Shown: positions 1 through 64,000 of the stretch, piece by piece
Position numbering within the stretch: the stretch's first letter is position 1
Layout: each line of letters opens with the position of its first letter
Assembly (NCBI GenBank): GCA_049860595.1
Contig: CP187551.1
Direction: 5' to 3' (one strand)
Length of the DNA stretch: 64,000 bases
Source of the DNA: Methanocaldococcus sp. 16A
GTDB lineage: Archaea > AGJL01 > Methanococci > Methanococcales > Methanocaldococcaceae
Translations under genes and position numbers: made by a program
Notes under the pieces: model-generated
What the model saw: only the letters and a program-made list of their open reading frames with translations
Database searches by the model: none
Told to the model about the DNA's origin: nothing

Positions 1-101
1 TTATTTTTTATTTATTTTTTAAGAATAATTGCTCAACACTCATTTTTTATATTTCTTTGAAGAGTTTTAGATTTTTTAGAATTTTTAAAAAAGGGAAATC
101 T

Positions 102-287
102 ATGAAGCTAAGAGTAATTTGCAAAGATGATAATTTTACAAACGACAATGAGCTTTGTATAAAATGTGAAGTATGTATTGGAAAAGACATAATGACAATA
201 TTAGAATTATTAAAAGAAGAATATTCCATAAATGAAATTGAAATCCCAGATTGTGATAAGTTAAAAATAATCTTAGATTTGAATTAA
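102..287 (+). CDS. Small Cys-containing hypothetical protein (61 aa)
   Basis: ATG at 102 after AAGGGA; CxxCxxC plus two further Cys. Confidence 0.6.
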   Translation: MKLRVICKDDNFTNDNELCIKCEVCIGKDIMTILELLKEEYSINEIEIPDCDKLKIILDLN

Positions 288-316
288 ACCTTTTTTCTTT
301 TTTATTATATTTATAT

Positions 317-1507
317 TTAGAACCTTATATACTTGAATATTGTCTCTAATTTTGTCATTTGATATCCAATAACTGCTCCTATAGAAGCTGGAACTGCAAA
401 ATCAAAGCCAAAAATCTCTGTACATAACACAGCTCCACCCAATGGAGCGTTTGTTGAAGCTGATAAAGAAGTGGCTATCCCTAAAACTATAAATGGGATT
501 GGATTAACTCCAACTACAGAGCTAAATATCATTCCAGAAATTGCCCCTACACACATAGATGGAAACACTAATCCTCCAGGTACTCCAGAACCAACGGTAA
601 ATGATGTTGCTAATATCTTCCCAATTAATATTAATATCAATAATTCTAAGGAAAATTTCATAAAAAATAAATCTTTTGTAAGTTCTAAACCCAAACCTAA
701 AACTTCTGGAACAAAATATCCAATTGTAGCCACTAAAATTCCGCCAATTAATGTTTTAATGCAATAAGGGGCTTTAAAGTTATCAAAAGTTGCTGCTATT
801 TTTCTGTAGGTTTTTATATAACAATATGATATAGCTGAGCAGAAAAATGATGCCAATAAAAACCAAATAAAATCAAATGGATGCACTGAATAAGGCAAAT
901 AAACATCAAAGAGATGTTTTTTTCCAGTAATTAGATAGAAGATTATATAGCCTACAACACTTGCAATGATTGGAGGTAGTAAGTTGATATAATTAAAATT
1001 CTCATGCTCAATAATCTCACATGCTAATATGGCTGTTCCTAAAGGAGCGGCAAATGCTCCTCCCAACCCTCCAGCAATTCCTGTTATAATAACTAACTCT
1101 CTATTTTTTAGTTTTAATAATCTGTATAACTCATCAGCAAAAGATGCACTTGATTGCACGCAAGGCCCCTCTTTTCCAGCACTTCCTCCTACAGCAATAA
1201 TAGCCCCAGCTAACAAAATCTTTAAAAGCCCTTTTACCCAAGTTAATCTTTCATTAATATTTAAAGCTTTTAAAACTCTATCAATCCCAGAACCCTTTAA
1301 TTCATAAAAATAATCAACAAATAACCCAGCAATAAAAAATACCACTGGAATTAAAAAAATATTATGTTTTTCTGGAAAATACTCTATAATTATAGCCATA
1401 ATTACTGAACTTAAACCTCCAACAATACCTATTAATGATGCAATGCTAATCCATTTTATCATTTTTATTAATTTATTGAATACATTAACAATATTCATAA
1501 ATATCAT
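317..1507 (-). CDS. ClC family chloride channel / H+/Cl- antiporter
   Basis: GSGI, GKEGP and GLVFP ClC motifs; many TM helices. Confidence 0.92.
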   Translation of the reverse strand: MIFMNIVNVFNKLIKMIKWISIASLIGIVGGLSSVIMAIIIEYFPEKHNIFLIPVVFFIAGLFVDYFYELKGSGIDRVLKALNINERLTWVKGLLKILLAGAIIAVGGSAGKEGPCVQSSASFADELYRLLKLKNRELVIITGIAGGLGGAFAAPLGTAILACEIIEHENFNYINLLPPIIASVVGYIIFYLITGKKHLFDVYLPYSVHPFDFIWFLLASFFCSAISYCYIKTYRKIAATFDNFKAPYCIKTLIGGILVATIGYFVPEVLGLGLELTKDLFFMKFSLELLILILIGKILATSFTVGSGVPGGLVFPSMCVGAISGMIFSSVVGVNPIPFIVLGIATSLSASTNAPLGGAVLCTEIFGFDFAVPASIGAVIGYQMTKLETIFKYIRF

Positions 1508-1566
1508 CAGGTAATAATTTTTAATAAATTATAAAGTTCATTATTTTTAAAATTTCTGGTGAAATA

Positions 1567-2037
1567 ATGATTTCAAAAAATGCAAGGATAGCTAAAGGGG
1601 CTGTAATTGTTGGAGATGTAAGTATTGGAGATTATACATCGGTGTGGTATAATGCTGTAATTAGGGGCGATGTTGATAAAATAATAATTGGAAAATACTC
1701 AAATATTCAAGATTGTTGTGTTATTCATTGCTCTAAAGGATATCCAACTATAATTGGAGATTATGTATCAATAGGTCATGGAGCAGTTATTCATGGTTGT
1801 AAGATTGAGAATAATGTCTTAGTAGGAATGAACGCTACAATATTGAATGGAGCAAAGATTGGAGAAAATTGTATAATTGGTGCTAACGCATTAGTTACTC
1901 AAAATAAGGAGATTCCACCAAATAGCTTAGTTTTAGGAGTTCCTGGTAGAGTAGTTAGAGAACTTACAGAAGAAGAAATTAAAAGTATAAAAGAAAATGC
2001 ATTGAGATATGTTAAGTTATCTGAATCATTGCTATAA
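1567..2037 (+). CDS. Gamma-carbonic anhydrase family hexapeptide-repeat protein
   Basis: IRGD, NIQD, IGH..VIHG motifs; left-handed beta-helix repeats. Confidence 0.9.
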   Translation: MISKNARIAKGAVIVGDVSIGDYTSVWYNAVIRGDVDKIIIGKYSNIQDCCVIHCSKGYPTIIGDYVSIGHGAVIHGCKIENNVLVGMNATILNGAKIGENCIIGANALVTQNKEIPPNSLVLGVPGRVVRELTEEEIKSIKENALRYVKLSESLL

Positions 2038-2117
2038 CAATCTACAAAAGCACAAAAATTTAAATAATTTAAATTCAAATGAATAAAGTGGATATCAAAT
2101 TTTATAAGGTGAGGAGT

Positions 2118-2534
2118 ATGGTAAATCTTGGATTTGTAATTGCTGAATTTAATAGAGATATAACATACATGATGGAAAAAGTTGCTGAAGAACATGCTGA
2201 ATTCTTAGGAGCTACTGTAAAATATAAAATCGTTGTTCCTGGAGTTTTTGACATACCATTAGCTGTAAAAAAATTGTTAGAGAAAGATGATGTTGATGCA
2301 GTAGTAACAATTGGATGTGTTATTGAAGGAGAGACAGAGCATGACGAAATAGTTGTTCACAATGCAGCGAGAAAAATAGCAGATTTAGCTCTACAATATG
2401 ATAAACCAGTAACTCTTGGAATTTCAGGACCAGGGATGACAAGATTACAAGCTCAAGAAAGAGTAGATTATGGTAAGAGGGCTGTTGAAGCAGCTGTTAA
2501 AATGGTTAAAAGATTGAAGGCGTTAGAAGAATAA
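2118..2534 (+). CDS. ribH: 6,7-dimethyl-8-ribityllumazine synthase
   Basis: [22 protein letters not shown]; ATG after GGTGAGGAG. Confidence 0.95.
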
Positions 2535-2544
2535 AGGGATATCT

Positions 2545-2832
2545 ATGATTTTAGAAGAAGTTTATGAAACCATAAAACAAAGAATTAAGGAAAAGCCAGA
2601 AAATTCTTATGTAGCAAAGCTAACAACTGATGATAAAAAACCTGCAATAAATAAAATCTGTGAGAAAATTGGAGAGGAAGCAACAGAATTGATTTTAGCA
2701 GCTAAAGATAACAAAAAAAATGAGATTATTTATGAAGCAGCTGATTTGATATTCCATACAATGGTGTTATTAGCTTACAAAGAGATAGAGTTTGAGGAAT
2801 TGTTGAAAGAATTTGAAAGAAGAAAAAAGTAA
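2545..2832 (+). CDS. hisE: Phosphoribosyl-ATP pyrophosphohydrolase
   Basis: [23 protein letters not shown]. Confidence 0.95.
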
Positions 2833-2902
2833 TTGTCCTATTTTTTAGTTAGTCTAGTTAATTAAATAAATTTTTTAAAATTTTTTTAAAATAAATAAAA
2901 AA

Positions 2903-3793
2903 TTAGATTTTTGTAACAAACTCCCAAAATGATTTAACTGCACTTGGATTTTTAGGTCTTCTACTTTTAACTAAATATAGGTATCTTACAACATCCAAAT
3001 CTACAACTGGAACTATTTTAACTAAACCAGCATCTTCTGCCTTTTTAGCTGGGATTTCGGAAACAACGCTAACTCCATAACCTTCAGAAACCGCAGTAAT
3101 AACTGCTGAATGACTACCTAATCTCATTACAACATTTAAATCCATTATTGAATATCCTTTCTCATTTAATGCTTTAATAAACGCCTCTCTTGTTCCAGAA
3201 CCTTCTTCTCTATCTATGTAGTCCTCTTTAAGTATATCTTCAAGCTTAGCATAACCTTTCTCTGCAAGTGGATGATTTGGTGGGACAATTAAAACTAATC
3301 TATCCTTACCTATAATTGTGTATTCATAATTCTTATTTTTTAGATAGCCAACAGCTGCTATATCTGCTAATCCCTCATCTAATGCCTTAAAACATCTCTC
3401 AGAGTCAGTTATTGTAATCTCAAAATCCACATTTTTATATGAGCTTTTATATTCTTTAATAATTGAAGGTAGAATGTGTTCTCCAGGAGTAGTTGAAGCA
3501 TAGATTCTAATAATCCCTTCAGGATTTTCGTGTATAGCTTTCATCAACAATTTTGCCTCATTCAACAAATCTAAAATCTTTTCAGCCCTCTCATAAAATA
3601 TCTTTCCTTCTGGTGTTAAATCAACACCTTCTGGAGTTCTTAAAAAAAGCTGAGCATCAAAATATTTTTCAAGTGCTGATATGTGGTTGCTAACGGTTCC
3701 TTGAGTTATTCCCAATCTTTTAGCTGCTTTAGAAAAACTTTTTGTTTTACTAGCAACTATGAATGTTTGGAAGTAACTTATTTTTGGGTCCAT
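2903..3793 (-). CDS. LysR-family transcriptional regulator (selenium-metabolism-associated, HrsM-like)
   Basis: SFSKAAKRLGITQGTVS HTH, REEGSGTR; CysL-like substrate domain. Confidence 0.9.
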   Translation of the reverse strand: MDPKISYFQTFIVASKTKSFSKAAKRLGITQGTVSNHISALEKYFDAQLFLRTPEGVDLTPEGKIFYERAEKILDLLNEAKLLMKAIHENPEGIIRIYASTTPGEHILPSIIKEYKSSYKNVDFEITITDSERCFKALDEGLADIAAVGYLKNKNYEYTIIGKDRLVLIVPPNHPLAEKGYAKLEDILKEDYIDREEGSGTREAFIKALNEKGYSIMDLNVVMRLGSHSAVITAVSEGYGVSVVSEIPAKKAEDAGLVKIVPVVDLDVVRYLYLVKSRRPKNPSAVKSFWEFVTKI

Positions 3794-3816
3794 ATTATCA
3801 CCTATTTATTTAATCC

Positions 3817-3835
3817 CTATTAGATTAACTAATAG
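3817..3835. promoter_or_regulatory. Candidate LysR operator CTATTAG-N5-CTAATAG
   Basis: Perfect 7-bp inverted repeat with T-N11-A core, between the TATA (3840-3849) and the LysR start. Confidence 0.55.
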
Positions 3836-3944
3836 TTCCTATATATAAAGTTAATGCGCAAATATCGGAGAAATAAAGTTAAGTTTATATACTAATTATC
3901 TAAAATGTTAAGACTATTAATGATAAAATTATGTGGTGATTTGG

Positions 3945-5105
3945 ATGGAAAATAATAAAGTAACAATCAGTGTTATAAAGGCAGATGTTGGAGGATTATG
4001 TGGGCACACATTAGCACCAGACGAGTTATTAGAGGCATGTGAGGCAGTTTTAGAGGAGGCTGTTGATGAGATAATATTAGATTATTACGTTACAAGATGT
4101 GGGGATGACATTGATTTAATTATGAGCCATAAATTAGGTTGTGATAATGAAAAAGTCCATGGTTTGGCGTGGAAAGCTTTTGAAGAAGCAACAAAAATAG
4201 CTAAAGAATTAAAATTATATGGAGCAGGGCAAGATTTATTATCTGATAGTTTTTCAGGAAACGTTAGAGGAATGGGTCCAGGATGTGCAGAGATGGAATT
4301 CGTTGAGAGAAAAAGTGAGCCAATAGTTGTTTTCTGTTGCGATAAAACAGACCCAACAGCATTTAACTATCCATTATTTAAGATGTTTGCAGACCCATTC
4401 AACACAGCTGGTTTAGTTTTCGACCCTTCAATGATTTCAGGATTTAGATTTGAAGTTCATGATGTTGTTGGACATAAAAAGGTCTTTTTAGATACACCAG
4501 AAGAGATGTATATGCTCTTAGCTTTAATTGGCGATTATGAGAAGTATGCAATTAAGAGAATTTATAGAAGAAGAGATAATGAAATAGCTGCTGTTGTTAG
4601 TACTGAAAAATTAAACTACATAGCTGGAGAGTATGTTGGTAAAGATGACCCAGTAGCTATTGTTAGAGCTCAGAGTGGATTCCCAGCAGTTGGAGAGGTT
4701 TTAGAGCCATTTGCTAACCCACACTTTGTCCCTGGATGGATGAGAGGTAGCCATTGGGGGCCGTTAATGCCAGTTGGAGAAGAAGATGCAACTCCTACAA
4801 GATTTGATGGGCCAGCAAGAATTATTGCTCTTGGATTCCAAGTTTGTGATGGAATGTTAATTGGGCCAAATGACTTATTTGCAGATAAGGGCTTTGATAA
4901 AGCAAGAGAGAAAGCTTTAGAAATGGCAGACATTATAAGAAGAATGGGACCATTCCAACCACACAGATTGCCTGCAACAATGATGGAATACACAACAGTT
5001 CCAAAGGTCTTAGAAGCATTGGAGGATAGATTTATTCCTTTAGAAGGTTTAGAGTTGATAGAAGAAGGAGGAATTACAAGAAAAGATAGAGGAGATGTAG
5101 AATAA
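3945..5105 (+). CDS. fbp: Fructose-1,6-bisphosphate aldolase/phosphatase (class V)
   Basis: SVIKADVGG, YGAGQDLL, YVGKDDPV, GWMRGSH, MEYTT. Confidence 0.96.
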   Translation: MENNKVTISVIKADVGGLCGHTLAPDELLEACEAVLEEAVDEIILDYYVTRCGDDIDLIMSHKLGCDNEKVHGLAWKAFEEATKIAKELKLYGAGQDLLSDSFSGNVRGMGPGCAEMEFVERKSEPIVVFCCDKTDPTAFNYPLFKMFADPFNTAGLVFDPSMISGFRFEVHDVVGHKKVFLDTPEEMYMLLALIGDYEKYAIKRIYRRRDNEIAAVVSTEKLNYIAGEYVGKDDPVAIVRAQSGFPAVGEVLEPFANPHFVPGWMRGSHWGPLMPVGEEDATPTRFDGPARIIALGFQVCDGMLIGPNDLFADKGFDKAREKALEMADIIRRMGPFQPHRLPATMMEYTTVPKVLEALEDRFIPLEGLELIEEGGITRKDRGDVE

Positions 5106-5663
5106 TTAAATAAGTTCTTCTTTATAAACAATTCCCTCATGTCCTGTAATTACATTTTTTCTCAGCTCTCTAATCTTTTTTAAACTCTCTAAGGCTAATT
5201 TTTCATCTACATTTAACCTTGGAGGAATCATTTTTAGAATATTATTTTTTAGAGGGGAAGCATCTCCAACAATAATATAATCTTTATAAATTACTGAAAT
5301 ACTACCATAAGTATGTCCAGGAGTTTCAATAATCTCAATCTCTTTATCTCTAAATTTTTTAAAATCTTCAAAATTATCATTAAATCCAAACTCTTTTGGT
5401 GAGGCATAAAATGTAGCGTTTTTAAATATTGAATTGTTTTCTATGTGGTCATAATGGAGATGTGTATTTATAACTACATCTATATCATTTGGAGATAGAT
5501 TCAGTTCAGATAAACCTTTAATAATAATATTTTCCATATCTTTTGATGAAGTATCAACAATTATATTGTTGTAGTCTGTAATAATTAACGTTGATGAAGA
5601 TGATGCTTTCTTAATTATCCCATTTTCTCTGATTAAAATTCCCTCATATAGAAGTTTTATCAT
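5106..5663 (-). CDS. Metallo-beta-lactamase fold hydrolase
   Basis: THLHYDH, TPGHT, GD and GH motifs. Confidence 0.9.
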   Translation of the reverse strand: MIKLLYEGILIRENGIIKKASSSSTLIITDYNNIIVDTSSKDMENIIIKGLSELNLSPNDIDVVINTHLHYDHIENNSIFKNATFYASPKEFGFNDNFEDFKKFRDKEIEIIETPGHTYGSISVIYKDYIIVGDASPLKNNILKMIPPRLNVDEKLALESLKKIRELRKNVITGHEGIVYKEELI

Positions 5664-5726
5664 AATTTCACCTATTACGTAAAACATAAAAGTTAAATAT
5701 TATAAAATTTATCTTAATTTATTAAT

Positions 5727-5820
5727 ATAGAACCTTCGCAGTTTATATATTAAATTTGGAACTTTGACATCTTTAGGTGTCTATATCCAATGAATATATC
5801 TATTCCTGCGAAAGTCCTAT
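5727..5820 (+). repeat. ~95-bp palindromic MITE-like repeat, family A
   Basis: ATAGAACCTTCGCAG...CTGCGAAAGTCCTAT termini; internal TTTATATA and GACA..TGTC hairpin. Confidence 0.85.
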
Positions 5821-5852
5821 AATATTTATTAGTTCTATGGGGGAGGGGATTA

Positions 5853-7457
5853 ATGAATGCTATTCAGAAGATACTATTAATTTTTATTATAATATTATTT
5901 TATACTTTTAATCAAAGTTTTGGAGTGAATGTAACTATTACACTTGGTGATAATGCATATATTAAAATAACCTCTGAAAAAAATATATCCTCAACAGTAA
6001 ATAAACTCAATCTTTCTAAGATAGACTTTGAACATAATGATGATAAATATATATGGTATTTAAAAACAAACTGGAACAAGAAAACCTTTATTTATAACTT
6101 CTCACCTTTATATAAAATTGGTAAATTTAATTATTCTGTTGAATGTGACAAATATCTTTTAATAAAAAATGAATCTTTTAAAAATGGTGTTTTAAGGGTA
6201 GATACTCAACTGAATTACAAAACTATCTTTTTAGGATTGACATTGTTTATTTTTCTTCCAATATTTGGAGCTGTGATTATAACTATTATTATAAAAAGAA
6301 TGCTAAGAAAAAAACCAAAAACTTTAGAAGATAAAATTACAAAAAATAAAAAAATAGCACTCGTTTATATGTCGTATTGGATTGTAATTGTAGTTGGATT
6401 TATATTGTCATTGTTCTTATGTGACATTCCATCATTAATAGCTTATTTCACAGGAATATCTTTGGATAATGTATTCTATATATTAATAATCATTTTTGTA
6501 ATAGAGATGTTTTTACCAACAATTTTGATTTTAAAGTATCTATTTAAATTTAACAACAAAAAAATAGATAGAAAAGAATATTTTAAGTCAATAGGTGTAA
6601 TTATATTACCTTGGATATTGGGATTTTTGGGAATTATGGTGTTGAGTAATATAATCTTATTTGAATTTGGAAAAATACTAAGTGAGTTTCCTCATCCTAT
6701 TAGAATTGCTTTCTGGATGTTTATAGGATATGTATCATTTGATATGGCATGGAAAATTATTAAAAGATATGTTTTAAAGCCAGAATATGTGGTGAATAAT
6801 GAAATTATTGAGATGGTTAATGATTTAATAAAAAAACTTAACGCAAAACCATTTAAAGAGATAAAAATCATAAAAAATGATGATATGGCAAATGCTATGG
6901 TTTCTGGATTTTTCAATGAAAAACTAATATTAACTACAAAATTAATTGATATCCTAACAAAAGATGAATTAAAATCTATTATTGCTCATGAGATTGCTCA
7001 TAAGAAGAAAAATCATACAAAACAGATGACATTTGTATGGTTTATTGTAGGAATTTTAATGTTTAGCTCATTTCCATATATTATAGATATTACAAAAAAT
7101 ATTTTTGGAGATCATTGGTATGTGGGTGTTATTATAATAATATCTCTATATCTATTATCCATTATTGGGGATAGATATTTCTCAAAAAGATTAGAGAGAG
7201 AAGCAGATATTATAGCTGCAAAAATAATAAATCCAGAGATATACATTAAAGCGTTGTCAAAGCTACATTATGCCAACTATATTCCAAAAGAGGGTATATT
7301 TAATATAATCTCAACTCATCCTCCTTTAATAAAAAGAATTAAATATATCCAAAAAGAATTAAATATCCCAGAGGATAAAATTAAGAACATTTTGGATGAA
7401 GCATATAAGGAGATTATGAGATTAGATAAGACTGAAGAGGATGTGTCTTATGATTAG
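5853..7457 (+). CDS. M48 (HtpX/Ste24) family membrane Zn metalloprotease with N-terminal extension
   Basis: ANAM, AHEIAH, EREAD, STHPP..KRI; signal-like N-terminus and multiple TMs. Confidence 0.88.
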   Translation: MNAIQKILLIFIIILFYTFNQSFGVNVTITLGDNAYIKITSEKNISSTVNKLNLSKIDFEHNDDKYIWYLKTNWNKKTFIYNFSPLYKIGKFNYSVECDKYLLIKNESFKNGVLRVDTQLNYKTIFLGLTLFIFLPIFGAVIITIIIKRMLRKKPKTLEDKITKNKKIALVYMSYWIVIVVGFILSLFLCDIPSLIAYFTGISLDNVFYILIIIFVIEMFLPTILILKYLFKFNNKKIDRKEYFKSIGVIILPWILGFLGIMVLSNIILFEFGKILSEFPHPIRIAFWMFIGYVSFDMAWKIIKRYVLKPEYVVNNEIIEMVNDLIKKLNAKPFKEIKIIKNDDMANAMVSGFFNEKLILTTKLIDILTKDELKSIIAHEIAHKKKNHTKQMTFVWFIVGILMFSSFPYIIDITKNIFGDHWYVGVIIIISLYLLSIIGDRYFSKRLEREADIIAAKIINPEIYIKALSKLHYANYIPKEGIFNIISTHPPLIKRIKYIQKELNIPEDKIKNILDEAYKEIMRLDKTEEDVSYD

Positions 7458-8127
7458 AAAGGTAAAAATAAAAAAATTTGATGGTAAAAATTTTTATGAT
7501 ATGGAAGATTACGTAGCTGTTGAAGAAGCCTATAGCATTTTTATCAATGGAGAATTTGTTAAATCACTCACATTATCTCCAAATTTTTTAAATGAATTTG
7601 GAGTAGGATTTGCTATAAGTGAAGGGTTTTTAAAGAAAGTTGATAAAGTTGAAGTTGATAATAACAACATATACATCTTTGGAGAAAAAAATGAAAATGA
7701 TAAAGAAATTAAAAATAATAAAGAAATAAAAATAGACATTGAAATTATCAAAAAAATAATTTCTTATGAATTAAAAGCTAAATACTGGGAAATAACTGGA
7801 AGCTTCCACTGGGCTTCAATGTTTGATTTGAAAGGGAATAAAATAATTTTTGTTGAAGATATTGGGAGGCATAATGCAGTTGATAAAGTTATCGGCTATG
7901 CGATATTAAACAATTACAACTTAAATGAGCTAATATTAAGATATAGTGGAAGAATACCTTACGAAATCGTTAAAAAAGCTGTAAATAGTGGTTTGAATAT
8001 CATTATTTCAAAATCCCCACCAACAGATAAAGCTATTAATTTAGCAGAAGAACATGGCATATTGTTAATAGGATTTGCAAGAAATGGGAAATTTAACATT
8101 TATACTGGGGGATTATGGGAAGAGTAG
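7450..8127 (+). CDS. fdhD: Formate dehydrogenase accessory sulfurtransferase
   Basis: VAVEE, TGSFH, EDIGRHNAVDKVIG, SGR. Confidence 0.93.
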   Translation: MIRKVKIKKFDGKNFYDMEDYVAVEEAYSIFINGEFVKSLTLSPNFLNEFGVGFAISEGFLKKVDKVEVDNNNIYIFGEKNENDKEIKNNKEIKIDIEIIKKIISYELKAKYWEITGSFHWASMFDLKGNKIIFVEDIGRHNAVDKVIGYAILNNYNLNELILRYSGRIPYEIVKKAVNSGLNIIISKSPPTDKAINLAEEHGILLIGFARNGKFNIYTGGLWEE

Positions 8128-10646
8128 AGTATTTAAAAAAAGAGTATTCTGATGAAGAAATTTATGAAATCTTAGAAGAGCCTGTAAAAGAATGGTTTAA
8201 AAGGAAGTATAAAACTTTTACACCACCACAAAGATATGCTATCAAAGAAATTCATGAAGGGAAGAATGTTTTAATTTGCTCACCAACTGGGAGTGGAAAG
8301 ACCTTATCAGCTTTTTTAGCAGGAATAAATGAGTTGATAAAATTATCAATGGAAAATAAATTGGAAGATAGGATATATATTTTATATGTATCCCCACTAA
8401 GGGCACTAAATAATGATATTGAAAGAAACTTAAAAGAGCCATTAAAAGAGATTTATGAAGTTGCTAAAGAGCTAAATATAGAGTTGGATGAAATTAGGGT
8501 GGCTGTAAGAACAAGTGACACAACAAGCTCGCAAAAGCAAAAAATGCTAAAAAAACCTCCTCATATTTTAATAACTACTCCAGAATCTTTAGCTATAGCT
8601 CTAAACTCACCAAAATTCTCAAAATTGTTAGAAGGAATTAAATATGTGATAGTTGATGAAATCCATGCTTTAACAAATAAAAGAGGAGTTCATCTCTCAC
8701 TTTCATTAGAAAGGTTGAATAGAATTGCCAATTTTATAAGAATTGGTTTATCAGCAACTATTCATCCATTAACTGAAGTTGCCAAATTTTTAGTAGGTAA
8801 TGAGAGAGATTGCTATATTGTAGATGTTAGTTATAAAAAAGAAATTGAAATAAAGGTTATCTCTCCTGTTGATGATTTCATCTACACTCCTTCAGAGGAG
8901 ATTAGTAAAAAGCTCTATAGCTTATTAAAAAAACTCATAGAAGAGCATAAAACAACTTTGATATTTACAAACACAAGAAGTGCTACTGAGAGAGTTGCAT
9001 TTCATTTAAAGCAGTTGGGAGTTAAAAAAATTGAAACTCATCACTCATCTTTAAGTAGAGAGCATAGGTTAGAAGTTGAGGAGAAATTAAAAAAAGGAGA
9101 ACTGTCATGTGTTATTAGCTCGACATCATTAGAGTTAGGTATAGATATTGGAAGTATTGACTTGGTTATTTTGTTAGGTTCACCTAAAAGTGTTTCAAGG
9201 GCTTTACAAAGAATTGGTAGAAGTGGGCATAGATTGCATGAGAAAAGTAAAGGGATTATAATTCCATTTGATAGAGATGATTTGGTAGAGAATGTTGTTT
9301 TATGTTATAATGCAAAAATTGGAAGAATTGATAGAGTTCATATTCCAAAAAACTGTTTGGATGTTTTAGCTCAACATTTGGTTGGAATGGCATTAGAGAA
9401 AGTTTGGGATATTGAGGAGGCTTATAATTTAATTAAAAAAGCCTATCCATATAAAGATTTAAGTAAAGAAGATTTCTTAGATGTTTTAAATTACTTGGCT
9501 GGAGGGATAGAGGAGAAAAATGTCTATGCAAAGATTTGGCTTAAAGATAATAAATTTGGAAAGAGAGGGAAAAGTGTTAGGGCTATATATTATATGAACA
9601 TTGGAACAATTCCAGATGAAACATCAGTGGCTGTATATGAAAATAATAGATATATTGGAGAGGTTGAGGAGGAGTTTGCAGAAAAATTAATGAGAGGAGA
9701 TATTTTTGTTTTGGGAGGAAAAACATATAAATATTTAGGAGGGAGGGGGAATAAAATAAGAGTTAAGGAAGTTTTTGATGAAAAACCAACTATTCCAGCA
9801 TGGTTTTCTGAGCAGTTACCATTAGCCTATGATTTGGCATTAGATATTGAAAAATTTAGGAAAGAGGTTTTGGATGCAGATATTGAGTATATTATGAAAA
9901 AATATGACATAGATGAAAAAACAGCTAAGGCAATTAAAAATTATATAGAGGAACAAAATAAATTTGCAATAGTGCCTGATGATGAGAAAATGCTAATAGA
10001 GAGTTTTGATGAGGAAAAGAGAAGATATTACATATTCCACTTTGTAGCTGGGAGGAAGGCTAATGAAGCATTAGCAAGAGCTTTCGCTAATTATATATCA
10101 AAAATAAAGAAATGCAACGTTAGAATTTCAGTAAATGATTATGGCTTTGCCTTAATACTACCTAAAAACAGAAAGATAAAAAGAAATGACTTAACTGAAC
10201 TCTTCAACTTAGATATTGTTAAAAATGTAAAAGAAAGTATAGAGAGAAGTGAAATTTTAAAGAGAAGGTTTAGGCATGTTGCTACAAGGGGCTTTATGAT
10301 TTTGAGAAAGTATATGAATAGAAAAATTAGCGTTGATAGACAGCAGTTTAATGCTGAAATGCTTTTAAAATACTGCAAGGAGGTTAATCATCCTTTATAT
10401 AGAGAAACTTTGAGAGAAATTTTAGAGGATTGCTTAGATATTGACAATGCCTTAGATTATTTTGAAAAAATTAAGAGGAGAAAAATTTATTATTTAGAGT
10501 TGCCTTCACCTTCGCCATTTGCATTTAATTTGGTTGTTTCGGCTTCATCAGATATAGTGTTTATGGAAGATAAGAAGAAAATGATAGCAGAGTTGCATAA
10601 GAAAGTTATGGAATTCATTTCAATGAAAGAGAAAATAAAGAAATAA
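8115..10646 (+). CDS. lhr: Lhr family ATP-dependent SF2 helicase
   Basis: SPTGSGKT, DEIH, SAT, QRIGRSGH, GTIPD. Confidence 0.92.
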   Translation: MGRVEYLKKEYSDEEIYEILEEPVKEWFKRKYKTFTPPQRYAIKEIHEGKNVLICSPTGSGKTLSAFLAGINELIKLSMENKLEDRIYILYVSPLRALNNDIERNLKEPLKEIYEVAKELNIELDEIRVAVRTSDTTSSQKQKMLKKPPHILITTPESLAIALNSPKFSKLLEGIKYVIVDEIHALTNKRGVHLSLSLERLNRIANFIRIGLSATIHPLTEVAKFLVGNERDCYIVDVSYKKEIEIKVISPVDDFIYTPSEEISKKLYSLLKKLIEEHKTTLIFTNTRSATERVAFHLKQLGVKKIETHHSSLSREHRLEVEEKLKKGELSCVISSTSLELGIDIGSIDLVILLGSPKSVSRALQRIGRSGHRLHEKSKGIIIPFDRDDLVENVVLCYNAKIGRIDRVHIPKNCLDVLAQHLVGMALEKVWDIEEAYNLIKKAYPYKDLSKEDFLDVLNYLAGGIEEKNVYAKIWLKDNKFGKRGKSVRAIYYMNIGTIPDETSVAVYENNRYIGEVEEEFAEKLMRGDIFVLGGKTYKYLGGRGNKIRVKEVFDEKPTIPAWFSEQLPLAYDLALDIEKFRKEVLDADIEYIMKKYDIDEKTAKAIKNYIEEQNKFAIVPDDEKMLIESFDEEKRRYYIFHFVAGRKANEALARAFANYISKIKKCNVRISVNDYGFALILPKNRKIKRNDLTELFNLDIVKNVKESIERSEILKRRFRHVATRGFMILRKYMNRKISVDRQQFNAEMLLKYCKEVNHPLYRETLREILEDCLDIDNALDYFEKIKRRKIYYLELPSPSPFAFNLVVSASSDIVFMEDKKKMIAELHKKVMEFISMKEKIKK

Positions 10647-10651
10647 TTTAT

Positions 10652-10712
10652 TATGGACTTTTACAGTTTATATATAAATTAAGATATTTATGTTATGATA
10701 CCAAAGTCCTAT
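10652..10712 (+). repeat. Degenerate, internally deleted family A repeat
   Basis: GGACTTTTACAGTTTATATA...AAAGTCCTAT. Confidence 0.6.
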
Positions 10713-10767
10713 ATGATAACATTAGATTTATATACTTTAAAATCCTATCTTCCATTAACTATTTTTA

Positions 10768-10843
10768 ATAGGACTTTCGCAATTTATATATTAAATAAGG
10801 AACTTTGACACCTTGAAAAATTTATTCCAGGCGAAAGGTCTAT
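10768..10843 (+). repeat. Family A repeat (internally shortened)
   Basis: ATAGGACTTTCGCAATTTATATATT...GACACC...GCGAAAGGTCTAT. Confidence 0.8.
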
Positions 10844-10851
10844 TTATAGTT

Positions 10852-10949
10852 TTGTGCAAAAGGATTTATAATGAATAAGGCATTAATGAATGTCTTCCTT
10901 TTGGAAGACATTCAAATTTTCCTTATAAAGTTTAGTTTATTTTGCACAA
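10852..10949. repeat. Second palindromic element, family B
   Basis: 10-bp TIR TTGTGCAAAA/TTTTGCACAA; internal 12-bp hairpin TGAATGTCTTCC-TTTT-GGAAGACATTCA. Confidence 0.7.
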
Positions 10950-11019
10950 TACTATAATTTTTATAACATATAATAATAAATTTACAGTGATAAAATTAAA
11001 AACTATTTTGGTGATATTT

Positions 11020-11412
11020 ATGACAGAAGAACAAAAAAGAAAACTTACTGGAAAAATGAAAAGAATGCTTAGAGCTAAGGCTCATCATTTAGAACCTGTT
11101 GTATGGGTTGGAAAAGAGGGTAGTGAGAAGGTTATTAAAGAAGTAGATAGACAGTTAAAAGATAGAGGTTTGATAAAGGTTAAGGTTAGAAAAGCTGCAT
11201 TGTTATATGAAGATAAATATGAAATCGCTGAAAAGCTTGCTAAGGCATGTGATGCAGAGGTTGTTAGTGTAGTAGGACATGTTATAACTTTATTTAGACC
11301 AAGAGAGGGATGGAAAAAGTATTTGGCTAAAAAACCAAAGAAAAAAGTTAAAAAGGATGAGAAGATTATTGAATTATTTGAGAAGTTTAAAAAGAAAGCA
11401 GTTAAAGAGTAA
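11020..11412 (+). CDS. YhbY/CRM domain RNA-binding protein
   Basis: LRAKAHHLEPVVWVGKEG, LIKVK; ATG after GGTGA. Confidence 0.92.
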   Translation: MTEEQKRKLTGKMKRMLRAKAHHLEPVVWVGKEGSEKVIKEVDRQLKDRGLIKVKVRKAALLYEDKYEIAEKLAKACDAEVVSVVGHVITLFRPREGWKKYLAKKPKKKVKKDEKIIELFEKFKKKAVKE

Positions 11413-11427
11413 TAGTTGAGGGAGAAG

Positions 11428-12363
11428 ATGAAAAAAATCTATATTATTCTTTTACTTCTTTTTGTAATCTTGATTGGTTTAGTGGGGGCAGGTATATTAT
11501 TAGTTATAAGCTTATCAGGAGAAGGTATTGATTTGTTTGGTGGAGAGAAAATAGCTAAGGTTTATTTATGCAATGAAATCTATTTTGACTATAATCAAGA
11601 TGATGGGCTTTTTACAGTTCCTAAAAAGGATGCAAGATATTATATAAATTTATTAAATGATTTAGAGGAGGATGATTCAGTTAAAGGTGTTTTATTGGTT
11701 GTTAATTCACCTGGAGGGGAGGTTATAGCAAGTGAAAAATTAGCAAGAAAGGTTGAAGAACTTGCAAAGAAAAAGCCAGTAGTTGTTTATGTTGAGGGTT
11801 TAGATGCTTCTGGTGCTTATATGGTTTCAGCTCCTGCAAACTATATTGTAGCTGAAAAACATTCAATAGTTGGAAGTATTGGGGTTAGGATGGATTTAAT
11901 GCACTACTATGGATTAATGAAAAAGCTTGGTATAAATGTAACTACAATAAAGGCTGGAAAATATAAAGATATTGGTTCTCCATTTAGACCAATGACTAAA
12001 GAAGAGAAAGAATATTTAGAAAAAATGATAAACGAAACATATATGGACTTTGTTAAATGGGTAGCAGAACATAGAAACTTGTCAATCAATTATACACTAA
12101 AAATAGCAGATGGGAAAATATATACTGGAGAGGATGCTAAAAAAGTAGGATTAGTTGATGAGGTTGGAACAGAAGAAACTGCTTTGAAAAAATTGGAAGA
12201 ACTTGCCAATGTTTCAAATCCTGAGATTGTTGAGTATGGTTTAGAGAAGGATAGTGGATTATTTGGATTAACATATTATTTAGGTTATGGAATTGGGAAA
12301 GGTCTTGGAGAAGTTTTATATGGATTGGAAAAAATTAATGGAAGAGTTGAGTTATTAAGTTAA
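11428..12363 (+). CDS. sppA: Signal peptide peptidase (S49)
   Basis: NSPGG, ASGAY, VGSIGV, GKYKD. Confidence 0.93.
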   Translation: MKKIYIILLLLFVILIGLVGAGILLVISLSGEGIDLFGGEKIAKVYLCNEIYFDYNQDDGLFTVPKKDARYYINLLNDLEEDDSVKGVLLVVNSPGGEVIASEKLARKVEELAKKKPVVVYVEGLDASGAYMVSAPANYIVAEKHSIVGSIGVRMDLMHYYGLMKKLGINVTTIKAGKYKDIGSPFRPMTKEEKEYLEKMINETYMDFVKWVAEHRNLSINYTLKIADGKIYTGEDAKKVGLVDEVGTEETALKKLEELANVSNPEIVEYGLEKDSGLFGLTYYLGYGIGKGLGEVLYGLEKINGRVELLS

Positions 12364-12395
12364 AATTAAGTTATTTTTTTAATTATTTTTTTTGA

Positions 12396-13736
12396 TTATT
12401 TTAACTTTTTTAAAGCATCTTCAGCAGCTAATGATAATGGTTCATGAACCATCGAGACTGGTGGAGCATAGCAGAACTCCATATTTGCAAGCTCTTCTGC
12501 TGAAACTCCTTTAAATATTGCTATTGACATAGCATCAATTCTTTCAGCAACTCTCTCTCCACCAACTATTTGGCATCCAATAACTTTACCTTCTTCATTA
12601 AATATCATCTTTATATCAATTTCTTTTCCTCCTGGGTAGTATCTTGCTCTTGTTAATGCCTTTGCTCTTCCTATAACTATTGGAATTCTTTTTAAATTTG
12701 CACTAAATGCTGTTAATCCAGTACCTCCAATTTCTAACTCTCCTATTTTACTGACAGCAGAGTTTAAAACTGGATAGAACTTTGCCTCAACTCCAGCTAT
12801 GTTTTTACCAGCTACTTTTCCTTGCCTTACAGCAGTAGTTCCAAATGGCGATAATGTTTTCTCTCCAGTTATAAAATCTATAACTTCAACACAATCCCCA
12901 ACAGCATAGATGTTTGGAATGGATGTTTGCATCTTTTCATTTACTTCTATTGCAAACTTTCCTATTTTACAGCCAGCTTTTTTTGCTAATTCTATATTTG
13001 GTCTTACACCAGTAGCCATTATAACCATATCAACATCATATAGCTTTTTATCAACACAAACCGCCTCAACTTTTTCTTTTCCAACAATCTTTTCCAATGG
13101 TTTTGATAATATAATTTTAATTCCTTCTTTTTCTAAATATTTTTGAACTATTTCAGCCATATCTGGGTCTAAGAATCTTGGTAACACTTGCGGAGCCATT
13201 TCAACAACTAAGACATCTAAACCTCTTTTCTTTAAACCATAAGCCATTTCTAAACCAATAGCTCCAGCACCAACAACAGCAACTTTTTTGCAGTTATTTT
13301 CTTCAATGTATTTTAATATTGCTTTTCCATCCTCAATAGTTCTAACTTTAAACACTCCTTCTAAATCTTTCCCTTCAATTGGGGGGATAAATGGCTCAGC
13401 CCCAGTAGCTAAAACTAAATAATCATAATCCATCTCAAACTCATTTCCATCTTTATCTACACACTTTATTTTGTTATTTTTTGAATCAACATCTACAACA
13501 GTGGTTTCAGTTAATATCTCAATGTTTCTTTCTTTTTTGTAATCTTCTGGAGTGTGCATAATAATGTCATCAAAGCTTTTTATAACTCCTTCAATAACAT
13601 AAGGAATTGCACAAGGTGAGTAAGCAATATCTTTTTCTTTTGTTATTACAACTACTTCAATCTCTTTGTTGTATTTTCTAATTGTTGATGCTGTTGTTAA
13701 TCCACCAGCTCCACTTCCTACTATTATAGCTCTCAT
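12396..13736 (-). CDS. NADH oxidase / CoA-disulfide reductase family flavoprotein
   Basis: Two GxGxxG motifs, AYSPC redox Cys, YAPP. Confidence 0.9.
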   Translation of the reverse strand: MRAIIVGSGAGGLTTASTIRKYNKEIEVVVITKEKDIAYSPCAIPYVIEGVIKSFDDIIMHTPEDYKKERNIEILTETTVVDVDSKNNKIKCVDKDGNEFEMDYDYLVLATGAEPFIPPIEGKDLEGVFKVRTIEDGKAILKYIEENNCKKVAVVGAGAIGLEMAYGLKKRGLDVLVVEMAPQVLPRFLDPDMAEIVQKYLEKEGIKIILSKPLEKIVGKEKVEAVCVDKKLYDVDMVIMATGVRPNIELAKKAGCKIGKFAIEVNEKMQTSIPNIYAVGDCVEVIDFITGEKTLSPFGTTAVRQGKVAGKNIAGVEAKFYPVLNSAVSKIGELEIGGTGLTAFSANLKRIPIVIGRAKALTRARYYPGGKEIDIKMIFNEEGKVIGCQIVGGERVAERIDAMSIAIFKGVSAEELANMEFCYAPPVSMVHEPLSLAAEDALKKLK

Positions 13737-13858
13737 TTCCTCACCATTTTTTATGAGGTTATTTGGTTTTCTATTAACTAAATTATTTTTTATTCTTTTT
13801 GATGGTTATAATTGTGCCAAAAAGATGAACTTTATTAAACTTTCATAAAAAATTATTA

Positions 13859-13952
13859 TTAGGACTTTTACAGGAATAAATTTCTTAGGATAAATTGACG
13901 CCCTTTGAGCATCTAAGTTATTTATTAGATATATAAACTGCGAAAGTCCTAA
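13859..13952 (-). repeat. Family A repeat, reverse orientation
   Basis: TTAGGACTTTTACAGGAAT...TATATAAACTGCGAAAGTCCTAA. Confidence 0.85.
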
Positions 13953-14447
13953 TTATTTTAGCTCATCTAAACTCTTAGAGACACAAAATTCACATAGGGA
14001 ATATTCATTGAGTTGTTTATTTTTAACTGGACAGTAATAGTTATTTCCTTTCTTAATAATCTTTACATTTCCAGGAAATGTTAAATACTCTGGATGTAGT
14101 GGTTTTTTAGCAATAAAAGATAGATATGGGCAGAGAATTTTTGAGAGATTTATAAATCTCTCTTCATCTGGCGTATTATATTTTCTAAACTTTTCTATCC
14201 TTTTAAGCATTTCATTTAATTTTTCTTCATCAATTTCTTCATCATTAAGTTCTTCAACTTTTTTATTTTTAATCTCGTTGAATGTTTCAATTAAATACTT
14301 CATCATCGCCTCAACATAATGATTTTTGTATTTTTCTGGAAGATACTTAGCATCTTTTTCAATAAAGCTTCTAATCATCATAATATCATATATGCTAAAA
14401 CCATTAAGCTCTTTTTTTAATTTTTCAAATAATTCTCTTGCTTTCAT
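13953..14447 (-). CDS. DUF2115 / UPF0305 methanogen protein
   Basis: KPLHP..FPG..YYCPVK..SLCEFC. Confidence 0.85.
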   Translation of the reverse strand: MKARELFEKLKKELNGFSIYDIMMIRSFIEKDAKYLPEKYKNHYVEAMMKYLIETFNEIKNKKVEELNDEEIDEEKLNEMLKRIEKFRKYNTPDEERFINLSKILCPYLSFIAKKPLHPEYLTFPGNVKIIKKGNNYYCPVKNKQLNEYSLCEFCVSKSLDELK

Positions 14448-14461
14448 ATTCTCCCAAAATA

Positions 14462-15037
14462 TTAAAATGCTTTTTCTATCATAAAGCATAAAACTGCCAC
14501 AATTAAAGCTCCAACAACCATCTTTATACCTGAAATTACAACATTTTCCTTAGAAATCTTTCCTATAAACACTCCTAATATGAATAGTATTACTATAGTT
14601 ATTGCTATTGCTGCATATAAAGCTGTTTTTATATCAAATAAAAAGAAGGGGATTACAGGGAGAGCAGAACCCATAGCTGTTGATATTCCATCAATAAGCC
14701 CACAAATCATCGTTTCTCTAATTGCCTTTTTGTAAATTATTGACTTCTTTAAATATCCATTCTGCTTTAATAAACTCTTTTCTTTTTGTATTCTTTCTCT
14801 CTCTAATGATGCCTTTTCAGCAGTAAATGCTCCAAGAATATTGGATAATCCGTTAGCTATCCCCCCTCCAAGCCCAGCAGCTATAATAACAGATGCATCA
14901 GCTGAACCACTCGCTCCAATAACAACTCCAAGAGCTGATAGAGAGCCATCAATAAGCCCTCTAACTATATATCTTGTCCCAGATTCTCCATTTATTATAT
15001 TTATAATAGATTTCAGACTACGCGGAACACTCAACAC
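14462..15037 (-). CDS. VIT1/CCC1-like membrane protein (TIGR00267-like)
   Basis: RYIVRGLIDG, about 5 TMs. Confidence 0.8.
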   Translation of the reverse strand: MLSVPRSLKSIINIINGESGTRYIVRGLIDGSLSALGVVIGASGSADASVIIAAGLGGGIANGLSNILGAFTAEKASLERERIQKEKSLLKQNGYLKKSIIYKKAIRETMICGLIDGISTAMGSALPVIPFFLFDIKTALYAAIAITIVILFILGVFIGKISKENVVISGIKMVVGALIVAVLCFMIEKAF

Positions 15038-15056
15038 TTATCACCCATCAGATTTT

Positions 15057-15647
15057 TTATTTTAAATTTAAAATATCTCTTAAATCTTGCCCTCTTAAAA
15101 TTCTTTCTCTAATTTTTCTCTCCTTCTCTTTTATATTTTTAGCATTTTCAATAATCTCTTGAAGACTTTCTTTTTTTATAACTGCTACTCCATTACAATC
15201 TCCTACAACTATATCTCCTGGCTCTATCAAAACATCACCACATCTAACAGGAACATTTATCCTTCCAAGATTTAAAGGTTTTCCTGCATTTGGACAGAAA
15301 TTTTTTGCAAAAACTGAGAACTTTAAAGCTTTTATATCCTCAACATCTCTAACACATCCATCTATAACTACCCCTCTAACCCCCTTTATTTTAGCATTTA
15401 GTGAAGCTAATCCTCCCCAAACAGCTGTTTCATATTTTTTTTCGCCAGTAACTTCAGCAACAATAAATTTATTTTTGGCAAAGCTTATTGATTTTATTAA
15501 AGTTCCCCAATCATCATAGTTTATCTTTACAGTTATAGCTTCACCAAAAACAAGCTTTTGATTATCTAAAATAGGTTTAATACCCTTTAATGGCTTAGCC
15601 CCAGCATCACACAAATTAGGAACTGAAAAATTTTTTAAGATATTCAT
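15057..15647 (-). CDS. RraA family protein (HMG aldolase-like)
   Basis: AVWGG, IDGCVRD, PGDIVVGD. Confidence 0.9.
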   Translation of the reverse strand: MNILKNFSVPNLCDAGAKPLKGIKPILDNQKLVFGEAITVKINYDDWGTLIKSISFAKNKFIVAEVTGEKKYETAVWGGLASLNAKIKGVRGVVIDGCVRDVEDIKALKFSVFAKNFCPNAGKPLNLGRINVPVRCGDVLIEPGDIVVGDCNGVAVIKKESLQEIIENAKNIKEKERKIRERILRGQDLRDILNLK

Positions 15648-15656
15648 AAACCTCCC

Positions 15657-16628
15657 TTATAACAATTTTTCAGCAACTTCCTTAGCCCAATATGTAATGA
15701 TAAAATCAGCACCAGCCCTTTTTATACTTAGCAGTACTTCATAAATAACTCTCTCTCTATCCAACCATCCATTTTTAGCAGCTGCCTCAACCATTGCATA
15801 TTCTCCGCTAACACAGTAGCCACCAATAGGCACATTGAAGTTATCTTTAGCCATCCTTATTATATCTAAATATGGTAAAGCTGGTTTAATTAATATTAAA
15901 TCAGCCCCTTCCTCTATATCTAAGGCAATTTCTTTTAAAGCCTCTCTTGAATTTCCTATGTCCATTTGATAGCTCTTCCTATCCCCAAACTTTGGGGCAC
16001 TTTCAGCTGCTTCTCTAAAAGGTCCATAAAATGATGATGCATATTTTGCAGAGTAACTCATTATTGCAACATCATCATAGCCATTATCTTCTAAAACCTC
16101 TCTTATTGCTCTAACCCTACCATCCATCATATCTGATGGAGCAACAATATCAACCCCTGCTTCAGCATAAGATAAAGCTATCTTTGATAATATAGGTAGA
16201 GTAACATCATTTAAAATCTTTCCATTTTTAACAATTCCACAATGTCCATGGCTTGTATATTCACACAAACAACAATCTGCTATAACTAAAAGCTCATCTC
16301 CAAGCTCTTCCTTAATTCCTCTTATAGTTTTTTGAACAACTCCATTTTTATCATAGGCAGAGCTTCCTATCTCATCTTTATACTTTGGAATGCCAAACAA
16401 TATTACAGCTGGGATTCCTAAATCAGCTATTTCTTTTGCTTCTTCTATAGCTCCTTCTACACTAAATCTATATTGATTAGGCATTGAGCTAATTTCTTTC
16501 TTTTCCTTACCTTTTAAATTTTCATCTACAAAGATTGGCATTATTAAATCATTTTTTGTTAAGGTTGTTTCTCTAACTAAATCTCTAATTTTTTGGTTTT
16601 TTCTTAATCTTCTTGGTCTTATTAACAT
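15657..16628 (-). CDS. hemB: Porphobilinogen synthase
   Basis: [34 protein letters not shown]. Confidence 0.97.
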
Positions 16629-16743
16629 TAATGCTCACCTTAATTTTTTATTTTTCCACATAAAATATTTAAAAAATTAATTTATAAAAGTTAAAATTAA
16701 TTAAATTATAACTGAAAGCTATTTATTAAATTTGGTGATTATC

Positions 16744-17049
16744 ATGATTGTTATATATACAACATTTCCAGACTGGGAAAGTGCTGAAAAAGTAGTTAAG
16801 TCTCTTCTTGAGAGAAAGTTAATTGCATGTGCAAATTTGAGAGAACATAGGGCATTATATTGGTGGGAAGGAAAGATTGAGGATGATAATGAAATAGGGG
16901 CTATTTTAAAGACGGATGATGATAAGTGGGAAGAGGTAAAAAAGGTTATTAAGGAATTACATCCTTATACAACACCTTTAATTATGAAGATGAATATTGA
17001 TGATGTGAATGATGAGTATATGAAATGGCTAAAAGATGTTGTAGGATAA
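16744..17049 (+). CDS. cutA: Divalent-cation tolerance protein CutA
   Basis: YTTFPD, LIACAN, YWWEGKIE, LHPY. Confidence 0.93.
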   Translation: MIVIYTTFPDWESAEKVVKSLLERKLIACANLREHRALYWWEGKIEDDNEIGAILKTDDDKWEEVKKVIKELHPYTTPLIMKMNIDDVNDEYMKWLKDVVG

Positions 17050-17131
17050 GAATTTTGCATAAATAAATATCCTATTGAATAGTGACTCCTCTTAGTGTCT
17101 AAATTCAATATATAAACTGTAAAAAGTCTAT
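17046..17131 (-). repeat. Degenerate family A repeat
   Basis: TATTGAATAGTGAC..GTGTC..AATATATAAACTGTAAAAAGTCTAT. Confidence 0.55.
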
Positions 17132-17207
17132 ATGATAAAATTTATAAACTTCCTGCTAAAATAGAAAATACCCAAATATCACCATAAGAATTTTTTGAGG
17201 GATAGTC

Positions 17208-18452
17208 ATGTTTTTAACATTGGATGATTTTAATTTTGATGAGAAAAGAGTAGTTTTGAGAGTAGATATAAACTGTCCAATAGACCCAAATACTGGAGAG
17301 ATTTTAGATGATAAGAGAATTAGAGAGATTAAAAACACAATTACAGAGCTTATAAACAAAAATGCTAAGGTTGTTATCTTAGCCCACCAAAGTAGGCCAG
17401 GGAAAAAAGATTTTACAACATTAAAAAACCACGCAAAGGTATTATCAGATGTTATTGGTAAGGAGGTAGAGTATATTGATGAAGTTATAGGCTCTACAGC
17501 GAGAGAAGCAATAACCAATATGAAAAGTGGAGATGTTATATTGTTAGAGAACGTTAGATTTTATTCTGAAGAGGTTTTAAGTGATTGGAAAAAATGGAAG
17601 GATATTACACCAAAAAAACAGGCAGAAACAAATTTAATTAAAAGATTGGCTCCTCTTTTTGATTACTTTGTTAATGATGCCTTTGCAGCTGCACATAGGG
17701 CTCAGCCATCATTAGTTGGTTTCTCTCATTATATGCCAATGATTGCAGGAAGATTGATGGAGAGAGAGGTAGGAGTTTTATCAAAGGTTTTAGAAAATCC
17801 TGAAAGACCTTGTGTTTATGTTTTAGGTGGAGCTAAGGCAGATGATTCAATAAGAGTTATGAAAAATGTTTTAGAAAATGGAACAGCTGATAAAGTTTTA
17901 ACCTCTGGAATTGTTGCTAACATATTCCTTGTAGCTATGGGATATGATTTGGGAGTTAATGTGGATGTTATAGAAAATCTTGGATTGAAAAGTCAAATAG
18001 AAATTGCTAAAGAGTTGTTAGATAAATTTGAAGATAAAATAATAGTTCCTATAGATGTAGCTCTAAATATTAATGAAGAGAGAGTTGAAGCTGATTTAAA
18101 TAAAGATGAAAAAGTAGAGCATTTAATTAATGATATTGGAGAGAAAACTATTGGACTTTACAGTGAAATTATTAATGAGGCAAATACTATCGTTGCTAAC
18201 GGTCCTGCAGGTGTGTTTGAAAAAGAGGAGTTTGCAAAAGGTACTGAGGAGTTGTTGAAGGCAATAGCTAACTCAAAAGGATTTTCAGTTATTGGAGGAG
18301 GACATTTATCAGCTGCAGCAGAGTTATTTGGAATTGCTGATAAAATAGACCACGTTAGTACCGGAGGTGGAGCTACCTTAGATTTCTTAGCTGGAGAAAA
18401 ATTGCCAGTAATAGAAATGCTTAAGGAATCATATAAAAAATATAAAGGATAA
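17208..18452 (+). CDS. pgk: Phosphoglycerate kinase
   Basis: [32 protein letters not shown]. Confidence 0.97.
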
Positions 18453-18609
18453 TTATTTTTAATTTTTTATTTTTGCATCTAATAATAGAAAATTTTTATC
18501 TTATAATTATAAGGTTAAATCAAGTATTTAAAATATAAGCAAATCGAAAGTTTTAAAAGAAATGGTATTAAAAATTAAAAAGACAATATTACCAAAGAAA
18601 GGGGATTCT

Positions 18610-19584
18610 ATGAATTTAAAAAAAGTTATTGATGAGATAAGAAATTTTGAAGGAATCTTAAGGAAGGTAGCTATTAAAGATGTTGTAGAGACCTTTGATT
18701 TTGATGATGAGGATTATGAATTTGATATTATAGTAGATTTTGGAGATGATGCTGCTGTTATAGGAATAGATGGAGATAATGCTATTTTATTAGCTGCTGA
18801 TGGAATTTGGGGTAAGCTCTTAGAGGCAGACCCTTGGTGGGCAGGTTACTGTTCAGTTTTAGTTAATTGTAAAGACATAGCGGCAATGGGAGGAAAATGT
18901 GTAGGGATGACTAATATAATAAGTATAAAAGATAAAGATATCTGCAGAGAGGTTTTAAAAGGAGTTAAGGATGGAGTGAAAAAATTTGGAGTGCCAATGG
19001 TTGGAGGGCATACACATCCAGATGCTATGTGCAATGTCTTAGATGTTTCTATAACAGGCATTGCTAAAAAAGATTGTATATTGAGAAGTGATAATGCAAA
19101 AATTGGGGATAAAATTATCTTTGCTTATGACTTAGTTGGGCAAATTTATAAATCATTCCCATTGAATTGGGACACAACAACAATGAAATCAAAGAAGTTA
19201 GTTAAAGCCCAGATGGATGCTTTAGTTCAAATTGCAGAGAATAAATTAGCTAATTCATGTAAAGATATAAGCAATCCAGGAGCTATTGGAACTTTAGGTA
19301 TGCTTTTGGAAGTTTCAAGGAAAGGGGGTATTGTAGATATAACAAAAATTCCTAAACCAGAAGAGATTGATTTAATCCACTGGCTTAAAGTTTATCCTGG
19401 TAGTGGTTATGTTCTAACTGCGAGAGAAGAAAACTTTAGAGAAATTAGGAATATTTTTGAAGATGTTGAAATAACTGCAGAAATTTGTGGTGAAGTTATC
19501 TCTGATAAAAAACTATACATCACTGATGGTGAAAATAAAGAAGTTGTTTTTAATTTTGAGAAAGAGTTTATTTGTGGCTGCTGA
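18610..19584 (+). CDS. Methanogenesis marker protein 2 (PurM/ThiL-like AIR synthase family)
   Basis: GDDAA, DIAAMGG, VGGHTHPD, KDISNPG. Confidence 0.88.
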   Translation: MNLKKVIDEIRNFEGILRKVAIKDVVETFDFDDEDYEFDIIVDFGDDAAVIGIDGDNAILLAADGIWGKLLEADPWWAGYCSVLVNCKDIAAMGGKCVGMTNIISIKDKDICREVLKGVKDGVKKFGVPMVGGHTHPDAMCNVLDVSITGIAKKDCILRSDNAKIGDKIIFAYDLVGQIYKSFPLNWDTTTMKSKKLVKAQMDALVQIAENKLANSCKDISNPGAIGTLGMLLEVSRKGGIVDITKIPKPEEIDLIHWLKVYPGSGYVLTAREENFREIRNIFEDVEITAEICGEVISDKKLYITDGENKEVVFNFEKEFICGC

Positions 19585-19613
19585 TTTTTAATATAATTTT
19601 TAATGGTGAAATC

Positions 19614-19901
19614 ATGAAATTAGCTGTAGATGCTGTTTTTTATGTAAGGGAAGGGTTTAATTTTGAAAAAGCATTTAAAGAGGTTTTAAAAATTTTAGGA
19701 GATGATGTGAAAATCTTATCTGTTGAATATCCTGAGTTAGCTTTAATTTCAGAGAACGGCTATTATTATAGATGTGGATTTATGCTCGATAAAGAGTTAA
19801 AAGAAGAATTAGACAGAGAGGAGATTAATAAAATTAAAGAAAAAATTAAAAAGTTGTTTGAAGATGAGATAATCTATACATTAACATGTGAGATATTATG
19901 A
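19614..19901 (+). CDS. Hypothetical protein
   Basis: GGTGA RBS; 4-bp overlap with the next gene. Confidence 0.75.
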   Translation: MKLAVDAVFYVREGFNFEKAFKEVLKILGDDVKILSVEYPELALISENGYYYRCGFMLDKELKEELDREEINKIKEKIKKLFEDEIIYTLTCEIL

Positions 19902-20575
19902 AAGAAGTTAAAAATTTTTATGATAAATGGGAACCAGAGGATTTTCCAAACTATATAAAACTTCTTATGAATTTTGCTGATGGGCTGATTTTTGAAGAAA
20001 TATATTTATTGTTAAAAAAATTTGAAAATAAAAAAGATTTTTTGGTTTTAGATTGTGGATGCGGATTTGGAGCTTTTTATAATTTAACAAAAGACTTTAA
20101 CACAATATATTTAGATATATCATTAAATTTGCTCAAAAAATTTAACATCAAAGAGCGAAAAATTTGTGGCAACATATTACATTTACCTTTTAAAGATAAC
20201 ACGTTTGATTTAGTTTTGTGTATAAATGTGTTAGAACATGTAGATTATTTAAAAGCGTTAAATGAAATAAAGAGAGTTTTAAAAAATAATGGGGAGTTAA
20301 TAGTTGTGGTTGTAAATAGAAATAGCTTAATTAGAGAAGAAATATTTAATGATTTTGATATTTTCCATAATCCTTTATCTATTGAAAATTTTAATGTAAC
20401 TGGATTTAAAATTGTTTATTCAAACTCAGTATATTTTTTACCTTCAATTTTTAAGATATTTCCACCAATAATTTTATCAAAAATCATAGAATATTGGAAG
20501 CCAATAGATAAAAAATTTTCAAAGATTTTAAAAAATAAAGGTCAGTTTTTAATTGTTGAAATGGTGAAAGAATGA
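19898..20575 (+). CDS. Class I SAM-dependent methyltransferase
   Basis: VLDCGCGFG, LPFKDNTFD, VLEH. Confidence 0.9.
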   Translation: MKEVKNFYDKWEPEDFPNYIKLLMNFADGLIFEEIYLLLKKFENKKDFLVLDCGCGFGAFYNLTKDFNTIYLDISLNLLKKFNIKERKICGNILHLPFKDNTFDLVLCINVLEHVDYLKALNEIKRVLKNNGELIVVVVNRNSLIREEIFNDFDIFHNPLSIENFNVTGFKIVYSNSVYFLPSIFKIFPPIILSKIIEYWKPIDKKFSKILKNKGQFLIVEMVKE

Positions 20576-21396
20576 GTAAAGCAGTTATTTACACATTACC
20601 AAAAGGGACTTACAGTGAAAAAGCTGCAAAGAAATTTTTAGATTACATTGATGGTAATTATAGAATAGATTATTGCAATTCCATATATGATGTGTTTGAA
20701 AATGTAGATAACAATGGTTTAGGAGTGGTTCCAATAGAAAACTCTATTGAAGGCTCTGTATCTTTAACACAGGATTTATTGTTGCAATTTAAAAATATTA
20801 AAATATTAGGAGAGTTGGCTATAGATATACATCATAATTTAATAGGCTATGATAAAAATAAGATAAAAACAGTTATTTCTCATCCACAGGCATTGGCTCA
20901 ATGCAGAAATTATATAAAAAAACATAACTGGGAAGTTAAGGCAGTAGAAAGCACAGCTAAAGCAGTTAAGATAGTTGCTGAAAGTAAAGATGAAACTTTG
21001 GGAGCTATCGGCTCAAAAGAATCAGCGGAATATTATAACTTAAAAATATTGGATGAAAATATTGAAGATTATAAAAACAATAGGACGAGATTTATTTTAA
21101 TTGGCAAAAATGTGAAATTTAAAACACTTCCAAAAAAATACAAAGTTTCAATTGTTTTTGAATTAAAAGAAGATAAACCAGGAGCTTTATATCATATTTT
21201 AAAAGAGTTTGCTGAAAGAAATATAAATTTAACGAGGATTGAGTCAAGACCTTCAAAAAAGAGATTAGGAACTTATATATTTTACATTGATTTTGAAGAC
21301 ATTGATGGTAAAGAAAAGTTGGATGATATTTTAAAATCCTTAGAGAGGCATACAACATTTATCATTCTTTTAGGAAGATATCCAGTTTTTGAGTAA
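20572..21396 (+). CDS. pheA: Prephenate dehydratase
   Basis: PIENSIEG, SHPQALAQC, TRF, ESRP (ACT domain). Confidence 0.96.
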   Translation: MSKAVIYTLPKGTYSEKAAKKFLDYIDGNYRIDYCNSIYDVFENVDNNGLGVVPIENSIEGSVSLTQDLLLQFKNIKILGELAIDIHHNLIGYDKNKIKTVISHPQALAQCRNYIKKHNWEVKAVESTAKAVKIVAESKDETLGAIGSKESAEYYNLKILDENIEDYKNNRTRFILIGKNVKFKTLPKKYKVSIVFELKEDKPGALYHILKEFAERNINLTRIESRPSKKRLGTYIFYIDFEDIDGKEKLDDILKSLERHTTFIILLGRYPVFE

Positions 21397-21429
21397 TAAT
21401 TTCTCGGAGATTAGTATTTTTTATTATAA

Positions 21430-22596
21430 TTATCTAAACTCTTTATAGAAGATGTCTGTTGAAGGATGGACTTCCATAAAGTCGTTATATATATCAATTC
21501 CTCTAATTAGCTGAGTAAAGTATGGAAGAATCTCAGCACAAGGAGTCATAATTATAGCTCCCACAATTTTTCCATTTTCATAGTATATTTTGTTTAATCC
21601 TATTCCACTTAAAACTTTAAAGAAGTTACCTTTCCCTACACAGCTTCTTATTGTCTTATATTCATTTGTTTGCTTGCCTACATAAGAAATAGTTAAAGAT
21701 AATCTAATAGTTTTTGGAATTAGCTCATAATTTGGTTTTATTAAGGGTCTATTGTTTATTTCGTTAATTATGTTTTGAGCAACTACTCTTCCTTCCATTC
21801 TTGAAATTGGAGTGTTTCCTCCTCCATTTATTAAGCAATCTCCACAAGCATAAGTTTTCTTTTTATTTATTACTCTTAAATAATCATCAGTTTCAAAAAT
21901 TCCTTTTCCTCCAATAGCTAAGATTTTTGTATAGTTTTCATTTTTTAAAAGTTTTTCAAGCTCTTCTTTGTCATTAATTATCTTAAAGTTTATAACTTTT
22001 TTCATTAAATAATCTCTAATTTCTTCATCTCTAATATCTTTCAAAATCTTAGACCTTGCATATAAAACAACATTACAGCCAAAGTCGGAAAATATTGAAG
22101 CATACTCTGTTGCTACTGTTCCACCACCAATAATTAAGATATTTTCAGGAAGCTCTCTTAAATTTGGTATATCCTTGTGAGTTAAAACCTCATATCCATT
22201 ATAAGAAGTTGGATAATTTCTTCCAGTAGCATAAACTACATAGTCATAATTTTCTTCATATTTCTCTTTAAATTCTTTGTATTTTATGCTAACTCCTGAA
22301 TTTTTTGTCTCATTCTCTAATTTATTTCTAATCTTATCTTGAATTTTATTTATTCTTTCCTGTAACTCCTTAAATGAAATTATTTCCTCTAAATAAACTT
22401 TTTTTCCTTTTAAAATGCTTAAATTATTTAATATATCTCCCATTTCTCTAAGTCCAGTTATATATGTGCATCCATAATTTAAACACGTCCCCCCTATCTT
22501 ATCCTTTTCAAATAAATCAACATCAAAACCATTTTTTGCTAAAAACATAGCAGATGTTCTCCCAGCAGGTCCTGCTCCGACAACAGCTATTTTCAT
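21430..22596 (-). CDS. Dihydrolipoamide dehydrogenase-like pyridine nucleotide-disulfide oxidoreductase
   Basis: GAGPAG, GGTCLNYGC, C-terminal HPST. Confidence 0.85.
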   Translation of the reverse strand: MKIAVVGAGPAGRTSAMFLAKNGFDVDLFEKDKIGGTCLNYGCTYITGLREMGDILNNLSILKGKKVYLEEIISFKELQERINKIQDKIRNKLENETKNSGVSIKYKEFKEKYEENYDYVVYATGRNYPTSYNGYEVLTHKDIPNLRELPENILIIGGGTVATEYASIFSDFGCNVVLYARSKILKDIRDEEIRDYLMKKVINFKIINDKEELEKLLKNENYTKILAIGGKGIFETDDYLRVINKKKTYACGDCLINGGGNTPISRMEGRVVAQNIINEINNRPLIKPNYELIPKTIRLSLTISYVGKQTNEYKTIRSCVGKGNFFKVLSGIGLNKIYYENGKIVGAIIMTPCAEILPYFTQLIRGIDIYNDFMEVHPSTDIFYKEFR

Positions 22597-22608
22597 TAAT
22601 CCCACCAA

Positions 22609-24468
22609 TTAATAGTAATACCATATAGTTCTATACTCTTCAATATTTTCTCCAATATCCTTTAAGCTATCTAAGTATTCTTTAATTGGCACATCTACAT
22701 AGGTGTAGAGTTTGGTTGGATATATCCCCTTCTCCCATGGATGCATTAAATAAACTCTACTTCCATTTGGTTTTATTGCTATTAACTCTCTATCCTGCCA
22801 ACCTCTTAAATGGTTTTTCCCCATTCTTGGAACGTTGAATATTGGTTCATCAGTTCTAAATGAACCAGGCAGTAATCTTGCTTCTTCTTTAATCTCTTGA
22901 GCCAATCTTGCTATTGGAACTAAATAATCCTTATGCTCCATTTTTCCTTTTGGATAGAATGTATAATATGGAATAATTCCTACCTTCTTTAACGCAATTC
23001 TTAAAGCTACGTTTTCAAATCTTCTGCTAACATATCTATGGAATACGTGCTGATTATATACACAGATATTATTTGTTCTTAATTTTTTAACAGCCTCTTT
23101 AACTTCTGGAGTTATTTCATAACAGCTCTCTACGTGAGTTGATATCATTAAACTCTTTTCAAAGCTTCCTAATAACTCAGCCAATTCATCTGTTATTCTC
23201 ATAGGAGCTGTTACTATTGTTCTTGTTCCAAATCTAACTCCTATAACATGGTTCATCTCAGATATTCTATTCAATATTCTTTCAATTGCTTTATCATTTA
23301 AACTGAAAGGGTCCCCTCCTGTGATAAGAATTTCAATCATTGAATCATGTTCAGCAAACCAATCTAATGCTTTCTCAACATTCTCCCAACCTTTAAATGC
23401 CTTAGCATCAAAATCTTGAACCATCCAATTTCTTTGACAATAAACACAAATCTGTGGGCAGGATTCATAAGGTTTTATTATTGCTATTGTAACATATCTC
23501 CTTGTTATTAAATCATGTGGTGAAGTGTCATGCTCTCCCATAAAATCAAAGGCAATGTTTCTATCTTCTTTGTGTTCAATCATCTTTTCAACATACCACT
23601 CTGGTGGAATAACCTGCCTTCTAACAGCTAAATCTTCAACGTAAGGATTTTCGAAGTCAAATAAATGTAAATAGTATGGTGTTATTCCAAATGGTATGCC
23701 ATTTTTCACAGCTTTTTCAATAATTTCTAAATCCTCATCAGATATCTTAAAGTTTGTTTCCTCTCTAAGTTCTCTTAATATTTCAACTCCTTTTAAACCT
23801 CTTAATACATTTTTAAATTGCCATTTGTAATTAAACCACTCTTCATCAGTTATTCCAAAGAATTCTTCTAAAACCTCTTTATTCTTTTTTCTCTTTAATA
23901 TAATTCTTTTATCTAATCCACTTGGATATCTGCTGACATATTCTCTCATGATTTCATAAACCTTATCTAAAAAATTAGACCTTGCTATCCCAGCTTCTCT
24001 ACCTTTTATTTCACTAAAATCAATAAATTTAACTCCTTCTTCCAATAATCTCTCTCCTAAGAATCCTAATGAATAATTAGCTTTTCCAGACATTGCTAAG
24101 AATAAATGTTTAAATTCTTCAACAAACCCCTCCCTAATTTCTTTTAAAGCATCTTCATCTCCTTTATATGCTTTCCATAAATATTCTAATGTGCTGAAAC
24201 CTGCTAATCTCTCATTATCTTTTGATATTATGTTTAAAAATATCTCAATTGCCTTTAAAGCCAACCATCTATCAACTTCATTATCAAATCTCTTTTTCAT
24301 TCTGATTTCCCACTCTAATTCTTTACAAAATTCAAATAACTTTTCTCTTGCTTCTTCTACACTCTCACTTTCCTCTAAAATCTCTCCAATCTCTGGGATT
24401 ATATTAAAAATGTCTAAAAATGTTTCGTGATTGAGTGTTTCATATTCAGCCATAGATTTTGTTGCCAT
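22609..24468 (-). CDS. KamA family radical SAM amino-acid 2,3-aminomutase with long N-terminal extension
   Basis: ITPYY, RRQVIP, CPQICVYC, TGGDP. Confidence 0.88.
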   Translation of the reverse strand: MATKSMAEYETLNHETFLDIFNIIPEIGEILEESESVEEAREKLFEFCKELEWEIRMKKRFDNEVDRWLALKAIEIFLNIISKDNERLAGFSTLEYLWKAYKGDEDALKEIREGFVEEFKHLFLAMSGKANYSLGFLGERLLEEGVKFIDFSEIKGREAGIARSNFLDKVYEIMREYVSRYPSGLDKRIILKRKKNKEVLEEFFGITDEEWFNYKWQFKNVLRGLKGVEILRELREETNFKISDEDLEIIEKAVKNGIPFGITPYYLHLFDFENPYVEDLAVRRQVIPPEWYVEKMIEHKEDRNIAFDFMGEHDTSPHDLITRRYVTIAIIKPYESCPQICVYCQRNWMVQDFDAKAFKGWENVEKALDWFAEHDSMIEILITGGDPFSLNDKAIERILNRISEMNHVIGVRFGTRTIVTAPMRITDELAELLGSFEKSLMISTHVESCYEITPEVKEAVKKLRTNNICVYNQHVFHRYVSRRFENVALRIALKKVGIIPYYTFYPKGKMEHKDYLVPIARLAQEIKEEARLLPGSFRTDEPIFNVPRMGKNHLRGWQDRELIAIKPNGSRVYLMHPWEKGIYPTKLYTYVDVPIKEYLDSLKDIGENIEEYRTIWYYY

Positions 24469-24627
24469 ATTTTCACCTCTTATAGTATTTCATTTAAATA
24501 CTTAGATATTATGTTATAACCCTTAAGCGTTTTTATAAAAGGACTTTCGCATTATTCATATTGTTGATAAGCAAAGTTCTCGAAAATTGTCCAAATCTTT
24601 TAAACCTAAAAATAGAACATTACCTTT

Positions 24628-24723
24628 AATAGGACTTTCGCAGGAATAAATTTTTTATTGAATATAGACACCTATAAGGAGTCAGAATACCAAATTTAAT
24701 ATATAAACTGCGAAAGTCTTATT
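24628..24723 (-). repeat. Family A repeat
   Basis: AATAGGACTTTCGCAG...CTGCGAAAGTCTTATT. Confidence 0.9.
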
Positions 24724-24956
24724 TAACTAAAAATTTGGACTTTTCAAAAATTAGCACATACTCTCATACTAACAATGTTGTTAATCATATAAAAAATTTT
24801 TTATTATTTGAGATTGTTAATAAAACTATTTCTTATGTTTATATTGCATTAGAAAAAGATTTTATGAGAAATTATGATTAAAAAAAGAAATGAAATATTT
24901 TGAAGGTGAACGACGACCGAATATTTATTTTTAATAGAAAGAATAAAATTTTATCC

Positions 24957-25050
24957 AATAGGACTTTCGCAGGAATAAATTTTTTATTGAATATAGACAC
25001 CTATAAGGAATCAGAATACCAAATTTAATATATAAACTACAAAGTTTTAT
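24957..25050 (-). repeat. Family A repeat, near-identical to the copy at 24628
   Basis: One mismatch over the first ~82 nt; right TIR eroded and overlapping the leuS stop. Confidence 0.9.
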
Positions 25051-27872
25051 TCAAGATATATTGCTGGTTTAAATGGAATAGCCACTCTCTTTTTATTAGC
25101 TTTATCTTCACCATTAATTATAATTTCCTCAACTCCAAACTCTCTCTTTAAGAATTCTTTGGCATTTTCTAAAACTTCAACCTCATTGATAATTTCTGCA
25201 TTGAGTTTTATTAATTGATTAACTAATTTTGGAATCTCTTTACCATACTTTCTAAACTCTGGATTTCTCATAATAATTGGCATCAATTCTTTTACTGTTT
25301 TTCCTTCATTTTCTTTAATAATCTTCAATATCTCATACTTCCAATCGTCAGCTGTATATAGGTAGATTCTCTTTGGCTGAACCTTAGCAACATTTATAAT
25401 CTCTTTAATATCCTCCATAACTGATTTTAAATACTCCTCTCCTTTCTCAATTTTATCATCTATATACTCTTCCTTGACTTCTGGGAATTTAGCTAATGAA
25501 ACAAATCCTTCTTTTCCTAAAATCTCCCACATCTCTTCACATAAATGTGGAGTGAAAGGAGACATCAATTTTATTATAACTTCTAAGAACTCCTCTAAAA
25601 CTCTTATATTATTTCCTCCTCTTCTTCTATACCATTTTAAGTCATCCAACAACTGATAGAGTAAAATACCAGCTTTTCTTAGCTCAAAGTTTTCCATATA
25701 TTCATCATACTGCTTAACAGCTCTATACAATCTACTCAACAACCATTTATCTATATAGCTAATTTCAATGCCTTTTTCATCTTTTCTTTCAGCAACTTCC
25801 TTTGCAAATAAATACAGTTTTTCTAAAACCTTTTTTGTATTTTCCAATTCTTTAAACTTAATATCAGCATCTTGCGGCAATTCAGCACAGGTTGTTATAT
25901 AGAATCTTCCAACATCAGCTCCAAATTTCTCAGCAACTTCTAAGACAGGCAATACAGGACCTTTTGACTTAGATAACTTTTTCCCCTCAATTGTGACATA
26001 ACCATTAACTACAATACCTCTTGGCCAGAACTCTTCTGGGAATATTGCTACGTGGTTGAAGATATAGAACGTTAAATGGTTTGGAATCAAATCTTTAGCT
26101 GAACATCTCCAATCAACTGGATAGTAGTAGATAAATTCTTTTCTCATACCTTCAATAATATCCTTTGAAATGCCAGTATCTTCAGCAATTTTATCCGCAT
26201 CTCCTTTGCCTAAAAAGATATAATCAAATAACTCTAAAGTTAATTGTTCTGGCTTTATGTTATATTGGTTGATATACTTTGCAATTGTGTAATATGCAGG
26301 ATAAATTGTTGAATCTGATAGAGATTCAATAACCCATCCCTCTTCAAATGGGAACTTTGTACCTAAACCTCTTCTTCTAACACATGCTTTATCCTTCATC
26401 CAATCAATTTTTTCATGGAACACTTGTCTTAAATTCTCAGGAATGAATTTCATCTTATCTACACATTTATGAGCCAATTCTTTCCATTTTTCATCAGAAT
26501 ATTTGATAAACCACTGTCCTTTAACCATTTTAACTATACATGGAGTTCCACATCTACAAATAACCTTTTCTTCACTAAATTCATACATAACCTCAGCAAA
26601 TCCTTTGTCTATTAAATCCTTTGTTAATTTGTCTTTAATCTCCCTAACAGGAATTCCCTCATACTCTAAACAGTTTTCATTTAAAATTCCTTTGTGGAAC
26701 TCATCCTTGTAGATTTTTTTAGTAGCCTCCTCTAATTTATCCTCTTCTTCTTGATTTTTAATGCCCATTTTTTCAACAATCTCCTTTGCAGGATATTTTC
26801 CATAACCAGGAACTTTAATTAATGGAATTAATCCAATTTCATCAACTAAACCTAAATCTCTTAATGCTATATAATCATAAGGTGCATGTGCTGGAACTGA
26901 CATAACGCAACCAGTTCCAATATTTGTTTTTACAAACTTAGCTGGCAATATTGGGACCTCTTTTCCTGTTACTGGGTTTTTTACCTTTTTGTTTATAAGT
27001 TGTTCTCCTTTAAATTCTTCAATAATCTCTATCTTTCTATCTTGGTGTTTTAATTTCTCAGCACATTCCTTTGCCATTATCCATATACCATTATCAATTA
27101 ATTCAATTCCTTCCTCATTTTCTTTCTCTAAGTAAACTTTTGCCTTAACATAAGTTGCTTCAGGATTAACCCAAACGTTTGTTACTCCAAAGACAGTTTC
27201 AGGTCTTAAAGTAGCCATTGGCATTATACAGCCATCTTCTGTTGTGAATTTTATTAAGATATATTCAACTAAAGTAGCATTTTCTCCTTCTAATAAGTCA
27301 TGGTCTTCTACAGGGTTGTCACATCTTGGACAGTATCTAACAGGATGAGAACCTTTAATAATCAATCCTTTCTCTTTCAATTTGTGGAATTGCCATTCTA
27401 TAAATTTATTGAAAACTTTATCATCCGTCTTAAAGTTTCTTCTCCAATCTAAGCTAAATCCCATTCTTTTAAATGCCTCTTCAGCTTTTTTTGAGAAATA
27501 TTCAACAATTTTTTCTGGTGTTGTTAGCTCTAAAAGCTCTTCTTTTGGAATGCCATGCAATTCAGTATATGCCCATATTGTTTTCTCGTCTCTATTTTTT
27601 ATCAACTCAGCTAAACCTAAGATTGGTGTTCCTGTAACATGATAACCAAAAGTCCATAAAACATTCTTATTTTTCATTCTTTGGAATCTTGCAACAACCT
27701 CTGGAATAGTGAAAGTCCTAAGATGCCCAGCATGTAAGACCCCATTTAAATATGGAAACGCCGCAGTTATAAAGAATTTCTCTCTATCATCTGGATTTGC
27801 TTCAAATATCTTTGCCTCCTCCCATCTTTTTTGCCATTTTTTTTCTATCTCTTTAAAGTTAATCATAACCAT
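25047..27872 (-). CDS. leuS: Leucine--tRNA ligase (archaeal type)
   Basis: FPYLNGVLHAGH, ATLRPET, SVPAHAPYD, KLSKSKG. Confidence 0.97.
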   Translation of the reverse strand: MVMINFKEIEKKWQKRWEEAKIFEANPDDREKFFITAAFPYLNGVLHAGHLRTFTIPEVVARFQRMKNKNVLWTFGYHVTGTPILGLAELIKNRDEKTIWAYTELHGIPKEELLELTTPEKIVEYFSKKAEEAFKRMGFSLDWRRNFKTDDKVFNKFIEWQFHKLKEKGLIIKGSHPVRYCPRCDNPVEDHDLLEGENATLVEYILIKFTTEDGCIMPMATLRPETVFGVTNVWVNPEATYVKAKVYLEKENEEGIELIDNGIWIMAKECAEKLKHQDRKIEIIEEFKGEQLINKKVKNPVTGKEVPILPAKFVKTNIGTGCVMSVPAHAPYDYIALRDLGLVDEIGLIPLIKVPGYGKYPAKEIVEKMGIKNQEEEDKLEEATKKIYKDEFHKGILNENCLEYEGIPVREIKDKLTKDLIDKGFAEVMYEFSEEKVICRCGTPCIVKMVKGQWFIKYSDEKWKELAHKCVDKMKFIPENLRQVFHEKIDWMKDKACVRRRGLGTKFPFEEGWVIESLSDSTIYPAYYTIAKYINQYNIKPEQLTLELFDYIFLGKGDADKIAEDTGISKDIIEGMRKEFIYYYPVDWRCSAKDLIPNHLTFYIFNHVAIFPEEFWPRGIVVNGYVTIEGKKLSKSKGPVLPVLEVAEKFGADVGRFYITTCAELPQDADIKFKELENTKKVLEKLYLFAKEVAERKDEKGIEISYIDKWLLSRLYRAVKQYDEYMENFELRKAGILLYQLLDDLKWYRRRGGNNIRVLEEFLEVIIKLMSPFTPHLCEEMWEILGKEGFVSLAKFPEVKEEYIDDKIEKGEEYLKSVMEDIKEIINVAKVQPKRIYLYTADDWKYEILKIIKENEGKTVKELMPIIMRNPEFRKYGKEIPKLVNQLIKLNAEIINEVEVLENAKEFLKREFGVEEIIINGEDKANKKRVAIPFKPAIYLE

Positions 27873-27906
27873 CACATCCTTATTTTATTTGTTTTGTTTT
27901 AGTTAT

Positions 27907-28422
27907 TTATTCTGTTAATTTTAGCTCTTTTATAATCTCAATAATTATGTGTGACAATTTATTTCCAGCTAATTTAACCTCTTCAGATATTGGGCAGAAA
28001 TCTATTATTTTTGGCTGAATTCCTAAAATGATTATCTCTGTATTTATAAATTTTTTTAAATATTTGACTATTATAGATAATGGCAATGTATGAGTTGAGA
28101 AACTGTAATTTATTATTTCATCCTCTTTTATAATCTTAACTTCTCCAACATCTTTATCCATCAACGCACAATCAATTATTAAAATGTGGGTAGGATTTAT
28201 TTCTTTTAGAACATCAGTAAAAAAGTCAGGAACAGTTCCAGCATTTATTAAATAGAGATTTTTGATATTTACCAACTCTCTCTCTTTATCTATTTTAAAG
28301 TATTCCATTAATTTTTTGATTACATATATCCCAACAGCATCATCTCCTTTTAACTCATTTCCAATACCCATAATAACCAATTTTTTACAGCCTTTTAATT
28401 TATCCAATAGTATTTCTTTCAT
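27907..28422 (-). CDS. hycI: Hydrogenase maturation endopeptidase, HycI-like
   Basis: GIGNELKGDDAVG, STH, GIQP. Confidence 0.88.
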   Translation of the reverse strand: MKEILLDKLKGCKKLVIMGIGNELKGDDAVGIYVIKKLMEYFKIDKERELVNIKNLYLINAGTVPDFFTDVLKEINPTHILIIDCALMDKDVGEVKIIKEDEIINYSFSTHTLPLSIIVKYLKKFINTEIIILGIQPKIIDFCPISEEVKLAGNKLSHIIIEIIKELKLTE

Positions 28423-28432
28423 TGTTATCATC

Positions 28433-29329
28433 CTATTTCTGCGAAATTCCTATTATAAAACCAACTATTAAAGCAATTATAGGGGATATCATCCACCAAA
28501 AAATTATGTTTTTTAAAACATTCCATCTTACAGTTTTTATCCCCTTAGTTAAACCTACCCCTAAAATTCCCCCAACTATTGCTTGGGTTGTTGAAACTGG
28601 CATTCCTAAGGCGGTAAATATTGTAACCGCCAAACCCCCAGAGAGCTGAGCTATAAATGCAGAGGTTACACTTAAATTTGTTATCATAGATAATGTCTCT
28701 GAAACTCTGTTTCCATATAAGTAAGCTCCTAAGCATAAAAAAATAGCTCCAATAATATAAATTATTTGAGATGTAGTAAATGTCCCTAAAACAGTAGGTA
28801 AGTCATTACTTCCCAGATTAAATGCAACAACTCCAGCACTTATTAATAAGAGATATTTAATCATAGTTATCTTTTTGAGTATTGGAATTTCTATCTTTTC
28901 ATAAGCTAAATACAACACATATGCAATTATAACTGCCATGATTGGGGATAGTATCCAACTTAGTAATATTTCACCAAATACAATCAAATTTGATGAACTA
29001 AAACTTAATCCAATCAGAGAGCAGATAATAACTGTATGTAGTGATATTGGCACTTTTTTGTATGTTGAGAGAGTCATAACTAACGCTGAAATTATTAGAG
29101 CCATTAAAGCATCAGAAGATATACTATTTACAGTATTTCCAACATTTTTGGCAAATAATGAACCAATTATAACACAAACACTAAATAAAATTAATAAATT
29201 CCTATATGTTGTAGCTCTTGAAGCATAAGCAGTGCCAATAGCATTGGCAACATTATTAGCCCCAAGAATAAACAACAAATAAAAACTTATAATTAACTTT
29301 AAATCTATGGAAATCTCTATAGCAATCAC
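28433..29329 (-). CDS. PiT family inorganic phosphate transporter
   Basis: GANNVANAIG, GSND, PVSTTQ. Confidence 0.9.
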   Translation of the reverse strand: MIAIEISIDLKLIISFYLLFILGANNVANAIGTAYASRATTYRNLLILFSVCVIIGSLFAKNVGNTVNSISSDALMALIISALVMTLSTYKKVPISLHTVIICSLIGLSFSSSNLIVFGEILLSWILSPIMAVIIAYVLYLAYEKIEIPILKKITMIKYLLLISAGVVAFNLGSNDLPTVLGTFTTSQIIYIIGAIFLCLGAYLYGNRVSETLSMITNLSVTSAFIAQLSGGLAVTIFTALGMPVSTTQAIVGGILGVGLTKGIKTVRWNVLKNIIFWWMISPIIALIVGFIIGISQK

Positions 29330-29344
29330 CTATTATAATAGAAC

Positions 29345-29989
29345 TTATTTTATGTGTAAATAAAGAATATGTAATTCATCAGCTACATCCTCTATGTAGT
29401 CGCTGATATTTACAATGTAGTCAATAAAGTCGCACAAGATTTTTCCTTCCCAAAATGATACAACTTCCAAATTAATTAAATACTTATAAATCTTATTTTG
29501 ATAGATATCATCAATAAATTTTTCTTTATCTTTAATCTCTTTAATAAGAGGGTCTAAATCCCCACCTTTTTCAATAACATCTAAAACTCTCTCCAAATAT
29601 TTAAACATATCCACAGTAATCATTAAAACCAAATCAATTTCATCTTTTAAATACTCATCAAGCTCTTCCTTTAATAACTCATACAACATTGCAGCATGCT
29701 TTAAGCTGTCTAATGTTTCATCTAAAAGCTCTGCAGAACTTGACAACTCTCTCCTCATATTTGGCAAAAAAGCTTTTTCTAAGTTTATCCTTATATTTTT
29801 TGTAGTTTCATCCCCCTCTTCCTCTATTTTTATAATCTTTTTCAATATTTTTTCATCTTTGGAGTTCATATACTTTTTCAATAACTCAATACTTTTTAGA
29901 GACATGCGAATTAGCAACCTAAGGTTTTCTAAAACTATTTTCTCATTATTTCTTTCAAATAAAAAAATAGACATAGTAATCACATCCAT
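29345..29989 (-). CDS. DUF47/PhoU-like phosphate transport regulator
   Basis: EEEGD, AFLP, ISDYIED; adjacent to the PiT gene. Confidence 0.85.
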   Translation of the reverse strand: MDVITMSIFLFERNNEKIVLENLRLLIRMSLKSIELLKKYMNSKDEKILKKIIKIEEEGDETTKNIRINLEKAFLPNMRRELSSSAELLDETLDSLKHAAMLYELLKEELDEYLKDEIDLVLMITVDMFKYLERVLDVIEKGGDLDPLIKEIKDKEKFIDDIYQNKIYKYLINLEVVSFWEGKILCDFIDYIVNISDYIEDVADELHILYLHIK

Positions 29990-30045
29990 TTTATAAAAGT
30001 TTTTTATTAAAAAACTTTTATAATTTATTATTTATTTTATAAAAT

Positions 30046-30657
30046 TTATTTTACTGATTTAGTAGCTATTTTTATTCCATCTTTATCAATAATAGCAACA
30101 GCACATGCAACAGGATGCTCAAATTCCTCATAATTTAATATATAATCAACTATTTCTTCAGCAGTTTCTCCTTCAATATCTATAATTTGGTTTTCATCTA
30201 TTTTACAAGCATTATAAACTCCTAAATAATAACCTTTCCCTTCTTTTAACTCAACCTTTTTAACTCTAATATCATCATGAGCAACATAACCCATATAACA
30301 TTCATTTTCATCTAAAACAGCTGCAATCCTTGGGGTTTTATAATCATCTTTCTCATAGTCCATAACTGATAGCACATAAATTAACGCATCTCTTTTCCCA
30401 AAGTGTAATTTTTCAGCTATGAAATCAGTATGTGAGCCGTTAGATGCAACAACAACATTATCAACAATTTTTATACAATTGTAGGTTATATAAGGGTTTT
30501 TAAAGATTTCGTTTAGGTCTTTTGGAATTATAGCTACTGTATTGTCATTTATTTTTCTTGCTTCTCTATTTGGAAAGCTTCTACTTGAAACTCTATATGC
30601 AACAAATGACTTTCCGTCTTTTGTTTTCCCTGCAACTAAAAATCTTCCAATATACAT
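30046..30657 (-). CDS. purO: Archaeal IMP cyclohydrolase
   Basis: [34 protein letters not shown]. Confidence 0.95.
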
Positions 30658-30682
30658 TTGAATCCCTCCTTTTTCTTTAATT

Positions 30683-30844
30683 TTATTCTAGTTTAATTGC
30701 ATTAATCGGGCAATATCTTGCACAAATTCCACAGTTTGAGCATTTGTTCTTATTTATTATAGCAACTCCATAGGTTTTTATTGCCTTTTTTGGGCAGAAT
30801 ACAACACAATTTCCACATCCAACACATTTCTCCAAGATTTTCAT
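30683..30844 (-). CDS. 2x[4Fe-4S] ferredoxin (53 aa; not in ORF track)
   Basis: Hand translation [22 protein letters not shown]...[20 protein letters not shown] with two CxxCxxCxxxCP motifs. Confidence 0.92.
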
Positions 30845-30874
30845 ATTCTCACTAAAAAACGTATTTAATATATT

Positions 30875-31351
30875 TTAGTCTATTGGAATTAACTTAGCCT
30901 CTAACTTGTCTTCAATATTTAGCTTCATAATTGATTTTAGAGGGCATCTTGGGACTGTTGGCGAACCAGGATTTAACAATATAATATCTCCACAATCATC
31001 TATAAATGGTGTGTGGGTATGTCCAGATATCAAAATATCAACACCCATCTCCTTACCTAACAGCTTTAATTTTAATCTATCTCCTCTTGGATAAACAACA
31101 TCTCCATGAATCACTCCTATTTTTATACCATTTATATCTAAAATTTCTTTTTTTGGTAAATCAAGATAGTCCATATTTCCCTTAACAGCTACAACCTTTG
31201 CTAAATCTTTTAATATATTTAAAATCTCTTCATCAGTCACATCTCCACAGTGAATAATTAAATCCACATTAGAAAATTCATCAAAAATAGTTTTTGGCAA
31301 TTCAAAAGCTCTATCATAGAGATGAGTATCAGAGATAACACCAATAAGCAT
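30875..31351 (-). CDS. YfcE/MJ0936-type metallophosphoesterase
   Basis: SDTH, HCGD, GNMD, GHTH, NPGS. Confidence 0.92.
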   Translation of the reverse strand: MLIGVISDTHLYDRAFELPKTIFDEFSNVDLIIHCGDVTDEEILNILKDLAKVVAVKGNMDYLDLPKKEILDINGIKIGVIHGDVVYPRGDRLKLKLLGKEMGVDILISGHTHTPFIDDCGDIILLNPGSPTVPRCPLKSIMKLNIEDKLEAKLIPID

Positions 31352-31415
31352 AATCTCCCCTCATGAGATTGGGATAAACTTAATGAAATAAAATAAAAAA
31401 AAGAACTCAAAAAAT

Positions 31416-31743
31416 GGTGGTGTGCATGGCTTCCTTGGGGTGGGCATGCCCCCCAACTCTCTCTCACCCCCAGACTCCTTCTCAGCCCCGCTTACCCCGT
31501 GAGCGCCGACGTCCTGCCTACCGTTGCTCCCTTCCGGGCCTGGCGGGGTTCGGCAGGTAAAGGGGGTTACATCTCCCCTACAGGAGATGCTCCCCCACCG
31601 CCGAGCCCCACGGGACGAGGCATCATCGAGGAGTCTGGGAAGAGAGAGCTGGAGAACATGCCGCCCCCAAGTTTTCGGCCCCCGCATAAGGGCGATTTCG
31701 GGTTACAGGGGACGCCCAACCCCCCGGCCTAGCCATGCACACC
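31416..31743 (-). ncRNA. ffs: Archaeal SRP (7S) RNA
   Basis: GC-rich island; helix 8 GCCAGGCCCGGAAGGGAGCAA on minus; Alu UGUAA motif; complementary ends; TATA at 31767-31776. Confidence 0.96.
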
Positions 31744-31988
31744 AATTGATAATATAACTACAACTCTTTATATATAGTTTGTGGTAGTGCGTTAGAAGCT
31801 CATTACTTTAATTTTTAAGGTTAAATATATATAATTGAAAAATATAGAGTAAATTTGTTATAGTTATTTCCACGAAGCCATCTAATAGTATTGGCTTATT
31901 CTTAACTTTTAGTTTGTAAGGTTATTATGTGTAATTTATAAGTGAAAATAGGAAAATAAGCTTATAAATCAATATAAGGATGATAATT

Positions 31989-33089
31989 ATGAAACTCGTA
32001 AAAGATGCCTTATCAAGAAGTGACACAACTAAATACTTAAAAGATGAATTTGGTGAAGCAAGAATAGTAGTAGTTGGATGTGGTGGAGCAGGAAATAACA
32101 CAATTAACAGACTAATGGAAATTGGTATTCAAGGAGCAGAAACAATAGCTATAAACACAGATAAACAACATTTAGAAATAATACAAGCAGATAAGAAAAT
32201 TTTAATTGGGGCTACATTAACAAGAGGTTTAGGTGCTGGGGGTTATCCAGAGATTGGGAGAAAGGCAGCTGAAATGGCTAAAAATATATTGGAAGAGCAG
32301 TTAAAAGGAGCTGATTTAGTTTTTGTCACTGCAGGAATGGGAGGAGGAACAGGAACAGGTTCAGCTCCAGTTGTAGCTGAAGTAGCTAAAGAAAACGGAG
32401 CTATAGTTGTTGGAGTTGTAACATACCCATTTAAAATTGAGAGAGCTAGAATGAAAAAGGCTGATGAAGGAATTGCAAGAATGTCTGAGGTTTGTGATAC
32501 TGTAATTATCATAGATAATAATAAGCTTTTGGATTTAGTTCCAAACTTGCCTATAAATGATGCATTTAAAGTGGCTGATGAAATTATAGCTCAAGCAGTT
32601 AAAGGGATAACCGAAACCATAGCCGTTCCAAGCTTAATAAATATTGACTTTGCAGATGTTAAGGCAGTTATGAGCGGTGGAGGAGTAGCAATGATTGGAG
32701 TTGGTGAAGTAGATAATAGTGATAGAGGAGATAGGGTTCAAAATATAGTTAGAGAAACTTTAAACTGTCCATTATTGGATGTTGATTATAAAGGTGCTAA
32801 AGGGGCTTTAATTCATATAACTGGAGGTCCTGATTTGACATTAAAGGAAGCTAATGACATTGGAGAAGGGATAACAAACCAACTCGACCCAGAGGCAAAC
32901 GTTATATGGGGAGCAAGGATAGACCCCGATATGGAAGGATGTATTAGAGTTATGGCAATAATTACTGGAGTTAAGTCACCAAATATTGTAGGAAAAGATT
33001 CAAAACCAAGAAGAATAATACCAAAAGTTTCAAAAGAGCAAAATCAGAGAAGAGAACAAAGAAAATGTAACATTGACTTTATAGTATAA
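31989..33089 (+). CDS. ftsZ: Cell division protein FtsZ2
   Basis: [23 protein letters not shown]. Confidence 0.97.
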
Positions 33090-33144
33090 ATTTTAAAATT
33101 TTTAAAAATTTCTAATTTTAATTTTAATTATTTAGGGGTTGTTT

Positions 33145-33663
33145 ATGAAAGCCTGTGAAAGATTGTTATTAAAAATTGAATCACCAGAAAAATTTATTGA
33201 AGAATTTAAAAGAATTTTACTTGAGTTGGGATTAACTTTAAAAGAATTTTCTGAAATTTCCGGAATTCCATATAGCACACTATATAAAGTTGTTCAAGGG
33301 AAAGATTTTAGGGTTTCAACACTTATAAAAATTTTAAAGACAATAAGGTCTTTTGAAAAAGATGAGGATATTGACACTATAGCAATTATAGCTGCAAGAC
33401 CTGCTTTAAATAAAATTACAACAAGAAAAATAGAAATTAATGGAAAAAGTTATTTAATAAAGGAATATCCTGCAGGTTCTTTGGAAGAGTGTATTGTTGC
33501 CGCGGTTAGAGCTGAAAGAGAAGGAGTTAAGGGCATTGTTTGCGCTCCTATTGTTAGTGCAACTATTGAAAAAATTGTTAATGTTCCTGTAGCTGTTATT
33601 ATTCCAGAAAAAGATGCGTTTATGAAAGCATTAGAGATAATTGCAAAGAAAATAAATGAATAA
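33145..33663 (+). CDS. XRE-type HTH transcriptional regulator
   Basis: LKEFSEISGIPYSTLYKV HTH plus C-terminal alpha/beta domain. Confidence 0.85.
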   Translation: MKACERLLLKIESPEKFIEEFKRILLELGLTLKEFSEISGIPYSTLYKVVQGKDFRVSTLIKILKTIRSFEKDEDIDTIAIIAARPALNKITTRKIEINGKSYLIKEYPAGSLEECIVAAVRAEREGVKGIVCAPIVSATIEKIVNVPVAVIIPEKDAFMKALEIIAKKINE

Positions 33664-33673
33664 AATTAGTTTT

Positions 33674-34549
33674 TTATTTTTTAACATGCTGAATTATTTT
33701 CTCTAAAAGCTTATCAGCAATATTAACTTTAGATACTTTAGATAGTCCAATCCAAGAGGGTGTTGAATTAACCTCCAAAATTTTTAAACCATCTTCTGAC
33801 TCAATTAAATCAACCCCTGCATAAAATAAACCAATAGCATTTTTTGCTTTTAGAGCTAATTTTTCAATTTCATCAGTAATTTCACATTCCTCTACCCTTC
33901 CTCCCTGAGAAACATTGTTTTTCCAATTTTCGCCTCCAATTCTATACATTGCTGCAACAACTTCATCATCAATTACGAAAGCTCTAATATCTTTATGTTC
34001 ATTATCTAATGGTTTTATAAACTCTTGAATGTAGAATGTTTTATATCTCTCTTTAAATTCATTTAGAGTATTTAATTTAGTAGAAATTGGAGATTCTTTT
34101 TTAATCCTAATAATTCCCTCCCCTCCACATCCAAATATTGGTTTTAAAACCGCTTCACCAAATGAATCTATCCAAACTATAGCTTCATTTATACTCTCTG
34201 TAACAACAGTTTTTGGCTGTGGGAGGTTGTTTAATTCAAGAAATATTGAAGTTAAAAACTTATTTGAAGCTATATCTATAGCCTCTGGAGGATTTATAAC
34301 AGTAACATATTGATTTAAATATTTTAAAACATCAAATCTAAAAAAACTATCCCAACCAAGATTTCTAACAAAACAGCAATCTAATTCATTTAAGAATGAT
34401 TTGTAATATTTTAATTTAAAATCTAAATTAAATCCTGTTATAATTTTTGTAGGATTTATAATTTTGTAATCAACTCCAAACTTTTTGCAAGATTTTATTA
34501 AATCATTAATAACCTCATCTCTATCTATGGTAATTATGCCAAGCTTCAT
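33674..34549 (-). CDS. mptN: RimK-family ATP-grasp ligase, probable tetrahydromethanopterin:alpha-L-glutamate ligase
   Basis: KPIFG, QEFI, DIR, NVSQGG, EVN; position equivalent to MJ0620 (recalled). Confidence 0.8.
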   Translation of the reverse strand: MKLGIITIDRDEVINDLIKSCKKFGVDYKIINPTKIITGFNLDFKLKYYKSFLNELDCCFVRNLGWDSFFRFDVLKYLNQYVTVINPPEAIDIASNKFLTSIFLELNNLPQPKTVVTESINEAIVWIDSFGEAVLKPIFGCGGEGIIRIKKESPISTKLNTLNEFKERYKTFYIQEFIKPLDNEHKDIRAFVIDDEVVAAMYRIGGENWKNNVSQGGRVEECEITDEIEKLALKAKNAIGLFYAGVDLIESEDGLKILEVNSTPSWIGLSKVSKVNIADKLLEKIIQHVKK

Positions 34550-34677
34550 AATATCACAATTTTAAATTTTTATAAATATTAGCAATTATTAAGTATTAGT
34601 TATTAGAACCTTTCTATTAAACAAACTATTTGTCATAGGGTTATGAAAGAATAATATTAAATTATTATGGTGATGAG

Positions 34678-36183
34678 ATGGAGAAAAAAACATTATCACT
34701 TTGCCCCATATGTTTAAAAAGAATTCCTGCAACAATTTTAGAGGAAGATGGAAAAATTGTTATCAAAAAAACTTGCCCAGAACATGGGGAGTTTAAAGAT
34801 ATATATTGGGGGGATGCGGGGTTATACAAAAAATTTGATGACTATGGATTTATTGGAAAAGTTGAAGTAACAAATACAAATGTAAAAAACGGCTGTCCAT
34901 TTGATTGTGGTCTTTGCCCAATTCATAAATCTACAACTATATTGGCTAATATAGATGTAACAAATAGGTGTAATTTAAACTGCCCTATATGTTTTGCCAA
35001 TGCCAATAAATCAGGAAAGGTTTATGAGCCATCTTTTGAGGATATAAAGAGGATGATGGAAAATTTAAGGAGTGAGGTTCCACCAACACCTGCTATTCAG
35101 TTCGCAGGAGGAGAACCAACTGTAAGACCTGATTTACCTGAATTAATAAGACTGGCAAAAGATATGGGATTCTTGCACGTGCAGTTAGCAACAAATGGTA
35201 TAAAATTAAAGAACATAAATTATCTTAAAAAGTTAAAAGAGGCAGGATTATCAACAATCTATTTACAGTTTGATGGAATCTCTGAAAAACCCTACATAAT
35301 TGCAAGAGGAAAAAATCTCCTTCCTATAAAACAGAAAGTTATTGAGAACTGTAGAGAAATACAATTTAATAGTGTTGTTTTGGTTCCTACATTAGTTAGA
35401 GGAGTTAATGATAACGAAATTGGAGGAATTATAAGATATGCTGCTGAGAATGTAGATGTTGTTAGGGGAGTTAATTTCCAACCAGTTTCATTTGCTGGAA
35501 GAGTTGATGAAAGAACAAGATTAGAAGGAAGAATAACAATCCCTGACTTTATAAAATTAGTGGAAGAGCAAACAGATGGGGAGATTTGTGAAGATGACTT
35601 TTACCCTGTTCCATCAGTAGCTCCAATCTCTGTGTTGGTTGAAAAATTAACCAATGATAGAAAGCCAATATTAAGTTCTCATCAGCATTGTGGAGCATCA
35701 ACTTATGTTTTTGTTGATGAAGATGGAAAATTAATTCCATTACCAAGATTTATAGACATTGAAGGGTTCTTTGAAATGGTTAAAGAAAAGATAGATGAAA
35801 TTGGAAAATCAAAAATAAAGGATGTTAAAGTTTTAGGAGAAATTGCCTTAAAATTGCCATCTCTAATTGATTTAGATAAGGCTCCAAAATCAGTGAATAT
35901 AAAAACAATAATTGATTTAATTATTGGAGTTTTAAAGAGTGATTATAACGCCTTAGCTGAACTACACTACCACATGTTGATGATTAGCTGTATGCACTTT
36001 ATGGATGCATACAACTTTGATGTTAGGAGAGTAGAGAGATGTTGCATCCATTACGCAACCCCTGATAACAGAATAATTCCATTTTGTACATATAACACAA
36101 TATATAGACCGGAAGTTGAAAAAAAATTTTCAATACCGTTAGAAGAATGGAGAAAAATGCATAAAATGGGAGAAGATGATTGA
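34678..36183 (+). CDS. tes: Tetraether lipid synthase (GDGT-MAS) radical SAM enzyme
   Basis: N-terminal CPIC..CPEHG, CPFDCGLC..H, CNLNCPIC, MHFMD..CCIHY..PFC. Confidence 0.9.
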   Translation: MEKKTLSLCPICLKRIPATILEEDGKIVIKKTCPEHGEFKDIYWGDAGLYKKFDDYGFIGKVEVTNTNVKNGCPFDCGLCPIHKSTTILANIDVTNRCNLNCPICFANANKSGKVYEPSFEDIKRMMENLRSEVPPTPAIQFAGGEPTVRPDLPELIRLAKDMGFLHVQLATNGIKLKNINYLKKLKEAGLSTIYLQFDGISEKPYIIARGKNLLPIKQKVIENCREIQFNSVVLVPTLVRGVNDNEIGGIIRYAAENVDVVRGVNFQPVSFAGRVDERTRLEGRITIPDFIKLVEEQTDGEICEDDFYPVPSVAPISVLVEKLTNDRKPILSSHQHCGASTYVFVDEDGKLIPLPRFIDIEGFFEMVKEKIDEIGKSKIKDVKVLGEIALKLPSLIDLDKAPKSVNIKTIIDLIIGVLKSDYNALAELHYHMLMISCMHFMDAYNFDVRRVERCCIHYATPDNRIIPFCTYNTIYRPEVEKKFSIPLEEWRKMHKMGEDD

Positions 36184-36472
36184 AAAAATAGTTAAAGAAG
36201 GTAAAGATGGAGTTTTAATTGATATCGATGTCCAAGCTGGAGCTAAAAAGAATGAGATTATAGGAATAAATGAGTGGAGAAAGAGATTAGCTATAAAAAT
36301 AAAAGCTCCTGCAACAGAAGGTAAGGCTAACAAGGAGATAATTAAATTTTTTAAGGATATTTTCAAAAAAGATGTTGAAATAGTTACTGGGAAGTTAAAT
36401 CCACAAAAAACTATATTAATAAAAGGAATAAAAAAAGATGACGTTGTTGAAATATTAAAAAAACATTTATAA
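36176..36472 (+). CDS. DUF167 / UPF0235 (YggU-like) protein
   Basis: APATEGKAN. Confidence 0.9.
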   Translation: MIEKIVKEGKDGVLIDIDVQAGAKKNEIIGINEWRKRLAIKIKAPATEGKANKEIIKFFKDIFKKDVEIVTGKLNPQKTILIKGIKKDDVVEILKKHL

Positions 36473-36473
36473 G

Positions 36474-37058
36474 CTATTTTAACAGCTCTTTTAGTTTTTC
36501 ATAAACCTTCTTTTCAACATTTTCATAGATGCTATTTCCATGGCTGTCCATTGCTACAATTAATGGACCAAAATTATTAACTTCCAATTCCCATACAGCT
36601 TCTGGCATTCCTAACTCTTCTAAGAAATATACATTATTAACTTTTTTTACTGAATTAGCTAATAAAGCTGCACAACCTCCAGGAGCTGCCAAATATACTG
36701 TTCCAAAATCTTCAAAAGTTTTTAATAACTCTTTTTTCATCCCTCCCTTTCCAACAATTGCAGAGATATTTGTCAATTTTATAAATTCCTCTTCAACGTC
36801 ATTCATTCTTGCAGATGTCGTTGGACCTATAGAAACACAAACCCACTCTTCATTTACTTTTTTCATTATAGGACCGGCATGGTAAATGATAGCTTCATTT
36901 AAATCAAAAGGTAGATTTTCATTGTTTTTTATCATCTCTATTATTTTTAGATGGGCTTCATCTCTTGCAGTATATATCTTACCGTTTAAATAAACTATAT
37001 CTCCAACTTTTAACTTTCTAACATCCTTTTTTGTTAGTCCATTAAATACATACTCCAA
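36474..37058 (-). CDS. Class I fumarate hydratase beta subunit
   Basis: TARDEAH, YHAGP, GPTTSARM, GKGG; TTG start. Confidence 0.9.
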   Translation of the reverse strand: MEYVFNGLTKKDVRKLKVGDIVYLNGKIYTARDEAHLKIIEMIKNNENLPFDLNEAIIYHAGPIMKKVNEEWVCVSIGPTTSARMNDVEEEFIKLTNISAIVGKGGMKKELLKTFEDFGTVYLAAPGGCAALLANSVKKVNNVYFLEELGMPEAVWELEVNNFGPLIVAMDSHGNSIYENVEKKVYEKLKELLK

Positions 37059-37171
37059 ATTTCCACCTCTCTACATGACATATTTTTATAATTTTGACCA
37101 TAATTTATTTATAATTAATTTATTGAAAAACTAAACTAAACATTTAGACAAACTCTTTTTTGGTGGTAGCA

Positions 37172-37645
37172 ATGATATGTATAATAATGGGTAGTGAGAG
37201 TGATTTAAAAATAGCTGAAAAGGCTGTTAATGTTTTAAAAGAGTTTGGTGTAGAGTTTGAGGTTAGAGTAGCTTCAGCTCATAGAACTCCAGAGTTGGTT
37301 GAAGAGATTGTTAAAAATTCAAAAGCAGATGTTTTTATAGCAATAGCTGGATTAGCCGCTCATTTACCAGGAGTTATAGCAAGTTTAACAACAAAGCCAG
37401 TTATTGCTGTCCCTGTTGATGCAAAGTTAGATGGTTTGGATGCTTTATTAAGTATAGTTCAAATGCCTCCTGGAATTCCTGTTGCAGGTGTAGGAATTGA
37501 TAGAGGAGAAAACGCAGCTATATTGGCTTTAGAGATTTTAGCTTTAAAAGATGAAAATATTGCAAAAAAATTAGCCGAATATAGAGAAAAGATGAAGAAA
37601 AAAGTTTATGCATCAGATGAAAAGGTTAGAGAAATGTTTAAATAA
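37172..37645 (+). CDS. purE: N5-CAIR mutase / AIR carboxylase
   Basis: [26 protein letters not shown]. Confidence 0.96.
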
Positions 37646-37714
37646 CTATAACCATTAAATTTTTATGTTATAATGTTGCTAATAATAAATTGACAATGAT
37701 AGAGAGGGATTTAC

Positions 37715-38365
37715 ATGCAGAGAGTGAATCCAACAAGAATGGAATTATTAAAATTAAAAAATAAAATTAAATTGGCTGAAAAAGGACATAAATTGCTTAA
37801 GCAGAAAAGAGATGCTTTAATTATGGAATTCTTCCAAATCATAGAGCAAGCTTCAGATTTGAGAGAAAAAGTTGAGACAAAGTTAGCTGAAGCTTATAAA
37901 GATTTAATAATGGCTCAAACAGTTATGGGGACTTTAGCAGTTAAAGAAGCTTCCTTAGCAGCAAAGAATGATAAATTAGAAGTTGATATGGATACAAAGA
38001 ATATTATGGGTGTCACTGTTCCTACTTTTGAGATATACAACGTTAGAAGAAAAGTTGGGGAGAGAGGTTATTCACCTTACAGCGTTAGCTCAAAATTAGA
38101 CGAAGCAGCTAAAAAATTTGAAGAAGCTTTAGAATTAATAACTGAATTAGCTGAAATAGAGACATCAATTAAACTCTTAGCTGAAGAGATTATTACAACA
38201 AAGAGAAGAGTTAACGCTTTAGAGTACGTTATAATTCCAAGATTAAAAGCTCTCAAGAAATACATTTCTATGAGATTGGATGAGATGGAAAGAGAGAACT
38301 TCTTCAGATTGAAGTTAATTAAATCGAGAATTGAAAAAAGAGAAGCAGAAGGAGAGGCAGTATAA
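37715..38365 (+). CDS. atpD: A/V-type ATP synthase subunit D
   Basis: [33 protein letters not shown]. Confidence 0.96.
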
Positions 38366-38410
38366 TATTATAAGAAAATAATATTTGATGCAACTTTTCT
38401 TAAAAGTTGC

Positions 38411-38485
38411 AGAAAGAACTTATTCAGATTGAAGTTAATTAAATCAAGAATCGAGAAAAGAGAGGCTGAAAGAGAGACAGTATAA
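38411..38485 (+). repeat. Diverged direct repeat of the last 75 nt of atpD (38291-38365)
   Basis: 66/75 identical, offset exactly 120 bp, preceded by the hairpin TGCAACTTTT-CTT-AAAAGTTGCA. Confidence 0.9.
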
Positions 38486-38572
38486 ATGAATTAAAAGCTA
38501 AATAATTAATATGATATTTTTAATAATAATTTTTTATAATTAATAATAATTTTCTTATTTTTGGTGGTGTTT

Positions 38573-38959
38573 ATGGTATTTAGAATACTTGGAAGGATGA
38601 CTGAAATAGAGAAGGAAATTAGAGAAGAAGAATTAAAATATGATTTAATAATTAAAAATGAAGCAAAAATTGAGCCAATAGTTGCCGATGAAGACAAAGA
38701 ATTCAAACAAGGAGATATAAAGCCAATAAGAATTAAAAAGATTAAAATACCACCAATGTCAGTCCTTTTAATCTGTCCATATGGAAGGCATAGAGTAGGG
38801 CAAGTTATAGCTGTTGGGGAAGAAGTTCCAATGCCTATAGAAGCTGAAAGAGAAGTAGATATGGCTGCTTTTGCATGTGGATTTGATGGAAAGGTAAAGA
38901 AAGGAGATTTAATCGGAATGTTACTTATAGTTGCAGCTGAAAAGAGAGAATGTGAATAA
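38573..38959 (+). CDS. DUF22-like archaeal protein
   Basis: IRIKKIKIP, PYGRH, DGKVKKGDLIG. Confidence 0.7.
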   Translation: MVFRILGRMTEIEKEIREEELKYDLIIKNEAKIEPIVADEDKEFKQGDIKPIRIKKIKIPPMSVLLICPYGRHRVGQVIAVGEEVPMPIEAEREVDMAAFACGFDGKVKKGDLIGMLLIVAAEKRECE

Positions 38960-39080
38960 TTTTTAAAACAAATCTTTTTTAGTATAGAATTTTTGCATGG
39001 ATAAATTTTTAAATGCATCTAATTTATTTTTATTTTATTTAATTTTGTAATTTTTTTATAATGTTTATTTTGGGATGCGT

Positions 39081-40115
39081 ATGGAGATGATTGATATACT
39101 GTTAAAAAAGCTCAATAAAAATGCCGTTGTTACAGAGATTGCCAAAGACAGAGACCCTTTTAAAGTTTTAATCTCAACAATAATAAGTGCAAGAACTAAG
39201 GATGAAGTTACTGAAGAGGTATCTAAGAAATTGTTTAAAGAAGTTAGGGATGTTGATGATTTGCTAAATATTGATGAGGAAAAATTAGCTAATTTAATAT
39301 ATCCTGCTGGATTTTATAAAACCAAGGCAAAAAATTTAAAGAAATTGGCTAAGATTTTAAAAGAAAATTATAATGGTAGAGTTCCAGATTCTTTGGAAGA
39401 GTTATTAAAGCTCCCAGGGGTCGGAAGGAAGACAGCTAATTTGGTTATAACCTTAGCTTTCAACAAAGATGGAATTTGCGTAGATACTCATGTCCATAGA
39501 ATATGTAATAGATGGGAAATAGTTGATACTGAAACTCCTGAAGAGACAGAATTTGAATTAAGAAAAAATCTTCCTAAAAAATATTGGAAGGTAATAAATA
39601 ACTTATTAGTGGTTTTTGGAAGAGAGATTTGTTCTCCAAAACCAAAATGTAATAAATGCTTTGAAGAAATAAAAGATAAATGCCCTTACTATGAAAAAAT
39701 TAAACATTTTAAAAGTGTTATAAAAAAATTCAATTTTAGAAAGGTATCAAAAAATAATATTCCTAATGAAAAGGGAACTTATATCCTAAAAATTAGATTG
39801 AAAGATGGTAAAAAAATAAAATTTGGAAATAAAGAAAAATTTTTTAAGAAAGGATATTATTTCTATGTAGGCTCTGCCTTTGGAAATTCAATAAATTTAA
39901 AAAATAGGATAGAGAGACATTTAAAAGATGATAAAAAGATGCACTGGCATATTGATTATTTATTAAAATTTGGTAAAATTGAAGAAATATTTGTTACTAA
40001 TGATAGAGTTGAATGTGAAGTTGCTAACGAGTTTATAAAAAAATTTGATTTTGTTGAAAAATTTGGATGCTCTGACTGTAAGTGTAAAAGTCATTTGTTT
40101 TATTTAAAGCCATAA
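39081..40115 (+). CDS. nth: Endonuclease III fused to C-terminal GIY-YIG (DUF123) domain
   Basis: [17 protein letters not shown], Fe-S Cys cluster; GTY..YVGSA..HWHIDY..FGCSDC. Confidence 0.9.
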
Positions 40116-40117
40116 AT

Positions 40118-41455
40118 TTATTTAAATCTTTCTTTTCCACCAATATTTTTAATTATATTTAAAAACTCTTTTTCAATATCTTTTAATTCCTCTTTATTGT
40201 ATCCATAAATTCTAAATGTAACACTTTTGTATCCTTTTTCAATCTTATCTCCTTCATAAACATCAATTATTTCAATGTCAAAAACATTTTTTAATAAGTT
40301 TAAAATAACTTCCTCATTAACATCTTTTTTAAATAAAATTGAAATATCAATATATTTTCTCTCTAAATACTTCTTTTTTAGCTCCTTCAACTCATCTCCA
40401 GAAAATACCTCAACCTTTAAAATATTAAACCTTTGCTCTTTACCATTTTTATCTAATATTAGATAATCATCTTCAATATTCTTTAAAATCCCAAAATGAA
40501 TAACATCTGAGTTTATATTTTTTACAGCAATCTCTTTTCCTATTAATTTATTTAATTTCTCAATCTCAGAAGATAATGCAAACACTGCTTTATCTGAATA
40601 ATAAGCCCCTCTTTTTGCTTCGCTACCAAAATGCTTAGCAGCTTCTTTCATTATCTTAACAAATCTCTCTCTATCTTTATTTTTAACTATCTCGCTAATT
40701 TCTTTACACTGATTTATAAATGTTTCATGAATTTCCTTTATTCTTGGATTGAACATTTGGATATCAGCGTAGAGATAAGGATTTTGCCCTATAATTCTTC
40801 CAATAATAGAAATCATCAACTCGTATATTGGAGAAGCAAACTTTCTTGATTCTTTTATATCAACATTAAGTTCTTTTAGTGTAGCTCCTAATGAAATAAA
40901 TGTAAAATGTGTTAATCCCTGCACAATACCCATAATTCTATCATGTTTTTGTGGAGAAATGACTATAACTTTAGCTCCTTCTTCTTTTAAAAAATTATAA
41001 ACTTTCTTAAACCATTCACTCTTTTTATGCTTTTCAGATGGCGTTAGAATAACAACCTGCCTTAACAAAGATGGCGTTGATGGACCAAACATTGGATGTG
41101 TAGGTATAACAGTTACTCCCTCTTTAACATTTTCTTCCATAGCTCTTGCAGGAATTTCTTTAATTGATGTTATGTCCATCAATAAACAGCCCTCTCTAAC
41201 ATGAGGAGCTATCTCTTTAATAACTCTCTCTGTAACATTTATTGGAACTGCCACAATAACTATATCTCCTCTTTTAGTAGCCTCAATATTGTTGTTAGTA
41301 AATTCAACCCCAAGCTCTTTCTCAACATTTTTACCCTTCTCTACATCTCTTCCAGTAACTATCACGTTAAATCCTTTATTTTTTAAATATCTCGCAAACC
41401 ATTTTCCCAAACCATCAGTACCTCCAATAATTGAGATTGTTAAATTTTTTTTCAT
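40118..41455 (-). CDS. tyrA: Prephenate dehydrogenase with C-terminal extension
   Basis: IIGGTDGLG, DITSIK, HPMFGP, HD..M..VQGLTH. Confidence 0.92.
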   Translation of the reverse strand: MKKNLTISIIGGTDGLGKWFARYLKNKGFNVIVTGRDVEKGKNVEKELGVEFTNNNIEATKRGDIVIVAVPINVTERVIKEIAPHVREGCLLMDITSIKEIPARAMEENVKEGVTVIPTHPMFGPSTPSLLRQVVILTPSEKHKKSEWFKKVYNFLKEEGAKVIVISPQKHDRIMGIVQGLTHFTFISLGATLKELNVDIKESRKFASPIYELMISIIGRIIGQNPYLYADIQMFNPRIKEIHETFINQCKEISEIVKNKDRERFVKIMKEAAKHFGSEAKRGAYYSDKAVFALSSEIEKLNKLIGKEIAVKNINSDVIHFGILKNIEDDYLILDKNGKEQRFNILKVEVFSGDELKELKKKYLERKYIDISILFKKDVNEEVILNLLKNVFDIEIIDVYEGDKIEKGYKSVTFRIYGYNKEELKDIEKEFLNIIKNIGGKERFK

Positions 41456-41494
41456 AAATCTCCCTCAACAAGATTTTATTAATTAGTTATCCAC

Positions 41495-42010
41495 CTAAAT
41501 AAGATTTAATAAAATGTAATTAACTAAAATTCCTAATATAGTTCCAGCGATAACTTGGGAAAATGTATGTTTCTTTAAATAAATCCTTGCATAGCCAGTA
41601 ATAATTATTAATATGAGATATAAGGAAGATAACCAAATGTTATTTGTAAAAGCATATATAAGATAAGCCATAGCTGATAATCCATAATTATGCATACTTA
41701 TCTTCCAAAACTTTGTTATAATTAAAATTATTAACACATTAACAAGAAAGATTGTTATAAATTCACTCTTCCAAAATAAATTTAACAATACTAAATACCA
41801 TAAAGTAAAAAATAATGGTATAATTCTATTTTCTTTATTTGGTATATCCCAAGATTCATTTTTTATTTTTGCCCAACAAATCCAAAAAACACATGGAATA
41901 AAAAATGCTATGTATAAAAACAAATCAAATTTTGAAATAAGTAAAAATCCAATAAATAAAAATAATAGATACATTAAAGAGAATATTTGAAGAATCTTTT
42001 TTATGCTCAC
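41495..42010 (-). CDS. Membrane protein with PAP2-like C-terminus
   Basis: [20 protein letters not shown]. Confidence 0.7.
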
Positions 42011-42014
42011 AATT

Positions 42015-42590
42015 TCACCAAAACATCATAAATATCATATATCCAATTAGAGGTAGTCCTACAATTGCCCAAATTATAGGATTCCATCTTAAAACTTTTT
42101 CTCCATCAAATGGGGGAATTGGAAGCATATTAAAGCCTGCTAAAAATAGATTTATGTGAAATCCAAACTTTCCTATTAAATATAGTAATGGTATATGATT
42201 AAAAATCAAAGCCAATATTAAAAATATAAATGCCAATGCAACATTTGTTAAAGGTCCAGCTAAGGCTATTTTTCCATTTTCTTCATAAGTTAAGTAGTCT
42301 TTATAAATATATACAGCCCCAGGAGCTATAAAGGTAAATCCTAAAAAAATCTTTAATATTATAGCCAATATAAGCCCTTCATACCACGCTCTAAATTCAC
42401 TCCATGCTCCATACTTCCTAGCCACTGTTCTATGCATCAATTCATGAAATATAAAGCCACTACCAACGGCTATTAAACTAACAATAAAAATTAATATTGA
42501 AAAGTTTGGATAAGCGAAAATAAAAGCAATAGCTAACACTGATACTATTAAATCAATTATCTCTCTTTCTGAAAATTTAAACATACTCAT
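42015..42590 (-). CDS. Site-2 protease (M50) family
   Basis: [19 protein letters not shown]. Confidence 0.92.
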
Positions 42591-42667
42591 TTTTTCACCT
42601 ATTTGGTAATAAAATTTTTACTGTTTTTAATTGTCTATATTTAATCTAATATTTATTTATGTAAAAA

Positions 42668-43240
42668 TCAGTAATATTTTACTTCCATCCTATCATATAA
42701 TAATTTTCCAAATATTAGTCCAGTTATAAGTCCAGCTAAGTGTGTTATGTGTGCAATTCCTGTTTTTAGAGAATATGGAAGTAATATTAAATCAATAAGT
42801 GCAAATATAGCTACAGCTACTCTTATACTCACTGGAATTGGTAATGGAAAGACGACAACTTTTAAATGTGGTGATAGAATAGCTAAAGCTCCCATTATTC
42901 CAAATATCGCTCCAGAAGCCCCAACTGAAGGATTGTAATCTCCAGTTAGATAAGCATAGATGATATAAGCTAAATTTCCAACGATTCCTGATAATAAAAA
43001 GATTAAAAGATATTTTTTTGAGCCAACCATATTTTCTAAGTATGTTCCAAATATAAATAATACGAACATATTCACCAATAGATGAGTTATATCTGCATGC
43101 ATAAACATGCTTGTAATTATCTGCCAAGGCATATTGGTAAAAAGATTTGGCCATAATGCAAAATAGTAATATAGTTGTGGCATAAAAACACTAATGATGA
43201 ACACAACTATACAAATCCCTACTATTAAAATGTTAATCAT
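42668..43240 (-). CDS. Rhomboid intramembrane serine protease
   Basis: H....HLLVNM, GASG, HLAG. Confidence 0.93.
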   Translation of the reverse strand: MINILIVGICIVVFIISVFMPQLYYYFALWPNLFTNMPWQIITSMFMHADITHLLVNMFVLFIFGTYLENMVGSKKYLLIFLLSGIVGNLAYIIYAYLTGDYNPSVGASGAIFGIMGALAILSPHLKVVVFPLPIPVSIRVAVAIFALIDLILLPYSLKTGIAHITHLAGLITGLIFGKLLYDRMEVKYY

Positions 43241-43319
43241 TTTTACCCCTCCCCCAACGTTCAAAGTTTATGATTTTTATTTTGTTAATTATACATTTTA
43301 ATTATAAAAAGGTGATGAC

Positions 43320-44624
43320 ATGGAACTTAATATAACTGGCTTTATTCCCAAACACATGGAAAATAGAGGAAAATTAACTTTAAAAGAAAATTTAAAAATT
43401 ATTGAAAACATCTTAGAGCAAAGAAAAGTTCCTGAAAATGGAATTGATGAAGAGCATATAAAATTTTTACTAAGAATTTTATCCTTTATGGATACGGATA
43501 AAGACCCAAGTGTTATACAAATTGGTGAGAGAGAGGCGAGAGTTTATACCAAACTACAAAGAGAAGGAGTTTTTGACTTCTGTCATGGAGTTGGAAGGAG
43601 TGGAAATTTAATAGATCCTCAACCAAAAGCACCTGGAGCAAGTGTGATGTATAAATTAACCAATAAATTGTTAGAAAGTTTTTTAAAAACTTTAGGATTG
43701 AAAGTTAAAGCAATAGCAACACCTGTAGCTACAGGAATGAGTATTGCTCTATGCTTATCAGCAGCAAGGAAAAAATACAATTCAAATGTTGTTATCTATC
43801 CCTATGCAGCTCATAAAAGCCCTATAAAAGCAACTTCTTTTATAGGAATGAGGATGAGATTGGTTGAGACAGTTTTGGATGGGGATATTGTTAAAGTTGA
43901 AGTTTCAGATATTGAAGATGCCATAAGAAAAGAAATTAATAATAAAAATAACCCAGTAGTTTTAAGCACTTTAACTTTTTTCCCACCAAGAAAGAGTGAT
44001 GATATTGAAGAAATTGCAAAAATATGCCAAGAATATAATATCCCACATATAATAAATGGAGCTTATGCCATTCAAAACTTCTATTATATCGAAAAGTTGA
44101 AAAAAGCTTTAAAATATAGAATTGATGCTGTAGTTAGCTCATCTGATAAAAATCTATTTACTCCAATTGGTGGAGGAATAATTTATACAAAGGATGAGAG
44201 TTTTTTAAAAGAAATTTCCTTAACTTATCCAGGAAGAGCCTCAGCAAATCCAATTGTAAATATTTTAATTTCTCTCTTAGCAATAGGAATTAAAAACTAT
44301 ATAGATTTAATGAAAGAACAAAAAGAATGTAAAAAGCTATTGGATGAATTATTAGAAGATTTAGCTAATAAAAAAGGAGAGAAGGTTTTGAATGTAGAAA
44401 ATCCTATTTCATCATGCATAACAACAAAAAAAGACCCATTAGATGTTGCTGGTAAGCTTTACAATTTAAGAGTTACTGGACCGAGAGGTGTGAGAAAGAA
44501 TGACAAATTTGGGACCTGTTATTTAAAAGAGTATCCTTATGATTATATAGTTGTAAATTCAGCTATTGGAGTTAAAAAAGAGGACATCTACAAAGTTATT
44601 GAGAAATTAGATGAAGTTTTATAA
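43320..44624 (+). CDS. spcS: O-phosphoseryl-tRNA(Sec) selenium transferase (SepSecS)
   Basis: GEREAR, HGVGRSG..QPKAPG, SSDKN, YPGRAS. Confidence 0.95.
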   Translation: MELNITGFIPKHMENRGKLTLKENLKIIENILEQRKVPENGIDEEHIKFLLRILSFMDTDKDPSVIQIGEREARVYTKLQREGVFDFCHGVGRSGNLIDPQPKAPGASVMYKLTNKLLESFLKTLGLKVKAIATPVATGMSIALCLSAARKKYNSNVVIYPYAAHKSPIKATSFIGMRMRLVETVLDGDIVKVEVSDIEDAIRKEINNKNNPVVLSTLTFFPPRKSDDIEEIAKICQEYNIPHIINGAYAIQNFYYIEKLKKALKYRIDAVVSSSDKNLFTPIGGGIIYTKDESFLKEISLTYPGRASANPIVNILISLLAIGIKNYIDLMKEQKECKKLLDELLEDLANKKGEKVLNVENPISSCITTKKDPLDVAGKLYNLRVTGPRGVRKNDKFGTCYLKEYPYDYIVVNSAIGVKKEDIYKVIEKLDEVL

Positions 44625-44779
44625 ACTGTAGGAGGTCGTGCTGTATCGTGGTCATCTTCATTGAGCAAAAGCTCTCTCCCACGACTCGCCCTGACCTCCT
44701 TTACTGTTCCCCCAACTTCGAACCCGCTATCATCGCAACCTCTATGGATATGCTCCATGTGGGTCGGTTCGTTGGGGAT
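44624..44779 (-). ncRNA. Two-hairpin archaeal box H/ACA guide RNA
   Basis: GC-rich; stems CCCCAAC/GTTGGGG and AGGAGGTC/GACCTCCT each followed by ACA; GA/GA K-turn-like motifs; TATA ~44800-44808 on minus. Confidence 0.85.
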
Positions 44780-44840
44780 AAATATATATCTTTAAGCAGT
44801 TATATAAAATTTAGCTAAACAAGATTATGAAGGTGAGAGA

Positions 44841-45764
44841 GTGAGATACGTAGTAGGGCACAAAAATCCAGATACTGACAGTATAGCATCAGCTATTGTT
44901 TTAGCTTACTTCTTAGATTGTTATCCTGCAAGATTGGGAGATATAAATCCAGAAACAGAGTTTGTTTTAAGAAAATTTGGAGTTATGGAGCCAGAGTTAA
45001 TAACATCAGCTAAGGGCAAAGAAATAATTTTAGTTGACCACTCAGAAAAGAGCCAAAGCTTTGATGATTTAGAAGAAGGGAAGTTAATAGCTGTTATAGA
45101 CCACCACAAAGTTGGTTTAACAACAGCTGAGCCAATTTTATACTATGCTAAGCCAGTTGGTTCAACAGCAACAGTTATAGCAGAACTCTACTTCAAAGAT
45201 GCCATTGAGTTAATTGGTGGGAAAAAGAAAAAATTAGGAGCAGATTTAGCTGGTTTATTATTGAGTGCAATAATATCAGATACAGTTTTGTTTAAATCAC
45301 CAACGACAACAGAATTAGATAAAGAGATGGCTAAGAAGTTAGCTGAGATTGCTGGAATAAGCAATATAGAAGAGTTTGGTATGGAAATTTTAAAGGCTAA
45401 GTCAGTTGTTGGTAAATTGAAACCAGAAGAAATTATTAATATGGACTTCAAAAACTTTGATTTCAATGGAAAGAAGGTTGGAATTGGGCAGGTAGAGGTT
45501 ATAGATGTCAGTGAGGTTGAGAGTAAAAAAGAAGATATATATAAATTATTAGAGGAGAAGTTGAAAAATGAGGGCTATGATTTGATTGTCTTTTTGATAA
45601 CTGATATTATGAAAGAAGGTAGTGAGGCATTGGTTGTTGGTAATAAGGAGATGTTTGAGAAAGCATTTAATGTTAAAGTTGAAGGAAACAGTGTATTCTT
45701 AGAAGGAGTAATGTCAAGAAAGAAACAGGTTGTTCCTCCATTAGAAAAGGCATACAACGAGTAA
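44841..45764 (+). CDS. ppaC: Mn-dependent inorganic pyrophosphatase (family II)
   Basis: GHKNPDTD, VDH, IDHH, SRKKQ. Confidence 0.96.
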   Translation: MRYVVGHKNPDTDSIASAIVLAYFLDCYPARLGDINPETEFVLRKFGVMEPELITSAKGKEIILVDHSEKSQSFDDLEEGKLIAVIDHHKVGLTTAEPILYYAKPVGSTATVIAELYFKDAIELIGGKKKKLGADLAGLLLSAIISDTVLFKSPTTTELDKEMAKKLAEIAGISNIEEFGMEILKAKSVVGKLKPEEIINMDFKNFDFNGKKVGIGQVEVIDVSEVESKKEDIYKLLEEKLKNEGYDLIVFLITDIMKEGSEALVVGNKEMFEKAFNVKVEGNSVFLEGVMSRKKQVVPPLEKAYNE

Positions 45765-45827
45765 AATTATATTATAAATTTTAATTTTATTTTAATTTTT
45801 TGTTTTAATTAGTAAAAAGGGATGTAT

Positions 45828-46067
45828 ATGCATTACTCTATAATAAAACCAATATGCAAAAAAGAAGTTATTGAGATAGATAAAGGTTCATTAAAGACAA
45901 AAAGAAAGTTTGCATTTTTGCTTGAAGTTGGAGATAAAATATTAAAAAATAAAGAATTTTGGGCTAATGAAGATGTTGAGATTGTAGTAGATTACTCTTT
46001 TACAAATTCTAAAAGACCTAAGGAGAAGATAGAGATTTATACAATAGAAAATATAGAGAGGGAATAA
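45828..46067 (+). CDS. Hypothetical protein
   Basis: ORF with GGGA RBS, coupled to the next gene. Confidence 0.7.
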   Translation: MHYSIIKPICKKEVIEIDKGSLKTKRKFAFLLEVGDKILKNKEFWANEDVEIVVDYSFTNSKRPKEKIEIYTIENIERE

Positions 46068-46068
46068 T

Positions 46069-46344
46069 ATGGATTTAGAAGGAAAATGTTGTTTAATTCA
46101 TGCTATTGGTGGAATTATTTTTGGTTATTTTGCTAATTATGTATATACATCAGGTTTAGGAATGTTTAGCGGAATTACCACTTTAATATTTTTATTTATT
46201 GGAGCTGTAATTTTTGGACACATTTCTGCTAAAGTATTTGGAGAAGAGAGTTTAACTCAAAAACAGTGGCTTGGCTGTGGAGTATTACCATTTTTTTTAG
46301 TAGGTATTGTAGTCTGGATATTGAAGTTTAACGGGCTAATTTAA
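46069..46344 (+). CDS. Small 3-TM membrane protein, EMC6-like
   Basis: Three hydrophobic helices, KQWLGCGVLPF..W motif. Confidence 0.65.
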   Translation: MDLEGKCCLIHAIGGIIFGYFANYVYTSGLGMFSGITTLIFLFIGAVIFGHISAKVFGEESLTQKQWLGCGVLPFFLVGIVVWILKFNGLI

Positions 46345-46441
46345 AATAGGACTTTCGCAGGGATGAATATTTTTATTGAAGAAGGACACCTTTAAGGTGT
46401 CTTAATTCCAAAATTAATATATAAATTGCGAAAGTCCTATT
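46345..46441 (-). repeat. Family A repeat, followed by a partial copy (46443-46480)
   Basis: AATAGGACTTTCGCA...TGCGAAAGTCCTATT perfect 15-bp TIR; GACACCTTTAAGGTGTC hairpin. Confidence 0.92.
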
Positions 46442-46519
46442 TAATAGGACTTTTAAAGAAGAAATATTTTTATTGGGAATAAGATTTCTATTAAAAGTAA
46501 AAATTATATGGTGGAAATT

Positions 46520-47800
46520 ATGGTTTTAAAAATGGATAAGTCAAAAGAATTATTTGAAGAGGCAAAAAAATACTTAGTTGGAGGAGTTAATAGTCCAGTT
46601 AGATACTTTAAGCCATATCCATTTTTTGTTGAGAGAGCTAAAGATTGTTATTTATTTGACGTTGATGGAAACTGCTACATAGATTACTGTTTAGCGTATG
46701 GTCCTATGGTTTTAGGTCATGCAAATGAAAAGATTATTGAAGCTGTTAAAGAGCAACTTGAATTAGGTAGTGCTTATGGATGTCCTACAGAGAAAGAGAT
46801 TATTTTAGCTAAGGAAGTTATTAAGAGGGTTCCATGCGCGGAGATGGTGAGATTTGTCAATTCTGGAACAGAGGCAACAATGTCAGCAATAAGATTGGCA
46901 AGAGGAGTTACTGGAAGAAAAAAGATTATAAAATTTGATGGAGCTTATCATGGAGCTCATGATTATGTTTTAGTTAAGAGTGGTAGTGGAGCTTTAACTC
47001 ATGGACATCCAAACTCTCCAGGAATTCCAGAAGAAACAACAAAAAATACTATTTTAATTCCATTTAATGATGAAGATGCAGTAAAAAAAGCAATAAATGA
47101 AAATAAAGATGAGATTGCCTGTATTATAGTTGAGCCAGTAATGGGGAATGTTGGATGTATCTTACCAAAAGAAGGTTATTTAGAATTTTTGAGAGAAATA
47201 ACTGAGGAAAATGACATTTTATTAATATTTGATGAAGTTATAACTGGGTTTAGATTAGCAAAAGGAGGAGCTCAGGAATATTTTGGAGTAGTTCCTGATA
47301 TAGCTACTTTGGGTAAAATATTGGGTGGAGGGTTTCCAATTGGTGCTATTGTTGGGAAAAAAGAGATTATGGAGCAGTTCTCTCCATTAGGTCCAATATA
47401 TCAAGCAGGAACATTCAACGGAAATCCAATATCAATAACTGCTGGAATTGCTACACTTGAGCAATTGGATGATAAATTTTATAGAGAAACATCAAGAACG
47501 GCTAAGATATTGGCAGACACTTTAAGAGAGTTAGCTGATAAATACAATATTAAGGCAAAGGTTTATAACATTGCTTCAATGTTCCAAATATACTTCAATG
47601 AAAATGAGGTTTTAAATTATGAAATAGCTAAGCAGAGTGATGTTGAGAGATTTATGAAATACTTCTGGGGATTATTGGAGAGAGGCGTTTTTGTTCCTCC
47701 TTCACAATTTGAATGTTGCTTTACATCAATAAAACATAATGATGAAGTTGTAGATAAGACAATAAAGGCTATGGAAGATGTTTTTAAGGGATTAGAGTAA
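46520..47800 (+). CDS. hemL: Glutamate-1-semialdehyde 2,1-aminomutase
   Basis: [32 protein letters not shown]. Confidence 0.97.
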
Positions 47801-47892
47801 ATCACGACATTCAAAATATTCAAGACATCTAAATTTGAGTACTGACAGTGTGATTTAACGATATCGAACATAAAACCAAAAAATAGAAATAG

Positions 47893-48006
47893 ATGAAACT
47901 TAAATTAAAGTTTATTACGAATAAAAAGAATTGAAGTGGGCATTTAATGGGTAAAGCTATGAGAGAAATCCCTGAGGAGGATTATAAGTTGATTGTAGGT
48001 GAATAA
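47893..48006 (+). pseudogene. C-terminal remnant of an EVE-domain (UPF0310-type) gene
   Basis: [36 protein letters not shown] matches the EVE C-terminus LxFIxNKxxWS.H..GKAMRExPEEDY; TGA at the Trp position. Confidence 0.75.
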
Positions 48007-48012
48007 GAAATA

Positions 48013-50859
48013 TTAATTACCCTCATCAGTATAATAATTAGATTTTATGAAGTTTTGAATGAATTGTTTTAAATCTTTTAGTTTTTCATTTACTAAGTCT
48101 TCTGAAGCATTTATAGCGATTATATAAGCAATTTCTGTCTTATTATCTATATTTTTTGGTATATCTACTTCTTTACTAAATTCTTTATTTAGAAAATCAG
48201 TCCAATCATAATCAGGACATGCATAAATATAATATTCGTCTCGCAATTTTTCAGCAATTTTATCATAAACAGGTTTTATACATTTCTCCACAATTTCATC
48301 TCTATTTTTAATTGTGTTTGGTAGTTTAAGACTTTCTTTAATTTTATTAATGTATTCATCATTTAACCAATCTGGTGAATAGAGTTCCTTAAGATTTTTA
48401 AGTATTATTGGCATACTTATTTTGTTCTTATCTTTACTACTATTTTCGTTCGTATAAAAATTAAATGCCGTGTCTCCATCACAAACAATACAATATGGAA
48501 TGTTTAAAGAATCCATTAGTTTCATATATTTTTTAAATCCATTCTTGCCGCCGACATTTATAATTTCTATGTTATATTTTTCGAGTGGATTGTTGTATTT
48601 TTCATCTTCAAATTTAAATTTTCTTATTAATATTGGAAGAGTTATCAACTCTGAAATTCCTTCTACCAATATTACACCATTTGCAAAAAGTGAGGGAATT
48701 AATCTATCATTTTCTTCAAACATTTTTTTCATCATGTTTATATTTGTGCTTGTGGTGATGTATGAAATATCATCATTTTTTTTAATTTTAGGAATTTTTG
48801 AATATATTTCTTCTAAAATCTCATTAAGATTAATTTTGTAGATTCCATTACAAAAATTATCAATATATTCCTGACATTTTTTTATTAAGTCATCATATTT
48901 TCCATCTTTATTAGATACCTTCTTTAAATAACCTATCTTACCATTTAATTCATTGAATTTTATAAACTGTTTTTCTAAAAATTCAAGTTCATTTAAATCT
49001 AATTCGTCTAAATTAATGTTTATTTTTCTACCTAAACGACTTTCAAAGTTTGATAAATCCTTTTCTAATTTTTGCTTAATATCCTCTTTAATAAATTCAA
49101 AGAATACTCTATATATATTTACTAACTTTGTAGCTCCATTTTCTTTATCTTTATAAAATCTAAAAGTATGTTTTAATAATTCAGAATCTACAAAATAGGG
49201 TGAGTGGGTTATTATTATAATTTGGTTACCCCCATTTTCATTTAAATTTAACTTTTTAAAATCTTCCAATAATCTTTTCTGATAAATTGGATGTAAATGT
49301 AGTGCTGGCTCATCTAATAAAATAACTTTATTTTTATTTCCAACGACTACAGCCAAAATATTTAAAACTTCAAAAATACCTGAACCTACTCTATCAATAG
49401 GTAGTTGCTTAGAATCTTTTGATTGAATATCATATGTAATAAAAATTTCTGGATAGCCATTATGATTAACTACATCGAAATCTATGTTTTCAGTAGCAAA
49501 AATTTCTTGAAAATATTTTCTAATATCTTTATATTTGTTTCTAATATCTAATTCATGGGAATTTTTTAAATAAAACAAATATTTTGCCAAATCTTTTCCA
49601 TTCCCATAATAGGCATTAAATCCATACCCATAAGTAGGTATTTTTCGTATAGCCTCTGTTACTTTACTTAACTTATCTACAGATACCTTAATATCTGATG
49701 TTGGAGGAATCCACAACTTTAATCCTTTTATTAATGATTTAACATCTTCAGAAAGGTCTTTAGGATATCCCCTAACTTCTTCAAATTTTATAATTGCTTT
49801 ATCAAAGAGTTTTAGTATAAAATAATGAAATAATAACGAATTAGGAAATTTAAATTCTATATTTAGATATTCAAAGATTCTTTTTATTTTCTCATATATC
49901 TCACTGTCTAACGGATTTTCATTTACATAATTTGTAATTTTCTCATAATTTATGTAACTATTCTGTCCTAAGTAAAATAAGCCCAATGCTAATAATAATG
50001 CATATAGTAATCTAAAATGCTTTATTGTTTGATATTTTTCTTCTAAAAATCTGTATCCATTATCACTATCAATAAATTCACGCAAATAATCACATAAAAT
50101 ATCTTTATTTTGACCATTATTGAAATCGGAAATAAACAATATATTGTTGGTTTTATCCACAATATAATACAAATTATAACTCATTACTACGTTTAAAAAC
50201 TTATTTAAACTCTTAAAATATTTTCCATCATTATTTTCAAATTCTTTATACTTCTGAGGATTAGGTTTCTTAGATAATATCTCATTAAATGTTTTTTTAT
50301 TAACTAAAAATTCATACCATTTCATATCATCCTCAATATCAGATAGTGATAGTCCCCACTTAGATAACTCATTTTTTAATTCTTTAGATATTTCAATTAA
50401 CTTATTAATAGAAACTTTGTAATATGGATGTATTATACCTGTAGGATTTCCGTGATATTCCCAAATTATCTGCCCTTTTGAGAATACATCTATTAATTCA
50501 TCAAAAACATTAAAATTTAATTTATTGCAGATTTCTAAGAATGTTTCTATGGAATTAGAACCTGTAGATTTAAAAAATCCTTCAAAATAATCTTTTAGTA
50601 AATTTTTCTCCAAATCATCAAATTCAATATCTACAACAATTTTAGCAAATCTATTACTATCATTATGTAAATAATTTGGGACATCTTCGGCTTTTATTCT
50701 ATTATTTATCACATCCTTTAAAAACTCAAGAACTCTAAATAGATTTGATTTTCCAGCATTATTTGGACCTACTATAACAGCAATATTGCCCTCATTAAAT
50801 TCAATCTTAAATTCATCATAAGAAAATAAGTTATTAACTTCAATAGCCTTAATCTTCAT
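48013..50859 (-). CDS. OLD-family ATP-dependent nuclease (ABC ATPase + TOPRIM)
   Basis: GPNNAGKS, ILLDEPALHLHP, ITHSP, ILVEG..E, GGK, CDGD. Confidence 0.88.
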   Translation of the reverse strand: MKIKAIEVNNLFSYDEFKIEFNEGNIAVIVGPNNAGKSNLFRVLEFLKDVINNRIKAEDVPNYLHNDSNRFAKIVVDIEFDDLEKNLLKDYFEGFFKSTGSNSIETFLEICNKLNFNVFDELIDVFSKGQIIWEYHGNPTGIIHPYYKVSINKLIEISKELKNELSKWGLSLSDIEDDMKWYEFLVNKKTFNEILSKKPNPQKYKEFENNDGKYFKSLNKFLNVVMSYNLYYIVDKTNNILFISDFNNGQNKDILCDYLREFIDSDNGYRFLEEKYQTIKHFRLLYALLLALGLFYLGQNSYINYEKITNYVNENPLDSEIYEKIKRIFEYLNIEFKFPNSLLFHYFILKLFDKAIIKFEEVRGYPKDLSEDVKSLIKGLKLWIPPTSDIKVSVDKLSKVTEAIRKIPTYGYGFNAYYGNGKDLAKYLFYLKNSHELDIRNKYKDIRKYFQEIFATENIDFDVVNHNGYPEIFITYDIQSKDSKQLPIDRVGSGIFEVLNILAVVVGNKNKVILLDEPALHLHPIYQKRLLEDFKKLNLNENGGNQIIIITHSPYFVDSELLKHTFRFYKDKENGATKLVNIYRVFFEFIKEDIKQKLEKDLSNFESRLGRKININLDELDLNELEFLEKQFIKFNELNGKIGYLKKVSNKDGKYDDLIKKCQEYIDNFCNGIYKINLNEILEEIYSKIPKIKKNDDISYITTSTNINMMKKMFEENDRLIPSLFANGVILVEGISELITLPILIRKFKFEDEKYNNPLEKYNIEIINVGGKNGFKKYMKLMDSLNIPYCIVCDGDTAFNFYTNENSSKDKNKISMPIILKNLKELYSPDWLNDEYINKIKESLKLPNTIKNRDEIVEKCIKPVYDKIAEKLRDEYYIYACPDYDWTDFLNKEFSKEVDIPKNIDNKTEIAYIIAINASEDLVNEKLKDLKQFIQNFIKSNYYTDEGN

Positions 50860-51056
50860 AAAAATTCACCATATTTTTTAGGTTATTGCATTTTCCTTAA
50901 TATTACAATTTTGAACTGTTGATTAATTATATTGCTTTTTAAAAATATTTAAAAATAATCCTACACATAACTAAAAAATAAAACAATTATATATTATCTA
51001 AACTACCACATTTTCATAATAAGTTATTAACTCTTTAATAAGATGAAGTGATTCAA

Positions 51057-51842
51057 ATGTTATTAGAAAAGAGCAAAATAGAAATTATAGAGCAATTTAT
51101 TCATATCTTAGAAATCTTAGACATGTATGCAAAAGAAGGAAGTGATGAGAAGGCAATTATAAGATTGATGTTAGATTACCTTGAAAAAGGACATGTTTTA
51201 GATGAAGATATTATTCCAATAGCAAGTAAAATTTCGGAAATAGCTAAAAAAGTTGGTAGTTTTGACATGAAAAGAGAGATAAACCTTTTACTATTTGGAG
51301 AGAAAGTAAGATTAACAAAATCCCAAAAAAACAAAATAAAAAAGATTATTGAAATTTTAGAGTATTTAAAAGGTTATATAGAGAAAAAGCCATACAAATC
51401 TTATGAAGACAGGCATATTTTAAATCTAATTGGTTTAAAAATTTTAAGGCTGGATGAAGGAATTGTTTTAGATTATAATTCAGAAGTTAGGAGCTTAACC
51501 AATATGGCTTTAAGAGTGGGAAGTTATGAATTAAAAAATGAAATTGAGTTATTATTAACTGGAAGAAGAAGGAGGAAATTAACAGAAGAATTTATACAAA
51601 AGAGAATATCAATTATAGAGATTTTAGAAATGGTTAAAGACTTTATAGACAAAAAAGAATTTAAATCATCTTTTGACTATGAAGCACTCTTCTTAATAAA
51701 TTTGAAGATTCATAGAATTGAAGAAGGAATTTTAAAAAATTTTGATGAAGAAGTAGAATCAATTTTAAGCATAGCAAGAAAAGTAGGAAATCACAAATTG
51801 AGGGAGAAAATTGTTTTATTAAAAGAGAGTATAAAGAACTAA
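51057..51842 (+). CDS. Hypothetical helical protein with three ~88-aa internal repeats
   Basis: Repeated I.EILE...G......IA.KVG...LK.EI.LL. Confidence 0.8.
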   Translation: MLLEKSKIEIIEQFIHILEILDMYAKEGSDEKAIIRLMLDYLEKGHVLDEDIIPIASKISEIAKKVGSFDMKREINLLLFGEKVRLTKSQKNKIKKIIEILEYLKGYIEKKPYKSYEDRHILNLIGLKILRLDEGIVLDYNSEVRSLTNMALRVGSYELKNEIELLLTGRRRRKLTEEFIQKRISIIEILEMVKDFIDKKEFKSSFDYEALFLINLKIHRIEEGILKNFDEEVESILSIARKVGNHKLREKIVLLKESIKN

Positions 51843-51859
51843 AATAGAATTTTTACATT

Positions 51860-51885
51860 TTATTTATTCCTATAAAAGTCCTATT
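51860..51885 (+). repeat. Terminal fragment of a family A repeat
   Basis: TATTTATTCCTATAAAAGTCCTATT resembles TATTCCTGCGAAAGTCCTATT. Confidence 0.45.
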
Positions 51886-51888
51886 AAA

Positions 51889-53715
<1,827 letters not shown>

Positions 53716-53726
<11 letters not shown>

Positions 53727-54141
53727 TTTCTCTCTCCTTTTCAATATATTTCTCAATAACTTTTGGAGAGACTCTTGTTTGAATACCTAATCTCTCTAAG
53801 ATTATATTGTTTAAAATAGCTTTAAGTATTTCTTTTCCTTCTTTGGATTCAGTTATTTCATTTAATTTTCTTGTAGTTGCAGGGGATTTTAGCTTTTTTA
53901 AAACTTCTGCTATCTCTTCTTCTGTAATTCTACCCTTTTTCTTCTGATATATTTCATCAGCTATTTTATACAACTTATTCATATCAAATGGTAAATATTC
54001 AGGGATTTTATTTAAAACTGTCTCATCTATAGATGCCAATAATCTTGCTATCTCAATATCTTCAATATTTTCATCTATTTTCAATTTTTTTACTACAAAC
54101 CATTTTTTATGTTTTGCTATAAACTCAATTTTATCCTCCAT
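53716..54141 (-). CDS. Conserved hypothetical protein (DUF2666-like)
   Basis: IEFIAKHKKW.VVKKL..EIARLLASI; GGTGA RBS. Confidence 0.75.
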
Positions 54142-54233
54142 AATCTCACCAAAATAGAATTTACTTTAAGTATGGAAAAAGAATAATCTAACAAAATAAA
54201 AAAATAAAAATTATAAAAAATATATTTTTTATC

Positions 54234-54461
54234 TTATGCAGTGACTAATCTCTTCAAAATAGGGTCGGTTACATCTTCTGGGCTTATCTCTTCTATATTT
54301 AATATTTTTATTTTTGACCTCTTAACTTTGTATCTTCCACCAAATTCAGAGTATAAAATCTCTAAAGCATGCTCTGGCTTTAAAGCTTTGTATTCTTTTC
54401 TGAAGAGCATTGGTTCTCCTTTTCTTAATATTTTTCCTGTTATTCTGAATATCTTAGCCAA
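54234..54461 (-). CDS. rpl18a: 50S ribosomal protein eL20 (L18Ae/LX)
   Basis: FRKEYKALK..ALEILYSEFGG..KVKR; TTG start after GGAGGTG. Confidence 0.92.
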   Translation of the reverse strand: MAKIFRITGKILRKGEPMLFRKEYKALKPEHALEILYSEFGGRYKVKRSKIKILNIEEISPEDVTDPILKRLVTA

Positions 54462-54510
54462 ATTACCACCTCCTTTTATCAATCTTTATCATTAAAAGAG
54501 TTTAGGTAGT

Positions 54511-54753
54511 TTATTCTTTACAAATCTTATAAATGTTTTGTGCTACACCTATCCATCTTAAGTAAGAGTAGATAGATGCCTTTAATATAGAAATATCTTC
54601 AGCTTTAACATTTATCTTTATTACATTTTTATTTATTTCCATTGTAGCAGAGGATTTTATTTGAGATGTTAAATGTTCTAAAAATATAGATTTATAAATA
54701 GTTTCTGCCTCTTCCTCACTATTGAATTCTAATATCAGTTCAAAAGAATTCAT
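54511..54753 (-). CDS. pcc1: KEOPS subunit Pcc1
   Basis: AED..LKASIYSYLRWI; conserved operon position. Confidence 0.88.
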   Translation of the reverse strand: MNSFELILEFNSEEEAETIYKSIFLEHLTSQIKSSATMEINKNVIKINVKAEDISILKASIYSYLRWIGVAQNIYKICKE

Positions 54754-54770
54754 AAAAATCCCCATAACAT

Positions 54771-55280
54771 TTAGAAAAGGCTGTCAAATAGTTTAATAGA
54801 CTTTACTCTAATTAAAGGACCTATTTTAACTCTTCCCTTATAGAATTGGATAGCAAATAGATATTTTGGGTCTCTCTCCAATCTTAATGTTATATTGCTA
54901 TCTTCATCAATATTTAAATATTGGAACAAAAATTCATCATAAATTTCATAATGTTTTTGGAACTCTTCATTATCTTTAAGCTCTTTGCTAATCTTTATTT
55001 TTATTCCATCATCATTGTATATTTTCTCTCCACAAACTTCTCTCTGTAACTTAACAGAAATAAAGCTTGACAACCTTCTCTCATTTTCAACATCATAAAC
55101 TACTAAAGTTCCAGGGTTAGCTTTAAATTCTCCAATTAAAAGAACATGCTTGTCCATTTCAAAAATCTCTTTTAATGAAAGCTTCCCTCTTTGGACATAA
55201 GGTAAATTTAAGGTTCTCTCTAAATCTCTGACAAAACTTCTTGTTCTTTGAGAAGGTTTTCTTGAGGTTGTGAGTATCAT
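54771..55280 (-). CDS. Brix/Imp4 ribosome biogenesis protein
   Basis: [22 protein letters not shown]. Confidence 0.92.
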
Positions 55281-55281
55281 T

Positions 55282-55422
55282 TTACCTCGCCTTTACATGT
55301 TTAACTACTTTTGGTCTAAGTTTAACCAATATTTTATAACTGCAGTGAGGACATCTTGCTCTATTTCCTAATTCTTCAAATTTTATAATTTTTTTACAGT
55401 TTAAACACTTGTATTCAACCAT
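55282..55422 (-). CDS. rpoP: RNA polymerase subunit P (Rpo12; 46 aa; not in ORF track)
   Basis: Hand translation [11 protein letters not shown]...[24 protein letters not shown]. Confidence 0.95.
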
Positions 55423-55486
55423 AATTTATCCCCAAATAATTTTGGTCTCTTAAAAGAAAAAAATTAGATATATATGGTTTGATAAA

Positions 55487-55765
55487 TTATTCTTCTTTTC
55501 TCTCAACAATTCTTCTAATTGCTTTCATAACTGCTTTGCCAGCCCCAGTCTCTGGTGTGTAAGCCCCTCCAGCTATCTTAGCTCCACACTTTCCACAAAC
55601 CCATATTGATGTTGAAGCTCTCTTTAATTTTGGAAATCCACAAACAGGACATTTGTATTTTTTCTTTGCTTTAATTTCAACATCTCTAACTCTAACTCTT
55701 ATTTTTAAACCATATCTTGGACCAAATCTTCCTGTAGGTCCTACTTTCTTTGTGTGGCTGAACAT
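55487..55765 (-). CDS. rpl37ae: 50S ribosomal protein eL43 (L37Ae)
   Basis: [20 protein letters not shown]. Confidence 0.97.
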
Positions 55766-55795
55766 ACACTCTCACCTCATCTTTAATTTCTATAA

Positions 55796-56503
55796 CTATT
55801 CACTATATTTCTTAACAACTTTTGTTTGGACATTTCCTTTGGTTATTTTGTTTAGATGAGCATAGAACTCTGCTTCAATACCACTTGGTATTTCAATTAA
55901 TACAATTAAAGAACCATCTGGTTGCCATTCTTCCTGTTTAACAGCTCCAAATTGATATAAAGCATTATATGCCTTAGAAGCAAATTCTGCAGGAATTTTA
56001 ACAGCAATATCTCTCTTTTCAAATCTAATGGGTAGAACCTTTTTAAGCTTTTTAACAATTTCAGGAACTTGTTCTTCAGCACTTTTGTAAATGTCAATAT
56101 TAATTCTTAACTCTTCAATTGCCTTTTCAATTCTATGTGGTGGATGTGGTGTATCTGTTTGTGGGTTTATGGTGTTTCTACTAATTATGGTTATAATTTG
56201 TCTTTTCTTTTGTTCTCTAATTTCTTCTCTCTGCTTAGCAGTTAATTGAACTTGACCTTTTAATATAATTTTTTTAGCAATTTCTTTAACATCAGTAGTT
56301 CCAAAAACCTTTGATAAAAGCTCTTCAGGGGCTTTTTCCCCTTTATTTGCGTCTCTAAACACTACCTCAACAGCTAAAAGCTCATCCATATCTACATTTT
56401 GACCTTCTTTAAGTTTAGCTGCTAAATATGGGTCAACTAAAATTTCAAATTTTTCGCCATGTGAATTATATCTTGCAATTACTGCCTCTTCTAAGGACAC
56501 CAT
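55796..56503 (-). CDS. Ribosome maturation factor SBDS/Sdo1
   Basis: [29 protein letters not shown]. Confidence 0.95.
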
Positions 56504-56565
56504 AATATCACTCCCCACATTATATAAATGTTTCGGATAAGATTTTTAGATACCATAGAAAAATA

Positions 56566-56661
56566 TATAGGACTTTCGCAGGAATGAATTTTTTATTGAA
56601 ATATAGACACTTAAAGGTGTCAAAGTTCCAATTTTAATATATAAACTGCAAAAGTCCTATA
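56566..56661 (-). repeat. Family A repeat
   Basis: TATAGGACTTTCGCAG...CTGCAAAAGTCCTATA; GACACTTAAAGGTGTC hairpin. Confidence 0.9.
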
Positions 56662-56773
56662 TAAACTATTTAATAAAACTAAAATATATTTCTCATTATG
56701 ATTCAAAAATAAAGTAAGGTTTTATATTAATAATTTAAAATAGCAGGATTTAAAAATTTTACTATGTTTTATT

Positions 56774-57541
56774 TTATTGATTCTCCTTGTTTTCTTCTTC
56801 TTTCTTATTTTCTTCATTTAATTTCTTTTTAACTTTTTCTATGAGTTTTTTTATTTCTTCTACAGAAATTTTCTTAAATTGTGAATCTTTAACTGTTATT
56901 ACACAAACATCAACATTTTCTGCTTTTATATCTTCATTTGCTTTTGCTAATGCAGTTATGGCTAACTCTAAACCTTCGTCTAATGTTATATCATCTTTAT
57001 ACTCTTTTTCTAACAGCTCCATAACTACAGGTCTTCCACTACCAATTGCAGTCGCTTTATATTCAATTAAAGCCCCACTTGGGTCTGTTTCAAATAATCT
57101 TGCTTCATTTTTATCAATTCCAGCAATTAATAATGAAACTCCAAATGGTCTAACTCCTCCATGTTGTGTATATGCTTGTTTAATATCGCAAATTTTTTTT
57201 GCTAACATTTCAATTGATATCTCTTCCCCATAAGTTAATCTGTAAATCTGAGCTTCCAATCTCGCCCTATCAATTAAGACTCTTGCATCAGCGACTAATC
57301 CAGAGGTAGCAGCAGCGACGTGGTCGTCAATTTGGAATATCTTCTCTATTGACCTAATTTTTACGAGTTTGCTTGTTATTCTTCTATCAACCGCTAATAC
57401 AACACCATCTTTACAGGCAATACCTATCGCTGTAGTTCCTCTCCTTACAGCCTCTCTTGCATATTCTACTTGATATAATCTACCCTCTGGGCTAAATACT
57501 GTAATTGCTCTATCATAAGCACTTGGTGGCACCATTTGCAT
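56774..57541 (-). CDS. psmA: Proteasome alpha subunit
   Basis: [30 protein letters not shown]. Confidence 0.97.
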
Positions 57542-57779
57542 GCTTTCCCTCCTAGTATAATATTAATTAAGTAATCTAAAATAAACATCAACTTTGGATG
57601 TTTTTTAGTTATTCATCTCATTATAATAAATTATTATTTTTATTCTTTTTTATTTTTATGTGTAATCTCATTTTGTTATTGGTTGTGTTAAGTATTGACA
57701 TAACCATAAATTATATATATGATGAGGTATATATGAGATTACGTTATAAAATAAATTAGAGAGTGTGTGGTGATACAGA

Positions 57780-58067
57780 ATGAAGAAGGTAGTTATATCA
57801 GATGAAGCTAAAGAGTTCATCTTAGATAAGTTAAAGAAAGCTAACCAAGATACAGTAGTTATACACTTTGAAGGGTTTGGGTGAGCTGGACCTAAATTTG
57901 GAATTTCAATAGCTCAACCAAACGAAAATGATAAACTAATCTATGACAACGAATTTAAAATCTACATCGACCCTATTGCCGACCAATGGCTTGATGAAGT
58001 TAATATCTCATTAAGAAGGTCAATATTTGGAAAGTCTCTTAAGATAAAAGGTAGTAGTGAGTGCTAA
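57780..58067 (+). CDS. HesB/IscA-like selenoprotein (95 aa, Sec35; not in ORF track)
   Basis: GGTGA RBS; MKKVVISDEAKEFI...FEGFG-TGA(57882)-AGPKFGI...SSEC; frame stays open for 60 codons after TGA; SECIS at 3' end. Confidence 0.9.
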
Positions 58068-58096
58068 CCGGGAACCCAATTTTGGGACCGGTTAGC
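58063..58096 (+). promoter_or_regulatory. Archaeal SECIS element
   Basis: GCTAACCGG-GAA-CCCA-ATTT-TGGG-A-CCGGTTAGC: GAA/A internal loop on a C-G rich stem, followed by a T-run. Confidence 0.9.
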
Positions 58097-58533
58097 TTTT
58101 ATTATTGGATGAATTTATAATTTATACTATTTTTTTAGAGTTGATTAAATTTATAATTTTACAGTATCTACGAATATGTATTAGATATGCATTATACATA
58201 ACTACATTTAAATAATCAAATTTATCTAATAACTTACTCACTTCGACGATGAAGAATTTTAGAGACATACTTTCTTTTTTATTTCGTATTTTAATCCATA
58301 AGTTATGAATAACTCATCTAAGCATAAAAAGGAACAACCTAACTTTTGGAGAGGTTAATTTTGTTTTTATTAATGCATCTTGAAAATATTGCTAATAATC
58401 TATTTACATAGTAGTAGGCGATTTCAAAACTCCCTATGATGCGTATTTTGAAAATATTTAGTTATAATAATGGAATACTATTATGAGTAAGAATGGAGAA
58501 ATAATACAACATAATTACTAATTAGGTGGTAAA

Positions 58534-59541
58534 ATGGAGGTTTTATGCATAGATATTGGAAAAGGGACACAAGATATCCTATATATAGACACCAATAAGA
58601 ATATTGAGAACTCCATAAAGTTAATTCTTCCATCTCCAACAGTAATTTTGGCAGAAAAAATAAAGAAAATGACTGAGGACTTAAGGATAGATGGAGTTGT
58701 AATGGGGGGAGGTCCAGTAAATAAAGCAATATATGAACACATAAAAAAAGGGTTTAAGGTTGAGATATCAGAAAGTGCAGCAAGAACAATAAGGGATGAT
58801 TTAGAGGAGGTAAAAAAGAGGGGAATAATAGTTAAAGAAAGTATAGAGAACCCAAACATCATTTTTAGAGATTTAGATTTTGACATGCTAAAAAATATAT
58901 TTGCATCAATAGGAAAGGAGTTTAATCCTGACTTTGTATGTGTGGCATGCCAAGATCACGGTTTTGTTAAGGGGCAGAGTGATAGAATCACAAGGTTCAA
59001 ATACTTTGAAAATAAGTTAAAAGAGACAAACGACCCATATAAATTTTACTTTGAAGAAAAGACAAATTATTTTTCAAGGTTTGATGCAATCTTAGAAACA
59101 TTAAAAGAAAACAAATACAAAGGATTTGTAATGGATAGTAAGATCGCCTCTATATGCGGAATTTTAAACTATGCAAAGGAAAATGGCATTAATGAGTTTA
59201 TTGGTTTGGACATAGGTAATGGTCATACCTTAGGAGTTTCTATAAAAGATGGGGAAATTGTTGGATTATTTGAGCATCATACGAGACTTCTAACTCCTAA
59301 AAAATTAAAAAACATTGTCGATAAATTGGCAGATGGGTCATTAACAAACGAAGAAATATTTAATGATAATGGTCATGGAGCTGTGGTTTTAGACAGTGTA
59401 AATCCAGAAGAAATTTTAATTGCTGGACCAAATAGAGAAATGTTTAAGGATTATGGAAAATACGCATATCCTGGTGGAGATGTGATGATTACTGGGTGTG
59501 TTGGGTTATATGACGTGTTAAAATCTATAAAGGGATGCTGA
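58534..59541 (+). CDS. DUF1786 family protein (actin/ASKHA-like ATPase motifs)
   Basis: IDIGKGTQD, MGGGP, QDHG, DIGNGHT, FEHHT, GHGA. Confidence 0.85.
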   Translation: MEVLCIDIGKGTQDILYIDTNKNIENSIKLILPSPTVILAEKIKKMTEDLRIDGVVMGGGPVNKAIYEHIKKGFKVEISESAARTIRDDLEEVKKRGIIVKESIENPNIIFRDLDFDMLKNIFASIGKEFNPDFVCVACQDHGFVKGQSDRITRFKYFENKLKETNDPYKFYFEEKTNYFSRFDAILETLKENKYKGFVMDSKIASICGILNYAKENGINEFIGLDIGNGHTLGVSIKDGEIVGLFEHHTRLLTPKKLKNIVDKLADGSLTNEEIFNDNGHGAVVLDSVNPEEILIAGPNREMFKDYGKYAYPGGDVMITGCVGLYDVLKSIKGC

Positions 59542-59760
59542 GCTAACCATCTCTTTCCTTTTGATGAAACTATTATAAGGTGGAGTCTTCCCGATGTAGT
59601 CAAATATAGAAGATGAAGATTATAGAAATATAAAATAGCGACCGTTATAGTTGAGTTATAGACTAAGTTTATCTAAATCTTACAAAGATAAAAATGTTTT
59701 ATTGTAATTATTATCTTCCCATTTTCTTTATCGTATTTTATGCATCACATTCAATTATAT

Positions 59761-61860
59761 TTATTTGATTATTCTTGCATCACCAATGCATCCTCCTTCT
59801 TTATCATTAAAGACAAATACTGGATTTAAATCCATTTCTTTAATATTTTTGTGGATATCCATAAATACTCCAATCTTTATTAGAGTATCTACAATAAAAT
59901 TAATATCTTTCTTAGCTCTTCCCCTAACACCCTCTAAAACTTTATATGATTTTAATTCTTTTAACATATTGAGTGCAAAGTCTCTTGTTATTGGAGAAAT
60001 TCCAAAGCTAACATCTTTTAAAACTTCAACGAACACTCCTCCTAATCCAACCATCACAACAGAGCCAAAAATATCATCCTTCTTAGCTCCTATTATAATT
60101 TCCATCTTGTCCTTTTCAATAAATTCTTCAACTAAAACTCCTTCTATAATTAAATCATCTATTCCATTTCTTTTTGCATATTCCTTAGCATTTCCAATTA
60201 ATTTTTTAAAAGCATCTTTAGGATTTTTTGGATTTATTATAACTCCTCCTGCCTCTGTCTTATGTATTATTTGTGGAGATACTATTTTCATCACACATTT
60301 ACCTAATTTTTTGCAATATTCTAAAGCTTCATCTTCATTTTTAGCTAAATAGCCTTTAGGAACTGGAAGACCATAGATGCTTAATAATTTTTTTGCTTTA
60401 TACTCGTTTGGATTTTGTAGTAATTCTTTAATAATATCTTTATTTTCTTCAGTAATTTTTAAGAACTCTTCTTTAACATGTTCTAAGTATTCATCATAAT
60501 CTTCTTTAACTTTCATCAAACTGTATTTGTATAAATGGGAGAGAGCTTTAATACCATTTTCTGGAGTTATATAGGCAGGAATTCCGTTCTTTCTTAAATA
60601 ACTCTTAGCCCCTTTAACTGAAACTCCTCCAATAAATGAAGCAATTAACGGTTTATTTTTAAATTCTTTATGGGAATTTTTAACATCTACAATAGATTTT
60701 GCTACTTCCAAAGGTTTTGTCATCTCTTGTGGAGTTAATATTACCAAAAGCCCTCTAACATTGCTATCTTCAGCTAAAACTTCTATAGCCTTTTTATATC
60801 TTTCAGGAGTTGCATCTCCTATAATATCCAATGGATTTGAGATGTTGGCAGTTGGTGGTAGAATATTTTTAAGTTTTTCTATTGTTGATTCATTAAAGTT
60901 AGCCAACTTCATGTTATAATCAACACAGCTATCAGCTGCTAAAACACCAAATCCTCCAGCGTTTGTTATAATTCCAATTTCATTTGAGCTTATGGTTGGC
61001 TGAGTTGAAAAGAGATGAATTAAATCAACTAACTCTTCAAATGTATAAGCTCTAATAATTCCAGCTTCTTTAAATGCAGCCTCATAAATAACATCTTCTC
61101 CAGCTAAAGAGCCAGTGTGGGATTTGGCAGCCTTTTTCCCAACTTCAGTTCTTCCAGATTTTAAAGCAATTATTGGCTTCTTTTTAGATAGCTTTTTAGC
61201 AACTTTTAAGAATCTCTTATCCTTTAATCCTTCTATGTATAAAACAACTATATTTGTGTCTTTATCATCTAAAAAATATTCTAATAAATCACTTTCTTGA
61301 ATATCAGCTTTATTTCCAATGCTAATAACCTTAGAAAAGCCAATATTTAAAAGAGGAGCTATATCTAATATGGCGTTTAAAACAGCCCCACTTTGTGAGA
61401 TTATTGAGACTTTTCCTTTTGGTGGGAATATCTTTGCAAATGTAGCGTTTAGGTTTATGTGAGTGTTCATAATCCCAAGACAATTAGGCCCTATAATTCT
61501 TATGCCATATCTTTTTGCTATTTCTTTAACTTTCCTCTCTAATTCATAATTTCCTACTTCTGAAAAGCCAGCTGTAATAATTACAGCCCCTTTAACTCCT
61601 TTTTTTCCACACTCCTCCAACACCTTAGGGACAACAACATTTGGAACTACTATAATTGCTAAATCTACATCATCTTTAATATCTAAAACTGATTTATAGC
61701 ATTTTATGCCAAATATCTCATCATATTTTGGATTTACAGGATAAATTTTTCCATTAAAGTCTTTTAAATTTTTTAAAATTGCATATCCAACTTTTCCTTC
61801 AGTTTTTGAAGCTCCTATAACAGCTATTGATTTTGGATAGAAAATATATTTTAAGCTCAT
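59761..61860 (-). CDS. acd: Acetate--CoA ligase (ADP-forming), fused alpha-beta
   Basis: AVIGAS, GPNCLG, SQSG, SHTGSLAG, HKTEAGGV, DLNP. Confidence 0.92.
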   Translation of the reverse strand: MSLKYIFYPKSIAVIGASKTEGKVGYAILKNLKDFNGKIYPVNPKYDEIFGIKCYKSVLDIKDDVDLAIIVVPNVVVPKVLEECGKKGVKGAVIITAGFSEVGNYELERKVKEIAKRYGIRIIGPNCLGIMNTHINLNATFAKIFPPKGKVSIISQSGAVLNAILDIAPLLNIGFSKVISIGNKADIQESDLLEYFLDDKDTNIVVLYIEGLKDKRFLKVAKKLSKKKPIIALKSGRTEVGKKAAKSHTGSLAGEDVIYEAAFKEAGIIRAYTFEELVDLIHLFSTQPTISSNEIGIITNAGGFGVLAADSCVDYNMKLANFNESTIEKLKNILPPTANISNPLDIIGDATPERYKKAIEVLAEDSNVRGLLVILTPQEMTKPLEVAKSIVDVKNSHKEFKNKPLIASFIGGVSVKGAKSYLRKNGIPAYITPENGIKALSHLYKYSLMKVKEDYDEYLEHVKEEFLKITEENKDIIKELLQNPNEYKAKKLLSIYGLPVPKGYLAKNEDEALEYCKKLGKCVMKIVSPQIIHKTEAGGVIINPKNPKDAFKKLIGNAKEYAKRNGIDDLIIEGVLVEEFIEKDKMEIIIGAKKDDIFGSVVMVGLGGVFVEVLKDVSFGISPITRDFALNMLKELKSYKVLEGVRGRAKKDINFIVDTLIKIGVFMDIHKNIKEMDLNPVFVFNDKEGGCIGDARIIK

Positions 61861-61981
61861 AATCCCTCCCCCACATATTTTTTAGAGAAAATTTTTTATA
61901 CTGATTTTTAATATCTAATTAGAGAGTATCTCTTTTAACATTTATATACTCACCTCCCATAACGATTATGGAGGTGAGCTT

Positions 61982-62125
61982 ATGAGATTAAAAGCTATAA
62001 AAATAACAAGTAGAGATGGAGAAACATTCTTCAGATGTCCAAGATGTGGAAAAATTTTCAGATACTCAAAAGATTACACAAGACATGTAAATAAAGCTCA
62101 TGGCTATCTCTTTAAAAAAGAATAA
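61982..62125 (+). CDS. Small C2H2 zinc-finger protein (47 aa; not in ORF track)
   Basis: [47 protein letters not shown]; GGAGGTGA RBS. Confidence 0.88.
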
Positions 62126-62134
62126 AGAATAAAG

Positions 62135-62443
62135 TTATTCTTTATAAATAAGATTTCCTTCTTCAGTTTCCACTATTTTTGGATGTAACTTTAAAAAAGA
62201 TTTTATTGCTGGTGGGATGTTCCATTCAACACCATGAACAAGCTTATCCCAATTTTCAACAAACCTCTTTTTCCCTAAAACTTCATCCAATTTTCCTCTA
62301 AGTTTTTCAATAACAATTTTGTCCTTGGTAAAGCTTTTTATTCTATAAGCCCCTCTTTTAGTTTTTGAATAAAAAATTTTGTCTTCATCATAGTAATTTT
62401 TTGCTATTTCCAACAACTCTCTCCAGACCTCTTTAGGTCTCAT
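62135..62443 (-). CDS. Hypothetical protein
   Basis: AGGTGA RBS and TATA upstream; host-like codon use. Confidence 0.75.
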   Translation of the reverse strand: MRPKEVWRELLEIAKNYYDEDKIFYSKTKRGAYRIKSFTKDKIVIEKLRGKLDEVLGKKRFVENWDKLVHGVEWNIPPAIKSFLKLHPKIVETEEGNLIYKE

Positions 62444-62488
62444 ATTATCACCTTATATATAAATAAATTTTTAATTTAAGGTGGTTAT

Positions 62489-63793
62489 ATGAATTTTTTG
62501 ATTCAGCAAAGAAAGAAAGATAGTGAAAAAAATTTGAAAGAAAAATTAAAAAGATATAGAAAAAAATTGAGAGACAGTAGAATTAAAGAAAAGTTAAAAG
62601 AAATGCCATTAAACATGAATAAATACTTAACTGACATTTATACTGGAGGAATTATTAAAAAATATCCAGAGGATTTTGTTGTTGAGGAAATTACACCAGA
62701 AGGTATTATTTTAGAAGTTGGAAAAAGTATAGAGTTTAAAGATGTTGAAAATTGGAAAGGAAATTATATTCATTTCACTTTAGAGAAGAGAAATTGGACG
62801 ACCTTAGATGCTATTAGAGAAATAGCTAATAGAGTAGGAAAGCAAAGAAAACATTTTGGATTTGCTGGAAATAAAGATAAATATGCAATAACTACTCAAA
62901 GAGTAGGATGTTTCAATGTAAAATTAGAAGATTTAATGAATGTTAAGATTAAGGGCATTATATTGAGAGACTTCCAAAAAACAAATAGAAAAATAAGGTT
63001 AGGGGATTTGTGGGGGAATAGATTCACTATAAGAGTTAGAAATCCAAAACTTAAAGGAAAAGAGTTAGAGGAGATTTTAAATAAGTTATGTAAGTTGAAA
63101 TATTTCCTAAATTACTATGGTGTTCAAAGATTTGGGACTACAAGACCAATAACTCATATTGTAGGTAGGTTTATTATAGAGAGGGATTGGGAAGCTGCCT
63201 TTCATGCATATTGTGGAACTCCTCTCCCTTATGATGATGAAAAATCAAAATTAGCAAGAGAGTTGGTTGATGAAGAAAACTTTAAAGAAGCATATAAAAA
63301 ATTTCCAAAGGCATTCTTTTATGAAAGAAGGATGATTAAAGCTTATATAGAAACTGGGAGCTATCAGAAGGCGTTTATGATTCTTCCACCATATTTAAGA
63401 TGTATGTTTATAAATGCCTATCAATCATATTTATTCAATGAGATAATTAATAGAAGGTTTGAGTATGGTTTTGAACCAATGGAAGGGGATATTTTGATTG
63501 ATAATATTCCAACTGGGGCATTATTTGGTTATAAAACAAAATTTGCTTCTGGGATACAGGGAGAGATTGAGAGAGAAATTTATGAAAGAGAGGGATTAAA
63601 ACCAGAAGATTTTAAGATTGGTAAGTTTGGTTCATTTATTGGAGATAGAAGAAAACTTATTGAAAAAATATACAATATGAAATATTGGATTGAGACAGAT
63701 AGTTATGTTTTACAGTTCTGTTTAAAAAAAGGAAATTATGCAACTTCAGTTTTAAGAGAGTTTATAGAAGATAAAAATAAAAAAGATGAATAA
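62489..63793 (+). CDS. truD: tRNA pseudouridine(13) synthase
   Basis: PEDFVVEE, FAGNKDK.A.T.Q, GNRF, NYYGVQRFG, GNYAT. Confidence 0.95.
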   Translation: MNFLIQQRKKDSEKNLKEKLKRYRKKLRDSRIKEKLKEMPLNMNKYLTDIYTGGIIKKYPEDFVVEEITPEGIILEVGKSIEFKDVENWKGNYIHFTLEKRNWTTLDAIREIANRVGKQRKHFGFAGNKDKYAITTQRVGCFNVKLEDLMNVKIKGIILRDFQKTNRKIRLGDLWGNRFTIRVRNPKLKGKELEEILNKLCKLKYFLNYYGVQRFGTTRPITHIVGRFIIERDWEAAFHAYCGTPLPYDDEKSKLARELVDEENFKEAYKKFPKAFFYERRMIKAYIETGSYQKAFMILPPYLRCMFINAYQSYLFNEIINRRFEYGFEPMEGDILIDNIPTGALFGYKTKFASGIQGEIEREIYEREGLKPEDFKIGKFGSFIGDRRKLIEKIYNMKYWIETDSYVLQFCLKKGNYATSVLREFIEDKNKKDE

Positions 63794-63796
63794 CTT

Positions 63797-64000
63797 TTAT
63801 TTTTTAATTTTAATGAAATCACCTAAGGTAAAGCCATTGTCATCTCCACTACCATAATATGTACTCTCTTCCCCAACATTCTCAGTTAAAGTAATTTTTA
63901 ACTCTTTCTCTAATAATTTAATTTCTTTTTCATTTGGCTCTAATTCATACCTTTCAAATTTTTGTAATGTAGAGGCTTTCATCTTAAGTTTTTTTGCAAG
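63797..64000 (-). CDS. aMBF1 multiprotein bridging factor, 3' part (runs off the window)
   Basis: HTH ..[18 protein letters not shown] and C-terminal [10 protein letters not shown]. Confidence 0.85.

Follow-up and report, generated by a model that had tools for sequence, protein, structure and literature searches.

The DNA analysed here, referred to below as the window, is a stretch of 64,000 nt from Methanocaldococcus sp. 16A. Its plus strand carries, at 57780-58067, what is very probably the Methanococcales orthologue of a known HesB-like selenoprotein, a relative of the IscA/SufA group of A-type carriers whose in-frame TGA is recoded under the direction of a SECIS element. Every part of the reading frame listed in the original prediction can be read in the DNA: a ribosome-binding site, an ATG start, one TGA at codon 35, which is the only TGA in the frame, and a further 60 open codons that lead to a terminal Cys and to the stop codon TAA at 58065-58067. 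The predicted product has a mass of ~10.75 kDa, computed with Cys at position 35. An ORF list prepared with translation table 11 contains just one entry here, of 34 aa (57780..57884). The neighbouring genes encode SBDS, the proteasome alpha subunit and a DUF1786 protein, and no isc or suf genes, redox partner or other functional hint was found among the genes that adjoin the locus. The coordinates of the gene, its signals and the relevant context are collected in Table 1. A GGTG-type motif was matched by a regular expression in the 25 nt upstream of the start in 33 of the 37 orthologues (those missed are L020, L021, L022 and L024), and the block around the TATA-like box recurs upstream of the orthologues that were displayed.

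Table 1. Features of the HesB-like selenoprotein locus, with their positions in the window
Feature	Position	Strand	Basis
HesB-like selenoprotein gene, 95 codons + TAA	57780..58067	+	translation; TIGR01911; PF01521; orthologue comparison
Putative promoter: A/T-rich TATA-like box within a conserved upstream block	57707..57721	+	sequence
Shine-Dalgarno-like GGTGAT, 5 nt upstream of ATG 57780	57769..57774	+	read from sequence
TGA predicted to be read as selenocysteine, residue 35; motif U-A-G-P, context GFG-U-AGP	57882..57884	+	translation; 37/37 orthologues
C-terminal Cys95 codon TGC, the last two bases of which open the SECIS basal stem	58062..58064	+	sequence; translation
Methanogen-type SECIS: 9-bp basal stem, GAA/A internal loop, 4-bp apical stem, 4-nt loop	58063..58096	+	folding; motif; model R1
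SECIS core: GAA 58072-58074 opposite unpaired A58087, enclosing the apical C-G clamp and loop	58072..58087	+	sequence
T-rich 3' flank, T4 at 58097-58100 and T7 at 58130-58136; possible transcript end	58097..58136	+	sequence
SepSecS (O-phosphoseryl-tRNA(Sec) selenium transferase), context only	43344..44621	+	TIGR03531, 609.2 bits; G000:C1:1131344-1132621

Family membership and the selenocysteine column

The HesB-like identity first proposed from the letters alone is borne out by the NCBIfam model TIGR01911 ("HesB-like protein", HesB_rel_seleno), which the product matches over model positions 1-91 of 92 with 131.5 bits against a cut-off of 66.35, and which scores 128.3 bits at the gene when searched against DNA. 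For PF01521 the score is 26.4 bits against a cut-off of 26.3. In a search of 14 named control genomes with TIGR01911, the cut-off was passed in Methanocaldococcus jannaschii only. That a HesB-like selenoprotein is known in the Methanococcales, as the original prediction held, agrees with three papers (PMC2933860, PMC11097638, PMC13188914): 75Se labelling and mutagenesis in M. maripaludis, of a sister genus, showed the HesB-like protein to be a selenoprotein (PMC11097638; table in PMC2933860), the motif U-x-G-P is given for the family (PMC13188914, Table 1), and RefSeq records with Sec are cited in the same 2026 review. The family, the Sec codon and the SECIS type are thus already in the literature and in NCBI annotation models. 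The further claim that ORF callers miss the gene stands for generic collections, which hold 34-aa fragments and forms with W for TGA, and falls for the dedicated NCBI model and the RefSeq Sec records. In family, U-x-G-P motif, size, single Sec and SECIS type the gene resembles the HesB-like selenoproteins of M. maripaludis (MMJJ_08070) and M. jannaschii, and there is no essential difference between it and its counterparts in the Methanococcales. The differences lie in detail: proteins of the window's genus end in S-S-E-C, with one Cys, whereas those of seven g2 genomes end in two, and the SECIS, whose first 2 nt belong to the last codon here, begins 0-14 nt past the stop in several other genera.

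A HesB-like orthologue is present in 37 of the 40 Methanococcales genomes, distributed over five genera. Each of the 37 full-length orthologues has exactly one TGA, with Sec at codon 34 or 35, and in all of them the 60 codons past the TGA are open and conserved, as had been predicted. The last residue is Cys in all but one, which has Tyr, and G32, C(U)35, G37 and P38 are among the invariant columns. Between this gene (L001) and that of its nearest relative (L002), the codons past the TGA differ by 6 synonymous and 3 non-synonymous changes. The expectation that homologues would carry Cys or Sec at column 35 was likewise supported, by the TGA of all 37 orthologues and by an exhaustive profile search in which the 95 distant homologues that cover the column have Cys (64) or W (31) and nothing else. 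Cys occurs within the last 8 residues of 28 of the 31 W-form proteins. From these alignments we infer that W in this column is probably a miscalled TGA, and this stays an inference because the library of distant homologues is protein-only, without DNA. A word-indexed protein search had returned just 6 proteins, each with W at the TGA column, and therefore gave no view of the Cys homologues; the exhaustive profile search supplied one. The protein collections also include 34-aa fragments that end in FEGFG (P0031, P0034, P0043).

Predicted fold and function

The product is predicted to have the A-type-carrier fold. Its AlphaFold2 model has a mean pLDDT of 95.2, and the last block, which includes Cys95, is the least confident part (pLDDT 81). 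The best Foldseek matches of the model are Aq_1857, IscA, SufA and an IscA with a [2Fe-2S] cluster, at TM values of 0.65-0.72; the matches 1nwb, 1r94, 2d2a, 1x0g, 1s98 and 2apn have E values from 3e-6 to 9e-5. The A-type carriers have three conserved cysteines, one in a G-C-S-G loop and two in a C-x-C near the C-terminus. By alignment, Sec35 is equivalent to the first of these, the cluster-ligand Cys in the G-C-S-G loop of HI1723, Aq_1857 and IscA. The resemblance to IscA, SufA and ErpA (PF01521) accordingly comprises the predicted fold, the position of Sec35 and the presence of a Cys in the C-terminal tail, but the full three-Cys motif is missing, since the first position is Sec and the C-x-C tail is reduced to a single Cys at the very end. 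The scores also fall short of the carrier models (29.5 against a cut-off of 58.8 for TIGR00049, and far below the cut-offs of the IscA, SufA and ErpA models), and isc and suf genes do not adjoin the locus.

It is plausible that Sec35 and Cys95 act together as a metal or redox pair, with which the alignment to the IscA-type carriers and the terminal Cys of 36 of the 37 orthologues are consistent. We tentatively favour a role in handling metal or clusters, in which Sec35 and Cys95 might ligate Fe or an Fe-S cluster between two subunits, over a purely redox role. The latter, which we consider rather unlikely, would make the protein a thiol/selenol oxidoreductase in which Sec35 and a flexible Cys95 reversibly form a selenenylsulfide, in a manner similar to the C-terminal tails of some redox selenoenzymes. 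The nearly universal terminal Cys would suit such a tail, lying as it does where the model is least confident, as would the retention of just two of the three carrier ligands, and most uncharacterised prokaryotic selenoproteins are probably redox proteins according to the 2026 review (PMC13188914); however, in its fold and in the place of its Sec the protein matches the cluster-binding A-type carriers, one of which has been solved with [2Fe-2S], the product has no UxxC or CxxU motif, and SBDS, the proteasome alpha subunit and DUF1786 offer no redox partner nearby. As to the preferred metal or cluster role, a disruption mutant of the HesB-like gene in M. maripaludis is viable and retains nitrogen fixation (an unpublished observation quoted in PMC11097638), and any Fe-S role is therefore not essential.

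The SECIS element and the stop codon

The hairpin at 58063-58096 is 34 nt long and reads GCTAACCGGGAACCCAATTTTGGGACCGGTTAGC. Its basal stem pairs 58063-58071 with 58088-58096, and its apical stem (58075-58078 with 58083-58086) consists of three C-G pairs and an A-U pair that close an A/U loop at 58079-58082. It folds with -28.6 kcal/mol (z = -5.8; none of 200 shuffles folds as well) and scores 50.1 bits (E 1.2e-8) with R1, a SECIS model built in this analysis. The requirements for a methanogen SECIS that were defined by mutation in PMC11881835, i.e., the invariant AA, an apical C-G clamp, a basal stem of at least 3 bp and a loop of 4-6 nt, are all present at 58063-58096, and the original reading of the hairpin as a GAA/A SECIS fits that definition. 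A search of the whole window with the gathering thresholds of Rfam matched no SECIS family, and relaxing the limit to E 10 over 57700-58200 brought in chance-level matches alone (6A, two snoRNAs, a Wolbachia sRNA); the SECIS call is therefore based on the published motif and our own model. A strict GAA/A hairpin scan of the 1.62-Mb genome found 7 sites, this one included, whereas five shuffled versions of the main contig yielded 1, 1, 1, 0 and 0, which makes the element more than a chance occurrence. The other six sites lie just 3' of genes with an in-frame TGA: two of the FwdB type, HdrA, VhuD, VhuU and SelD. The element shares with the SECIS elements of M. maripaludis (fruA, sps, fwuB, fdhA1; PMC9622424, PMC11881835) the kink-turn-like GAA/A core with its two As, the apical C-G clamp, the G-C clamp below the core, the A/U-rich 4-nt loop and a distance from the UGA within the published range, and differs from them in that its basal stem consists in part of the last codon and the stop codon.

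The strict motif occurs at the stop codon in 31 of the 37 orthologues, and two variants, one with a single basal mismatch (L021) and one with AAA/A (L028), bring the total to 33, among them members of genus g2 of the sister family f2. Throughout the 33 aligned elements the two As of GAA, the 3' A and two apical C-G pairs are invariant, and every one of the 30 distinct rows has C-G at the two apical pairs adjoining the core. Paired cells make up 86% of the alignment as compared to 64.6% in shuffles, a percentage biased upwards because the rows were chosen and anchored by a script that requires pairing; the double changes, which are less affected by this choice, occur at 13 of the 15 pairs. The covariation score of 0.644, against 0.236, was reached by none of 500 shuffles, and registers slid along the alignment gave 0.06-0.30. 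At eight of the nine core-proximal basal pairs, double changes affect 8-18 of the 30 distinct rows, and at the ninth they affect 1.

We propose that translation would start at AUG 57780 and that the archaeal Sec system (tRNA-Sec, PSTK, SepSecS, SelD and the Sec-specific elongation factor) would insert selenocysteine at UGA 57882, directed by the methanogen-type SECIS that lies 181 nt downstream in the same mRNA. The genome encodes tRNA-Sec, SepSecS, PSTK and SelD, the gene of the last having a TGA of its own, and the SepSecS gene that had been noted within the window is indeed there, at ~609 bits against TIGR03531. The hairpin begins two bases ahead of the stop codon, so that TAA lies within the basal stem, and the 5' arm comprises TAA and the last two bases of TGC, not the whole Cys codon as first described. 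Of its 34 nt, 2 belong to the last codon, 3 to the stop, and 29, including the entire core and apical part, lie past the stop. The embedding of the stop poses no conflict, because 60 codons separate a ribosome that decodes the UGA from the hairpin, which would be melted only once that ribosome reaches the last few codons.

The stop codon embedded in the SECIS may, in the window's own gene, couple termination to recoding. A second role of this kind for the hairpin, as a terminator, as a protector of the 3' end or as a means of coupling the termination of one ribosome to the recoding by the next, nevertheless appears very unlikely. In 19 of the 33 orthologues that have a SECIS, the basal stem takes in part of the coding sequence or stop; in 6 it directly adjoins the stop, and in the other 8 it begins 1-14 nt later. 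The closeness of SECIS and stop therefore holds across the order; within the same genome, however, the SECIS of VhuU abuts its own stop too and that of VhuD lies 21 nt past its stop, so this closeness is not special to the HesB-like gene. The VhuU element (G000:C1:1335026-1335061), which belongs to a hydrogenase subunit gene, is of the same type and has the last base of the stop as the first base of its stem, an overlap of one base as compared to five here. As for termination, oligo-T suffices for archaeal RNA polymerases, and a hairpin is not needed. The run of Ts said to follow the hairpin is real as T4 directly after the stem, but no longer run occurs there, T7 being found only at 58130-58136; T-run positions are not conserved, and 10 of the 37 orthologues have no run of T5 or longer within 120 nt. 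An intrinsic terminator of bacterial type has at least 5 T among the 8 bases that immediately follow its G+C-rich stem, a pattern from which the T4 departs, and a terminator-pattern scan of 57400-58600 made no call on the plus strand and two on the minus strand, at 57988-57965, which leaves the original suggestion that the hairpin doubles as a terminator without support. In a reporter, moreover, a SECIS functions normally when it immediately follows the coding region (PMC9622424). The literature consulted describes SECIS elements in untranslated regions only, and a phrase search, itself a weak instrument, brought up no SECIS paper that speaks of overlap with the stop.

Public sequencing runs contained only small shares of such sequence (at most 0.06), in vent metatranscriptome libraries. 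Library X2, which is probably DNA, gave a 252-nt contig over 57816-58040, and the RNA library X4 gave a 265-nt contig over 57875-58097, the 42-letter continuation of which matches the relative G001 and not this strain; X3 and X1 gave nothing. These contigs show no strand, ends or level, and thus neither prove transcription nor give a 3' end.

That the TGA is instead a genuine stop, with a 34-residue peptide, an untranslated downstream frame and an ordinary 3' stem-loop for stability or termination, is almost certainly wrong, for although table 11 yields exactly such an ORF, fragments ending in FEGFG are on deposit and T4 follows the hairpin, the 60 post-TGA codons are open and conserved in every orthologue with mostly synonymous changes, the TIGR01911 match extends over the full length of the 95-residue product, which has a confidently predicted IscA-like fold, the invariant GAA/A core is found in this genome behind TGA-containing genes only, and the plus strand drew no terminator call.

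Relatives lacking a detectable SECIS, and significance

In 4 of the 17 genomes of the window's genus the TGA gene is intact and a GAA/A SECIS is not detectable. Between two of these species, 7 codons past the TGA carry synonymous changes and none a non-synonymous one. With model R1 and filters off, the best score in the 3.3-kb loci of the four relatives was 14.2 bits, on a truncated hairpin; relaxed pattern scans of the four found no convincing displaced element, and 17-kb stretches of G016, G007 and G014, searched on both strands, contained no convincing SECIS within ~8 kb. An in-frame GAA...A hairpin around the UGA was considered in two of the SECIS-less genes (L012 and L013) and set aside, as it is also present in L014 and L015, which have a SECIS (4 of 37 in all); the pattern arises from the codons of F-E-G-F-x-U-x-G-P-K, and a hairpin that spans the UGA could not exist while the ribosome decodes it. 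UGA read-through in this gene family might not strictly require a canonical SECIS close to the gene, though we judge this unlikely. Should these relatives still make the full-length protein, there would have to be an unrecognised recoding signal or enough Sec-independent suppression of UGA for selection to maintain the protein.

As a discovery the present identification carries little weight, but it is a useful check on annotation: in large protein collections the HesB-like family consists mostly of stubs or of mistranslations with Trp for TGA, and callers that use table 11 give the 34-residue stub. The four relatives without a detectable SECIS constitute a natural test of how far archaeal Sec insertion depends on that element. 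Its retention in 37 of 40 Methanococcales genomes makes the protein a sensible subject for biochemical work on selenium as a ligand of metals or clusters.

A recoded gene of a known selenoprotein family

The window holds a TGA-containing gene that is conserved and belongs to a curated selenoprotein family, together with a SECIS element of the type that has been defined experimentally in methanogens. As the original prediction had it, a ribosome-binding site precedes an ATG that opens a frame with a single in-frame TGA at codon 35 and a final Cys codon; inspection of 57600-58300 places this frame at 57780-58067 (+), with a 95-residue product when the TGA is translated as U. U35, in the context G-F-G-U-A-G-P, is the sole recoded codon, and translation table 11 yields just a 34-residue ORF (57780..57884) at the locus. 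The product scores 131.5 bits against TIGR01911 (HesB_rel_seleno, the "HesB-like protein" model of NCBIfam; cut-off 66.35), barely passes Pfam PF01521 (Fe-S_biosyn; 26.4 vs. 26.3) and falls far under the cut-offs of the general A-type carrier models TIGR00049, ErpA, IscA and SufA. The gene belongs to a named and, as anticipated, already known selenoprotein family, which passages of a 2026 review list under TIGR01911 with the motif UxGP and with RefSeq examples annotated with Sec (PMC13188914). According to portions of earlier work, mutagenesis and 75Se labelling identified the HesB-like protein of M. maripaludis as a selenoprotein (PMC11097638; table in PMC2933860), and a mutant disrupted in it retained nitrogen fixation (PMC11097638). 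The Sec synthesis gene set is complete: the genome encodes tRNA-Sec, SepSecS, PSTK and SelD, with SepSecS located, as predicted, inside the window.

A six-frame search found the gene in 37 of the 40 genomes of the order, those without a match being G028 (99% complete), G034 (54%) and G035 (86%); a 38th row of the search is a fragment of 30 residues where a contig ends. Exactly one TGA occurs in each of the 37 full-length matches, with Sec at codon 34 or 35 throughout, and the frame past it is retained at full length, the invariant alignment columns including G32, the Sec column, G37 and P38. The terminal Cys is present in 36 of the 37, and all seven genomes of genus g2, from a sister family, end in two Cys. 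The exception, locus L011 of G010, has TAC (Tyr) for TGC as its last codon; the same base change disrupts the second pair from the bottom of its 9-bp SECIS basal stem, leaving a contiguous stem of 8 bp compared to 10 in loci L009 and L010. Since G010 is a 40-contig draft, the Tyr may be either genuine or an artefact of assembly.

Searching 1.84 billion representative proteins with a profile returned 103 matches, 101 of them alignable to the profile, among which the Sec column holds Cys (64) or W (31) and no third residue type; the other six are fragments that stop short of the column, four being N-terminal stubs ending FEGFG. Because 29 of the 31 W forms carry W-x-G-P, these protein sequences suggest that W here is TGA mistranslated as Trp under a Trp-reading code. 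A Cys lies within the last eight residues in 28 of the 31 W forms (and is the final residue in 23) and in 46 of the 64 Cys forms. Neither of the findings named as refuting the original prediction, homologues without Cys or Sec at this column or an unconserved sequence past the TGA, was observed. In public collections most entries of the family (database proteins P0002-P0008 and 30 further representatives) either translate the TGA as W or are stubs of 34 residues ending FEGFG, a systematic mis-annotation of a selenoprotein. That ORF callers miss the gene holds for the table 11 stub and for these collections and, in text from PMC5054222, for the M. jannaschii gene, which Glimmer missed; it does not extend to the RefSeq examples that carry Sec.

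Upstream, a block at 57686-57721 ends in an A/T-rich, TATA-like run and recurs in closely similar form at the same position upstream of loci L003, L008, L012 and L013; from this comparison of five genomes, the window's included, it is probably a promoter, perhaps with a regulator site. Downstream, an A/T-rich spacer of ~430 nt (58101-58533) separates the SECIS from the next gene, DUF1786 (58534-59541), and contains no ORF of at least 60 aa and no Rfam match at the gathering threshold.

The SECIS hairpin at the stop codon

Coordinates of the features at the HesB-like locus and of SepSecS
Feature	Position	Strand	Detail
SepSecS	43344-44621		inside the window
GGTGAT	57769-57774	+	5 bases upstream of ATG; direct sequence reading
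Cys95 codon TGC	58062-58064	+	C-terminal; direct sequence reading
Stop TAA	58065-58067	+	direct sequence reading
SECIS hairpin	58063-58096	+	GCTAACCGGGAACCCAATTTTGGGACCGGTTAGC
SECIS basal stem	58063-58071 with 58088-58096	+	9 bp
SECIS internal loop	58072-58074 opposite 58087	+	GAA opposite single A
SECIS apical stem	58075-58078 with 58083-58086	+	loop 58079-58082

The hairpin lies 181 nt downstream of the UGA and is a methanogen SECIS of standard type. It folds at -28.6 kcal/mol (z = -5.8; 0 of 200 shuffles equally stable), and R1, a covariance model built on the aligned elements of the orthologues, scores it at 50.1 bits (E 1.2e-8), the second-best site in the genome reaching 23.3 bits. A strict scan (GAA; 3-5 bp of apical stem, two or more of them G-C; loop of 3-9 nt; unpaired A; basal stem of 7 bp or more) found seven sites in the whole 1.62-Mb genome, compared to 1, 1, 1, 0 and 0 when the main contig was shuffled five times. 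The window hairpin is one of the seven, and the remaining six stand closely behind frames that contain an in-frame TGA: by NCBIfam, two formylmethanofuran dehydrogenase B subunits, HdrA, VhuD and VhuU, the sixth being SelD. According to part of PMC11881835, such elements need no more than the pair of As, the C-G clamp of the apical stem and at least 3 bp of basal stem. The original prediction had the 5' arm use both the Cys and stop codons; because the basal stem spans 58063-58071, the arm takes in the entire TAA and only two bases of the Cys codon. The predicted Ts after the stem are present, just four of them directly behind it, with a T7 run at 58130-58136.

Both subunit B genes (G000:C1:585241-586721, L050; G000:C1:1336309-1337785, L051) match TIGR03129, at 614 and 683 bits; an in-frame TGA is present in both, each paired with a separate SECIS of the strict GAA/A type. 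An abutting stop is not confined to the HesB-like gene, because the last base of the VhuU TAA is also the first stem base of its SECIS (G000:C1:1335026-1335061; L051 5306-5562); in VhuD, by contrast, the element begins 21 nt past the stop, and in HdrA, both FwdB-type genes and SelD 53-125 nt past it. One extra SECIS-like R1 match, absent from the strict-scan list, lies at G000:C1:789945-789982 (-) in locus L052 (21.1 bits, E 0.39), and upstream of it on the same strand is a 348-codon frame with one TGA (L052 2898-3944 (-)).

Across the order, the strict motif stands at the stop in 31 of the 37 orthologues; L021 has it with a single basal mismatch, and L028 carries the AAA/A variant, a type described in passages of PMC11881835 as functional but weaker, on a short basal stem. 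The 33 aligned elements show no variation in the two As of GAA, in two C-G pairs of the apical stem or in the 3' A. Pairing cells amount to 86% vs. 64.6% in shuffles, a percentage inflated because the script that chose and anchored the rows demanded pairing. The variety of pair types at the same columns is stronger evidence: both partners change in 13 of 15 pairs. The covariation score is 0.644 vs. 0.236, a level that none of 500 shuffles attained, and slid registers give 0.06-0.30. The contiguous basal stem starts inside the coding sequence in 16 elements, within the stop codon in 3, directly past the stop in 6 and 1-14 nt past it in 8, so that closeness of SECIS and stop is order-wide, and in the window's own genus the stem as a rule overlaps the coding sequence or stop.

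Relatives lacking a detectable SECIS, and the terminator idea

Four of the 17 genomes of the genus keep the TGA and full length and have a lost or broken SECIS: G007 (L003/L054) has a short hairpin remnant without the apical part, in G014 (L008/L055) the element is split by an insert bearing a 19-bp inverted repeat, and in G016 (L012/L053) and G008 (L013) a convergent gene takes the place of the 3' flank. SepSecS is kept in all four, and past the TGA the G016 and G008 genes differ by seven synonymous and no non-synonymous codons. Low-level, Sec-independent UGA suppression is documented for M. maripaludis (PMC9622424, citing Seyhan et al. 2015), and such suppression may suffice to explain selection on the SECIS-less genes. 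Alternatives are recent decay or an unrecognised recoding signal; no substitute SECIS was found in these four relatives by the covariance model with filters off or by relaxed scans, nor within 17-kb stretches, both strands, of G016, G007 and G014.

That the hairpin doubles as a transcription terminator is conceivable but finds no support: archaeal termination requires oligo-T and not a hairpin, a pattern scan made no terminator call on the + strand, and the T-run position behind the element is not conserved, with no run of five or more Ts within 120 nt in 10 of the 37 orthologues. An RNA-library contig of a close relative spans 57875-58097 and continues 42 letters past the hairpin, such contigs showing neither ends nor strand.

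A probable Sec/Cys pair and the stop-in-stem arrangement

An AlphaFold2 model with the 37 orthologues as input (mean pLDDT 95.2, pTM 0.86) has as its top Foldseek matches Aq_1857, IscA, SufA and IscA with a [2Fe-2S] cluster (TM 0.65-0.72). In PDB sequence and profile searches the Sec column aligns with the G-C-S-G loop Cys of HI1723, Aq_1857 and E. coli IscA; this Cys is the first cluster ligand of the A-type carrier family. Sec35 and Cys95 are probably a working pair, which could serve, as in IscA-type proteins, as ligands of Fe or of an Fe-S cluster between subunits, or could form a selenenylsulfide. A metal or cluster role for the protein is tentatively favoured; a purely redox role seems less likely.

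The overlap of SECIS and stop would entail no conflict, because a ribosome decoding the UGA at 57882 would stand 60 codons upstream of the hairpin, which would be unwound only in the last few codons. A SECIS is functional when placed directly behind a coding region, according to passages of PMC9622424, and no statement of a stop codon inside the SECIS basal stem was found in the main texts covered or by a phrase search. With both gene and element already known, the stop-in-stem arrangement amounts to a minor point of position.
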